NCBI RefSeq assembly: GCF_044704955.1
Contig: NC_091997.1
Span: 64,976,001-65,040,000, forward strand
Origin: Pristiophorus japonicus
Taxonomy: Eukaryota
Reading direction: 5' to 3'
Length of the DNA stretch: 64,000 nt
Shown: positions 1 to 64,000 of the stretch, one piece after another
Numbering within the stretch: position 1 is the stretch's first letter
Layout: each line of letters starts with the position of its first letter
Translations under genes and position numbers: made by a program
Notes under the pieces: model-generated
What the model was told of the DNA's origin: nothing
Seen by the model: the letters and a program-made list of their open reading frames with translations, nothing else
The model's database searches: none

Positions 1-140
1 TCACTCCGACCTCGCCGCTCCTGCTGTACCTGCCCGCGCTCCAATCAGTGACCTGGACCTTGGTGACGTCCAATCCAGTCACCCTCTTCGCTGCCGTCGC
101 CCTCCTGCACCAGCTCGCGCTGTACCTTGCAGTGACATGC
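1..140 (-). mobile_element. Partial non-autonomous RTE-derived element (continues left of the window)
   Basis: Near-identical to ~23935-24050 (CTCGCCGCTCCTGCTGTACCTGCCC...GACCTGGACCTTGGTGAC) inside the TSD-flanked element 23587-24106. Confidence 0.7.
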
Positions 141-153
141 CGTTCGTTGCTGT

Positions 154-342
154 CATATAAAGTATGGCACGAGCCACTTTCAGCCTTTTCTCCCTGGCAG
201 TTACTTCTAGGCCATCCAGCAATCTCATGGCATGGGCCTGGTGCACCGAGAAAGCCACTTCCGTCCATTTCTTGTCTTTCACATGAGTCTTGAATTCTTC
301 CTCAAAGTATTTCCTGTTCAGGTGAAGCTCAGGACCCTCTGT
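154..342 (-). pseudogene. STRIP1: Processed fragment of striatin-interacting protein STRIP1/STRIP2 (FAM40), N-terminal N1221 region
   Basis: 63 codons TEGPELHLNRKYFEEEFKTHVKDKKWTE...HAMRLLDGLEVTAREKRLKVARAILYM match vertebrate STRIP1 as I recall it (TEGPEFLMNRKCFEEDFRIHVTDKKWTE...HAMRLLDGLEVTAREKRLKVARAILYV). No splice donor follows; it runs into a repeat. STRIP1 vs STRIP2 not resolved. Confidence 0.85.
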
Positions 343-964
343 GGACCCTCCTGAACAGTAGGGGCAGTGGGGAGACCTGTGAAGGCACTGATGATTGGCA
401 CACACCTATAAAATCCACAGTGACAAAGGGTAGAAGATCTAAATATATAACAAGGTATGCAACAAAGTGCACATTGGGAAGAAAGAAGGTTTAAACCCTA
501 TCTATAAATGCAAAAGGTCCTCGCTAATACTCCTGTGCCAGCAGCATAAGTTGGGCCCTAGTAGTATGTTTAAAGTAGTATGTTTAAATTAACAATTAAA
601 TATTCATCTAGTAGAACTGAATCCTAGATTGTGCTGCCAAATAAAATATATATATGTTTTATGAAGTTAAAGCAACAAATCTATTTTGGCATTAAGTTTA
701 GTGTTGATGTAGGGATGGGAATGAAATGCTCCCGTGTGGGTTTACTGCATCCAAATGTGCTGATTTACGTTGGGCTGCACAGTTTCAAGGACACGGGGGG
801 CCTTTGTTACTTGAACTCCAAGGGGCCGTTCTTCATCCTGGAGCCTAGACAGTGAGATCGGAATCTTACCGGCCCTGGAGCACGAGTTTAGAGGCGGGCC
901 CCGCTGTCAAAATGGCCGTGACTGACCTCGGGGCGGAAGTCTGCTTTGAACCCGCCTCCAGAAC

Positions 965-1035
965 GTAATCGACCTGAAACGTTAACTCTGTTTCTCTCTC
1001 CACAGATGCTGCCCGACCTGCTGAGTGTTTCCAGC
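965..1035 (+). mobile_element. Penelope-like terminal-repeat fragment
   Basis: GACCTGAAACGTTAACTCTGTTTCTCTCTCCACAGATGCTGCC, shared with 41555-41600 and ~18690. Confidence 0.6.
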
Positions 1036-1465
1036 AAGTACTTTTTGAAGTGTAGTCACTGTTAGAATGTAGGAAACGCAGCAGCCAATTTGCACACAGC
1101 AAGCTCCTGCAAACAGCAATGTGACAATGACCAGATAATCTGTTTTAGTGATGTTGGTTGAGGGACAAATATTGGCCCCAGGACACCGGGGAGAACTCCC
1201 CTGCTCTTGTTCAAAATAGTGCCACGGAATATTTTACATCCACCTGAGAGAGCAGACGGGGCCTCGGTTTAACGTCTCATCCGAAAGACGGTCCCTCCGA
1301 CAGTGCTTCACTCCCCAAGTACTGCCCCTCTGACAGTGCAGCATTCCCTCAGCACTGCATTGGGAGTGCCAGCCTGGATTTTGTGCTCAAGTCTCTGGAG
1401 TGGAACTTGAACCCACGACCTTCTGACTCAGAGGCAAGTGTGTTACCCACTGAGCCACAGCTGAG
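1036..1465 (-). mobile_element. tRNA-head Deu-domain SINE (SacSINE1/AmnSINE1-related), two internal 33-bp units
   Basis: Minus strand has A-box TGGCTCAGTGG, B-box GGTTCAAGTTCC and Deu core GTCTTTCGGATGAGACGTTAAACCGAGG. Confidence 0.85.
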
Positions 1466-1722
1466 ACCAATGCAAACACTTTCCAGTTGTGGGTCCCTGG
1501 GTAATGATCAGGAACTTGAACTCTGAAGGTATTTTTCCATTCTCTTTAATTTTTCCGCGAATTCAGCACAGACCAGGAACTGGAACCTAAGACGTTCCTG
1601 CTCTGTATGGTGCAGTACTACACCAGATCAATTGAGTCATCAGGAATGTTATTTGTTTTCGCTCTTCCATCTCAGCCTTACTTTGAGTATTGGGCCAAAT
1701 TGGCAAATCAACCCAATCTGAC

Positions 1723-2400
1723 CAACAACAACTTACATTTATATAGCATATTTAACGTAGCAAAACTCCCAAGGCCCTCAACAAGAGCATTTTTGACACC
1801 GAGCTACTAATGGAGATAGCAGGATACATAACCAGAAGCTTGGTCAAAGAGTTAGGTTTTAAGGAGCATCTTAAAGGAGGAGAGAGAGGTAGAGAGGCGG
1901 AGAGGTTTAGGGAGGGAGTTCCAAAGCTTGGGGCCCAGGCAGCTGAAGGCACGGCCACCGATGGTGGGGCGATGAAAATAGGGGGTGTGCAAGAGGCCAG
2001 AATTGGAGGAGTGTGGAGATCTCAGAGGCTTATTGGGCTGGAGGAGGTTACAGAGATAGGGAGGGGGCGAGGAGGCCATGGAGGATTTGAAAACAAGGAT
2101 GATGATTTTAAATCATCATCATATAGGCAGTCCCTTGGAATCGAGGAAGACTTGCTTCCACTCTTAAAATGAGTCCTTAGGCGGCTGAACAGTCCAATAC
2201 AAGAGCCACAGTCCCTGTCACAGGTGGGACAGATAGTCGTTGAGGGTAAGGGAGGGTGGGACTGGTTTGCCGCACGCTCTTTCCGATACGTTGTCAGATT
2301 GGGAGCCAGTGTAGGTCAGCGAGCACAGGGATGATGAGAAAACGAGACTTGGAGCGAATTAAGATACGAGCAGCAGTTTCTTGGATGAACACAAGTTTAT
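1723..2400 (-). mobile_element. L2-clade LINE 3' fragment, interrupted by an RTE 3' end
   Basis: ORF 1852..2079 ends ...TIGGRAFSCLGPKLWNSLPKPLRLSTSLSSFKMLLKT; (TTG)n tail at 1723. Confidence 0.8.
2113..2285 (-). mobile_element. RTE-clade LINE 3' end
   Basis: Minus-strand translation ...TICPTCDRDCGSCIGLFSRLRTHF (C-terminal zinc-finger-like), then GGAAGCAAGTCTTCCTCGA and (ATG)n tail. Confidence 0.75.
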
Positions 2401-2769
2401 GTAAAGACCAGGCTTGCCTTTAAATTAAATTGTGTCTGAAAAGTCCCCATCTGTGGCAGAAGGTGATGCAGAGACTTGCATTACGATGATGTGGCGTAGG
2501 GTCATACAACGTGGTTTCACTGCCTTGGCTAACCACCCCCAGAAAGACAAGTGTGACTGGAAGACTAGCCACTCCACATCCCTCTCACACAGTCAGACTA
2601 ATGCTAAAGGGCTCTGCAGAAGGAGGCCTGCCTACACGTTTATGCGGTCTGGTGCAATAGAAGATCTCGGGAGAGTAGGCAAAAATAATCTACATTGGAG
2701 AATGGGAAGGAAAAATACAAAACAGTTTCATAGGTCACAAGGGTCCCAGGTTCTATGCAGGTTAAATAC

Positions 2770-3365
2770 ACAAATGATTAAAAGCTCGTGCACAGGTACA
2801 CAAAGTGATTATATGGGCAAATGGAATGTTGGCCTTTGTCTCAAGGGGACTAGAGTACAGAGGGCAGGGAAGATGGTGCTTCAGTTGTACAGAGCGCTGG
2901 TCAGACCCCATCTGGATACTGTGTTCTGTCCTGGGCCCCCCACCTCCGGAAGGATATATTGGAGGGGTCACCACGGTGATACCGTGCTCGGAGGGTTAGA
3001 TTACGAGGACAGGCTGCATAAACGCGGCTTGTATCCCCCGAGTTTAGAAGATTGAGGGGTGATCTGATCAAGGTGTTTAAAATGTTAAAAGGATTCGATC
3101 GGGTAGAGAGAGAGGGAAACTATTTCCTCTGGTGGGGAAATCAAGAACGAGGGACACTACTCTTAAAATTTAAACTAGGACGTTCATACAAAGGCCAGTA
3201 GCAAGCTGGAACTCTCTCCCCAAAAGGCAGTGGATGTTGAGGCACATTTGGAGCTTTCAAGACTGAGATTGATCATTTTTTGTTCTGTAAGGGTATCAAG
3301 GGTTATGGGGCAAAGGCAGATAAATGGCGTTAAGGTACAGATCAGCCTCCTCCTGTCCCTATGTC
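2770..3365 (+). mobile_element. CR1 LINE 3' fragment
   Basis: ANGMLAFVSRGLEY / LQLYRALVRPHL motifs, frameshifted. Confidence 0.85.
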
Positions 3366-3629
3366 CCTATCCCCAGTCTATGTTATGCTAGCAGGTCTCG
3401 GCCAGAGTGGGACCAGGTCTCGGTACCTCAGGGTTAGGGAGGAGAAGGAAAACAGGGTGGTGCTCCTAATTGTTATTCAGTGACCCATCTATTGGAAAGT
3501 GTCTATGTGCTGCATGATGACTGGATCAGGCTTGTCTGTGAATTGGTCATTTGAGTGAGGTGGCAGAGGATGACAGTGGTCATTGAGCCATACCCTAGTC
3601 TACCGTGGGCCGCCCTGACCTGTGTGAGG

Positions 3630-4012
3630 AAACCACCGCAGGTCGGGGCTATAAATAGAGTTGGAGCGCCGGGCCCTGGAACATCATGGGCGAAGGTGTG
3701 GCAAATGAGGGTACGGGGCCCAGAAGAGCCGAGGGCCCAGGGGCAGCACGGGCCCAGCCCACACTGCAATATGTGTGTGCACTAGGTCCGTGCAGCAGAG
3801 CAGGTCTCCAGTCGTCCTGGTTAATCCTTGCCACTGGATAAAGGCCGAGCTCTGTCAAACCCGTGTGGTGGCTAATATTCAACGGTGACCACACATTAAA
3901 AAAATCCACGCACAGGCATCTTCCACCCTTCAACTGTAGTTCAGGACTGGAACATCGGGTCCTTCATTGAAACATCTGAATTCTCGTGGAAGCAAGTCAT
4001 CCTCGTTCGACG
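3630..4012 (+). mobile_element. Non-autonomous bipartite RTE-derived element
   Basis: Reverse-complement homolog of ~23590-23890; ends in RTE tail GTGGAAGCAAGTCATCCTCG. Confidence 0.7.
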
Positions 4013-4749
4013 ATGTATGAGTCTAGCGCACATCAAAGACTTCTGGAGACAAAAGGAGACAAATGGAAAATAAAATAGTCTTTACTTCTCTTAGAACCTC
4101 AACCACTCGTTGTGGTAGCGAGTTCCACATTCTCATCACTCTCTGGCTAATATCCCTAGGCACTTTACACGAGTGTTATTAAATAGAATTTGACACCAAG
4201 CTACATGAGGATATATTGGGACAGGTGACGGAAGGTTTTAAGGAGCGTCTTGAAGGAGAGAGAGGTGCAGAGATGACTCAGTTTGGATCTGGGCTCGAGT
4301 CTAATGGCACTGTGATTAGCTCAGGTCAGTCTGACCTGGCCAGGTGACTAATTCCTCATTTTGTTTGTCTCTGTCTTGTCTTTTTTTCCTTTGTTCAATT
4401 GGTTCCAGCATCAAACTAGATTGCTGAGCACAGAGAGCGTTACAGTACAGCTAAATTGTTTAGAGATGTAATTTAGTGCGATTGATGAGCCAGTCAGTCT
4501 GGAAACCTGCCGAGCACTTGCATTGCCAAACATGCATTTTCAAGAAACCAAATAATGTAAGATTACTTCACTCTCACTGGCTTTGAAGCAATCTCCTCTC
4601 GCAAACAATTTCTCCTCTGACCCACTTTGGGGATGAAATAAAAAGCATTTGAAAGACAGAAGTAAACTGCCGAGATTCTTCCTTGTTCCGAGAAGATTGG
4701 AGTGCTTCTGTGTGGAATTCCTTTCCCTAATCCTCTCCTCTTCTCCAGT

Positions 4750-5030
4750 TCTTTCCCACTCCCCCGCCCTTTCCCCATAGTCCTGCAAATCTTTTTCCTT
4801 CAGATACTTATCCAACTCCCTTGTGAAAGCCACGATTGAGTCTGCCTCCACCACCCTCTCAGGCAGCGCATTCCAGATCCTAACCACTCGCTGCGTAAAA
4901 ACGTTTTTCCTCATGTCGCCTTTGGTTCTTTTGCCAATCGCCTTAAATCTGTGTCGTCTGGTTCCCGACCCTTCCACCAATGGGAACATTTTCTCTCGAT
5001 CTACTTTGTCCAGACCCCTCATGATTTTTA
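4750..5030 (-). mobile_element. CR1 LINE 3' fragment
   Basis: KIMRGLDKVDREKMFPL...MRKNVFTQRVVRIWNALPERVVEADS. Confidence 0.85.
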
Positions 5031-5932
5031 AGTTGCAGAAACTTTGCGGGAAGTTCGACAGTTCATAGTGGAAAAAAATGCGGCCTACAGAGTAAAATAT
5101 CCGGTGACCCACTGCTCCCATGTCGTTACTGTGTTCATTGATGTGAGAATTTCAGAGTGTTCCACATTTTATAGAATCATACAGCACAGGAGGCCATTTG
5201 GCTGACTCTCTGAACGAACTATCCAATACGTCGCCACCTTCCACACCCCCCCCCCACCTCCGCTCTGTCGCCATCCTTCATTGAATAGCGAGATACAAAC
5301 TTCTCGCAAAGTTTCTGCAGCTTAAACCTTGAGTTAAAATAACAGAAAGATGTCAGGATGTTATAACATAGGGTGGGGTGTCAGAACCCAACTTATTTAC
5401 CACACGTTAGACAGTCATGTGGCAGTAAGTAGACAGGCCATGTAACACTGCTGCAATTTGTAGCAGTTGCCATTAGAATTTACTGTCACCAATAAGGTAG
5501 CTTTCCCAATCAAAATTAGTTAGAATCAATCAAAGCTGTCTACTTAATGAAGTAAGATGTGATTTGTAGAATGGGCTTACTCGTGTTATCTCCAGGCAAA
5601 CATGCAATTCAGATCGAACAGCAGAATCCTGTGTAATAATTCCCTTCCCATATATTCCCAGGGTACCCAGTGAGGGCACGGCAACTGGCCTCAATATTCC
5701 TGGGATAATCAAGGAAAAGTATTGTCGGAGTTTCCGATCACTATCCGGAGACCCCCACAGATTTTCCTCTGAGGCTGATCTTTGCCTGTTACTGGCCCAC
5801 ATCACCCTCCTGGTGTCACTTCCACCAGACGCCGGAAGCCCCTGCCCAGAGAGGGATGAGCGTACAGAACGATACGGATAGTGCCATAAGGATAGTGTGA
5901 TAAGAGTGTTGCAATGCAGCACGTTTAGAAAG

Positions 5933-6300
5933 AAAGAAGAAAAACTTGAATTTATATAGCACCTTTCACAACCACCGGACATCTCAAAGCGCTTTACAGC
6001 CAATGAAGTACTTTTTGGAGTGTAGTCACTGTTGTAATGTGGGAAACGCGGTAGCCAATTTACGCACAGCAAGCTCCCACACACAGCGATGTGACAATGA
6101 CCCAGATAATCTGTTTTAATGATGTTGATTGAAGTAGTCGAGTGGGATCTTTTATATCCACGTGAGAGGCAGACGGAGCCTCGGTTTAATGTTTCATCCA
6201 AAAGACGGCACCTCCGACAGTGCAGCACACCCTCAGCACTGCACTGGATGTTGTGCTCAAGTCTCTGGAGTGTGACTTGAACCCACAACCTTCTGACTTT
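5933..6300 (-). mobile_element. Deu-domain SINE, internally deleted
   Basis: Same head, core and tail as 1036-1465; (TTTC)n tail. Confidence 0.8.
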
Positions 6301-6724
6301 ACTGCATAGCAATGCAGGAATAAGCAACACTTGCATAGAACAGCTGTCTGGTGTTGCCAAGGCAAGCAGAGGCTTTAAAAAAAATGAAAATGCCTACAGC
6401 AGAGAGTGTAATTGATTGCAAGATGATTGCCCTATCACCACTTCAGGTGGGATCTATCAGAGGCCAGAGACTTTCTCAGCTCCGATAAGCTGCTGCAGCA
6501 GGAATTTTCCACTCTCTTCTTCCGCTGATGGAACTCCAACAAAAAGATCTAATGACGCAGAAAAATCCCCCGTGTCAATGCACACGATTCAGGCAAGTGG
6601 CAGTCCCACCCCATTGCATGGTCGTCACGGAGGTGGGGAACAGGAGCGGCTTTACACGCCAGGTCCCAATAGTTACAACCTCGGACCAAGGACCCAACCT
6701 CTTCCCATTCACGCCCATGTATAT

Positions 6725-7190
6725 AAGGGATTGGTAGTGTCGTGGTTATGTTTCTGGTCTAGTAATGCAGAGGCCTGGACTAATGAGCTATGCGCATGAA
6801 TTCAGATCCCACTTGGAGAATTTGAATTCAATTAAATATATCGGAATTTTTTTTTAAAAACCAATATTAGTAATGGTGACCATAAAACTACCAGATTGTT
6901 GTAAAAACCCCTCTGGTTCATGACAACAACAACAACTTGTATTTCTATCGTGCCTTTACCATAGTGAAACATCCCAAGGCGCTTCACAGGAGTATAATGA
7001 AGGAAATCTTATGGCAGGAAAGCTGTGGTCCTTACCCGGTCTAGCCTATTGTGACTTCAGACCAATAGCAATGTGATTGATTTTTAACTGCCCACAAGCC
7101 AATCAGTTGTTCAAGGGCAATTAGGGATGGGCAATAAATGCTTCTCTTTCCAACGACGCCTATATCCCAGGAACAAATTTAAAAAATACA
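6725..7190 (+). mobile_element. Second tRNA-like SINE with a LINE-derived tail, degraded, with a short L2-tail insert
   Basis: Degenerate A/B boxes; tail AAGGGCAATTAGGGATGGGCAATAAATG is shared with LINE ends at 7690, 33500 and 53865. Confidence 0.55.
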
Positions 7191-7689
7191 ATCCCAAAGG
7201 GCCAAAAACCCCTTCCCATCTACTCATAATATCAAGCATTCACTTCAATTGTATAATTATTTATCAGACATCAATGTAGGATCCTAAACCAACTAGAAAA
7301 TCTTCAATAATAATATGCTGCTTTCCATTGCTCAGCAGACCAAATATTATTAGTGCAGTGCATATTAACAAACTATTCACAAACTAATTACTTCCTGTTA
7401 GGATCATGTTTTGCAACCTAAAGTGCTTTCATCTCGATTCAGCAGCAGATTGAGTGATTACATGGACATGGTGCAAATATTACTAATTGATTTATTGAAA
7501 TTTGTGGATTTTCCGATAGTGTGATCTAAGCATAAAATCTCTCAGTGTCTTCTTCACACTCTGAGCGGGCCCGTCTTTTAATGAAATGGATTTGACCGTG
7601 CAAGTAATTCGGAACTATAAACGGTTATCCTATATAACAAGGCTGACTGGATCAGCAAGGGTTTCTTAGGATCTCTGGTGTGTGCATGT

Positions 7690-8115
7690 TTTAAAATTCA
7701 TCCTAGGATAAGGGCATCACTACCAAGGCCGGCATTTATTGCCCATCCCTAATTGCCCCTTGAGAAGGTATTCTTGAACCGCTGCAGTCCGTGTGGTGAA
7801 GGTGCTCCCACAGTGCTGTTAGGGAGGGAGTTCCAGGATTGTGACCCAGCGACGATGAAGGAAACGGTGATGTATGTCTAAGTCAGGATGGTGTGTGACT
7901 GGGAGGGGAACGTGGAGGTGGTGGTGTTCCCATGTGCCTGCTGCCCTTGGCCTTCTAGGTGGTAGAAGTCATGGATTTAAGCCTGTAGATATTACACACG
8001 GTGCGCCGGTGGTGGAGGGAGTGAATTTTGAAGGTGGTGGATGGGCTGCCAATCAAGCGGGCTGCTTTGTCTTCGATGATGTCAAGCTTCTTGAGGGTTG
8101 TTGCAGCTGCACCCA
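7690..8115 (-). mobile_element. CR1/L2-group LINE 3' fragment
   Basis: GGCATTTATTGCCCATCCCTAATTGCCC end; minus strand encodes SFIVAGSQSWNSLPNSTVG. Confidence 0.7.
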
Positions 8116-8466
8116 CCTGGCGACTGATGAACCCAACGTGGAAGCCACAGGTTCTCCTAGACTGGTCACCGCGTAAGGCAATCTGGTTGCAGTTAGTTGG
8201 TTGTTACAGCCACTCTGGCTTTGTTGTTTACACAATTCATGTTCAACTCATCCAACCATTTGTACTGAGAGAGATCCCATCAGCGTGCCATCATCAGTTA
8301 TCAGTGCGATGGGCTGACAGTCACCAGTGGGGATGTTACGTGCCTTGAGGTTGTGTCTCAAGTTGCCTCTGTGCCACTTCTGACAATCTTTCCCTCTCGC
8401 TCCACCCCTTACTCTCCACTTCCCACTCATCTCTCGAACTCACCTACCCAACATTGCTTCCCATTC

Positions 8467-8690
8467 TGGCCAATATTTATCCCTCAGTCCACATAACAGA
8501 AACAAATGATCTAGTCATTATCACATTGCTGTTTTTTTGGGAGCTTGCTGTGCGCAAATTAGCTGCCGCGTTTCAGACATTACAACAGTGACTGCACTCC
8601 AAAGGTACTTCATTGGCTGTAAAGCGTTTTGAGACGTCTGGTGGCAGTGAAAGGCGCTATATAAATGCAAGTCTTTCTTTCTTTCTTTTT
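8467..8690 (+). mobile_element. Deu-domain SINE 3' part
   Basis: GGCCAATATTTATCCCTCA...AAAGGCGCTATATAAATGCAAGTCTTTCTTT. Confidence 0.8.
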
Positions 8691-9276
8691 CTCACTCACC
8701 CATTTCTTCTCCCTCCCCTCCTGCTCATTCGTTTCCCAATGCCCATTGTCCTGCGCTTTTTTGGGTGATGTATGCATGGCATCAGGTTAATCAAGCAGCA
8801 GCTTTTGTGGCAAAGCCAGAAGTCACAGCAATGCCATGTGTAAGAAATGGAAACACTTACTCAATTGAATTGCCTTGTGTAAACAGTATATCATACGGGA
8901 GCCTGATGAGATGCCTGAGAATGTGTAATGTCAAGGCTGTGCACAGCATGCTGTTGTTGGATGGTTGGTAGCACAGCGTACGTTTGGTTCTACAACCAAG
9001 AAAAAAATAACCTGCTTCGCCTGCATTTTAAATAAACTGCATTTGCTTTATCTGCTTTCCAACTGGACTTGATAAAGTGAGGGGCGGCGACTGTGGTGAA
9101 TGCAAGTGCAGCACGCATAACAACTAAAATAAATTAAATAGTAAGTCCAAACTTGGATAAAGTGTTGAGGAGTCTCGGAGCACAAATATAACAAGACTAG
9201 GAACCAGTGGCCACCAACACAGACTGGACTAAAGTGTCCGGGTCATCATTCCCAGAGGTACAGGCATCGGCCAGTA

Positions 9277-9982
9277 AAGAAAGACTTGCATTTATATAGC
9301 GCCTTTCACGACCACCGTATGTCACTAAATGCTTTACAGCCAATACGGTACTTTTTGAAGTGTGGTCACTGTTGTAATTTTGGAAATGCCACAACTAATT
9401 TGCACACAGCAAGCTCCCACAAACAGCAATGTGATAATGACCAGATAGTGTGTTTTAGTGATGTTGATTGAGGGATAAATATTGGCCCCAGGACACCGGG
9501 GAGAACTCCCCTGCTCTTTTAAGAAATAGTGCATGGGATCTTTTACATCCACCTGAGAGGGGCCTCGGTTTAACGTCTCATCTGAAAGATGGCACCTCCG
9601 ACAGTGCGGTGCTCCCTCAGCACTGCCCCTCCGACAGTGCGGCGCTCCCTCAGTACTGCCCCTCCGACAGTGTGGCGCTCCCTCAATACTGCCCCTCCGA
9701 CAGTGCGGTGCTCCCTCAGTACTGCCCCTCCGACAGTGCGGCACTCCCTCAGTACTGCCCCTCCGACAGTGTGGCGCTCCCTCAATACTGCCCCTCCGAC
9801 AGTGCGGCACTCCCTCAGTACTGCCCCTCCGACAGTGTGGCGCTCCCTCAATACTGCCCCTCCGACAGTGCGGTGCTCCCTCAGTACCGCACTGGGAGCG
9901 TCAGCCTAGATTTATTTGTTGCTCAAGTCCCTGGAGTCTAACCCAGAGGCGAGAGTGCTGCCCCCTGAGCCACGGCTGACAC
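9277..9982 (-). mobile_element. Deu-domain SINE with 9 tandem 33-bp internal units
   Basis: SINE head and tail plus (CCGACAGTGCGGCGCTCCCTCAGTACTGCCCCT)-type repeats at ~9595-9890. Confidence 0.9.
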
Positions 9983-10669
9983 ACAGAGTAGACACATGAC
10001 AGTAGAGTAAGGAACATCAACGATGAGGTCTTCAGAGCCACAGGAAGGAAGAATGGAAGGAGCAGCTGAAGTGGAGACCCAACATCTACCGAGACTGGGG
10101 GGGGGAAAAACAGCCAGAAAATAAAACCAAAGGGTGGGCCGTGCGCTGGGGTGAGAAAGCACGAGCCTGCGAAGGAGATGGAAAACCAGTGTTTGCGTGA
10201 GGGGAGACAGAAAAGTGTAGAATGCGGGAAAAGGAATGAAAAACGACGTGTGGGGAGAAGTCTCCTTTAGATTTATGCAGGAACAGTATGGGCCGGATCC
10301 TAATGTGTTGCAAAATACCACGTGGTAAAGATTCACTTTTTAAATCAGACACCAATTTGACTGAATTACACTATATTTGTAAATTTATTTTAAGCAGTTT
10401 CTGATTGCCTTAGTACTAACTTCCTTTTTAATGGCCATTCTGGGTTTAAAAAGTCTGCATAATATTCCAGTTAATTTTATGTAGAGTGCTTGCAATTGAA
10501 GCGTGCACATGTTGCTTAATATTACTGAAAAGACCTTTACCATTGAGCACATAAAGCTACTGCAATCAGCCTAGGGGACAGGCCAACAGAGGAGAAGTGG
10601 GAGTTGCTCAAAGTCTCCAGACTGAAATATCTACGGCGCTGATAATTCAACAAACAACTAGGAGGGACG

Positions 10670-11450
10670 GGAGCCTTTCGGGGAGGAAATCTGTCGCCCT
10701 CACCCGGTCTGACCTATACGTGACTCCAGACCCACAGCAATGTGTTTGTCTCTTAACTGCCCCTGAAATGGCCCAGCGAGACACTCCGTTGTACCAAATG
10801 CTGCAAAGCAGGATACTAATAAAACCGGAAGGACCACTCAGCATCACTGTGGGTATACCACCCATGGATGGCGGCACCACCTTCTCAAGGGCAAGTGGGG
10901 ATTAGCCTTGCCAGCGACGCCCACATTCCATGAACAAATAAAAAACCTTGCATTTATATAGCGACTTTAATGTGGTATAATTTCCCAAGGCACTTCATTG
11001 GAGCAAAATTTCAGACCGAATTTGACACCAAACCACATAAGGAGATAACAGGACAGGTGACCATAAACTTGGTTAAAGAGCTAGGTTTTAAGGAGCATCT
11101 TAAAGGAGAAGAGAGAGGTATGGAGGCAGAGAGGGAACGCTGCACTGTTGGAGGTGGCATCTTTGGGATGAGACATTAAGCCGAGGCCCTGTCTGCTCTC
11201 TCAGGGTGATGTAAAAGATCCTGCGGAACTATTCCGAATAAGAGCAGGGGGGTTTTCCCCAGTGATCCTGGGCCAATATTTATCCCTCAATTATCTGGTC
11301 GTTATCACATCGCTGCTTGTGGGAGCTTGCTGTGCGTAAATTGGCTGTCGCGTTTCCTACATTGCAACAATAACTATGCTTCAAAAAGTACTCTATTGGC
11401 TGTAAAGCACTTTGAGACATCCGGAGGTCATGAAAGATGCTATAGAAGTG
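10670..11450. mobile_element. Cluster of fragments: SINE 3' part (+), L2 3' end (-), Deu-SINE 3' part (+)
   Basis: Matches to the families at 6725, 1723 and 1036. Confidence 0.65.
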
Positions 11451-13504
11451 TCTAACAGGAGGGTCCCAGACCCCAACTATCTCCACCCTTCAAGGTTGCA
11501 AGCAAACCTCTTGACAGCAGTGTTCCAAGCAGAGTAATGCAGCTGGGAGGCTTGACTGTAGCCCACAGGAGACAAGTCAAGTCAACTTAATGCAAGACGA
11601 GTACTGATGCCAGTCACAGAGATATCAGTCTGCTTTGCCCTGTCACTGGAGTAAGTTGTTGTGGACAGGGAGCAAGGGGAGTACTCGGGTAACTTGGGGA
11701 AAAAAATGTCTAAATAAGCATAAAACTGAATCAACTGAGGAATCAGCAGCCACACAAGTTTACTGTTTCTACATCATCAAATCCGATCCATCTTCAGTTC
11801 ACTGTCAACTCTGCTTTTTGCTTTGGGAAGAACCCATAACCCAGGGTCACCACAGAACGACAGTTCAGTTGACATCTCAGAAGGGGTAATTAGTTCATTC
11901 TCCAAATGAAATTGTTCATTTGCGATGGGCTGCCAAAGAGCCTTCATTTGGAAAATGAATACCTGTCAGCTAAATTATTTCCAGTGATTACCATTGACCT
12001 CAGCAAGCACCCTGCTCCACTTCCCAATGGACGATCTCCTACAAAACGCTCCACGTTCATTTAGTAACAAGGCAGAGTGATACAGAAGGCAGCAAAGCAG
12101 CCATGGTAATTGCCAACTAAACATTCAATAATTTACTGAAATTTTACGGCTGTAACTAATTCTCTGAGCTGTGGTTATATTTTAAATCTAAATAATGAAA
12201 TGGGTCAGATCAGGATCAATTAGCTCAAATGTTTAATGATTCAACTTGTAGCTAGCATAGTTTAAATTCCAGGAGTGCCCTGCGGGGAAAGTGTGTACAG
12301 GGATGTCAGGCAAGGACAAGATTGAGCTCGGCTAGGGCAATGCCCGCAACCAAACCCCCCAACTCCCCAACCTGCTCATCCCTTCCCACAATCACACCCA
12401 AGGCTGATACAAGAAGAATGGGCTCCGTGGCAAGCTATCGGAGGGTTACCACTGTGAGTAGAGCAGTAACTCAGTGCGAATCGGTGTGACTCGATGCATT
12501 ACCAACGTTAGTCGAGGTGTGAGTGGGTACTTTCAGGAGAGGAAGTAAAGAGTATTGTTTTTTTTTAATGTTCTCTGCCGGGAAGAGGGACAGTGGGACA
12601 GACTGGACTGCTCTTCAAAAGGGCTGGGGCAGGCTCGAGGGGCCGAATGGCCTCCTGTGCTGTACAGCCCATGATTCTATATGATGCTCCTGTCAGTAGA
12701 TTCCTGCTGATGACCGTGGAGTGACATTGACAGCAGTGAGTAATGGGGGCGGGATCAACCATCACCCCTCTTTACTTATTTCATTAAGTATTAGGTATTT
12801 AAGGAGACGTGATATATGTTATAAAATAGCTTTATATGTCAGGTCACACCACAGGCAGTAGCTTTGCTTGATCTTAAATATTCAGTTAATAGCAAATGAA
12901 ACCTCTTGACTATATAACTTCAAGTACTAAACACTTTGAAGGTTGATTGTTCAATTGAAGGTCCTTAAATGCAACTAGCAAGGAATGCAAAGTACGTATA
13001 AAGTTTTCAAATACACTGGTTCAAATCTTATTACCATAAATCCACTGTTAAAGAGCACAATTGTAATTTAATAAGCCTTGAAAGGGCTGGAAATTGGGGC
13101 AAGACCCAGCATATCAATGGGATGGCAAATACGTGTCCGAGTATGGATCTTTATGCATCCCTGGAACTGAATGGGTGAGTAAAGCACTGACATTACTGAT
13201 GAGCAATAGTGACAGACGTTTATATCAAATAAGCAATATTTAATACCAGATAAATGGAAGCATCGAATTCCAAAATCTCAAACACCTTCCCGTTCTAGCA
13301 CACGGTATAGAATTCTGGTGGACCGAACTACCTTCCAATTCAATCTCATCGCCAATTCCAATGGACTGAAGCATCCCCGACGCCACAATCAGAACGGGAA
13401 AGTCCTGAACATGATTTTCCAGCATGCGCACAAGCACAGTGGTAGTACTGGTGCCATATCGCGGTCCAGCCCGCACAGGGTGAATTCACAACACACACGA
13501 TCAG

Positions 13505-13950
13505 ATCATTAAAGTGATTGGCAAAAGAACCAAAGGCAACAGGAGGAAAACATTTTTTATGCAGCGAGTGATTAGGATCTGGAATGCACCGTGGAGATAA
13601 ACAGATTTTTGAACGATAAGGGAGTCAAGGGTTATGGAGATCGGACAGGGAAGTGGAGTTGAGGCCAAGATCAGATCAGCCATGATCTTATTGAAGGTGG
13701 AGCAGGCTCAAGAGGCCAAATGGCCAACTCCTGCTCCTATTTCTTATGTTCTTAAGTAAAGTGTTGCAGAGGCAGAATCACTCGTGGCTTTCAAAAGGGA
13801 ATTGGATAAATACCTGAAGAAAAAAAATGTGCAGGGCTAAGGGGAAAGGGCAGGGGAGTGGGACTGGCTGAGGTGCTGTTGCAGAGAGCCGGCACAGGCT
13901 CGACGGGCCGAATGGCCTCCTCCCGTGCTGTAACCGTTCTGTGATTCGAT
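13505..13950 (+). mobile_element. Nested CR1 3' ends
   Basis: TTTTATGCAGCGAGTGATTAGGATCTGGAATGCA; (TTCTTATG) and CTGTGATTC tails. Confidence 0.75.
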
Positions 13951-14181
13951 GATATTGCACAATTCGAAACTGATCTGCCACATCAACAGGGCATTAAGCC
14001 GTTGTGCAGTACAACAAGTATGTATTCATAAGAAGTGCACACAGGGATTTTTGTGGAGTGTTGCTGGTGCAGAACATCTGCCTCATTTGCATATATAACA
14101 ATCACTGCATTTCGAAAATGTGAAGGGCTTTCAACATAATAAAACAGGAGAGCTGGAGGCAATCATGCAATGGTAGGGATT

Positions 14182-15041
14182 AAACATAGAAACATAGAAA
14201 ATAGGTGCAGAGTAGGGCAGTCGGCCCTTCGAGCCTGTACCACCATTCACTATGATCATGGCTGATCATGCAACTTCAGTACCCCATTCCTGCTTTCTCT
14301 CCATACCCCTTGATCCCTTTAGCCGTAAGGGCCACATCTAACTCCCTTTTGAATATATCTAACGAACTGGGAACTGGCCTCAACAACTCTCTGTGGTAGA
14401 GAATTCCACAGGTTCACAATTCTCTGAGTGAAGAAGTTTCTCCACATCTCGGTCCTAAATGGCTTACCCCTTATCCTTAGACTGTGACCCCTGGTTCTGG
14501 ACCTCCCCAACATCGGGAACATTCTTCCTGCATCTAACCTGTCCAATCCCGTCAGAATTTTATATGTTTCTATGAGATCCCCTCTCATTCTTCTAAATTC
14601 CATTGAATATAAGCCTAGTCGATCTAGTCATATGTCAGTCCTGCCATCCCGGGAATCAGTCTGGTGAACCTTCGCTGCACTCCTTCAATAGCAAGGATGT
14701 CCTTCCTCAGATTAGGAGACCAAATCTGTACACAATATTCCAGGTGTGGCCTCACCAAGGCCCTGTACAACTGCAGTAAGACCTCCCTGCTCCGATACTC
14801 AATTCTTCTCGCTATGAAGGCCAATATGCCATTTATCTTCTTCACCGCCTGCTGTACCTGCATACCAACTTTCAATGACTGATGTACCATGACACCCAGG
14901 TCTCGTTGCACCTCCCCTTTTCCTAATCTGTCACCATTCAGATAATATTCTGCCTCCCTGTTTTTGCCACCAAAGTGGATAACCTCACATTTATCCACAT
15001 TATACTGCATCTGCCATGAATTTGCCCACTCACCTAACCTG
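14182..15041 (-). mobile_element. CR1 LINE, 5'-truncated (young subfamily)
   Basis: ORFs 14624..15010 and 14319..14603 (YNVDKCEVIHFG...RPHLEYCVQ...WNSLPQ); (TTCTATGT)n tail. Confidence 0.92.
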
Positions 15042-15206
15042 CCATGGGATCTTTTACGTCCACCTGAGAGTGTAGACGGGACCTCAGTTTAACGTCCCAT
15101 CCGAAAGACGGCACCTCCAACAGTGCAGCGCTCCCTCAGTACTGCACTGGAGTGTCAGCCTAGATTTTTGTGTTCAAATCCCTGGAATGGGACTTGAACC
15201 CACAAC

Positions 15207-15245
<39 letters not shown>

Positions 15246-15250
15246 GGCTG
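15042..15250 (-). mobile_element. Deu-domain SINE 5' half
   Basis: tRNA-like head and Deu core, cut by the CR1. Confidence 0.8.
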
Positions 15251-15254
15251 CCAC

Positions 15255-16290
15255 TAAGGGAAGTAAAAGTATAGGAACATCTCGGCAATAGTGAGCATAA
15301 TATATTGTACTTTAAGATGATAATTGGGAAGGACATAAATATAACGAAAACCAGGTTAATAGATTTGACAAAAGCTGATTTTGAGGGGCTGTGAATAAAA
15401 CTTGGGAAGATAAAATGGGCAACAATATTGGCAAACAACGATGTACAACGGCAATGGGAAACATTTAAAACGGTGTTCAACAGGAACAATATATTCCACT
15501 AAAAGGAAAGAACAAACTAAATACTAATGAGATTCATGAATGAATAAAGCCATAAGGGAACAATTGAAGATAAGGAAAGAGGCATATATTAAGTACCTAG
15601 ACAGCAGGGGAGCGCATGATAAGGGAGAATACAAAGAGATTAGGATAGAAGTCAAGAAAACAATTAGGAAGGCAAAGAAGAACTATGAAGTTAAATTATC
15701 AGGGAGCATAAAACAAAATAGTTAAATATTTTACAGGCACACCAATAATAAAGGACAGTTAGGATGGGAATAGGGCCATTAAGGGATAGACAGGATAATG
15801 CCACAGGTAACCATAAAGAGATGGCAGAAATATTAAATAATTATTTTGCATCAGTATTTACCAGGGAGCTAGAACAAGTGGACATGACATTGGATGATAA
15901 GATTAGCAATGAGATATGTGCATTTAAAATAAAAAGAGGGGATATATTAAATAAACTAATCAAACTCAAAGAGGATAAAACCCCATGTCCGGATGGATTG
16001 CATCCACACATTTTAAAAGAATTTAGGGAAGAGATGGCAGAGGCATTCAGGAGAAACATCTTTACCCAGAGAGTGGTGATTATGTGGAACTCGCTGCCAC
16101 AGGGAGTGGTTGAGGTGAATAGTATCGATGTATTTAAGGGGAGGCTAGATAAACATATGGGGGAGAAGGGAATAGAGGGTTATGCTGATAGATTTAGATG
16201 AGGAAAGACAGGATCGAGTGGAGCATAAACACCGGCATGGACTGTTTGGGCCGAATGGCCTGTTTCTGTGCTGTATATCCGATGTAATAA
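15255..16290 (+). mobile_element. Older CR1 LINE fragment with internal deletion
   Basis: EMAEILNNYFASVFTRE...KTPCPDGLHPHILKE joined directly to RRNIFTQRVVIMWNSLPQ (RT core missing). Confidence 0.85.
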
Positions 16291-18599
16291 GGCACTGTAG
16301 AAATATAAATATAATTATTATAATTCTAGCGATCCTCCTGTGGTGTTGCTCACATGGTAAGTCAGAGGATGCACTGATATCTAATGGCAGGAACGTTAAA
16401 GTAGTCAAATATATTATTAATGTGTCCCTTTAAGGCTTAGCAATGAACTGGCGGTGCACATTTGAAAGATGGGTTGATGTAGGGTTCAGGGTGGAGAGGA
16501 GAACTCCGTTTTGTTTGATTGACAGATCAATGAAAGCACTGGACACAACATACATGTTCTTGGAGAGAGGGAACCGAAACACAAGACTTTTAAGATTGTT
16601 TTGTATTTGCAAGAATTATCGTTTAAAAAAAACATTTCAAGGTATTCGTTTCTTTGCACTTACTGCTCCATGGTCTGCTGCAACGCTCGAGAAACTGGAA
16701 GTCAATCAGGTAGGTAATGGTAGAATTAATTTTCTGAAATTTGCCTGGGTTGGAATAAATTTGCATATGATTAAAAGTGATGCAGAAACAGCTGACGAAG
16801 TGTTAGACCAAAGAGTTACAGGAAATGTGCAAGAACTTTCATATATTATGGATAGATGTACACCTTGTAACACCGATACACAGCAACTGGACACTGTAAC
16901 TGTGCACTGAAAGTTACAAGGGATTCTTAACAAGGGGGATGTAATCTGACACAAACAACTGTTTTCCAATCTTTGTGTAATTTCATGACGCGATCAAGTT
17001 AATCAGCAATGGTGATCACTCAAGCCCGCAAAGAGAGATCATTAATATTTAATGCAAAGTAAGTTCGTGTCTTATTTTATATTAAAAGCAGCAGTTTACT
17101 ATTCAGTTGCATCATCAAATATTGATTGTCCTTTTGCCGTAGTCTTGTTACGGTTTGAGTCTCCAGTCTGTGATGTGCCTTTCTATTTGCATCCCTTCTT
17201 AACCCTGACTGCTGTCCTCTGATACATTACAGATAGCTTTACCACTGACATCATAAGTGCCCAATGGCAATCTGTACCTATTAATATCAGAATAGCTCCA
17301 CTTAAATCAAGATAATCATACCTTTCATCCAACTACGAAAACCTATTGATCAAACCCTTCGCAATCATTCCCTCTAGATACATTCCCAATTGATATAATT
17401 TCTCCCCATTGACAACTCCCCTTCCTCTTCACTCCAGTTGAATAGAATTCCTGATAGAGGAGACGCTTTCCCTTGAGTTGCACTGTTTTAGAATTCCAAT
17501 GCACAAAACTGTTTCACATTCAAAGCTAAAATAGTGATGGACGAAGCCTCTTCTGGTTGACTCCCATTGTATCGAGTTTCACTCACTTCCAATGGAACAA
17601 ATCCTTTCTTGTTCACATGAGAATAATCAGCTGGCAGTGGTGTGTGACTCACACATTGTGTGAGTAACTTGAGCAGTGAGCTGCCCATGTAACTGTACCC
17701 AGCTTCAATCGCTGGGGTAGATCTTAGCCTTGTGCAAAAGTGTGAAATGGGTGATAGCAAATCGGCAGCCCCTTTCACATCCCTCCCCATTTTTATTTAC
17801 ACTGACTTGGATGTGCACCTGAAGTGCCGTAACCTACAGGGTTACGGACCAAGAGCTGGAAAGTGGGATTAGGCTGGGTGGATCTTTGTCGGCCGGCGCA
17901 GACACAATGGATCGAATGCCCTCCTTCCATGCTGTAAATTTCTATGATTCTATGACTTCAAATCGGGAGAGGTAACTGATTATCACCTGATCTACACTAT
18001 CACACAAAGTCAATACCCTAATCTATTATCTTGAGTAGAAGGCAGAGGAAACTGAAGGCTCTTGTGACAGAGCTTGATGCTTTTATTAAATAATAAGGTG
18101 CTAATGCTCCCATTCCCAGAGTTGCCACTTCCCACCTTGATGAGCACAGATCACAACATTTTTTTTTTTGAATGAAGATTAACAGGACATTTCTCTCATA
18201 ATCTGTTCAGTGTCTTGCTCCCGACTGTGCTCTTCTGAGTATTTCTCTCAGAGATCTTTATGTCACAGTTAACAAATGCTCCCCGCCAATTTCTGGCTCC
18301 GCACACACTGGGAGGCACCAGTGTTTCACAATGAATTCCTCTCTGCCGAGCGAACAATGCCCTATCCCACTGTTCGACTGCCTGCACTTGCTCCAGGAGC
18401 AACCCGAGGGATCAGTGGACTCCGTGGCAATCCGAACAGTGGGAAACCGCAGGTAGTAATGCACCTAGCACTTAAGCACCATTTGTAGAAGAATCTCTGG
18501 CATTGATAATACCTAATGCACATTTACCCTGTTATTGGATAATAGAAACCATGTTATCACGCTAAACTAGCGGCATTGCTCACCGTGTGTCAAATGAAG

Positions 18600-18905
18600 T
18601 TCTTTCTTCCCCTCTTCCTTTCAGGGGCCCTGCATTTCCTTAAGAATCTGTTATATTTCAAACTTTTGCCAGTTCGGGCGAAGGGTCATTGACCTGAAAC
18701 GTTAACTCTGTTTCTCCCAACAGATGCTGCCCGAGCCGCTGAGATTTCCAGCTGTTTGTTTTTATGTCAAATGAAGTACTGTTTTATCACTAAGCAGGTT
18801 AAGCAGCATCTGTGGAAAGAATTCTGTTTCTCTCCCCACACATGCTGACCGACCTGCATGTGTGCTGGCAGCATTTTCTGTTGTATTTCAGATGTCCCAC
18901 ATCTT
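18600..18905 (+). mobile_element. Penelope-like terminal fragments (degenerate hammerhead)
   Basis: CGAAGGGTCATTGACCTGAAACGTTAACTCTG...AGATGCTGCC. Confidence 0.6.
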
Positions 18906-19267
18906 CAGGTGTTTATATTGGTTTATAATAACAGGAGTGTTATACCATGTAACACACTGCAATCTGGCCCATATAGAACCGGGAATCAGTTACGATCTAC
19001 GCACGCACTGACGCACATAAGAACATAACAAACAGCAGCAGGAGTAGGCCATTCGGCCCCTCGAGCCTGCTCCGCCATTCAATAAGATCATGGCTGATCT
19101 TCTACTCAACTCCACTTTCCCACCCGATCCCCATATCCCTTGATTCCGCTAAACTCCAAAACACACACACAACAGCACCAGTGCCAAACACTGCTCAAAG
19201 ATTCAGCAAACAAGAAAGAGCAAAGCAGCGGACTAGGGAGTGGACAGGTCAGCCAATATTCCCATTG

Positions 19268-19937
19268 CACCTCTGTAATATCGCCTGTCTCTGCCCCCCC
19301 CCCCCCACCTCCCTTGCCTCAGCTCATCCGCTGCTGAAGCCCTCATCCATGCCTCTGTTACCTCCAGACTTAACTATTCCAATGCACTCCTGGCCGGCCT
19401 CCCACATTCTATCCTTCGTAAACTAGCAGGATCCAAAACTCAGCTGTCCGTGTCCTAACTCGCACCAAGTCCCACTCACCCATCACCCCTTGTGCTCGCT
19501 GACCTACATTGGCTCTCGGTAAGGTAACAACTCGATTTCAAAATTCTCATCCTTGTTTATAAATCCCTCCATGGCCCTCACCCCTCCCTATCTCTGTAAT
19601 CCCCTCCAGCCTCACAACCCCTGAGATCTCTGCACTCCTCTAATTCTGTCCTCTTGAGCATCCCTGATTAGAATCGCTCCACCATTGGTGGCCGCGCTGT
19701 TGCCTGGGCCCCAAGCTCTGGAACTCCCTGACTAAACCTCTCCACCTTGCTACCTCTTTTTTCTCCTTCAAGACGCTCCTTAAAACCTACCTCTTTGGCC
19801 AAGCTTTTGGTCACCTGCACTAATTTCTACTTGTGCAACCTGGTGTCAAATTTCTGTGTCTCATAATACCCTTGTGAAGCACCTTGGGACATTGCACGAC
19901 ATTAAAGGCACTATATAAATGCAAGTTGTTGTTGTTG
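19268..19937 (+). mobile_element. L2-clade LINE 3' fragment
   Basis: L2 ORF2 C-terminal remnants (RLNYSNALLAGLP..., PVLADLHWL); tail CTATATAAATGCAAGTTGTTGTTG. Confidence 0.85.
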
Positions 19938-20659
19938 ATCACCAGCCAGTTCCCCGTGAGGACAGATTGTGCTCGGCCGTGATGCTTCCACAGTCAAACA
20001 GCCGATTGGCAATCAACGGCCTATGCACTGGTCTATGCACTGCCCTGTTTCCCATCAGGAACAAGGCGCTAGCATGATCAACACTTTGTTTTGAATAACT
20101 TCCCTGTGAGTTCCCGCCTGACGATCGCTTGCTGCCATTTTCGAGCAGGCTATACTCACGCAGTCAGCACTCCCGCCAGAGACAGGCCTCTGATTATACC
20201 AGACCAAGCGCAGTCCCTGGCCTCGCTAGGATCCCAGCGCAGTAAAGCACATTGGGCTGCTGAGCGCTGGGCCTGCCCACTGCACATGGCAGAAAATTGC
20301 CATAATCCAGAGTCCCCTGAGGGGAGCAGCGCAGACAAGGTTATGCTGCGATTGTTCGGGCAGTGGGGTGACCCTGCGGTCTCCCTGCGTCTCTGCACCA
20401 CTGCTGCTGATGTCCACCTCGACACCCCACGATCAGTCCCTGGCTGCTGGCTCTCCTCCGCGTATGGGCTGCCGGATATCCTGCCGTTCCCACCCTATCA
20501 GCGCTCGGAACACTTGGGCAGCTCACCAATCCAATCCAAACGACACCCAAACATCAAAACGGTTCGGGCCACCCGCGGCGATAGCCGCCTGCGTCCCGTT
20601 TGCTCTGCACGCCTGATGGATACCACACAGGAAAACCGGCACCAGTCTCAGAATCCAGG

Positions 20660-21285
20660 AATCGCATGGCACAGGAGGCCATTCGGCCCATCCTAGCTGT
20701 GCCCGCTCTTTGACAGAGCTGCCCAATTAATCACACTGCCCAGCTCTTTTCCCACAGCTCTACAAATATTTTCTTTGCATGTATTTATCCAAATCTCTTT
20801 TGAAAGTTATTGATTCTGGTTGCACCCTTTCAGATCACAACAACTTTCTGTGTGAACATAATTCTAAGTTCCCTCGTTCCTTTGCGAATTATCTGAAATC
20901 TGTGCCGTCTAGTTACCAATCTTCCAGCCAGTGGTAACAGATTCTCCTTATTTACTCTATCAAAACCCTTCATAATTTTAAGCACACTTATTAAATCTCC
21001 CCTTAACCATCTCTGCTCTATGGAGAACAACCCCAGCTTCTGTAATCTCTCCACATAAATGATGTCCCGCATCCCTGGTGTAATTCGAGTAAATCCCCTC
21101 TGCGCCCTCTTCAAGGCCTTGACATCCTTCTTAAAGTGCCGTGCCCAGAATTGGACACAATCCTCCAGCTAAGGCCTAACCCTTGTATAAAGGTTTAGCA
21201 CAACTTTCTTGCTTTTGTGCTTGTGTTTATAAGGCCAAGTAAGGTTTATGAACAGCCTTCTCAACTTGCCCTGCCAGCTTCACAG
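20660..21285 (-). mobile_element. CR1 LINE 3' fragment
   Basis: QRGFTRITPGMRD...LQKLGLFS...LRGDLI. Confidence 0.8.
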
Positions 21286-22084
21286 ATATTTAATGGTCTC
21301 CAACGAGAATGGGCACCCGGTCAAGTCTGCTTCTAGATTTACCTCAGCTGCACTTCCTCTCTTCAGCCATTGACCGCGGTTTCTCGATGTAACCGTTTGG
21401 CAGCCCCTCCAAGCAAGGCGGTGAGGGGCCGGGGTTCAGGCAAAGTGGAGCGGCAAAAGCAAACGACGCCACAGGAATCCTGCCGATGGCTAACCAGACC
21501 CCAGAGCTGTTCTCTGACTGGACTAAGCCCTGAAACTCCCTCTGTGTTGCTGCAGCCAAGAAATCTGTCTCCATAAACTCTGTATTGTTGTCCGTGATTT
21601 GGTTTTCTGAAAACACATGTGTTTGATCTTTTTGGAATGTGAACCGGAGCCACGAGGGACTGCAGAAAACTCATTCAAGTATCAAAGTTCGCCCAATCTG
21701 CCCAGCAGCATCATTTTATTTAAAAGCCAGCAAGAAAATGTTTAATTAGGTTTTATCTGTCGCTAATCTGATTGTGGCTGCTGTCGGGATTTCTGCATAT
21801 CATGGTCAAGGTACATGTCTGTCCAAATGGTGCAGTCTTGTTATAGGATTTGAAGTCTCGCATGCTTAATGCATGACAACAAAAGATTCTTCAGCCTTTG
21901 CCCTGGTTTCATTTCAATAAGAAGGCAGTGATGCATAATTCCCTGGCTACCAGCTATAGGTCGCTGCAAATAGATTTTTTCCCACCTGTATTGGATAAAC
22001 CGTTGTCAGTGAGAACTGGAGCAGTTGTAAATACCAGGGGGAAGGCCGCAACAGTATTAATGTTCCACGACCGATCAGCAGGAA

Positions 22085-22435
22085 CAGCTTGCATTTATAT
22101 AGCGCCTTTAATGTAGTAGAACGTCCCAAGGCGCTTCACAGGAGCGGTGTCGTCAACAGTTGACACCGAGCCATAGAAGGAGATATTAGGGCAGATGACA
22201 AAAAAGCTTGGTCAAAGTGGTAGGTCTTGCGGGATGTCTTAAAGGAGGTGAGAGAGTCGGAGAGGTTTAAGGAGGGAATTCCAAAGCTGAGGACCTCTGC
22301 CGCCGATGGCGGAGTTTTAAAATCGGGAATGTGCAAGTGGCCAGGATTGGAAAAACGCAGAGTTCTTGGAAGGGGCTGGCAGAAATTACAGAGTTAGGGC
22401 GTGGCTGAGGCCATGGAGGGTGTTGACACAAGGAT
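22085..22435 (-). mobile_element. L2 LINE 3' fragment
   Basis: CTTGCATTTATATAGCGCCTTTAA end and WNSL-region homology. Confidence 0.75.
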
Positions 22436-22499
22436 CAGTGAGTACTGTGTGTTACTGAAGTGCACAGACCAGGACAGTTACAAGTTCTATGCAGAATCT

Positions 22500-24245
22500 G
22501 TGCCATTTAGGACCGAGATGAGGAGAAGCATTTTCACTCAGAAAGTTGTTAACCTATGGAATTCTCTGCCACAGAAAGTTGTTGAGGCCAGTTCGTTGGA
22601 CATATTCAAAAGGGAGTTAGATGTGGCCCTTACGGCTAAAGGGATCAGGGGGTATGGAGAGAAAGCAGGAAAGGGGTACTGAGGTTGAATGATCAGCCAT
22701 GATCCTATTGAATGGTGGTGCAGGCTCGAAGGGCAGAATGGCCTACTCTTGCACCTATTTTCTATGTTTCTAAGTTAGATGATGTCAATAGCGCCACTAC
22801 AATAACCTGGTCAAAGGAGGAAAAGAAAATCATAGAATCATACCGCAGAGCAGGAGACCATCTCCTCCTGTGTCAGCTCTTTGAAAGAGCTTTCGATTTG
22901 ATCGTATTCCCCTGTCTTTCCCCACAGTCCTTTTGAAAGTTACCATTGAATCTGCTTCCTCCACCCTCAGGCAGTGAATTCCAGATCATAACAACTCGCT
23001 GTATAAAAAATATTCTGCTCATCTTCCCACCCCCTGCCTTTTTGGCAATTTTTAAAAAAGCGGTGTCCTCTGGTTACCAACTCTAATGTGACAGGTTCCT
23101 ATGCAATGATCACAACTAGGAAGTGGGCGAGTGTTGATGCTGGGTGAGGGCCAGACCAGGTCATTGGTGAGACCGCACCTGGAGTACCGTGAACAGTTCT
23201 GGTCTTCTTACCCAAGGAAAGACATACTTGCCTTAGAGGGAGTGCGACGAAGGTTCACCAGACTGATTCCTGGGATGGGGGGATTGCCCTATGAGGAGAG
23301 ATTGAGTAGACTAGGCCATTGTTCCCGAGAGATAAGAAGAATGAGAGGTGATCTCATTGAAACATACAAAATTCTTAAGGGGCTTGACCGAGTTAATGCT
23401 GAGATGATGTTTCTCCGGGCTGGGGAATCTAGAACACAGTCTCAGAATAAGGGGTCGGCCATTTAGGACTGAGATGAAGAGGAATTTCTTCACTCAAAGG
23501 GTGATGAGTCTTTGGAATTCTCTGCCCCAGACGGTTATGGTTGCTCAGTATATTCAAGACAGAGGTCGATAATTTTTTGGGAACATCATTATCATCATCA
23601 AAGGCAGTCCCTCGAGTCGAGGATGACTTGCTTCCACGCCAAAAAGTTCACAGGTGTTTCGATGAAGTATCTAATATTCCAGATCCCGAACTACATTCTG
23701 AAGGGTGGAAGATGCCTGTGCGTGGATTTTTTTAACGTGGGGTGGCCGTTGCACACCAGCCACCACACGGGCTTGACAGAGCGAGGTCTGGGTCCAGTGG
23801 CAAGGGGTAACCAGGACAATTGGAGACCCGCTCTGCTGCATGGACCTAGTGCGCCCACATATCGCAGTGTGGGCTGGGCCCTCGGCTCTGCTGGGCCCCA
23901 ATCACGTCCCTCTACAATCTCTTGCCGCTCCTTCGCCCCGACCTCGCCGCTCCTGCTGTACCTGCCCACGCTCCAATCACCGACCTGGACCTTGGTGACA
24001 TCCCTCTTCACCGCCGTTGTTCTCCTGCTCCCTGGAGTGGTACACTGCCACGCTGCTCCCCGGCCTGCTCCAATGGTGCTCGCAGGCCGGGGGCCACAGA
24101 GCCTGCTGGGAACATAGGGAATTAAGGGATATGGGGATAGTGCGGGAAGGTGCAGTTGAGGTGGAATATAAGCCATGATCTTGTTGAATGCCCGAACATG
24201 CTCGTAGGGCCAAATGGCTGACTCCAAATCCTATTTGTTATGTTC
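22500..24245. mobile_element. Cluster of CR1 fragments (22500-22770 +, ~22830-23090 -, ~23160-24245 + interrupted at 23587-24106)
   Basis: FTQKVVNLWNSLPQ and RPHLEYREQFWSSY...RFTRLIPGMGGL motifs. Confidence 0.8.
23587..24106 (-). mobile_element. Non-autonomous bipartite RTE-derived element with 9-bp TSD
   Basis: TGGGAACAT at 23578-23586 and 24107-24115; (ATG)n tail and GGAAGCAAGTC 3' end shared with the RTE at 2113; remnant M*FGIWNIR resembles the APE-domain start. Confidence 0.8.
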
Positions 24246-24339
24246 TTTAATGTGATGGTCTGCACCATCAAATAATCTGCCGAGCCTCACTGCCCCCCCC
24301 CACTCACATGTAAAGACCGACTTCACTGGATCAAAAAAA

Positions 24340-25445
24340 TCCAGTCTGACACTCCAGTGCCGTACTGAGGGAGCGCCGCACTGTCGGAGAGGCAGTACTG
24401 AGGGAGCGCCGCACTGTCGGAGGGGCAGTACTGAGGGAGTGCCGCACTGTCGGAGGGGCAGTACTGAGGGAGTGCCGCACTGTCGGAGGGGCAGTACTGA
24501 GGGAGCGCCGCACTGTCGGAGAGGCAGTACTGAGGGAGCGCCGCACTGTCGGAGGGGCAGTACTGAGGGAGTGCCGCACTGTCGGAGGGGCAGTACTGAG
24601 GGAGTGCCGCACTGTCGGAGGGGCAGTACTGAGGGAACGCCGCACTGTCGGAGGGGCAGTACTGAGGGAGCGCTGCACTGTCGGAGGGGCAGTACTGAGG
24701 GAGCGCGCACTGTCGGAGAGGCAGTGCTGAGGGAGCGCGCACTGTTGGAGGGGCAGTACTGAGGGAGCGCCGCACTGTCGGAGGGGCAGTACTGAGGGAG
24801 CGCCGCACTGTCGGAGGGGCAGTACTGAGGGAGTGCCGCACTGTCGGAGGGGCAGTACTGAGGGAGCGCCGCACTGTCGGAGGGGCAGTACTGAGGGAGC
24901 GCTGCACTGTCGGAGGGGCAGTACTGAGGGAGCGCGCACTGTCGGAGAGGCAGTGCTGAGGGAGCGCGCACTGTCGGAGGGGCAGTACTGAGGGAGCGCC
25001 GCACTGTCGGAGGGGCAGTACTGAGGGAGCGCCGCACTGTCGGAGGGGCAGTACTGAGGGAGTGCTGCACTGTCGGAGGGGCAGTACTGAGGGAGTGCCG
25101 CACTGTCGGAGGGGCAGTACTGAGGGAGTGCCGCACTGTCGGAGGGGCAGTACTGAGGGAGCGCCGCACTGTCGGAGGTGCTGTCTTTCAGATGCGACGT
25201 TAAATCCAGGCCCCGTCTGCTCTCTCAGGTGGATGTAAAAGATCCATGGTATTATTTCAAAGAAGAGCAGGGGAGTTCTCCCCGGTGTCCTTGGGCCAAT
25301 ATTTATCCCCCAATCAGCATAACAAAAACAGATTATCTGGGTCATTATCACATTGCTGTGTGTGGGTGCTTGCCAAAGTACTTCATTGGCTGTAAAGTGC
25401 TTTGAAATGTCCAGTGGTTGTGAAAGGCGCAAGTCTTTTTTTTCT
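24340..25445 (+). mobile_element. Deu-domain SINE (head truncated) with ~25 tandem 33-bp internal units
   Basis: Array ~24362-25178 followed by Deu core and SINE tail. Confidence 0.9.
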
Positions 25446-25918
25446 TTTTGGACAATGTACTGGAGCTGGAACGATATCCCACGATGAGTCACTGCCACTG
25501 GATGGGGGGAATCGGGTGGATAATACAAATATAGAACGAGAATTCAATGGTTTCTGGAACAATAACCTTTCCTTTGGACCAATTTTACGAATTTTTTGAT
25601 CAAGTTATAGAACCGCAGACTGATGATCTAAAGAGAAAGACAACATAATATTTGAATGGAAGCTTTGATGGGAAAGAGACCCGAGGTGAAATTGAATTGT
25701 AGCTGTAGCAAAATAATCTTTCTTGCTTCTTGACTTTTAAAGGTCAGGGAAGGCTTACTGTTTCTTTCACGAAGGATTGGATTCTTGAATATCATCCTAT
25801 TATCTTTCATGTCATTAATATTACATTGTAAAAAATTGAATAATTTCGTGCCTAGAAGTGAAAATCAATAAGTTTTGATATCTCTCTTTTTTTTTAAACA
25901 CGATTTTCCTGCCCTCTA

Positions 25919-28900
25919 CCCTGAAGGTGCTGACTCTCCCTGGGGTACAGTCCCTGAAGGTGCTGACTCTCCCTGGGGTACAGTCCCTGAAGGTGCTGAC
26001 TCTCCCTGGGGTACAGTCCCTGAAGGTGCTGACTCTCCCTGGGATACAGTCCCTGAAGGTGCTGACTCTCCCTGGGGTACAGTCCCTGAAGGTGCTGACT
26101 CTCCCTGGGGTACAGTCCCTGAAGGTGCTGACTCTCCCTGGGCTACAGTCCCTGAAGGTGCTGACTCTCCCTGGGGTACAGTCCCTGAAGGTGCTGACTC
26201 TCCCTGGGGTACAGTCCCTGAAGGTGCTGACTCTCCCTGGGGTACAGTCCCTGAAGGTGCTGACTCTCCCTGGGGTACAGTCCCTGAAGGTGCTAACTCT
26301 CCCTGGGCTACAGTCCCTGAAGGTGCTGACTCTCCCTGGGGTACAGTCCCTGAAGGTGCTGACTCTCCCTGGGGTACAGTCCCTGAAGGTGCTGACTCTC
26401 CCTGGGGTACAGTCCCTGAAGGTGCTGACTCTCCCTGGGATACAGTCCCTGAAGGTGCTGACTCTCCCTGGGGTACAGTCCCTGAAGGTGCTGACTCTCC
26501 CTGGGCTACAGTCCCTGAAGGTGCTGACTCTCCCTGGGGTACAGTCCCTGAAGGTGCTGACTCTCCCTGGGCTACAGTCCCTGAAGGTGCTGACTCTCCC
26601 TGGGGTACAGTCCCTGAAGGTGCTGACTCTCCCTGGGGTACAATCCCTGAAGGTGCTGACTCTCCCTGGGGTACAGTCCCTGAAGGTGCTGACTCTCCCT
26701 GGGGTACAGTCCCTGAAGGTGCTAACTCTCCCTGGGCTACAGTCCCTGAAGGTGCTGACTCTCCCTGGGGTACAGTCCCTGAAGGTGCTGACTCTCCCTG
26801 GGGTACAGTCCCTGAAGGTGCTGACTCTCCCTGGGGTACAGTCCCTGAAGGTGCTGACTCTCCCTGGGGTACAGTCCCTGAAGGTGCTGACTCTCCCTGG
26901 GGTACAGTCCCTGAAGGTGCTGACTCTCCCTGGGGTACAGTCCCTGAAGGTGCTGACTCTCCCTGGGGTACAGTCCCTGAAGGTGCTGACTCTCCCTGGG
27001 GTACAGTCCCTGACTCTCCCTGGGGTACAGTCCCTGAAGGTGCTGACTCTCCCTGGGGTACAGTCCCTGAAGGTGCTGACTCTCCCTGGGGTACAGTCCC
27101 TGAAGGTGCTGACTCTCCCTGGGCTACAGTCCCTGAAGGTGCTGACTCTCCCTGGGGTACAGTCCCTGAAGGTGCTGACTCTCCCTGGGCTACAGTCCCT
27201 GAAGGTGCTGACTCTCCCTGGGGTACAGTCCCTGAAGGTGCTGACTCTCGCTGGGGTACAGTCCCTGAAGTTGCTGACTCTCCCTGGGGTACAGTCCCTG
27301 AAGGTGCTAACTCTCCCTGGGCTACAGTCCCTGAAGGTGCTGACTCTCCCTGGGCTACAGTCCCTGAAGGTGCTGACTCTCCCTGGGGTACAGTCCCTGA
27401 AGGTGCTGACTCTCCCTGGGGTACAGTCCCTGAAGGTGCTGACTCTCCCTGGGGTACAGTCCCTGAAGGTGCTGACTCTCCCTGGGCTACAGTCCCTGAA
27501 GGTGCTGACTCTCCCTGGGGTACAGTCCCTGAAGGTGCTGACTCTCCCTGGGCTACAGTCCCTGAAGGTGCTGACTCTCCCTGGGGTACAGTCCCTGAAG
27601 GTGCTGACTCTCCCTGGGCTACAGTCCCTGAAGGTGCTGACTCTCCCTGGGGTACAGTCCCTGAAGGTGCTGACTCTCCCTGGGGTACAGTCCCTGAAGG
27701 TGCTGACTCTCCCTGGGGTACAGTCCCTGAAGGTGCTGACTCTCCCTGGGGTACAGTCCCTGAAGGTGCTAACTCTCCCTGGGCTACAGTCCCTGAAGGT
27801 GCTGACTCTCCCTGGGGTACAGTCCCTGAAGGTGCTGACTCTCCCTGGGGTACAGTCCCTGAAGGTGCTGACTCTCCCTGGGGTACAGTCCCTGAAGGTG
27901 CTGACTCTCCCTGGGATACAGTCCCTGAAGGTGCTGACTCTCCCTGGGGTACAGTCCCTGAAGGTGCTGACTCTCCCTGGGCTACAGTCCCTGAAGGTGC
28001 TGACTCTCCCTGGGGTACAGTCCCTGAAGGTGCTGACTCTCCCTGGGCTACAGTCCCTGAAGGTGCTGACTCTCCCTGGGGTACAGTCCCTGAAGGTGCT
28101 GACTCTCCCTGGGGTACAATCCCTGAAGGTGCTGACTCTCCCTGGGGTACAGTCCCTGAAGGTGCTGACTCTCCCTGGGGTACAGTCCCTGAAGGTGCTA
28201 ACTCTCCCTGGGCTACAGTCCCTGAAGGTGCTGACTCTCCCTGGGGTACAGTCCCTGAAGGTGCTGACTCTCCCTGGGGTACAGTCCCTGAAGGTGCTGA
28301 CTCTCCCTGGGGTACAGTCCCTGAAGGTGCTGACTCTCCCTGGGGTACAGTCCCTGAAGGTGCTGACTCTCCCTGGGGTACAGTCCCTGAAGGTGCTGAC
28401 TCTCCCTGGGGTACAGTCCCTGAAGGTGCTGACTCTCCCTGGGGTACAGTCCCTGACTCTCCCTGGGGTACAGTCCCTGAAGGTGCTGACTCTCCCTGGG
28501 GTACAGTCCCTGAAGGTGCTGACTCTCCCTGGGGTACAGTCCCTGAAGGTGCTGACTCTCCCTGGGCTACAGTCCCTGAAGGTGCTGACTCTCCCTGGGG
28601 TACAGTCCCTGAAGGTGCTGACTCTCCCTGGGCTACAGTCCCTGAAGGTGCTGACTCTCCCTGGGGTACAGTCCCTGAAGGTGCTGACTCTCGCTGGGGT
28701 ACAGTCCCTGAAGTTGCTGACTCTCCCTGGGGTACAGTCCCTGAAGGTGCTAACTCTCCCTGGGCTACAGTCCCTGAAGGTGCTGACTCTCCCTGGGCTA
28801 CAGTCCCTGAAGGTGCTGACTCTCCCTGGGGTACAGTCCCTGAAGGTGCTGACTCTCCCTGGGGTACAGTCCCTGAAGGTGCTGACTCTCCCTGGGGTAC

Positions 28901-29560
28901 AGTCCCTGAAGGTGCTGACTCTCCCTGGGCTACAGTCCCTGAAGGTGCTGACTCTCCCTGGGGTACAGTCCCTGAAGGTGCTGACTCTCCCTGGGCTACA
29001 GTCCCTGAAGGTGCTGACTCTCCCTGGGGTACAGTCCCTGAAGGTGCTGACTCTCCCTGGGGTACAGTCCCTGAAGGTGCTGACTCTCCCTGGGGTACAT
29101 TCCCTGAAGGTGCTGACTTTCCCTGGGGTACAGTCCCTGAAGGTGCTGACTCTCCCTGGGGTACAGTCCCTGAAGGTGCTGACTCTCCCTGGGGTACAGT
29201 CCCTGAAGGTGCTGACTCTCCCTGGGGTACAGTCCCTGAAGGTGCTGACTCTCCCTGGGGTACAGTCCCTGAAGGTGCTGACTCTCCCTGGGGTACAGTC
29301 CCTGAAGGTGCTGACTCTCCCTGGGGTACAGTCCCTGAAGGGGCTGACTCTCCCTGGAGTACAGTGCCTGAAGGGGCTGACTCTCCCTGGGGTACAGTCC
29401 CTGAAGGTGCCGACTCTCCCTGGGGTACAGTCCCTGAAGGTGCTGACTCTCACTGGGGTACAGTCCCTGAAGGTGCTGACTCTCACTGGGGTACAGTGCC
29501 TGAAGGGGCTGACTCTCCCTGGGGTACAGTCCCTGAAGGTGCTGACTCTCACTGGGTACA
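25919..29560. repeat. 33-bp minisatellite, ~110 units (CCCTGAAGGTGCTGACTCTCCCTGGGGTACAGT)
   Basis: Directly visible; 11-aa periodicity in the ORF track. Confidence 0.98.
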
Positions 29561-29954
29561 TTCCTCAGGTATAGTAGCCCTATTGTGTGGGTCCAGACAG
29601 TGTTGGGAGGCTGGTCAGCTGTGGATGAATCGTAGTTGTGAATACTCATCCAATGTCTACACTTGCACACTTTCCAGGAGAGGGTTAATGAATAATGATT
29701 GGGAGTGGAAACTTTGTCTGGTTTATTCCTCCCTGGCCAGCTGCCCAATCTGGCGGTCACCTCATCTGCAGTCAGATAACCCAACACAAAGCAGAGATCT
29801 AACTTGGCACCAGGTTCAGTTCCACAATGAACTGTGAATTCACCAACTGCCTGCCTGGGGCATTGCCCCTGCACAAGGCTCTTGTTTAAACAGCTTTTAT
29901 TTTAGTCACAGAATCACAATCTGTGAATATGGATGAAGGCTATCGTAGCGCATC

Positions 29955-31465
29955 TATGCAGAGACATTTCACCGTTCCCCCATCACACCATCCGGTAATG
30001 GCGGTAATGTTTGCGCCCGGGAACAGTTTGCACCTCAGTCAGTAACATTGGGCAGCTGGGCTCTGAGTCTGGGATGGAGCACTAAGGGAGGTGTTGTACA
30101 CCTCTCGGGGTCGTTAGGATGGGAAACTCTCGAGCCAAAGAGCTGGGCCGGGAGCACTCCCAGAGTCGCCTGGGGAGAAAAAACATTCCCAATACATTGC
30201 CCACGCTACCACACCATAAATCACAAAACATTTAACAGAAAATCAATAACACTATCTTAGGACTGCACTACTTACCTCGCTGCAGTCGGTATGGGTTGGG
30301 CTGCCCGATTTCATAGCAACATAGAAAATAGGTGCAGGAGTAGGCCATTCGGCCCTTCGAGCCTGCACTACCATTCAATAAGATTATGGCTGATCATTCC
30401 CTCAGAACCCCTTCCCTGCTTTCTCTCCATACCCCTTGATTCCCTTAGCCGTAAGGGCCATATCTAACTCCCTCTTGAATAGATCCAATGAACTGGCCTC
30501 AACAACTCTCTGCGGCAGGGAATTCCACAGATTAACAACTCTGAGTGAAGAAGTTTCTCCTCATCGCAATCCTAAATGGCCTACCCCTTATCCTAAGATT
30601 GTGTCCCCTAGTTCTGGACTTCCCCAACATCGGGAACAATCTACCGGCATCTAACCTGTCCAGTCCCGTCAGAATCGTGTATGTTTCTTATCCTTCTAAA
30701 CTCCAATGTATAATGGCCCAGTTGATCCAGTCTCTCCTCATATGTAAGTCCTGCCATCCCGGGAATCAGTCTGGTGAACTTTCGCCGCACTCCCTCAATA
30801 GCAAGAACGTCCTTCCTCAGATTAGGAGACTAAAACTGAACACAATATTCCAGGTGAGGTCTCACCAAGGCCCTGTACAACTGCAGTAAGACCTCCCTGC
30901 TCCTATACTCAAATCCCCTAGCTATGAAGGCCAACATACCATTTGCCTTCTTCGCCGCCTGCTGTACCTGCATGCCAACTTTCAATGACTGATGAACCAT
31001 GACACCCAGGTCTCGTTGCACCTCCCCTTTTCCTAATCTGCCGTCATTCAGATAATATTCTGTCTTTGCGTTTTTGCCCCAAAGTGGATAACCTCACATT
31101 TATCTACATTATACTGCATCTGCCATGCATTTGCCCACTCACCTAACCTGTCCAAGTCACCCTGCAGCCTCTTAGCATCCTCCTCACAGCTCACACCGCC
31201 ACTCAGTTTAGTGTCATCTGCAAACTTGGAGATATTATACTTCACTGCGGGACGCGCGTCGGGGCATCTGGATGTCAAAAATCGCGTGGCAACCAGGAGC
31301 ATTGCTCACCGAAGCAGCTTTTCCGGACAGTGCTGCTCCGCACCGCCACAAAACCGGCCCTGAAACCCCCTGCGGGGGGTTATACCATCCACCCAGAAAA
31401 CCTCACCACCGTCACTGCGGCTGCTCCGGGGCGAAAAACAGAGCGCAAAAGGTCGGAACATTCAT
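29955..31465. mobile_element. GC-rich non-autonomous DNA-transposon-like element split by a CR1
   Basis: CpG-rich segments on both sides of the CR1; termini not well resolved. Confidence 0.35.
30312..31237 (-). mobile_element. CR1 LINE, 5'-truncated (same subfamily as 14182)
   Basis: ISKFADDTKL...LQGDLDRLGEWANAWQMQYNVDKC; ACATAGAA tail. Confidence 0.92.
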
Positions 31466-31747
31466 CCATTTGACTCCAGCTCCCTACATGATAGTCCTTT
31501 TCACCGATTGATCACTCTTTATGCGACATCAGTCCTAATTTGCTTACTGACCCTTTGAACCTGAGTCTCCTTGTCCCAGTGTCACAGATTAATTTGATGA
31601 GGTTTGGCTTTTACCTTTTCTCTGCTCTATAAGTCGCCTCTCAGTCACCTCCAACCAAGACTGAAGAAGGTATGCTTCTCCAATCTTGGATCATAACAGT
31701 GCTCTGGCACTAGGAATCAGTCCTGTGGCTCTTCCCTGAGCCGTTTC

Positions 31748-31960
31748 TGTTATGTATGTAAACATTGCAACTGTGTAAGACTTGCCACCAGGGGGCGCAA
31801 CTGTTGGAGGCCCAAGGGTCACCTGCACACCTCGTGCAAGGGAGTATAAAAGGTTGTCTGCCATGCTGCTTAGGCACTCTGGAGTTGTATTAAAGAGACT
31901 AAGGTCACATCAGTTTTAGCTCACAGTACTCAGTCTTGTGGAGTTCTTCCATACTGAACA
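31748..31960 (+). mobile_element. Solo LTR of Gypsy family 2
   Basis: 213 bp TG...CA, reverse-complement homolog of 47593-47805; perfect 5-bp TSD GTTTC (31743-31747, 31961-31965). Confidence 0.93.
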
Positions 31961-32059
31961 GTTTCCAGGGCTTATATATCTCCCTTGCAGCTCGGTGACC
32001 AAAACTGTACAGGGTATTTCAGCTGCCATCCACCCAGAGCTGTGCATTACTCTGTAATA

Positions 32060-32500
32060 TCTATTACTCCATGTTACAAAAGGCACCGGAGAAGATGCAA
32101 AAGGATAATACCAGAACTGAGAGGTTGTAACTCTCAGGATGTACTGAACGGGCTGTGGCAGAGAGGTGTCTCTAAAGTTATGGAGAGGTTTGATAGGGTA
32201 GATGTAAAGTTTCCACTTATGGGAGAGACCAGAACGAGCGACCATAAATATGTAACAGTCACTAATAAATCCAATCGGGAATTCAGGAGAAACTTGACCC
32301 AGAGAGTGGTGAGAATGTGGAACTCGCTGCCACAGGGAGTGGTTGAGGCGAGTGGTATAGAGACATTTAAGGGGAAGTTAGACAAGTGAATGAGGGATAG
32401 AAGGATAGGGTGCGATGAAATCAGGTCGTGTGGAGCATACACACTGGCACGGACCCGTTGGGCTGAATGGCCTGTTTCTGTGCTGTACGTTCGATGTAAT
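32060..32500 (+). mobile_element. CR1 LINE 3' fragment
   Basis: TQRVVRMWNSLPQGVVEASGIETFKGKLDK. Confidence 0.8.
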
Positions 32501-33499
32501 TCTCTGTGTAGCATTCTGGCAGAATGTCTTCTGCCTTGCACTGTTCGTTTAGCAATATAGTTCGCATTCTATTTGATTTGTTGATTGCTGCTCCACGCTT
32601 GCGGAAGGCGTTAGGCATCGAGTCTAACCCCACAGTGTTTTGTAGCCTCGGCTCTTGTTGCTTCAAACACTACTCATGGAGAACATGCGTGACCCAGTTT
32701 TTGCTTCCTCTGTGCCAGAGTTCACAGTTACCTATGCTGATTCCACCTGCGCTAGGCCTAGTTACAGATTTTACCTTGCATAATTTATCAGCCCTTGGCT
32801 GTTTCCTCATTCACTGATCAACGAAAGCTGGCACTCCAAAGTAGTCCAGTGTGTTCCCAACTTCCGGCAGGAAGGGTCCATTGAAGGAGCGATGCCAGGA
32901 TCAGTAAAAATAATGCTTCCTATTACAAACACAGCGTGCTCCCAAATCATGGAGTGAATACGGTTGCGTGTACCTCTGCTCCAATACTAGCTAATCTGCT
33001 GTAAAATCTCTTCAATACACAAAGCTAATATCTCCCTCGCATGATGAATTAAGGGATGGGAAGCTTCACAGGGTCTGGCTGTGAATCATGTAGTTAAAAG
33101 GAAATTACAGAGAGTCAGGAAAGAAAATGAGAACTCGCGCTGGAAATGAAATGTGATACAGGGGCTGTACATCATCTCATTAAGTGTTATTTACCAGGCC
33201 AGTCTGTTTTGTTTGCGGGAGCCAAGCAGGAATTAAAATGAACCCTCTAACAGCACAATTCGAAATCCTAACAAATCCGAGGCCTCCCAACTGTAATGAA
33301 GGCCATTTTATCCTTGCAGATTCTCCCTGTGATATTCTGTCTGCAGTGACGCACCTTTCAAAAACTTTGAACAGTCTCCTTTGTATTTAACATGCAGTCA
33401 GAACTGGCACTGAACCTCGAGATTTTACTAGTACATGGCAAATGGCCATTCAGCCATCAGTGCTATCTACTCTGATGCCACCTCCCTGCTCCTAAACCA

Positions 33500-33700
33500 T
33501 ATTTTTTTTAAATTTATTTGTTCCTGGGATGTGGGCATCGCTGGCAAGGCCGGCATTTATTGCCCATCCCTAATTGCCCCTTGAGAAGGTGGTGGTGAGC
33601 CGCCTTCTTGAACCGCTGCAGTCCGTGTAGTGAAGGTGCTTCCACAGTGCTGACTTTGTCGTAGTGGTTTGGTACAACTGAGTGACTTGCTGGGCCATAA
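33500..33700 (-). mobile_element. CR1/L2-group LINE 3' end
   Basis: Same terminus as 7690 and 53865. Confidence 0.7.
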
Positions 33701-33989
33701 ATTTATCATTTAATATTTTTCTCCTTCAACTGTTTACCCATCACGCTCCTAAAACTCTTGATTGATTCATCTGTAACGACTCGTTGTGTTATGTATTCCA
33801 TAATCTAACCTGCTTCCGCCCCACTGCTCCAAGTATTAATCCTAAATTTACGCCCTCTTGTTGCTAATTCAGCAAATAATCTTTCACTACTTACCATTTC
33901 AAACCCCTTTAGAATGTCAACACGTCTATTAGATCCCTGCTTTTCTGCTCCAGTGAATGGAATTCTATTTGTTCAAGTCGTCCATCATG

Positions 33990-34290
33990 TTCCCTGTTCC
34001 CGATCCTGTACTGATTCCTTGTTCCCGATCCTGATTCCTCTGTTCCCGATCCTGTCCTGATTCCTTGTTCCCGATCCTGTACTGATTCCTCATTCCCTGC
34101 TCCCGATCCTGTACTGATTCTTGTTCCCGATCCTGTCCTGATTCCTTGTTCCCGATCCTGTCCTGATTCCTCATTCCCTGCTCCTGATCCTGTCCTGATT
34201 CCCTGCTCCCGATCCTGTACTGATTCCTTGTTCCCGATCCTGTCCTGATTCCCTGCTCCCGATCCTGTACTAATTCCTCGTTCCCAGTTA
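33990..34290. repeat. ~25-bp imperfect tandem repeat (TCCCGATCCTGT[A/C]CTGATTCC...)
   Basis: About 12 variant units visible. Confidence 0.9.
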
Positions 34291-35621
34291 CCAGCACCGT
34301 ATTGATTGCTCCTGGTGCTGTACGACTTGCGTGTTGCCTGATTACACTTCCAGTGAGTATTAAATTACCAGATGCAAATAAGAGGCTGCATCAATTTCTG
34401 CAGAGTTCCACATTATAATCTAATTTGACTGTATGTATGCAACATAATTGAAAAGCGCTATATAGGGGCAGGGGCTTGGGTGGGTGCTGCGGACTGAACC
34501 GTTGCACTTTGTCTCTCAGAATTAGTTTCCAAGCACACCTGCAGGATTCAAATCTCTCTCTCCCTGTTAAGTGTAAAGGCACCAATCCATGTGTAACTTG
34601 CGGTGAAATTTCCCTCAAGTTTAATTGTAATCAGCACGGCCGCACCAAGTTTGCTCGGTGAGGCAGGTCTGATTCCCCCACGGTCGGGATAACAGTGGCA
34701 CAATCTGCTGGCTGCTTGCCCAAATGGCGATTCGAGAGAGACAAACGGTATGAGCCAGTAAAAAGCAGGCAGTGCGAGGAACAGTTCCCCAACATCAGCT
34801 CTTAATAACTGGCCCAATAGAGAGAAGCTGCAGAGTTGTACGGTGATTGGAGACCATGACAGAGTGTGATAAATCACGCAGGAAAGATGACGAGAGATGT
34901 TATTGGTGTGAACAAGCCAAACTACATCTATGCCGATGCAAAATTAATGTAACAAGAATTTGAACTGCACCATCAAGCTGCAGTTGGCTCTCATCCATCA
35001 TCGACACGTTCGCAATGCCTTTGTCCAAATGCCCAATATCTGTCACATCTTAGCGCTGAGTAATCTATTTCCCTGGCAGATTCTTCCTATGTGACACTAT
35101 ATTCAAGAGGGCAATGCTAATTTAGTACTGACTACTGCCAAAAGCATTACTGTAAAACTGCGATAAGAGATACAGGGGGTGAAATTGGCCCCATCGGTGC
35201 CTTCTGGGGGCGCTAAAGGGTCGCAAGGACACTTTCGCCCGAGGGGAGGGTAGTGCTACCCGGGAAATTGCTCCGAAGTTTTGGGAGGTGCTGTCCCGGC
35301 AGCACTGCGCCCCGCGGTTAGTGCCCTGGGCCGTCGCACAACTGGCGATGATGTCATCGCCTTGTGCGCCAACCCCTGAACTGTTGTGTATGGAGGAGGA
35401 GTCAGACTGAACACTGTGAGCTCAAAGTAAAATGTGACCTTAGTCTTTTATTGCAGGTCTCCAGAGTGTCTCTCCAACCTCTGAGGCCTCCTTAAATACC
35501 TGTGCTCCCAAGGGATTTTGGGATCCCTTGAGACTCCGGGGAATGAGCCCTCTGGTGGCTGTACAGAGTAAATACAAGTCCACATATATAACAACATTCC
35601 CCCCCAAAGTCAATAGTGTAA

Positions 35622-37010
35622 CTATTTACAATGTGAGTCGATCTGGGGCCCTTCTTGCCCTGGTTGATCGTCTCGGTGTGAAAGCTGGTGTTGTTGAATC
35701 ATTTGTTGGGTCCTCGCTGGGCTGCTGTGCTGCTGGCCATGCTGAGCTGCCTGGTGTATTGGGCCCTGCAAGGCTGCTGTGGTGATGGGTTCTGCTTCGT
35801 GGTCAACCATGGTGCCGGTTGCTACTGGTGTGTGTGTTGGGGGATCAAAAAAGGTAGGGTCCAAGGTGGGTTGCTCAGGGTAGTCCGTGAATCTGAGTTT
35901 GATTTGGTCCAAGTGTTTCCAGTGAATGAGTCCATTTGAAAGTTTGACCCGAAACACCCTGCTCCCCTCTTTGGCCACGTCAGTGCCAGGAAGCCACTTG
36001 GGACCTTGTCCATAATTTAAAACAAATACAGGATCATTGATTTCAATCTCGCATGACACATTTGCGTTATCATGGTATGCACTTTGTTGAAGCCGCCTGC
36101 AATCTACCTGTTCATGTAGATCAGGGTGGACTAACGAGAACCTTGTCTTAAGTGCCCTTTTCATGAGCAGTTCAGCAGGTGGGATCCCAGTGAGTGAGTG
36201 GGGTCTCATGCGATAGCTAAGCAGGACTCTGGATAGGCGAGTCTGCGGTGAGCCTTCAGTTACCCTCTTCAAGCCTTGCTTGATGGTTTGCACTGCTCTC
36301 TCTGCCTGACCATTGGATGCTGGTTTGAACGGGGCAGATGTGACATGTTTGATCCCGTTACGGGTCATGAATTCTTTGAACTCAGCACTGGTAAAACATG
36401 GCCCGTTGTCGCTCACCAGGACATCGGGTAAGCCGTGTGTGGCAAACATGGCCCGCAGGCTTTCAGTAGTGGCAGCGGACGTGCTAGTCGATATTATCTC
36501 ACATTCAATCCACTTGGAGTACGCATCTACAACCACAAGGAACATTTTACCCAAAAATGGGACTGCATAGTTGACGTGTACCCTCGACCACGGTTTGGAG
36601 GGCCAAGACCATAAACTTAGCAGCGCCTCCCTGGGTGCATTGCTTAACTGCGAGCATGTATTACATCTGTGAATGCAGGACTCTAAGTCCGCATCGATAC
36701 CGGGCCACCACACGTGGGATCTGGCTATCACTTTCATCATTCCGATGCCTGGGTGGGTTCTGTGGAGGTCATTGATGAAGGTTTCGCTGCCCTTCTTGGG
36801 GACCACTACTCGATTGCCCCACAGAAGGCAGTCTGCCTGTATAGACATTACATCTTTGTGCCGCTGGAACGGCTTTATCTCTTCCTGCATTTCCACTGGG
36901 ACACTGGACCAGCTCCCATGAAGCACACAGCTTTTGACTAGATAATAAGGGGTCCTGGCTTGTCCAGGTTTTGATCTGCCGGGTAGTGACGGGTGATTGC
37001 TCACACTCAA
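35622..37010 (-). pseudogene. Gypsy integrase (HHCC + rve core)
   Basis: LHRTHPGIG...WWPGID...CNTC; LVSDNGPCF; SNGQAERAVQTIK. Confidence 0.92.
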
Positions 37011-37028
37011 ATGCTTCCATAACCACGG

Positions 37029-38751
37029 CTAGATCTGCGGACTGCGCCATTTCCACCCCCATGGTGGGCAATGGCAGCCTACTGAGAGCATCGGCGCAGT
37101 TTTCTGTGCCTGGCCTGTGGCGGATGGCGTAGTTGTATGCGGACAACGTGAGTGCCCTTTACTCTCGGAAAACATGGATATAAGTGGCTTATGGTCAGTT
37201 TCCAATTCGAATTTTAGCCCAAACAGGTATTGATGCATTTTCTTTACCCCATAGACACACGCTAACGCTTCTTTTTCAATCATGCTGTAGGCTCTCTCAG
37301 CCTTAGACAGACTCCTGGATGCATAAGCAACCGGTTGCAGTCTCCCGAAATCATTAGCTTGTTGCAATACACACCCGACGTCATATGACGACGCATCACA
37401 TGCTAGTACCAAATGGATCATACAACACAAGCAATTTGTTTGAGCATAACAATTTTCTCGCTTTTACAAAAGCATTTTCTTGGCTTTTTCTCCAAACCCA
37501 TTCGCCCGCTTTTCATAGTAAGACAGGCAGTGGTTGTAGCAGGGTGCTGAGACCCGGTAAGAAGTTACCAAAGTAGTTCAAGAGTCCCAGGAACGACCGC
37601 AGCTCCATCACGTTCTGTGGCCTCGGTGCGTTCTCGATTGCCTCTGTCTTCGCGTTGGTGGGTCTGATGCCGTCCGCCGCAAGCCTCCTTCCCAGGAACT
37701 CCATTTCAGGCGCCAGGAAAACGCACTTCGAGCGTTTTAACCTGAGCCCCACACGGTTGAGTCGACTAAGAACCTCCTCCAGGTTCTGCAGGTGCTCGGC
37801 TGTGATCCGACCTGTGACCAAGATGTCGTCCTGGAAGACCATCGTGCGTGGGACAGACTTCAGTAAACTTTCCATGTTTCTCTGGAATATCGCCGCCGCT
37901 GATCGGATTCCAAACGGGCATCTGTTATAAGCAAAAAGACCTTTGTGCTTGTTGATGCAGGTGAGGGCCTTTGATGATTCCTCCAGTTCCTGCGTCATGT
38001 AGGCTGAAGTCAGATCCAGCTTCGTGAACGTCTTTCCTCTCACCAGCGTTGTAAAGAGGTCATCGGCTTTTGGTAGTGGGTATTGGTCCTGCAGGGAGAA
38101 ATGATTGATAGTTACTTTGTAATCGCCACAGATTCTGACGGTGCCGTCTCCTTTGAGTACTGGGACAATAGGACTGGCCCATTCATTGAACTCGATCGGT
38201 GAAATTATGCCCTCCCTTTGCAGCCAGTCTAGCTCGATCTCTACCCTTTCTCTCATCATGTACGGTACTGCTCTCGCCTTGTGATGGATGGGTCGCGCCC
38301 CCGGAATTAGGTGGATCTGCACTTTTGCTCCTTGGAATTTCCCGATGCCTGGTTCGAACAGCGAAGGAAATTTGTTTAAGACCTGGGTACATGAAGTGTC
38401 GTCAGCGGGCGATAGCGCTCGGACGTCGTCCCAATTCCAGCGTATCTTTCCCAGTCAGCTCCTGCCGAGCAGCGTGGGACCATCGCCCGGTACCACCCAG
38501 AGTGGTAGCTTGTGCACCGCTCCATCGTAGGACACCTTTACGGTCGCACTGCCGATTACAGGAATCAGTTCTTTCGTGTAAGTTCTTAATTTCGTGCGAA
38601 TTGGAGTTAAGACTGGTCTTGAGGCCTTGTTGCACCACAAGCTTTCGAAAGTCTTTTTGCCCATGATGGACTGGCTCGCACCCGTGTCCAGCTCCATTGA
38701 CACCGGGAGTCCATTTCGTTCAACATTCAGCATTATCGGGGGACAATTCAT
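37029..38751 (-). pseudogene. Gypsy protease, RT and RNase H (frameshifted)
   Basis: MELDTGAS; WASPIVPV..VRICGDYK..FQDDILV; LACDASS..YSMIEKEALA..ETDHKPL. Confidence 0.92.
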
Positions 38752-38859
38752 GGTGAATGTGTGTACCCCATGTACCTCTGCTTCCTCTATCTGAGGCTCT
38801 GTTTCATCGTAATCCTCCTCTGCAACGTGGTGGTTTGCAGGTTTAACAGGCTTAGCAGC

Positions 38860-39633
38860 TCACCTGCACACTCGTTGGAGGTGTCCCATTGTTCCACAGC
38901 CCTTGCAAACGTATCCTTTGAATCGGCATGAATGGAAACGATGATCACCCCCGCAGCGCCAACAAGATGTTAATGGCCTTGCATTCATCACCCTTGATGG
39001 TGGACTCTGAGACATCTGTGGACGTGTAGCTGCAGCTATGTGAGACCTGCCCTGTACGTTACAATTCGAAAACAACATCACTTTGTTCACAGTACTTGTA
39101 GCAGCACTTGTGTGCTGAGAGATTTGCTTCGTATTTTCACTGGTGGCAATGAACGCCTGGGCTATCGCTATGGCCTTACTCAAGGTTGGGGTCTCTACAG
39201 TCAAAAGTATGGTTTTGTGGCCAATGCCAAGCACGAAAAAGTCTCTGAGCATGTTCTCCAAATGTCATTCAAATTTGCAATGTCCTGCGAGGCGTCTTAG
39301 CTTGGCGGCATAACTCGCCACTTCCTGGCCTTCAGACCTTTTGTAGGTGTAGAACCGATACCTCGCCATCAGAACGCTTTCCTTCGGGTTCAAATGCTCC
39401 CGGACAAGTGTGCACAAATCGTCGTAAGATTTCTGCGTGGGTTTTGCTGGAGTGAGCAGATTCTTCATGAGGCCATACGTTGGTGCCCCACAGACGGTGA
39501 GGAGGATCGCCCTTCGTTTGGCAGCGCTCTCTTCCCCATCGAGCTCGTTGGCCACAATGTATTGGTTGAGTTGCTCCACAAAAGTTTCCCAATCATCTCC
39601 CTCCGAAAATTTCTCCAGGATACCAGTGGGCAT
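38860..39633 (-). pseudogene. Gypsy gag with two CCHC knuckles (frameshifted)
   Basis: CWRCGGDHRFHSC and CKGCGTMGHLQRVC. Confidence 0.88.
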
Positions 39634-41206
39634 CTTCGGGTTTGCTATCTGTATCTCGTCGCCAGTTGTTGTGTATGGAGAAAGAGTCAGACTGAATACT
39701 GTGAGCTCAAAGTAACGTGTGACCTGAGTCTTTCATTACAGGTCTCCAGAGTGCCTCTCCAACCTGTGAAGCCTTCTTAAATACCTGCGCTCCGAAGGGA
39801 TTATGGGATCCCTTGGGACTCCGGGGAATGAGCCCGCTGTACCGTAAATACAAGTCCACATATATAACATTAACGCCCCACGGGCCACCAGGCTGGCGTA
39901 CATCCGTTCCCGGGGCGCTGTTTAAAAGGGGAGGCCTGCAACTCCCTGGGCTGCCATCTTTGTTGGTCGGCCCGACCATGGCAGCCATCGTGCAACCTGG
40001 CACTCCGTCTTGGGTGCCGGGGCCCGATCGCACACTTCCCTGGGGACCTGGTGGCACGCACCAAAGGGCCATGCAGAGTGCGCAGTGGCCCTGCCCGTTA
40101 ATGGAAGCGGAGGGGCGCTGTAGCGCATCAACGCGACACGGAGCATCTGCGTAATGCTGGACTCAGCGCCGTGCCCCCGCCCCGGGGGCCGCCCCTCAAG
40201 GGAAGCGGAGCGCCAGAGACAGCGCTCCACTTCCTTTGACGGGCACACGGCCCAATTCTGATTTCTAGTGGAGCTGATCCCTCCACCAGCGATGGTGAAA
40301 CTTACCCCCATTCGCTGCTCCATCGCCCCAACTACTGCCTGGCCACCCCCAACATGGATTAGATGGAGTCAAGCTCACTCCACTGGGCGACTGCAGGAAG
40401 AATTTTATTCGTAGATTAAACCCTTCCCTGCACCTAACCTGGGCTAATCTGGGAGACGCGGACATATCGCACTGCCGCGCAGTGACATCTCTCAATTTGA
40501 GTATTAAATTCTGGGATGCATCAATTGATTTCACACACACACATGCACACACGGGTATTCAACCTGCACAACATTTTTATACAGAATGTCAATAATTTAG
40601 TACGAAACCTTCGGCTCATCTCCCCTCCTGATATCTAATCATCTTTGCTGTGCACGTACTTTCCTCAGCTCTTTCAAAACAAACCTTCAGTTCTTTCACT
40701 TGAAGCAACGGATCCCTGTTTTTAACTTAATGAAATTGTCCAAAAATATATCTAATTTTAAAAATAAGATACCTCAGCTCTTTCTGCAGTGATGTTAGTG
40801 TTTGATATATCAAAGGAAACTCGACGCAGGAAGCATGCACAGTTGTGACCTGAAATGCGGCTGCTTATTATTGGTCAAGAGACTAGACAACCACCATCTT
40901 GCTGGAGGCCCTGGGCTTAATTTTGCCCAAAGCCGTTTTTTGGCGTATTGCCAGAGTTACGGCCGTTTTTCTAGGCCAGATCTACTCCAAAAATAAATGT
41001 GCCATGTTTCCCCGCTGTATTTTACAAAATTGGCGACGCGCAGCCTGTCTAGTCACCTCGGAGGGTGGAGCCTGCTGTCCGCACCGAAAAAACAATGTCT
41101 CCCCTTCTGCGCATGCGCAAAAGAAAAAGGACATGTTTGACGTGATTTCAATGGGCGCGCATGCGCAGTACAGCTCCCGCTCTGCGATCGGCCATTTTTA
41201 AAGAGC

Positions 41207-41655
41207 CTCTACCAATCTTTGGCTCCTTTCCCCCCTTTTCCCCCCCCATCACCCACCCCTCCCCCCTCCACATCCACCCTTCCCCCCCAGAGCCTCTTTT
41301 TTTTGTTTATTCGCCTTGTCTCTAATGGCAGCTGGTCATTATACCGACATTCACACCCGATCTTGACCAAAGTTTTTCTAACTCCTGGCATTACTATTTG
41401 AATTTGAGCCATCCTCCCTTTTGTCTCTCTAATCTCTCCTGTCTTCCCCTCTATCACAGACCTTCACTTTGGTTCTTTCTTCCCCTCCCCCTTTCAGTGC
41501 AGGTTAACAATCCGTTCTTTCCGAACATTCTCCAGTTCTGACGAAGGGTCATCGACCCGAAACGTTAACTCTGTTTCTCTTTCCACAGATGCTGCCTGAC
41601 CCGCTGAGATTTCCAGCATTTCCAGATTCCAGCATTCGCGTAATTTTGCTTTTAT
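41207..41655 (+). mobile_element. Penelope-like element terminal region
   Basis: Pyrimidine-rich stretch followed by the hammerhead motif and CACAGATGCTGCCTGACC. Confidence 0.7.
41534..41570 (+). ncRNA. Minimal type-I hammerhead ribozyme motif
   Basis: CTGACGA (41538-44), stem II GGGTC/GACCC, GAAA (41559-62), palindromic AACGTT, UA cleavage site, stem I AGT/ACT. Confidence 0.7.
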
Positions 41656-41825
41656 ATTGGTTCAGTGATGCGAAGCTTGGGTTTCACAAGTCTGTCGACT
41701 GCAAGAAGAAGGGAAGAATTAGCGAGAGAGGTGAGACGTTCCGCAGGTTTGAGGCCCTGGGAGACACTGAGTCAGTGTCAGAGACAGCTGTGATGAATCT
41801 GGATTTTAACACAGCCAGGTTGCAA

Positions 41826-42565
41826 TGAAAGAAAGAAAGATTTGGATTTATATGGCGTCTTTCACAACTACCAGACGTCGCAAAGTGCTATAAAGCCAAC
41901 TAAGTACTTTTGAAGTGTAGTCACTGTTGTAATATGGGAAACGCAGCAGCCAATTTGCGCACAGCAAGCTCCCACAAACAGCAATGTGATTGAAGGATAA
42001 ATATTGGCCACAGGACACCGGGGATAACTCCCCTGCTCTTCTTCGAAATAGTGCCCTGGGATCTTTTACGTCCGCCTGAGAGGGCAGACGGGGCCTCGGT
42101 TTAGCGTCTCATCCAAAAGACAACCCCTCCGACAGTGCAGCTCTTCCTCAGTACTGCCCCTCCGACAGTGCAGCACTCCCTCAGTACTGCCCCTCCGACA
42201 GTGCGGTACTCCCTCAGTCCTGCCCCTCCGACAGTGCGGCGCTCCCTCAGTACTGCCCCTCCGACAGTGCGGCACTCCCTCAGTACTGCCCCTCCGACAG
42301 TGCGGCATTCCCTCAGTACTGCCCCTCTGACAGTGCGGCATTCCCTCAGTACTGCCCCTCCGACAGTGCGGTACTCCCTCAGTCCTGCCCCTCCGACAGT
42401 GCGGCGCTCCCTCAGTACTGCCCCTCCGACAGTGCGGCGCTCCCTCAGTACTGCCCCTCCGACAGTGCGGCATTCCCTCAGTACTGCACTGGAAGTGTCA
42501 GCCTAGATTTCTGCGCTCAAGTCTCTGAAGTGGAACTTGAACTCACTTAGAGGCTACCCACTGAG
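41826..42565 (-). mobile_element. Deu-domain SINE with 11 internal 33-bp units
   Basis: Array ~42128-42487 inside the SINE body. Confidence 0.9.
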
Positions 42566-43954
42566 GCATGGCAAAGAAGAGGAAGAGCGCGTAACATGAC
42601 AAACCTGGAGCTTAGGAAGATGAGTTCAGAGAAACAATGGCTGGGAAATACCTCAGAGCTGTGCCACAGCAGCTTTACCAGAGGCGCGGTGGAAACCCAC
42701 CCAGTGAACCACCAGCAAAGCATGGCGGAGGAGCGGGAGCTCCAAGGGCGGTCCCTGCTGGTCACTGTTGGACTTGCCCCTCCGACAGAGACAAGAAAGG
42801 TTGCAAGAGAGAGAGCGGGGGGGGGCGGAGGTGAAATGGATCTTGGGCGGTTGCACAGACTGTGCTAAAATGAATCAACGGGCAGTTTTACACCCCGCCC
42901 ATTGCCTTCGATGGAAATGACAACCGGATGGAGGATAAACAAGCAGCCAATCCTCTACGGCCCGCTTTACACTGTCCCCCCCAAGACCAGTTTCACCCCC
43001 ATGGAGAGAGCGAGAGAGACAACATATGTACATTGTTTTGTAGCAGTCAATGGGAGATGAGGCCAATAGTGATCCTGGCTGTGATCAGTTAATTCAGCAC
43101 AGCCTGGGCATCAACCCAGGTACCTCCCTGGTCTGTGGAGCACCCTGGGGCATTTTACTACATTAAAGGTGCCATGTAAAAGGTAGTTGTTGTTGCCTGG
43201 CTCAGCGCTGCTCCAGGACATTCAGTATTCATTTTACAAACCTACGGTTGTGTGGGTTTGGAGTGATTCAGCAGCAAATATATTGGTCAGAAGAATACCT
43301 CCAACTAAAGGAATATGGGATAAAAGGAGAGGGGGAAAAAAATCACCAGGCAAGAAAACACCGATATAAACAATGTTGATATCTGTCGGGGAATTCTTAA
43401 CTACTAAAGTACACTCCCACGCTCATTGTCCCCTTGATGGGGCCAGGTCACAGTCTAACTAAACTCATATGAAGTCCAGATTTCGGGCTAATTTCGGATT
43501 CTCTCTCAAGATGTGCCAATAAGTCATGAGTAAATAGAAGCAGTACCGATGCAAATGAACAGGAAACTGACCTGGCCCGAGGTGCAACCTGTACATCGAC
43601 CAATTGCAATGGTATCTTCAGGATAATGCCTGCAGCAACACAGCTATAGGGGCCCAGGAAAAGCACAAAGCTGTCAGTCAGCAGAACCGGTGTAAACCTT
43701 GCAACAATCAAATCCAGTCAACATGCCAATATTATTGACTTTTTCTCCCACCCAGTTACCAGCTAAATTCTTAAATGTATTTCATGCAGAGAAAAGTCCA
43801 CTTACTTCTGACTCTAGGTGGGGTGTAGGGTCCCACAGGCACTCGCCCCCTCCGGTACCTTGCTCAAGTGGGCACCCTTCACAGCTGAGCCCAGACAGGA
43901 CGTAGACAGTTATGGTCAATGACTGTTTCCTGACATGGCGATGTTGCCCACAAT

Positions 43955-44400
43955 CAGCGGGTCGGGCAGCATCTGTGGACAGAGAAACAGAGTTAACATT
44001 TCAGGCCGATGACCCTTTCCTCAGAACTGGGAAAAGTTCGAGATGTGACAGGTTTGTAAGCAAGTGTCGGGGCAGGGAAAGGGGGGGAGGAGAGGGGAGG
44101 ACAGGCGGGAAGCTCTGTGATAGGGTGGAAGGCAGGAGAGATTAAATGACAAAAGGGATGATGATGCGAGGCAAAAGGAGACGGTAATGGGACCAGTAAA
44201 GAAATAAAACATGGGCCTGGAGGAGGTGTAAATGGGAACGGCAGCAACTTCACCAGTTGCCGTCCGAAACAATGGGGGCGGGGTTATGGTCTGAAATTGT
44301 TGAACTCAACGTTGAGTCCAGAGGCTGTAAAGTGCCTCATCGAAAGATGAGGTGCTGTTCCTCGAGCTTACGTTGAGCTTCACTGGAACAGTGTAGAAGT
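43955..44400 (-). mobile_element. Penelope-like element end
   Basis: Reverse-complement homolog of the 41207-41655 terminus; degenerate HHR CTGAGGA...GAAATGTTAAC on the minus strand. Confidence 0.7.
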
Positions 44401-44416
44401 CCTGATCTGCTGGATA

Positions 44417-44787
44417 CAGGTTGAACCTCCTTTATCCGGAACCCTCTGGATCTGACCTGTTCCAAATGAGGGATATTTCCGGATAAGGGAAGATTACGTG
44501 TTTACAATGGTGTGTGGGGGGGGGGGGGGTGAGTGAGGGAGGCACTAATTCAATACTGCAGCAGTCGGGGGGGGGGGGGGGGCGCGGGGGGTGGGAGAGG
44601 GGGGCGGAGGTCGGTGGACTGTTGGGCCCCGAGGTGTTGGCAGGCCGAAGGTGTCGGCTCCAAAGTTGGGTAAATTTATTTTGCACTGATATGTAAATTT
44701 TTCATTGGTTGCATTGTACACATGCAGCACCCGGTGGCTGGGAATGGTTCCGAACGAGGGAGTTACGGATAAGGGAGGTTCAACCTG
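44417..44787. mobile_element. Tc1/mariner-superfamily (pogo/Tigger-like) MITE
   Basis: 22-bp TIRs CAGGTTGAACCTCC[T/C]TTATCCG (1 mismatch); TA TSD at 44415-16 and 44788-89. Confidence 0.9.
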
Positions 44788-45419
44788 TATTTCCAGTATT
44801 TTGTGTTTTTATTTGGCTGCTCACTATCCTGTGACCAACACTGCTAAGTGCATATTTGCAGGTGCCAGGATATTGCAGGGTCAGACTCTGGTGGCCCCTT
44901 CCCCAAGTTGAATCACCAGCACTGCTTCCTATTGCCAAACCACTTAATCTAGTCTTGCCAGTAATTTCAAGACCTTTAACATTTTTTAAAGCCTCACATG
45001 TGGAACTTTATCAAATGCCTTCTTAAAATGCAAATTACAAATCTGAGATACTCTTCATCTGTCAATCTGCTCACCTCTTGAGATGTATCAGTAGAATTGT
45101 CAGGCGATGTCCATCATTTCTAAATGCATGTTGACTGCCCGGTGCTCTTTAGATAGAAATTGATACCATCCTGTAAAATGCTGTTAAGCATGTCCCCCAT
45201 AGGGCTTTGCGCACTGACTCTTCATTCCTCTCAGTTTGTCCCTCGATCTTCAATCCTCTTTGCCTCTTCCTATATACGCGTTGTCTTCATTCTCAATCTC
45301 TTCATTTCTTCCTCCTTCTGTCTCTGTCTCTTCATTCCTTTCCTTATCTCCCTCTGTCTTCATTCACCTTATAGAAAGAAATAAAACTTGCATTTATATA
45401 GCACCTTTCACAGCCTCGG

Positions 45420-45632
45420 TGTTGTGTATGTAACCTTGTATATACCTTGTACAGCCACTAGAAGGCTCATCCTCTGGAGTCCCAAGGGATCCCACAATCC
45501 CTTGGGAGCACAGGTACTTAAGGAGGCCTCACAGGCTGGAGAGGCACTCTGGAGACCTGCAATAAAAGACTACGGTCACACTTTACTTTGAGCTCACAGT
45601 ATCCAGTCAGACTCTTTATTTCATACATAACA
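45420..45632 (+). mobile_element. Solo LTR related to Gypsy family 1, inserted in a Deu-SINE (~45375-45895, minus)
   Basis: TG..CA; AATAAA at 45561; TSD CTCGG/CTCAG. Confidence 0.9.
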
Positions 45633-46462
45633 CTCAGGACTTCTCAAAATGCTTTGCAAGAGTGTAGCAACTGTTCTAATGGAGGGGAAATGTGGCCGCC
45701 AAATTGTGCACGATAAGGTCTCATAAACATCAAAGCGCTAAATGACCAGATAATCAGTTTTTAGTGATGTTGATTGAAGGATAAATATTGTCCAGGACAC
45801 CGGAGAAACCTCCTCTGCTCTTCTTCAAAATAGTGCCGTGGGATCTTTTACAAGATCCTGAGCAAGCAGCGGGATCTCAGTTTAACGTCTCATCTTTTTC
45901 TCTTTGTATTTTTGGTCTTTTTTCTTTGCTACCTGCCCTTTCCTTTCTATTTCGTCTTTCGTTTTATTGTGATTTTTTTCTAGCTCCCGATACTCTCCAG
46001 TTAAATAATAGCTTCTATTTGCCAGGTTTGAGTAAGGTGTTACAAGCCCCATGCTGGTAGAATGGAGCGACTAAAGCAACAGGCAGACAGACCCATGCTG
46101 ATTGTGTGCCAAGCATGAGATTCCACTTGACATATTTCAGATAAAAAATTTTTAAATGATTCTCCCCAGTTCTCTCTACTTGTAGGTTGCCTGCGTCCGT
46201 GCATCAACCTGTAAGCAGCAGGGTGGAACTATTCTGCATCACTTCTCACAGTGAAACTTGGTATTTATGAAGCAGGAAGCGTGGTTCCAGCAGAGCATGT
46301 GTGAACACTCTCATTTTCACCTTTTCTGTGATACAGCACCTCAGTCCCCCACTTAGGGCTTTGACTAATTAGAGAGGTGACACATGTACTTTGACTGGGT
46401 TGCAGAGTTTTTAGCAGGATACCTCGCTTATTCAACCTAAACTCCACATAAGCCATCCTACA

Positions 46463-47100
46463 AAGAAAGAAAGACTAGCATTTCTATAGCACCTTTCACA
46501 ACCTCAGGATGTCCCAAAGCGCTTCACAGCCAATGAAGTACTTTTTGGAGTGTAGTCACTGTTGTAATGCAGGAAACGTGGCAGCCAATTTGCATACAGC
46601 AAGGTTCCACTAACAGCAATGTGATAATGAACAGATAATCTGTTTTATTAAATGATGTTATAAGAACGTAGGAACAGGAGTACGCCATTGGCCCCTCGAG
46701 CCTGCCTGTTTAATATCATGGATGATCTGAACTTGGCCTCAGCTCCACTTCTCTAACTGCTCCCCATAATCCCTGACTCCCTTATCAATCAAAAATCTGT
46801 CTGTCTATCTCCACCTTAAATATATTGAATGTTGGTTGAAGGAAAAATATTGGCCAGGACACCGAGGATACCTCCCCTGCTCTTCTTCAAAATAGTGCCA
46901 CAAGATCTTTTGCCTCCACCTTAGAGAGCAGACGGGGCCTCGGTTTAACGTCTCATCCGAAAGGCAGCACCACCGACAGTGCAGCGCTCCCTCAGTGTTG
47001 CACTGGGAGTGTCAGCCGAGACTTTGTACTCGAGTCTCTGGAGTGGGATTTGAACCCACAACCTTCTGACTCAGAGGCGAGAGTGCTCCCCACTGAGTCA
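46463..47100 (-). mobile_element. Deu-domain SINE containing a CR1 3'-end insert (~46660-46830)
   Basis: Full head, core and tail present. Confidence 0.85.
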
Positions 47101-48000
47101 TGGGTTTTTCTCTTCCCTGCATCCTCACTGTGCAAAGTTCAGGACTCATCGCACTGTCTCCAAGCTTTTGGTCACCTTCCCATATAGTCCATGTGGCTCG
47201 GTATTAACGTTTGTTTGATTACGCTCCTGTGAAGCGCCTGGGCACATTTTACTATGTTAAAAGGCGCTATATAAAGGCAAGTTGTTGTTGCCTCCTACTC
47301 TAACTCATTCTTTCTAGTGCCTCAAAACTGTGATACTCCTTAACTCCCTTGCACAATCCTTCCTCCTCAAATCAAAACCCAAACTAGGCATTACTTAATC
47401 ACTGCTTCTTCATGTATCCTGTCTAAACTGCTACTCCTCTCAACCTTGGTGACCTCTTGCACCACGGACCTTTGTCTTCACCAAGTCTTCTCCAAGTAAA
47501 AAATACACATCAGGCTCAAACTGCCTGGTGAATGGTCCCACTTGCCTCACTGGAAGTCACGTATGCATTTTTAAAACATAATGCATTATTCTTGTTAAGT
47601 ATGGAAGAATTCCACAAGACTGAGTACTGTGAGCTAAAACTGATGTGACCTTAGTCTCTTTAATACAACTCCAGAGTGCCGAAGCAGCCTGGCAGACAAC
47701 CTTTTATACTCCCTTGCACGAGGTGTGCAGGTGACCCTTGGGCCTCCAACAGTTGCGCCCTCTGGTGGCAAGCCTTACACAGTTACAATGTTTACATACA
47801 TAACATCACTCCACCACCCCCCCCCCCCCCCCCAAAAAGTCTTTGATACAAATTATTTACAAGTTGAGACGATCCAGGGCCCTACACTCCCTGGTTGATC
47901 GTCTTGAGTTCAAACTCTGGCCTGGGTGAGTTGGTCGGACCATTGCTGCACTGCGGCCCGGCTGGTCTGACAGGACTGTTGGGAATGGTGGGTTCATCCA

Positions 48001-48184
48001 TGTTATGCATGTAAACCTGTAAATACCATATCTAACCACCAGAGGGCTTATCCCCTGGAGTCCCACAATCCCTTGGGAGCCTCACAGGCTGGAGAGGCAC
48101 TCTGAGATCTGTAATAAAGGACGACAGTCACACCTTACTTTGAGCTTGTAGTATCTAGTCTGACTCCTTATTCAAAACATGACA
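48001..48184 (+). mobile_element. Solo LTR (family-1-like) nested in Gypsy family 2
   Basis: TG..CA, AATAAA, TSD ATCCA/ATCCT; similar to 45420-45632. Confidence 0.85.
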
Positions 48185-48411
48185 ATCCTCTTGATTGACA
48201 GCGAGGTCGATTGCTGGTTGAGTGTGTGTTGGTGGACCAATGATGGTGATGTCCTCGTCAGGTTGTTCCTGGTTGTCGGTGAGCCGCAGTTTGGTCTGAT
48301 CCAAATGCTTTCTGCACGTTTGTCCATTCAATAGTTTGACTATAAACACTCTATTCCCCTCCTTGGCCAAGACAGTGCCAGCGACCCATTTAGGACCATG
48401 ACTGTAATTAA

Positions 48412-48945
48412 ACATAGAAACATAGAAAATAGGTGCAGGAGTAGGCCATTTGGCCCTTCGAGCCTGCACCATCATTCAATAAGATCATGGCTGATCATTC
48501 CCTCAGTACCCCTTTCCTGCTTTCTCTCCATACCCCTTGATCCCTTTAGCCGTAAGGGCCATATCTAACTCCCTCTTGAATATATCCAATGAACTGGCAT
48601 CAACAACTCTCTGCGGCAGGGAATTCCACAGGTTAACAACTCTCTGAGTGAAGAAGTTTCTCCTCATCTCAGTCCTAAATGGCCTACCCCTTATCCTAAG
48701 ACTGTGTCCCCTGGTTCTGGACTTCCCCAACATCGGGAACATTCTACCCGCATCTAACCTGTCCCGTCCCGTCAGAATCTTATATGTTTCTATGAGATCC
48801 CCTCTCATCCTTCTAAACCCCAGTGTATAAAGGCCCAGTTGATCCAGTCTCTCCTCATATGTCAATCCAGTCATCCCGGGAATCAGTCTGGTGAACCTTC
48901 GCTGCACTCCCTCAATAGCAAGAACGTCCTTCCTCAGATAAGGAC
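48412..48945 (-). mobile_element. CR1 3' fragment nested in the Gypsy integrase
   Basis: AATTAA duplicated at 48406-48411 and 48946-48951; removing the insert restores PVFVLN-YSHGPKW. Confidence 0.92.
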
Positions 48946-49574
48946 AATTAAGGACAAACACCGGGTCGTTAACATCAATGTCACGCGATACAGCCGTGCG
49001 ATCGTGGTACACGTTATGCCGGTGACGCCAGGTTTCCACATGATCATTTAGGTCCGGGTGGACTAGGGAGAGCCTGGTTTTGAGTGTTCTCTTCATTAAC
49101 AATTCTGCCGGGGGAACCCCAGTGAGTGAGTGGGGGTGCGTCCGGTAGCTGAGCAGAACCCGAGATAAGCGGGTCGGCAAGGAGCTTTCCGTCACGCGTT
49201 TCAATAGTTTGGACTGCCCATTCTGCTTGACCGTTGGATGCGGGCTTAAACGGGGCAGACCTGACATGCTTGATGCCATTGCGGGTCGTAAACTCGTTGA
49301 ATTCCGAGCTGGTGAAACACGGTCCATTGTCACTGACAAGGACGTTGAGCAAGCCATGGGTGGCGAACATAGCCCCGAGGCTTTCAATGGTGGCAGTGGA
49401 CGTGCTGGACGACATGATTACGCATTCAATCCATTGAGAGTAAAAGTTCACTGCAACTAAAAACATCTTTACGAGAAAGGGGCCGGCAAAATCCTGGACC
49501 GCGGTTTGGAGGGCCATGACCACAGACTCAAATGGAGCCTCCCTTGGTGCATTTGCTCAACTGTGAGCACGTGT

Positions 49575-49923
49575 CGGCCTTTTGGCTAAGATCATGCATA
49601 ACTGACCTGACCAGCCACCATGACCTCCGGGTGGTTTCTCCCTGGTCAGGAAGGTATATGCTTGCTTTTTTGGAAACAGGAGGTGGGTGGGGTGGCTTGA
49701 CCCATCCACCTCCACGGAGGTGTGTGGGGGACCTGACCCATCCACCTCCATGGCACGAACCTGGTATTGCAGTACTTCCAGGAACGGTGCAGTGGCTCTA
49801 GGCCTTTTGGCTAAGAGCATTGGCGCAGAGTGATCCTTGGCATGTGCAAGGTGACCTCTGGCGTTTGTGATTTGACAAAGAATTGGAACGATTGGCTACG
49901 AATTTCCCAAAAAAAAAAAAAAA
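49575..49923 (+). mobile_element. U2/U1 snRNA-chimeric short retroposon (SINEU-like), copy 1, missing ~9 nt at the 5' end
   Basis: CGGCCTTTTGGCTAAGATCA (U2 5' end), ACCTGGTATTGCAGTACTTCCAGGAACGGTGCA (U2 SLIV), poly(A), 16-bp TSD AACTGTGAGCACGTGT (49559-49574, 49924-49939). Confidence 0.9.
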
Positions 49924-52900
49924 AACTGTGAGCACGTGTTGCACTGGTGTACACATGACTCTAAGTCCGAGTCAATGCCGGGCCACCAAACATGCGACCT
50001 GGCTATAGCCTTCATCATGACTATGCCTGGGTTGGTATTGTATAGGTCGCGTGTAAACGTTTCCCTGCCTTTTTTGGGCAAAACCACATGATTACCCCAT
50101 AAGAGACAATCCGACTGGATGAACATTTCATCTTTGCGTCGGTGAAATGGCTTAATTTCATCTTGCATTTCCCCGGGAACGGCCAACCAGCTCCCATTGA
50201 GGACGCAACTTTTTACAAGTGATAGCACAGGGTCCTGGCTGGTCCAGGTCCTGATCTGGCGAGCAGTGATGGGTGACCCCTCACCCTCAAAAGCATCCAT
50301 GACCAGAAGCAAGTCTGCGGGCTGCGACATTTCCACCCCGGTAGTGGGCAATGGTAGCCGACTGAGGGCATCAGCACAGTTCTCCGTGCCTGGTCTCTGG
50401 CGGATAACATGGTCATAGACAGACAATGTTAGTGCCCATCTTTGGATGCGTGATGAAGCATTGGTGTTTATACCTTTGCTTTCTGAAAACAACGAAATGA
50501 GCGGTTTGTGGTCGGTTTCAAGCTCAAACCGAAGTCCAAATAGGTATTGGTGCATTTTCTTAACCCCATATACACATGTTAATGTCTCTTTCTCGACCAT
50601 ACTATAGGCTCTTTCAGCCTTAGACAGACTTCTAGATGCGTATGCAACCAGTTGAGGTTTGCCCGATACGTTGGTTTGCTGCAACACACAGCCGACCCCG
50701 TATGAAGATGCAACACAAACTAGCACTAATCATTTACATGGGTCATACAGTACAAGTAACTTATTAGAACAAAGTAGGTTTCTGGCCTTCTCAAAGGCTG
50801 TCTCTTGAGATTTACCCCAAACCCCAGTTGTCACCATTACGTAGCAACATGTGCAACGGTTCCAGCAAAATGCTTAACCCGGGTAGAAAGTTACCAAAAT
50901 AGTTGAGGAATCCCAGGAACGAACTCCGTCACATTCTGTTGTCTGGGTGCATTCTTGATGGCCTCTGTCTTTGAGTCCGTGGGTCTGATGCCGTCTGCCG
51001 CAATCTTTCTCCCCAAAAATTCGACCTCTGGCACCAGGAAAACACACTTGGAGTGTTTAAGCCTGAGTCCCACTCTGTCTAGTCGACTTAGAACCTCTTC
51101 CAGGTTGTGCAGGTGTTCAGTGATGTCACGACCAGTGATCAGGATGTCATCTTGAAACACAATGGTGTGCGGAACCGATTTCAGCAGACTTTCCATGTTC
51201 CTCTGGAAGATGGCAGCAGCCGAGCGAAACCCAAAAGGACACCTGTGGTATATAAACAGTCCTTTGTGTGTGTTGATGCACGTCAATCTTTTCGAAGATT
51301 CAGCCAGCTCCTGTGTCATGTAGGCGGAGGTTAGATCCAGCTTGGTGAACGACTTCCCCCCTGCTAGCATTGTGAACAGGTCATCCGCCTTGGGCAGCGG
51401 GTACTGGTCTTGTAACGAGTCTCGGTTGATCGTTACCTTGTAGTCTCCGCAGATTCTGACCGTGCCATCGCTTTTCAACACCGGAACAATCGGACTGGCC
51501 CACTCGTTGAACTCAACTGGCGATATGATTTCCTCACATTGAAGTCTGTCCAGTTCGATCTCGACTTTCTCCCTCATCATATATGGAACCGCTCGAGCCT
51601 TGTGATGAACGAGCCTTGCATCGGGGACTAGATGGATCTGCACCTTGGCGCCTGTGAAGTTGCCGATGCCTGGTTCGAATAGCGACAGAAACTTGCTCAG
51701 CACTTGGGCGCACGAGGCATCGTCCACTGAAGATAATGCTTTGATGTCGTCCCAGTTCCATCGAATCTTTCCTAGCCAGCTTCTGCCGAACAGCGTTGGG
51801 CTATCGCCTGGTACAATCCACAGTGATGTCATGCACAGCTCCATTGTACGATACCTTCACTGCCGCATGGCCAATGACTGGTATGAGCTCTTTGTTGTAG
51901 GTGCGCAACTTTGTCTGAATCGGGCTCAGTTTGGGCCTTTGTGCCTTGTTGCCCCAGTTTCTCAAAAGCCTTCTGGCTCATAATTGACTGACTCGCCCCC
52001 GTGTCCAACTCCATTGATACCGGAATACCGTTCAATTTGACTTTCAGCATGATAGGAGGGCTCTTGGTGGTAAAGGTGTGTAACCCATACATTTCTTCCT
52101 CGGGTTGAGTTGCCTCTCTTGTTTGTTCTGCGTGATCCGCGCCGGATTGACCATCTTCTGCCGACTCTGCCACTTGGTGAGTCGCAGCACATTTGCACAT
52201 TCGCTGGAGGTGCCCCATTGTTTCGCAGCCTTTGCACATGTTGTGCTTGAATCGACAGTGATGGGCTCTATGATTACCCCCGCAGCGCCAACATGGTGCT
52301 AATGGATTTGCATTCACGCCCGATAGCGGACTCGGAGTCATGCTCGGTCTTGCAGCTGCAGACGTGTGGGCCCTGCCATGTACAGTTCTGCCTGCAAGCG
52401 ACGTTATTTTATGCACAGTACTTGCCGGTGAGCTTCGAGTCTGGGAAGATATCTGTCTGGTATTATCGCTCGTGGATATGAATACCTGGGCTATCGTGAT
52501 GGCCTTGCTCAGGTCGAGGGATTCGGCGGACAGCAGCTTGCGAAGAATGACCTCGTGGCCGATGCCAAGCACAAAAAAGTCCCGCAGCATTTCCCAAAAG
52601 AATCCAGCAAATTCGCAAGTTCCCGCAAGGTGTCTCAGGTCGGCGACAATCCTGGCCCTCAGAGCGGTGGTGGGTGTAGAAGACCAGTGTACACAACTCT
52701 GTATATATCTTCTCCACTGGTTTCTCCGGTGCTAGCAGATGCTTGGTGAGGCCGTATATTGTGGACCCACACACGGTGAGGAGAATCGCCCTGCGCTTTA
52801 TCGCTTTATCGTCCCCATCCAGCTCGTTGGCCACGAAGTACTGGTCGAGACGCTCAACAAAGGCTTTCCAATCATCACCCTCTACAAATCTCTCTAAAAT

Positions 52901-53384
52901 ACCAATGGCAGCCATGACCGTGTGAAAGTTCATAATCTGTTACTCGTCGCCAATTGTTAAGTATGGAAGAGCTCCACAAGACTGAGTACTGTGAGCTAAA
53001 ACTGATGCGACCTTAGTCTATTTAATACAACTCCAGAGTGCTTAAGCAGCCTGGCGGACAACCTTTTATACTCCCTTGCACGAGGTGTGCAGGTGACCCT
53101 TGGGCCTCCAACAGTTGCGCCCTCTGGTGGCAAGTCTTACACAGTTACAATGTTTACATTCATAACAATTCTGACTTTGTGTAACGGTATAAAATGGATT
53201 GGTAGCGAGTTGGCAGCTCGTTTTACATCTCTTCCCCCACTGGTTGCAATGGAAATAAAACTCGGGAGAGATGTAAAACCGGCTGGCAATTTGCTATCAT
53301 CCGTTTCATGCTATTACACGGAGTCAAAACTCCCCCCAGATTGCGCAGTCCCTCAGGGATTGGGAGAATGAATGAACTACCTAC

Positions 53385-53750
53385 ATTTATACAACACCTC
53401 ATCACATCAAAATGACTTAAAGTACTTCACACAGGGAATTATTTTAAGTGTAGTGAGAGTTGTAATGACAAATGGTGCAGTCATTTTTCGGAGAACAAGA
53501 TCCCACAAATAGCTTTGAGATGAATGACCGGTTAAGCTGCTTTTGATGCTATTGGTTGATGCAGAGTGAATTCCCTGCTCTTCGCCTGCCACTTCAATGG
53601 GGTCTTCTGCATCCCCCTGGAGAGGCAGACAGGACAGTGCCTCTGACAATGTGTCACTTCCTACTGCATTGGAATGTTAAAATGTGAGGCTTCAACTCAC
53701 GACCCTCTGAGCAGAGATGAGAGTGCTACCTACAGAGCCAAGCTGACACG
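53385..53750 (-). mobile_element. Degraded Deu-domain SINE
   Basis: Diverged head, core and tail. Confidence 0.55.
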
Positions 53751-53864
53751 CACAGTGCAATGATTCCCTGGTCTGTGCTAAGTTCGATAATCTTGGTACA
53801 GTGGCAGGGGAGCTACAGCTATCTCCAGACTCTTCCAGACCAGAAAACTAAAATCATTCAGGGG

Positions 53865-54480
53865 TTTTTTCATTTGTTCCGGAATGTGGGCATCGCTGGC
53901 AAGGCCGGCATTTATTGCCCATCCCTAATTGCCCCTTGAGAAGATGATGGTGAGCCGCCGCCTTGATCCGCTACAGTCCGTGTGGTGAAGGTGCTCCCAC
54001 AGTGCTGTTAGGGAGGGAGTTCCAGGATTGTGACCCAGCGACAATGAAGGAACAGCCGATATATTTCCAAGTGTGTAACTTGGAGGGGAACGCTCTCACT
54101 TTTGACCGGGAAGTGCCTGAGAGAGTTTGAAGGCCGAGTTCCGATGGTTCTTTCCGCAAGTCTGCCAAATCTGCCCGCACTCCCTCACTACGAAGAAGAG
54201 GACACAGATTTAAGGTGTTTAGAAAAAGAATCAAAGGCAACATGAGGACAAAAAAAAAATTACGCAGCGAGTGGTTAGGATCTGGAATGCGTTGCCTGAA
54301 AGGGTGGTAGAGACAGACTCAATCGTGGCTTTCAAAAGGGAGTTGGATTAATGCATTTTGCTGGGCTACGGGGAAAGGGCGGGGGAGTGGGACTGGCTGA
54401 GGTGCTGTTGCAGAGAGCCGGCACGGGCTCGACAGGCCGAATAGCCTCCTCCCGTGCTGTAACCGTTCTGTGATTCGATG
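53865..54480. mobile_element. LINE 3' end (-) and CR1 3' end (+)
   Basis: SFIVAGSQSWNSLPNSTVG on the minus strand; CAGCGAGTGGTTAGGATCTGGAATGC on the plus strand. Confidence 0.75.
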
Positions 54481-56859
54481 AAGAATGGTCATTTGGGCGA
54501 GGTACGAGAGGGTTGCTGGTGCCTGGAAAGCCAAACCTTCCTCCAGCAAGTAGCAGTACCTCTGGGAGAAAAAAGTGGGGAAAAAAACAAAAGAAAACTC
54601 CATTACAAATAAAAAATATATGTGTAATATTTGTATCTAATTTTCCACTACAGAGTGCAGCCAACAAAGCAGATACTTCAGAAACCTATCTAGTTGGTTT
54701 TTTTCCCCTGAATTTTTAAAGAAATCCATTTTTCCTTGTTTCATTGAATTACAAATTCAGAGCTTGCCAGGCCCTTGTGATGTGCCGGAGCTATGTAGGC
54801 TAGTGTTGCATGCAGCCAGTGAATACAAATGAAACTTGGATGTATTAATGTGCATCTCTGTATGTCAGTGCTGCTGCTGTGCTTGTGTTCAGAGCTCTGT
54901 CTCTCTCTCTCTCTCCAGCTGGGAAATGGATCAACCCTTTGCTCGCTGCTAACGGCTGCTGTCACGCCACTGTGGCGCGGATGGGCCGAGATCAGTGACC
55001 TGTGGTGCTGTGGATCAGGACAAGCCTCGGCAGCTGGGCTCTGACCTGCACTGTCAGAGGGGCAACTGAAAACCAAACAAGCAAACGTCTCGCTTTTGAT
55101 TGTTGCAAAGGTTTATTTATTTTTTTAAATCGAGTGCACGCACGAGTGGACCCAGATTGTGGACGCACACAGTGGTCTGTTAGAAGTTTCTCCAGCATGC
55201 CATTTTGGACTTGGCAAATGGCAGCAGCTTGCTTGAATTTGGCAGAGGATGGTAGTGCTACTGACATTTGCGGTTCAAGCGGCTGTGACTTGGGACACGG
55301 AGGTTAGGAAAGAGTATGCCACAGCCTCAATGTTGGACTTTCCGCTGTGCGGTACATATGTTCTTCAACACACTCATGCTAGGCTCCCAGATGGTTCACG
55401 AGGTAAATGCACCATCTGTTTTTGAAATTAAAAAAAAACATTATTCTGTGCCCTGTGATGGAGCAGACACTGGTTATAGCGGCTGTCGTCGGCAGCAAAG
55501 CAAACATGACTCAAACTCACCCGCGCAACTCATTGTGCCTCTGACCCAGGACACTCTGCACAGTCTTGTGGCCACAATTGGAAATGGTGAGTCTTCAAGG
55601 ACACAATGAGCACGTGTTGTCTTTGTTTCTTCTGGCCAAAGGATGGTGGACTTGCACACAGCAGGCATTCCATTTCATGACCAGGAAGCCAAACCATTTT
55701 AGGTGCCCAGCACCGCCTGGTAGACGATCTACTAGCATTGAGACATTATACCAAACCAATGTTTCTTCCAATTGTCTCTCCCTCTCCTGAAGACGCTGGC
55801 TCCCATAGTCATATGGCTCATCGGGCACTGGCAGCTCTCCATAACCTCACCCAAGTGACTATTGGTCAGGTGCAAACTAGGCAGTGAGCATCGGTTCATT
55901 ATTTGATCGTGGGACTATCATAGCCCAGCTTAATTCTGTCCTTCCCCAAGCCAATATCAACACACTGGCGCATTGTCCAGCAGAGCTCACTTGAAAGCGA
56001 TTCGGAGAAGGCACCTCGGGCAGATTTTTCCCATCCTTATGGGTATTGAAGCCACTGTCACGTATGTCAGGGTGATGTATTTGGAACGCTACAATCATAC
56101 AACGGCACAGGAGAGGGGATCTCGAAGGGTCTTTGCAGAATCCATGGTAGAAACTTTGCAAGTTAGTTGTGATTCTCCTGTTGGCAATGACCCTTGCTGC
56201 TGCACCTATTCCACACAAGCCGACAGCTGCAGTTGGGAATCTCGACTGTTTTCCTGAATGTCAGTGACAGCACCTTCATTAAACACGCTCATTTGCAACC
56301 TGTGCAATTCACCACATAAACTAGCTCATTAGGTAGAGCATTGAGCAATTTAAGCAAATTCTCTGAGCATGCAGATTACAAAGAAACACAAAGATAGAAT
56401 AGCTTAACCCCCTGGGAGCGCATCTGGCATTCACAATGAGTGCAGGCAACTCAAACTCCACATAACACGTTCTTCACAGTTACCAGCGTTAAAGCAGTGA
56501 TGGTGAACTGTGACAAACGTATTCCCCCATCTGTCTCTCACACTCCATTCATGATTATGTCCAGCTATGGGATGGTGACTGAGGTGAGATTGGGTGGTGA
56601 TGCCACAAGTTTTCTCCCCTTGCCTCCTCTCCTGAAAACCTCGGCTCACCGTCCCTCTCTACATTTCCTCCCAGAGTCTCCATTCACATACGATTAAGGC
56701 TCTTGCCATTCACGACCTTCAGTGCACAACTGGTTTAGCCATCCATTAGCAGATCTGGCTGGACCATAAAAAGTACTGTACTCTGGTGAAATCTCCCAGT
56801 ACTCCAGCACCATCCGAGATCAAAAATAACCCGACTTCTTTTCCATACTATTAAATGCC

Positions 56860-57185
56860 TCCTGTCGGATGAGACGTTAAACCCAGGCCCCGTCTGCTCT
56901 CTCGGGTGGACGTAAAAAAATCCCAGGACACTATTCTGAAGAGGAGCAGGGGAATTCTCCCCTGTGTCCTGGGGCCAATATTTATCCTCAATCAACATCA
57001 CTAAAACAGATTATCTGGGTCATTATCACATTGCTGTGTGTGGGAGCTTGCTGTGCGCAAATTGGCTGCCGCGTTTCCCACATTACAACAGTGACTGCAC
57101 TCCAAAAGTACTTCATTGGCTGTAAAGTGCTTTGAGACATCCAGTGGTGGTGAAAGGCGCTATATAAATGCAAGTCTTCCTTTCC
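56860..57185 (+). mobile_element. Deu-domain SINE 3' part
   Basis: GGATGAGACGTTAAACC...CTATATAAATGCAAGTC. Confidence 0.85.
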
Positions 57186-57753
57186 TTAAATCCCTCTCCT
57201 TTCCCCCTCCACTGTCATTTCCAAGTGTGAGAACATCTTTGTCACTATCATTCAGTTGACTCTTTCGCTGCTTCTTTCCCTGGCCCACCAAATAAAACAT
57301 CCCAGCCAGCTCCCCTCCAACCTATCCCTGAACTCCCTCCAGTTTCTCTCCGATTCCCCCCCCGATTGAACTCCCCTTATCCGAGAGACTGACCTGCGGT
57401 TCCCTTTAGCCCTAGACCCAATAAATTGCTGATCACACAACTTGCCTTCCTGGCCCGCAATGCTCATTGACACTGTAAATGCTTCCCCCTCCTCAGGTAC
57501 TGACCCCCTGCCATCAACACACCCCTCCCCAAAATAATCACCCTCCACTCCTCTGGCCCTGTAAACTACAAACCACCTTTTCCTTTCCAAAGTTCATGCT
57601 GGTGTACTTTGACGTCCAATCCCACAACATTTCTAATTTAGAATTCTCATCATTGTGTTTAAATCCCTTTGTGGCCTCACCCCTCCCTATCTCCTCCATG
57701 CCTATGACCCCTCGTTGAACTTTCGGACTCTGAGTTTCTTGCACCCCCCCATT

Positions 57754-58437
57754 GAACATAAGAAATAGGAGCAGGAGTTGGCTATACGGCCCCTCGAGCC
57801 TGCTCCGCCATTCAATAAGACCTTGGTTGATTCGATCATGGACTCAGCTCCACTTCCCTGCCCGCTCCCCATAATTCCTTATCCCCTTATCGTTTAAGAA
57901 GCTGTCTATTTCTGTCTTAAATTTATTCAATGTCCCAGCTTCCACAGCTCTCTGGGACAGAGAATTCCACAGATTTACAACCCTCAGAGAAGAAATTCCT
58001 CCTCATCTCAGTTTTAAATGGGCGGCCCCTTATTCTAAGATCATGCCCTCTAGTTCTAGTCTCCCCCATCAGTGGAAACATCCTCTCTGCATTCACCTTG
58101 TCAAGCCCCCTCATAATTTCAATAAGATAACCTCTCATTCTTCTGAACTCCAATGAGTAGAGGCCCAACCTACTCAACCTTTTCTCATTAGTCAATCCCC
58201 TCATCCCCGGAATCAACCGAGTGAACCTTCTCTGAACTGCCTCCAAAGCAAGTATATCCTTTCATAAATATGGAAACCAAAACTGCACGCAGTATTCCAG
58301 GTGTGGCCTCACCAATACCCTGTATAACTGTAGCAAGACTTCCCTGCTTTTATACTCCATCCCCTTTGCAATAAAGGCCAAGATACCATTGGCCTTCCTG
58401 ATCACTTGCTGTACCTGCATACTAACCTTTTGTGTTC
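57754..58437 (-). mobile_element. CR1 3' fragment inserted in an L2 fragment (~57635-58695, +)
   Basis: EAVQRRFTRLIPGMRGL...FKTEMRRNFFS; the L2 sequence resumes at ~58440. Confidence 0.85.
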
Positions 58438-58974
58438 ACAACCCTTTGCCCCACCATTGCTGGCTGTGCCTTCAGCTGCCGAGACCCACAGTCTAGAATT
58501 ACTCTCCTGAACCCCTGCCCCTTCCTCATGGCTCTCCTCCTTTAGGACTCTCTTTAAAATCTGTCTCTTTGGCCAAGCCTTTATTCATCCTTCCTAATAT
58601 CTCCTTCTTTGGCTTGGCATCGACATTTGTTAGATTACACCTCTGTGAAGTGCCTGGGGATGTTTTTAAAAGAGCTATATAAATGCAGATGTAGCTGGCT
58701 CTTTTTTGGAGTGCAGCTCCATGTGTGCCAGCCACCATTTGCTACATTGCTGACTGTCATTTCTTCATGTTTCAGCCAAGCTGTGAGATTTGACCCTTGG
58801 GATCTCAAAGCTGAACTTGATCCCATCTTCAACCGAAGCCCACGCATATTTTCCAGCAGAGATTGATACCGAGCGATCAGGTTCAGGGACCTTCCTTAAC
58901 CCAAGGCCAATTGTAATCGCTGCAATATTAACACGAAACAACTGACTATAAAGTGCAATTTACATGGAAAAAAA

Positions 58975-59192
58975 ATAACGTATTTGCTTCATGGGTTCTT
59001 GCTTAAGAATTCATAGCAACACATTGCTATTAAGAACTACTTGGTTTATTAACAAAGGTTTAACAATCACACAACACATTACCAGTTCATTCACCAGGCT
59101 CACAACCACCTGTCTCATCGTGGCTGGGGTTTTATTGAGTCTTGTGAACATCACGTGATTGGCTAAGCCACTCACAATGCAACAGCTCTACA
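58975..59192 (-). repeat. LTR-like interspersed repeat
   Basis: Minus strand starts TGTAGAG and has two AATAAA; ~215 bp; the other terminus is not clear. Confidence 0.35.
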
Positions 59193-59451
59193 ACTATTTT
59201 GATAGAACTTTTTAAAACAAGTGCCCCCTTTTACTAAGGACACTAGAACCCACAAATTTCTAAATTAACTGGGAACTTAAATTAAATCAAATTAAAATTT
59301 GGTTGCCGGGGGTGATGATGCACTCCAGTCCCTCCGGCGCCCACCTCTCGCGGGAAGCCGTGAGCATACCAGTGGATACGGCGTGCTCCATCTCCAGGAA
59401 CACCCTGGCTCAAACGTAGCCGCGGAAGAGAGGCAGGCAGTCGGGCTGCAA
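59193..59451 (-). mobile_element. Tx1-like (L1-clade) LINE 3' end
   Basis: Minus-strand translation QPDCLPLFRGYV*ARVFLEMEHAVSTGMLTASRERWAPEGLECIITPGNQILI* aligns with ORF 61080..61415 (PNCLPLFYGYVHARVSLQREHA...FRDRW). Confidence 0.7.
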
Positions 59452-59463
59452 CAACAGCTCTAG

Positions 59464-59817
59464 ATCGCTTCTTGGCCTTTTGGCTAAGATCATGCGTAAC
59501 TGACCTGACAGGGGAGTAACCATGACCAAAAAGTGGTTCTCCCTGGATCAGGAAGGTGGTTCTCCTATGCTTTTTGGAAATAGGAGGTGGGTGGGGTGGC
59601 TTGACCCATCCACCTCCACGGAGGTGTGTGGGGGACCTGACCCATCCACCTCCATGGCACGAACCTGGTATTGCAGTACTTCCAGGAACGGTGCAGTGGC
59701 TCTCGGCCTTTTGGCTAAGAGCATTGGCGCAGAGTGATCCTTGACAGGTGCAGGGTGACCTCTGGCGTTTGTGATTTGACAAAGAATTGGAAAGATTGGC
59801 AACGAATAAAAAAAAAA
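59464..59817 (+). mobile_element. U2/U1 snRNA-chimeric short retroposon (SINEU-like), copy 2, full length
   Basis: Starts at U2 +1 (ATCGCTTCTTGGCCTTTTGGCTAAGATCA); U1-like ACTGACCTGACAGGGGAGTAACCATGA...GTGGTTCTCCC; U2 SLIV; poly(A); 11-bp TSD AACAGCTCTAG (59453-59463, 59818-59828). Confidence 0.92.
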
Positions 59818-60469
59818 AACAGCTCTAGCATATTGACAGGTGCATACATTACATAAACCCATTATCGGGTTCTCCTGTTTCATCCAACATTTCTTTTTTT
59901 TCCTAATTTTAACTTTTCCTCTTTTCTACCTGGTTACCCATTTTGCGAGCTTTTTCCAAAGTTTAAAGCCACTCATTTTCCTTTCTTTTTCTGTCTCCTT
60001 GCTCCATAATTCAATTTGATGAGCAGGTTAAAATCTTTTGGCTGTTTCTTTGCCAGGATTCTGAGGCCTGCCCTGAATCCTGGGGAGAGTTTCTGTGAAA
60101 TTTGTGTCAGATGTTGGCACTTGCGTTTCCCTCCAGGATCCAAGTGTTCATGCGGCAGCTGGGAGTGCACTTGTTAAAATTCCGAGAGTATATGGTTCAT
60201 GTCGCTGACTCAGTGTGCACTGCATCAACTTAACACTAAAGGAAAATATTTACAAGTTTTTCTTTAAAAGAATTGTCTTTCTGCCTGATACTCAGACAAT
60301 GAGTAACGGAGCTGTACAGACCAGAAGGCCCAGCTTTCATTCACTGCCTGTGTCCAGTTCATTCATCTCAGTTGGGTGGCAATGGGGACACTGCAATAAG
60401 GAACGTCGGAACAGGAGGAGGCCATTCAGCCCTTCCAGCCTTTTTCGGCGTTCCTTATTGTAGTGTGAA

Positions 60470-60852
60470 ACAACGCCTCAATTTCAAAATTCTAATCCTT
60501 GTTTTCAAATCCCTCCGTGGGCCTCGCCTCTCCCTATCTTTGTAATTTCCCCCAGCCCCACAACTCCCCCACCCCGAGATGTCTGCGCTCCTCTAATTCT
60601 GCCCTCCTGAGCATCCCTGATTATAATCGCTCAACCATCGGTGGCCGTGCCTTCTGTTGCCTGGGCCCCAAGCTCTGGAACTCCCTCCCTAAACCTCTCC
60701 GCCTCTCTTTCCTCCTTCATGATGCTCCTTAAAACCGATCTAGCTTTTGGTCACCTGCGCTAATTTCTACTGCGGCTCGGTGTAAAATGTTTTATCTCCT
60801 GTGAAGCACCTTGGGACGTTAAAGGCACTGTATAAATACAAGTTGTTGTTGT
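60470..60852 (+). mobile_element. L2 LINE 3' fragment
   Basis: STIGGRAFCCLGPKLWNSLPKPLRL; (TTG)n tail. Confidence 0.85.
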
Positions 60853-60879
60853 CGACGACATTAAATTGCAACACCAATA

Positions 60880-61410
60880 GAAATTGCACCCTAGGTTTCA
60901 GGCCGCCTGCAATTTCTGCAGCCTGGAGGAGTCCGTTTCCCATGTATACATAGAGTGCGAGAGATTGCAGCCCTTCTTCCGCTATTTGAAGAGGCTACTC
61001 CTCAATCTTTGGTTGCAGTTCAGTCCCACGCTCCCGATCTCTGGTCACCTGATGGGGGAGGGGGGGTAAATCGAGCAGGTTGGGGGACCTCCGCATGGGA
61101 CTACTCCTGGGCCGGTCTGAGTTGGCCATGAACAGGTCCGGGCAACGAGCGGTCGAGGGGTTTGTTCGGCCCAACTGCCTGCCTCTCTTCTATGGCTACG
61201 TTCATGCCCGGGTATCCCTGCAGAGGGAGCATGCAGGGTCTACCTGTACGCTCGAGGCCTTCCGTGACCGGTGGGAGTGCTTCATCAATCCCCGAGAGAC
61301 AAATTTTAATTTGATTTGTTACAGTTCCTATAAAAGTTTCTTTGAAGTTAGAGATTATGGGTTAAGAAAGTGTTTCCTAATTGGTTCATCAATTGTTTTA
61401 ACCAATAAGA
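60880..61410 (+). mobile_element. Tx1-like LINE ORF2 C-terminus and 3' UTR (frameshifted)
   Basis: CNFCSLEESVSHVYIECERL, a CxxC..HxxxxC knuckle typical of L1/Tx1 ORF2. Confidence 0.75.
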
Positions 61411-61417
61411 AGTAGAT

Positions 61418-61930
61418 CCTTGCAGCACCTATGGATTTGCAGCCTTGCAGCACCCATGAAAATGCACCCTTGTAGCACCCATGGAAATGCACCCTTGCAG
61501 CACCCATGGAAATGCGCCCTTGCAGCCCCCGTGGATTTGCAGCCTTGCGGCACCCATGGATTTGCACCCTTGCAGCACCCATGGATTTGCACCCTTGCAG
61601 CACCCATAGATTTGCATCCTTGCAGCACCCATGGAAATGCACCCTTGTAGTACCCATGGAAATGTATCCTTGCAGCACCCATAGAAATGTATCCTTGCAG
61701 CACCCATCCAGCATCCATGGATTTGCAGCACCCATGGGAATGCACCCTTGTAGCACCCATAGAAATGTACCCTTGTAGCACCCATAGAAATGTACCCTTG
61801 CAGCATCCATGGATTTGCAGCCTTGCAGCACCCATGGATTTGGAGCCTTGCAGCACCCATGGAAATGCACCCTTGCAGCACCCATGGATTTGGAGCCTTG
61901 CAGCACCCATGGAAATGCACCCTTGCAGCA
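61418..61930. repeat. 25-bp minisatellite (CCTTGCAGCACCCATGGA[AA/TT]TGCA[C/G]), ~20 units
   Basis: Directly visible. Confidence 0.95.
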
Positions 61931-62534
61931 GGCAACAGCATCAACAAAAGAGCAAGAAAACAGTAATAAATTCACAAACAAAAATAGCTTGCAGATAAAG
62001 CAGCCCAGAGAAAGCTCTAATTCAATCATTCAGTTAGAAGCCAGATTACACAGCGACATATAAAAAGTACAAGAATTCTCTGTGCGGGATCTGTGCAGTG
62101 ACAGGCACCATTGAGGAAGGACACAGGCCCCGCAGGATGCAAAGATCTCTTCAATCAAAAACTACAAAACGAGATAGAAGCTATTAATCTCCAAACAATT
62201 AACAGATCTTTTCATATTATTGTTTTTTTTATAAATTATCAGAGGAGAGTAACACGGTGGGGGATCTGGTTCAGACTCATCCAAACGCGAAGGGGTAATC
62301 ACTGAATTCTTCAATTCTCCTCGATGTATTGAGATCTGAGGGAGACTCTGAAACAACTGCCTCAGATCTGACAGCTTTACTGTAGGAGCATTGCATGCTG
62401 CTTTCCACAGCGCTGCCTTTGGCTGACATCTTCCCCCTGATTGGAGCTCGCATGATAAGCTCCAGTCAGCTTGTGACCTGGGGACAGGAAGGGTTGGCGG
62501 GGCGTCGGGAGCATTGAGCTTTGAGCAATGGATC

Positions 62535-63105
62535 TGGGCAAGGTGCCAGAGGATTGGTGGACTGCTAATGTAGTACCCTTGTTTAAGAAGGGAGAAAGGG
62601 ATAGGCCGAGTAATTACAGGCCTGTCAGCCTAATCTCAGTGGTGGGAAAATTATTGAAAAAAATCCTGAAAGACAGAATAAATCTGCATTTGGAAAGGCA
62701 AGGATTAATTAGGGACAGTCAGCACGGATTTGTTAGGGGAAGATCGTGTTTGAATTTTTTGAGGAGGTAACCAAGAGGGTCGATTAGGTAGTGCATATGA
62801 TGTAGTATATATGGACTTTAGCAAGGCTTTTGATAAGGTCCCACATGGTAGATTGGTCATGAAGGTTAAAGCCCATGGGATTCAGGGCAAAGTGGCAAGT
62901 TGGATCCAAAATTGGCTTGGAGGTAGGAAGCAAAGGGTAATGGTTGATAGATGTTTTTGTGACTGGAAGGATATTTCCACTGGGGTTCCGCAGGGCTCAG
63001 TGCTGGGTCCCTTGCTTTTTGTGGTATATATCAACGATTTAGATTTGAATATAGGGAGTATAATTAAGAAGTTTGCAGATGACACTAAAATTGGCTGCGT
63101 GGTTG
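62535..63105 (+). mobile_element. CR1 LINE RT-domain fragment
   Basis: VPEDWWTANVVPLFKKG..NYRPVSL; DFSKAFDKVPH; GVPQGSVLGPLLF; KFADDTKI. Confidence 0.92.
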
Positions 63106-64000
63106 TGTAAGGGTTGGTCCCAGGGTCAGGTTCACCTCTGACCTACTTGAGCGGTTCAAATCTCTCCCACTCCCTTGGGTTCTAGACTCTGGGTTTATTT
63201 GGGGGTGTGATAAAGTGCAAAGAACAACTAATTTGATGCAAAAGAACTTTGATTTTATTACAGACAAGAAAATACAATGTCAAACTTATAATCACTCGAA
63301 TAAGGAATACATTACACATTCAAAGGGGGTTACAGTAAAAATTACACCTCCCACCTCCCAATACCTAATCCTAGCTAGGTCAGACTCCAGGGCAGGCAGG
63401 GACTTACCAATCCTTTCTGGTCAGTTAGCGGTAGTTCACGATTTCGGGGTTTGTTGAACTCTGTAGGTTCTGCTTGCCGTACCCCAAACGTCGGAGAAGA
63501 CTTCTTACTGCGCAATCTTCAGTTGGGTTGAGTCCGCTGATGCAGTAAGGCGCGTTTTGGATCTATGGGGTAAGTACCCGGTTTCCTTCGTTAGAAATAG
63601 GTTCAAAGTCTCTTTAGATAATGTTTTCACCTGTTGGTAGTCAGGACTTAGATTGTAGAGTGGAAACTTTCGATTCTTCGGTTTCTTTCTGTTGGAGTTT
63701 TGTTTCGAGTTTGGTCGATCGCGGTGGTACCACTTTGGCTGTGGTCGGTTGCTGCTGCGATGGTGATGTTCTTCCTTCCTTCAGGACTTCGAGGCTGGAG
63801 AAGTTAGTTTACAACTGTCACATTGGTTTCTCTCCTTTCTTGATGACATACTCGCAGTATAGCACCTGGTGTAGCATGGCATACCCTCTGTTAAAACAGG
63901 GGGCCAGTTATACGGTTTGAGTTGTCCTAATCTTCGCGTCAAATCGGTCCAGGATTCTTTGTTTAAATTTGGTGGGCTTGACATTGCTTTGTAATATTTT
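63106..64000 (-). mobile_element. Probable long LTR inserted into the CR1 (runs off the window)
   Basis: CR1 RT stops abruptly at TGTAAGGG; AATAAA on the minus strand ~90 bp from that end; no internal ORF seen. Confidence 0.45.

Follow-up and report, generated by a model that had tools for sequence, protein, structure and literature searches.

The 64,000-nt window, by which we mean the whole stretch of DNA analysed here, carries a 344-nt element on its plus strand that is a mosaic of U2 and U1 snRNA modules and belongs to a real, young, dispersed and non-autonomous SINEU-like retroposon family. Copies of the youngest subfamily lie inside both classes of U2 gene in this shark genome, reaching from the U2 transcription start (+1) to U2 nt 39, which is a new observation. 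We propose, at a probability of roughly two in three, that the element is a retroposon that has captured the U2 promoter, is moved by a Keno-like LINE and has a U2 head that acts as its homology arm. The modules of the window element, with borders set against the U2 and U1 genes of the same genome, and a second copy of the family are as follows:

59453-59463, plus strand: target-site duplication, 5' copy, 11 bp
59464-59492, plus strand: U2 nt 1-29 as head (stem-loop I; a single mismatch to the genome's own U2)
59499-59552, plus strand: U1 nt 3-57 relative to the genome's own U1 (stem-loop I and an altered 5'-splice-site-pairing stretch)
59553-59565, plus strand: U1 nt 35-47, repeated exactly
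59568-59618, plus strand: U2 nt 97-145 (U run of the Sm site and stem-loop III, copy 1)
59617-59696, plus strand: U2 nt 109-186 (stem-loop III, copy 2, then stem-loop IV)
59701-59723, plus strand: U2 nt 7-29, second U2 5' module
59724-59807, plus strand: tail, 84 nt, with a homologue in the sister family described below
59808-59819, plus strand: poly(A)
59818-59828, plus strand: target-site duplication, 3' copy, 11 bp
49559-49939, plus strand: second family copy, of another subfamily, 90% identical, beginning near nt 9-11 and ending in poly(A)
49559-49574 and 49924-49939: 16-bp duplication of the second copy

Five snRNA segments of the window copy each outscored 1000 of 1000 shuffles when compared with the genome's own U2 or U1. 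The Rfam U2 model matches 59464-59701 at 60.9 bits (gathering threshold 46), and the Rfam U1 model matches 59497-59616 with an E-value of 3e-4, under gathering. The head module ends 5' of the branch-point-pairing sequence, and the element's 5'-splice-site stretch carries one change. The doubled stem-loop III is a 36-bp tandem duplication in which both hairpins fold, with a near-identical copy folding at z -4.95. In the Sm-like site, the run of five U residues at 59571-59575 is present and the preceding A of the host U2 site is lost. With U2 nt 30-96 missing, the Sm A gone and the U1 5' motif both altered and internal, the element does not have the make-up of a functional snRNA. For the 84-nt tail, 176 of 1000 shuffles were equally good against U2 and 998 of 1000 against U1.

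Most of these parts had been described in an earlier note based on the letters of the DNA. Its U2 nt 1-29 head was confirmed against the genome's own U2, including the one mismatch, its tandem stem-loop III-like hairpins correspond to the 36-bp duplication, and its U2 stem-loop IV, second U2 5' module, tail, poly(A) and 11-bp duplication were all recovered. The U1 5' module that it described is present, with borders that had to be moved from about 59498-59546 to 59499-59552, while its U2 Sm-like site retains the U run but not the A. It overlooked the second copy, as well as the Keno site, partner LINE, sister family and truncation hot spot described below.

The second copy matches Rfam U2 at 47.2 bits (49566-49797) and is embedded among Gypsy-type remnants. 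Two decayed Gypsy-type LTR retrotransposons occupy the minus strand at 35622-39732 and 48503-52939; RT is found in both and integrase domains in the former. The two family copies lie 10 kb apart, and the genome average is approximately one per 1.1 Mb. The window also contains a 33-bp tandem array of 111 copies (25919-29564) with stop-free frames of more than 1,100 codons on both strands, which is probably a minisatellite and not a gene. Another 33-bp unit forms arrays within a dispersed repeat family (9595-9887, 24362-25178 and 42124-42487), and 25-bp arrays are found at 33990-34285 and 61418-61930.

A very low copy number, which the earlier note had named as weighing against its proposal, was not what we found: a family-specific 20-mer has 5,144 exact occurrences in the 5.92-Gb genome, and its reversed control has none. 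This 20-mer is found in 103 of 108 sampled copies, and the family comprises about 5,000-6,000 copies, older copies being uncounted. An estimate of approximately 200,000 copies, derived from 224,200 first-look U2 candidates and the two copies in this one window, was ruled out by the exact count. A search of sequencing runs listed no RNA run containing the element, a result that speaks neither for nor against expression; the runs that did contain it came from one organism (seven runs, three of them not marked as a possible source) and in part from a second (share 0.27), shares of 0.06 being disregarded. The best 39 other copies are 97-98% identical. In a position-ordered sample, consisting of the first 40 solitary copies on contig C1, 25 copies start at nt 1-15, a duplication is detectable in 22, and identity to whichever of six reference copies is closest averages 96%. 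Target-site duplications across the family measure 8-22 bp, and subfamilies differ in their U1 part and in the number of hairpins (one or two). Tandem copies with a duplication between them are frequent (L002, L008, L018, L022, L024 and L025). Copy number, duplications, poly(A) and fixed module junctions together bear out the proposal of a SINEU-like mosaic retroposon.

The module junctions are common to 41 aligned full-length rows, which is difficult to reconcile with the idea that copies are independent chimeras that gained their U2 heads by template switching at each insertion, although single U1 additions do exist, as U1 5' pieces are prefixed to a truncated copy (L084) and to a sister-family copy (L148). 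An internal Pol III promoter could be suspected from A-box-like strings in the element's 3' part, but a scan of the element allowing one mismatch found no B box. Runs of four to five T residues occur at nt 15, 108 and 246, and those at 15 and 108, where transcripts would terminate, argue against Pol III transcription. The head therefore has no internal Pol III promoter of the kind found in a strict SINE, and a tRNA scan of the 64-kb window found no tRNA. Both the independent-chimera and the Pol III explanations are already largely refuted, and we regard them as extremely improbable.

The element has a specific site in U2. Its tail runs on into U2-like sequence in 37 of 45 rows and its poly(A) joins U2 nt 39 in nine of ten inspected copies, a junction published as the site of Keno and Utopia (PMC4640811, PMC6136364). 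About 1% of the family lies at U2 nt 38/39 and about 99% is dispersed. The same U2 array houses a 5.7-kb LINE (L042, G000:C1003:17628-23371) with a zinc knuckle in ORF1 and APE, RT and zf-RVT in an open ORF2, and the poly(A) of this LINE also joins U2 nt 39. APE and RT in a Tx1-type two-ORF layout, together with the 3' junction at nt 39, correspond to Keno; the relatives BAD04856.1 (39%) and BAC82621.1 (37%) are records that bear no family name, and the LINE is called Keno-like here. The nearest named relatives come from one ray and two sharks (75-83%), with amphibian relatives at 40-61%, in agreement with the shark-like host, at class level, that had been proposed from the letters.

The Keno-like LINE is young, relaxed in site choice and widely dispersed; among the best 40 3' ends of 2,699 candidates, 17 fall in U2 arrays and 23 outside them by coordinates. 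Its own U2-like head follows U2 upstream DNA at +1 in four of five junctions inspected, possibly reflecting one event, while the fifth features a 15-bp duplication and filler before the head. This suggests that the LINE may also be transcribed from U2 promoters (L042, L043, L104 and L132-L135). The U2 arrays are thus eroded by two passengers, the element and the LINE, at one base. At one further locus (L019, 1500-3343, minus strand), the poly(A) of an element is joined to an nt-39-like site in the head of the Keno-like LINE.

Reverse transcription of the element in trans by this Keno-like Tx1 LINE, primed at poly(A), with relaxed specificity and no common tail, is very probable. Most mobilisation could instead be due to another L1/Tx1 family, with the Keno-like LINE responsible only for copies at U2 nt 38/39, and other L1/Tx1-type elements are abundant (3,758 candidates). 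This would fit the approximately 99% of copies that lie away from U2 sites, and also the finding that the element and the Keno-like LINE have no tail in common (best E-value 0.64); the element is neither derived from its partner LINE nor equipped with a common 3' UTR, as an R2 SIDE would be. A U2-like preference at 46 dispersed sites was equalled by 1 of 3000 controls but was not replicated in 20 fresh sites, where 640 of 3000 controls equalled it. The T (-7) and G (-6) that had looked U2-like in the 46 sites also failed in the fresh set (1473 of 3000 controls), and only T after the cut held, in 15 of 20 sites, a count that may be biased by T residues of the tail. The common target that links SINEU to a Tx1 partner is represented here by U2 nt 38/39 in about 1% of copies and by a dispersed motif that was not replicated. 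Against this stand the youth and wide dispersal of the Keno-like LINE, and we consider a different LINE to be quite unlikely.

Insertions at nt 38/39 were then compared by their 5' ends. Headless copies retain the U2 5' piece of the target in both evaluable cases (L108 and L220), and this piece is missing in six head-bearing insertions, of which only those on C19 and C9 are joined exactly at +1 to upstream DNA that is intact. In the copies embedded in U2 genes, the element starts at U2 +1 straight after the gene's upstream DNA and its poly(A) abuts U2 nt 39, giving the order upstream DNA, element, poly(A), U2 nt 39-191 and 3' flank; two tandem embedded units were read end to end and have the same order. 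Their upstream DNA is that of intact genes over 268 nt in class 1 (C19) and 340 of 340 nt in class 2, which is found on C9 and has different upstream DNA. Among the 40 rows listed, 17 are identical across the U2 upstream DNA and the element head, five on C19 and twelve on three short unplaced contigs; all 17 may represent one event, and the twelve may be redundant sequence. Class 2 carries an independent insertion in one of the 21 units listed. The embedded subfamily, the youngest, accounts for only two to three of the 40 position-ordered copies. 3' transduction of U2 nt 39-191 was also considered and was clean in none of the five loci read.

Because all 48 Rfam U2 matches listed fall in the two U2 arrays by coordinates, at least one U2 class is probably functional. 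Tandem U2 units of approximately 765 bp (L031-L050) feature GTT and GAT microsatellites and a GC box at -219 and are octamer-free, and the class on C9 has a spacing of about 18-21 kb. The earlier note had placed a master copy under a U2-type promoter. Copies that start at +1 within U2 genes lend weight to this, but the promoter elements themselves were not demonstrated: an octamer, allowing one mismatch, is absent upstream of both U2 classes (U1 genes do have one, at -204/-205), and a PSE-like block upstream of the two classes was equalled by 303 of 2000 and 1170 of 2000 shuffles. Nor was a promoter-linked copy of the window subfamily found among the 40 scored out of 1,353 candidates and the 40 out of 1,181; the one copy of the window's type that lies within a U2 array (L106, in a C9 unit) is missing its upstream DNA.

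The tail of the embedded subfamily was used to pick 20 young dispersed copies, all of which are 98-100% identical and have a long, pure poly(A). One has the class 1 (C19) haplotype at eight of eight diagnostic sites and five have the class 2 (C9) haplotype; nine have haplotypes for which no promoter-linked source was found, and five are too short. The class 2 embedded copy has one private change, and the embedded copies could be daughters of sources not yet seen. These data bear on whether the sources might instead be ordinary dispersed copies, driven by promoters in their flanks or by read-through transcription, with the U2-embedded copies as dead-end daughters multiplied by array turnover. 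Transcription of this type was proposed by Kojima for crocodilian SINEU, and SINEU-2 has 5' extensions (PMC4494074). An embedded source was not found for about 95% of copies, several young haplotypes have none, and the PSE and octamer could not be demonstrated upstream of the U2 classes, all of which favours dispersed sources. Flanking promoters would not, however, generate the 30 full-length dispersed copies that end at or just after U2 +1 (nt 1-2) with unrelated flanks, U2 upstream DNA being absent from all 30 (at best 10 of 20 letters agree), and both independent embedded copies match dispersed ones. We consider dispersed sources unlikely.

The source copies are probably insertions into a genuine U2 gene, in which they took over U2 nt 1-38 and begin at the transcription start. 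At insertion, the U2 head of the cDNA would pair with the gene's own 5' end, a step for which annealing of target-derived 5' sequence in R2 provides a tested precedent (PMC3774820); alternatively, direct repeats would recombine later. Either way, the element would take the place of U2 nt 1-38, starting exactly at the U2 transcription start, and the external Pol II snRNA promoter would direct synthesis of an RNA of approximately 550 nt that comprises the element, poly(A) and U2 nt 39-191. Reverse transcription would be primed internally, at the poly(A) of this RNA, and the tandem U2 array would amplify the embedded units. On this model, the head would be a homology arm that captures a promoter, not a promoter.

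A sister family indicates how such a mosaic could have been assembled. Its members carry a nearly whole U2 and then U2 nt 7-38, and they end in a tail of 46 nt with poly(A). There are 993 candidates, of which the best 40 are 98-100% identical; near-full-length copies make up 27 of the 37 that were read. The sister-family tail is a homologue of the element's 84-nt tail (0 of 2000 shuffles as good), with its start precisely at the Keno site. Most of its loci (L108, L137, L139-L175 and L220-L222) have a short U2 deletion near nt 60, and the sister family has itself been hit by insertions at nt 38/39. Assembly may have begun with insertion of the tail into U2 at 38/39, after which a whole U2 would have been gained in front of the tail, and a truncated form would later have acquired the U1 and U2 heads. 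New subfamilies would then arise as more U1 or U2 pieces were added at the 5' end.

The 5' ends of the element are bimodal, with truncations clustered just 3' of the U run. Of 30 copies chosen by their tail, the set on which the zone was defined, 25 have their truncated start between -3 and +28 of this run, as do five of five copies of the youngest subfamily and nine of 15 from the C1 sample (P = 5e-5 versus uniform), yet only five of ten from the sister family (P = 0.05). A separate short master was ruled out by a tree of 66 rows, from which the youngest subfamily had been removed by a motif filter: short copies are intermingled with full ones (13 changes, no fewer than seven of them forced), so truncation recurs. 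One candidate cause is an Sm-like protein ring that blocks reverse transcription at the U run; another is a decay product guarded by the G-rich hairpin from nt 120. Clustering is weaker in the sister family, many members of which have a genuine Sm site, and this lends no support to the ring model. This bears on a wider reading, in which the family follows a promoter-capture cycle with no LINE-derived sequence, behaves as a decoy snRNP and has all of its subfamilies descended from U2-embedded sources; a protein ring on the U run would then stop reverse transcription and yield truncations just 3' of the run. We put this forward tentatively as a doubtful extension. If it were true, crocodilian SINEU could have the same U2-embedded origin.

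Among known systems, the element is most readily compared with SINEU-1, -2 and -3 (PMC4494074). Like these, it is shorter than 500 bp, combines U1 and U2 modules with poly(A) and is present in thousands of copies, and the two also have in common successive additions at the 5' end, tandem copies flanking a duplication (seen in crocodilian SINEU-3), internal T runs and, probably, a Tx1-clade partner. A U1/U2 head, a short non-coding poly(A)-tailed repeat, a common structure and recurrent 5' additions thus all agree with SINEU in general, whereas the crocodilian distribution and Mariner-N4 target of SINEU-1/-2/-3 are replaced here by an elasmobranch host and the U2 nt 38/39 site. The shark element also differs in its three U2 modules and doubled stem-loop III, and in having copies inside U2 genes at +1; for SINEU, the same source reports no promoter and left transcription open in 2015 (PMC4494074), and a 2018 report still describes it as not demonstrated (PMC5786205). 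Homology to crocodilian SINEU, through an old common ancestor or horizontal transfer, might be suspected from SINEU-2, in which 5' U1 is fused near nt 53-58 to 3' U2, from SINEU-3, which joins U2 nt 1-32 to a middle part of 83 bp, and from the clustering of Tx1-Mar with Keno (all in PMC4494074). The U1 module is nevertheless nearer, by eye, to this genome's U1 than to two quoted SINEU-2 stretches, the sister family offers a local assembly route, and copies are about 96% identical to their nearest reference copy. We therefore view homology as highly unlikely and an origin independent of crocodilian SINEU, from which published descriptions set the family apart, as likely.

Within the same host class, SacSINE1 and the CmiSINEs have tRNA heads and L2-type tails and no snRNA part (PMC5499810). 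In searches of the open full-text literature, we found neither an snRNA-derived SINE in cartilaginous fishes nor a SINE sourced from U2 genes, and snRNA-headed SINEs have so far been described from crocodilians only. U1 and U2 processed pseudogenes and chimeric retrocopies resemble the element in their snRNA content, poly(A) and duplications, but are one-off events (PMC4494074), whereas the shark element is a fixed, propagating mosaic with subfamilies. With Keno and Utopia (PMC4640811, PMC6136364), it has in common the 3' junction at U2 nt 39; unlike Keno, it is non-coding, has no body or tail in common with the LINE and is about 99% dispersed. The closest parallel in life cycle comes from R2 elements with upstream-28S heads and their SIDEs, for which PMC3774820 describes co-transcription from a host multigene target, target-derived 5' sequence, annealing that yields uniform 5' junctions, and non-autonomous passengers. 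SIDEs carry the R2 ribozyme and an R2-like 3' UTR and are confined to rDNA in that account, while neither applies to the shark element; in contrast to R2, the host 5' end would itself be the RNA start, the proposed promoter is a Pol II promoter of the kind used by snRNA genes, and the majority of copies move out of the array. The U2-embedded copies provide named candidate source loci for promoter-less snRNA-headed elements and, if the proposed cycle is true, SINE-like elements also arise by capture of an external promoter via a target-specific LINE.
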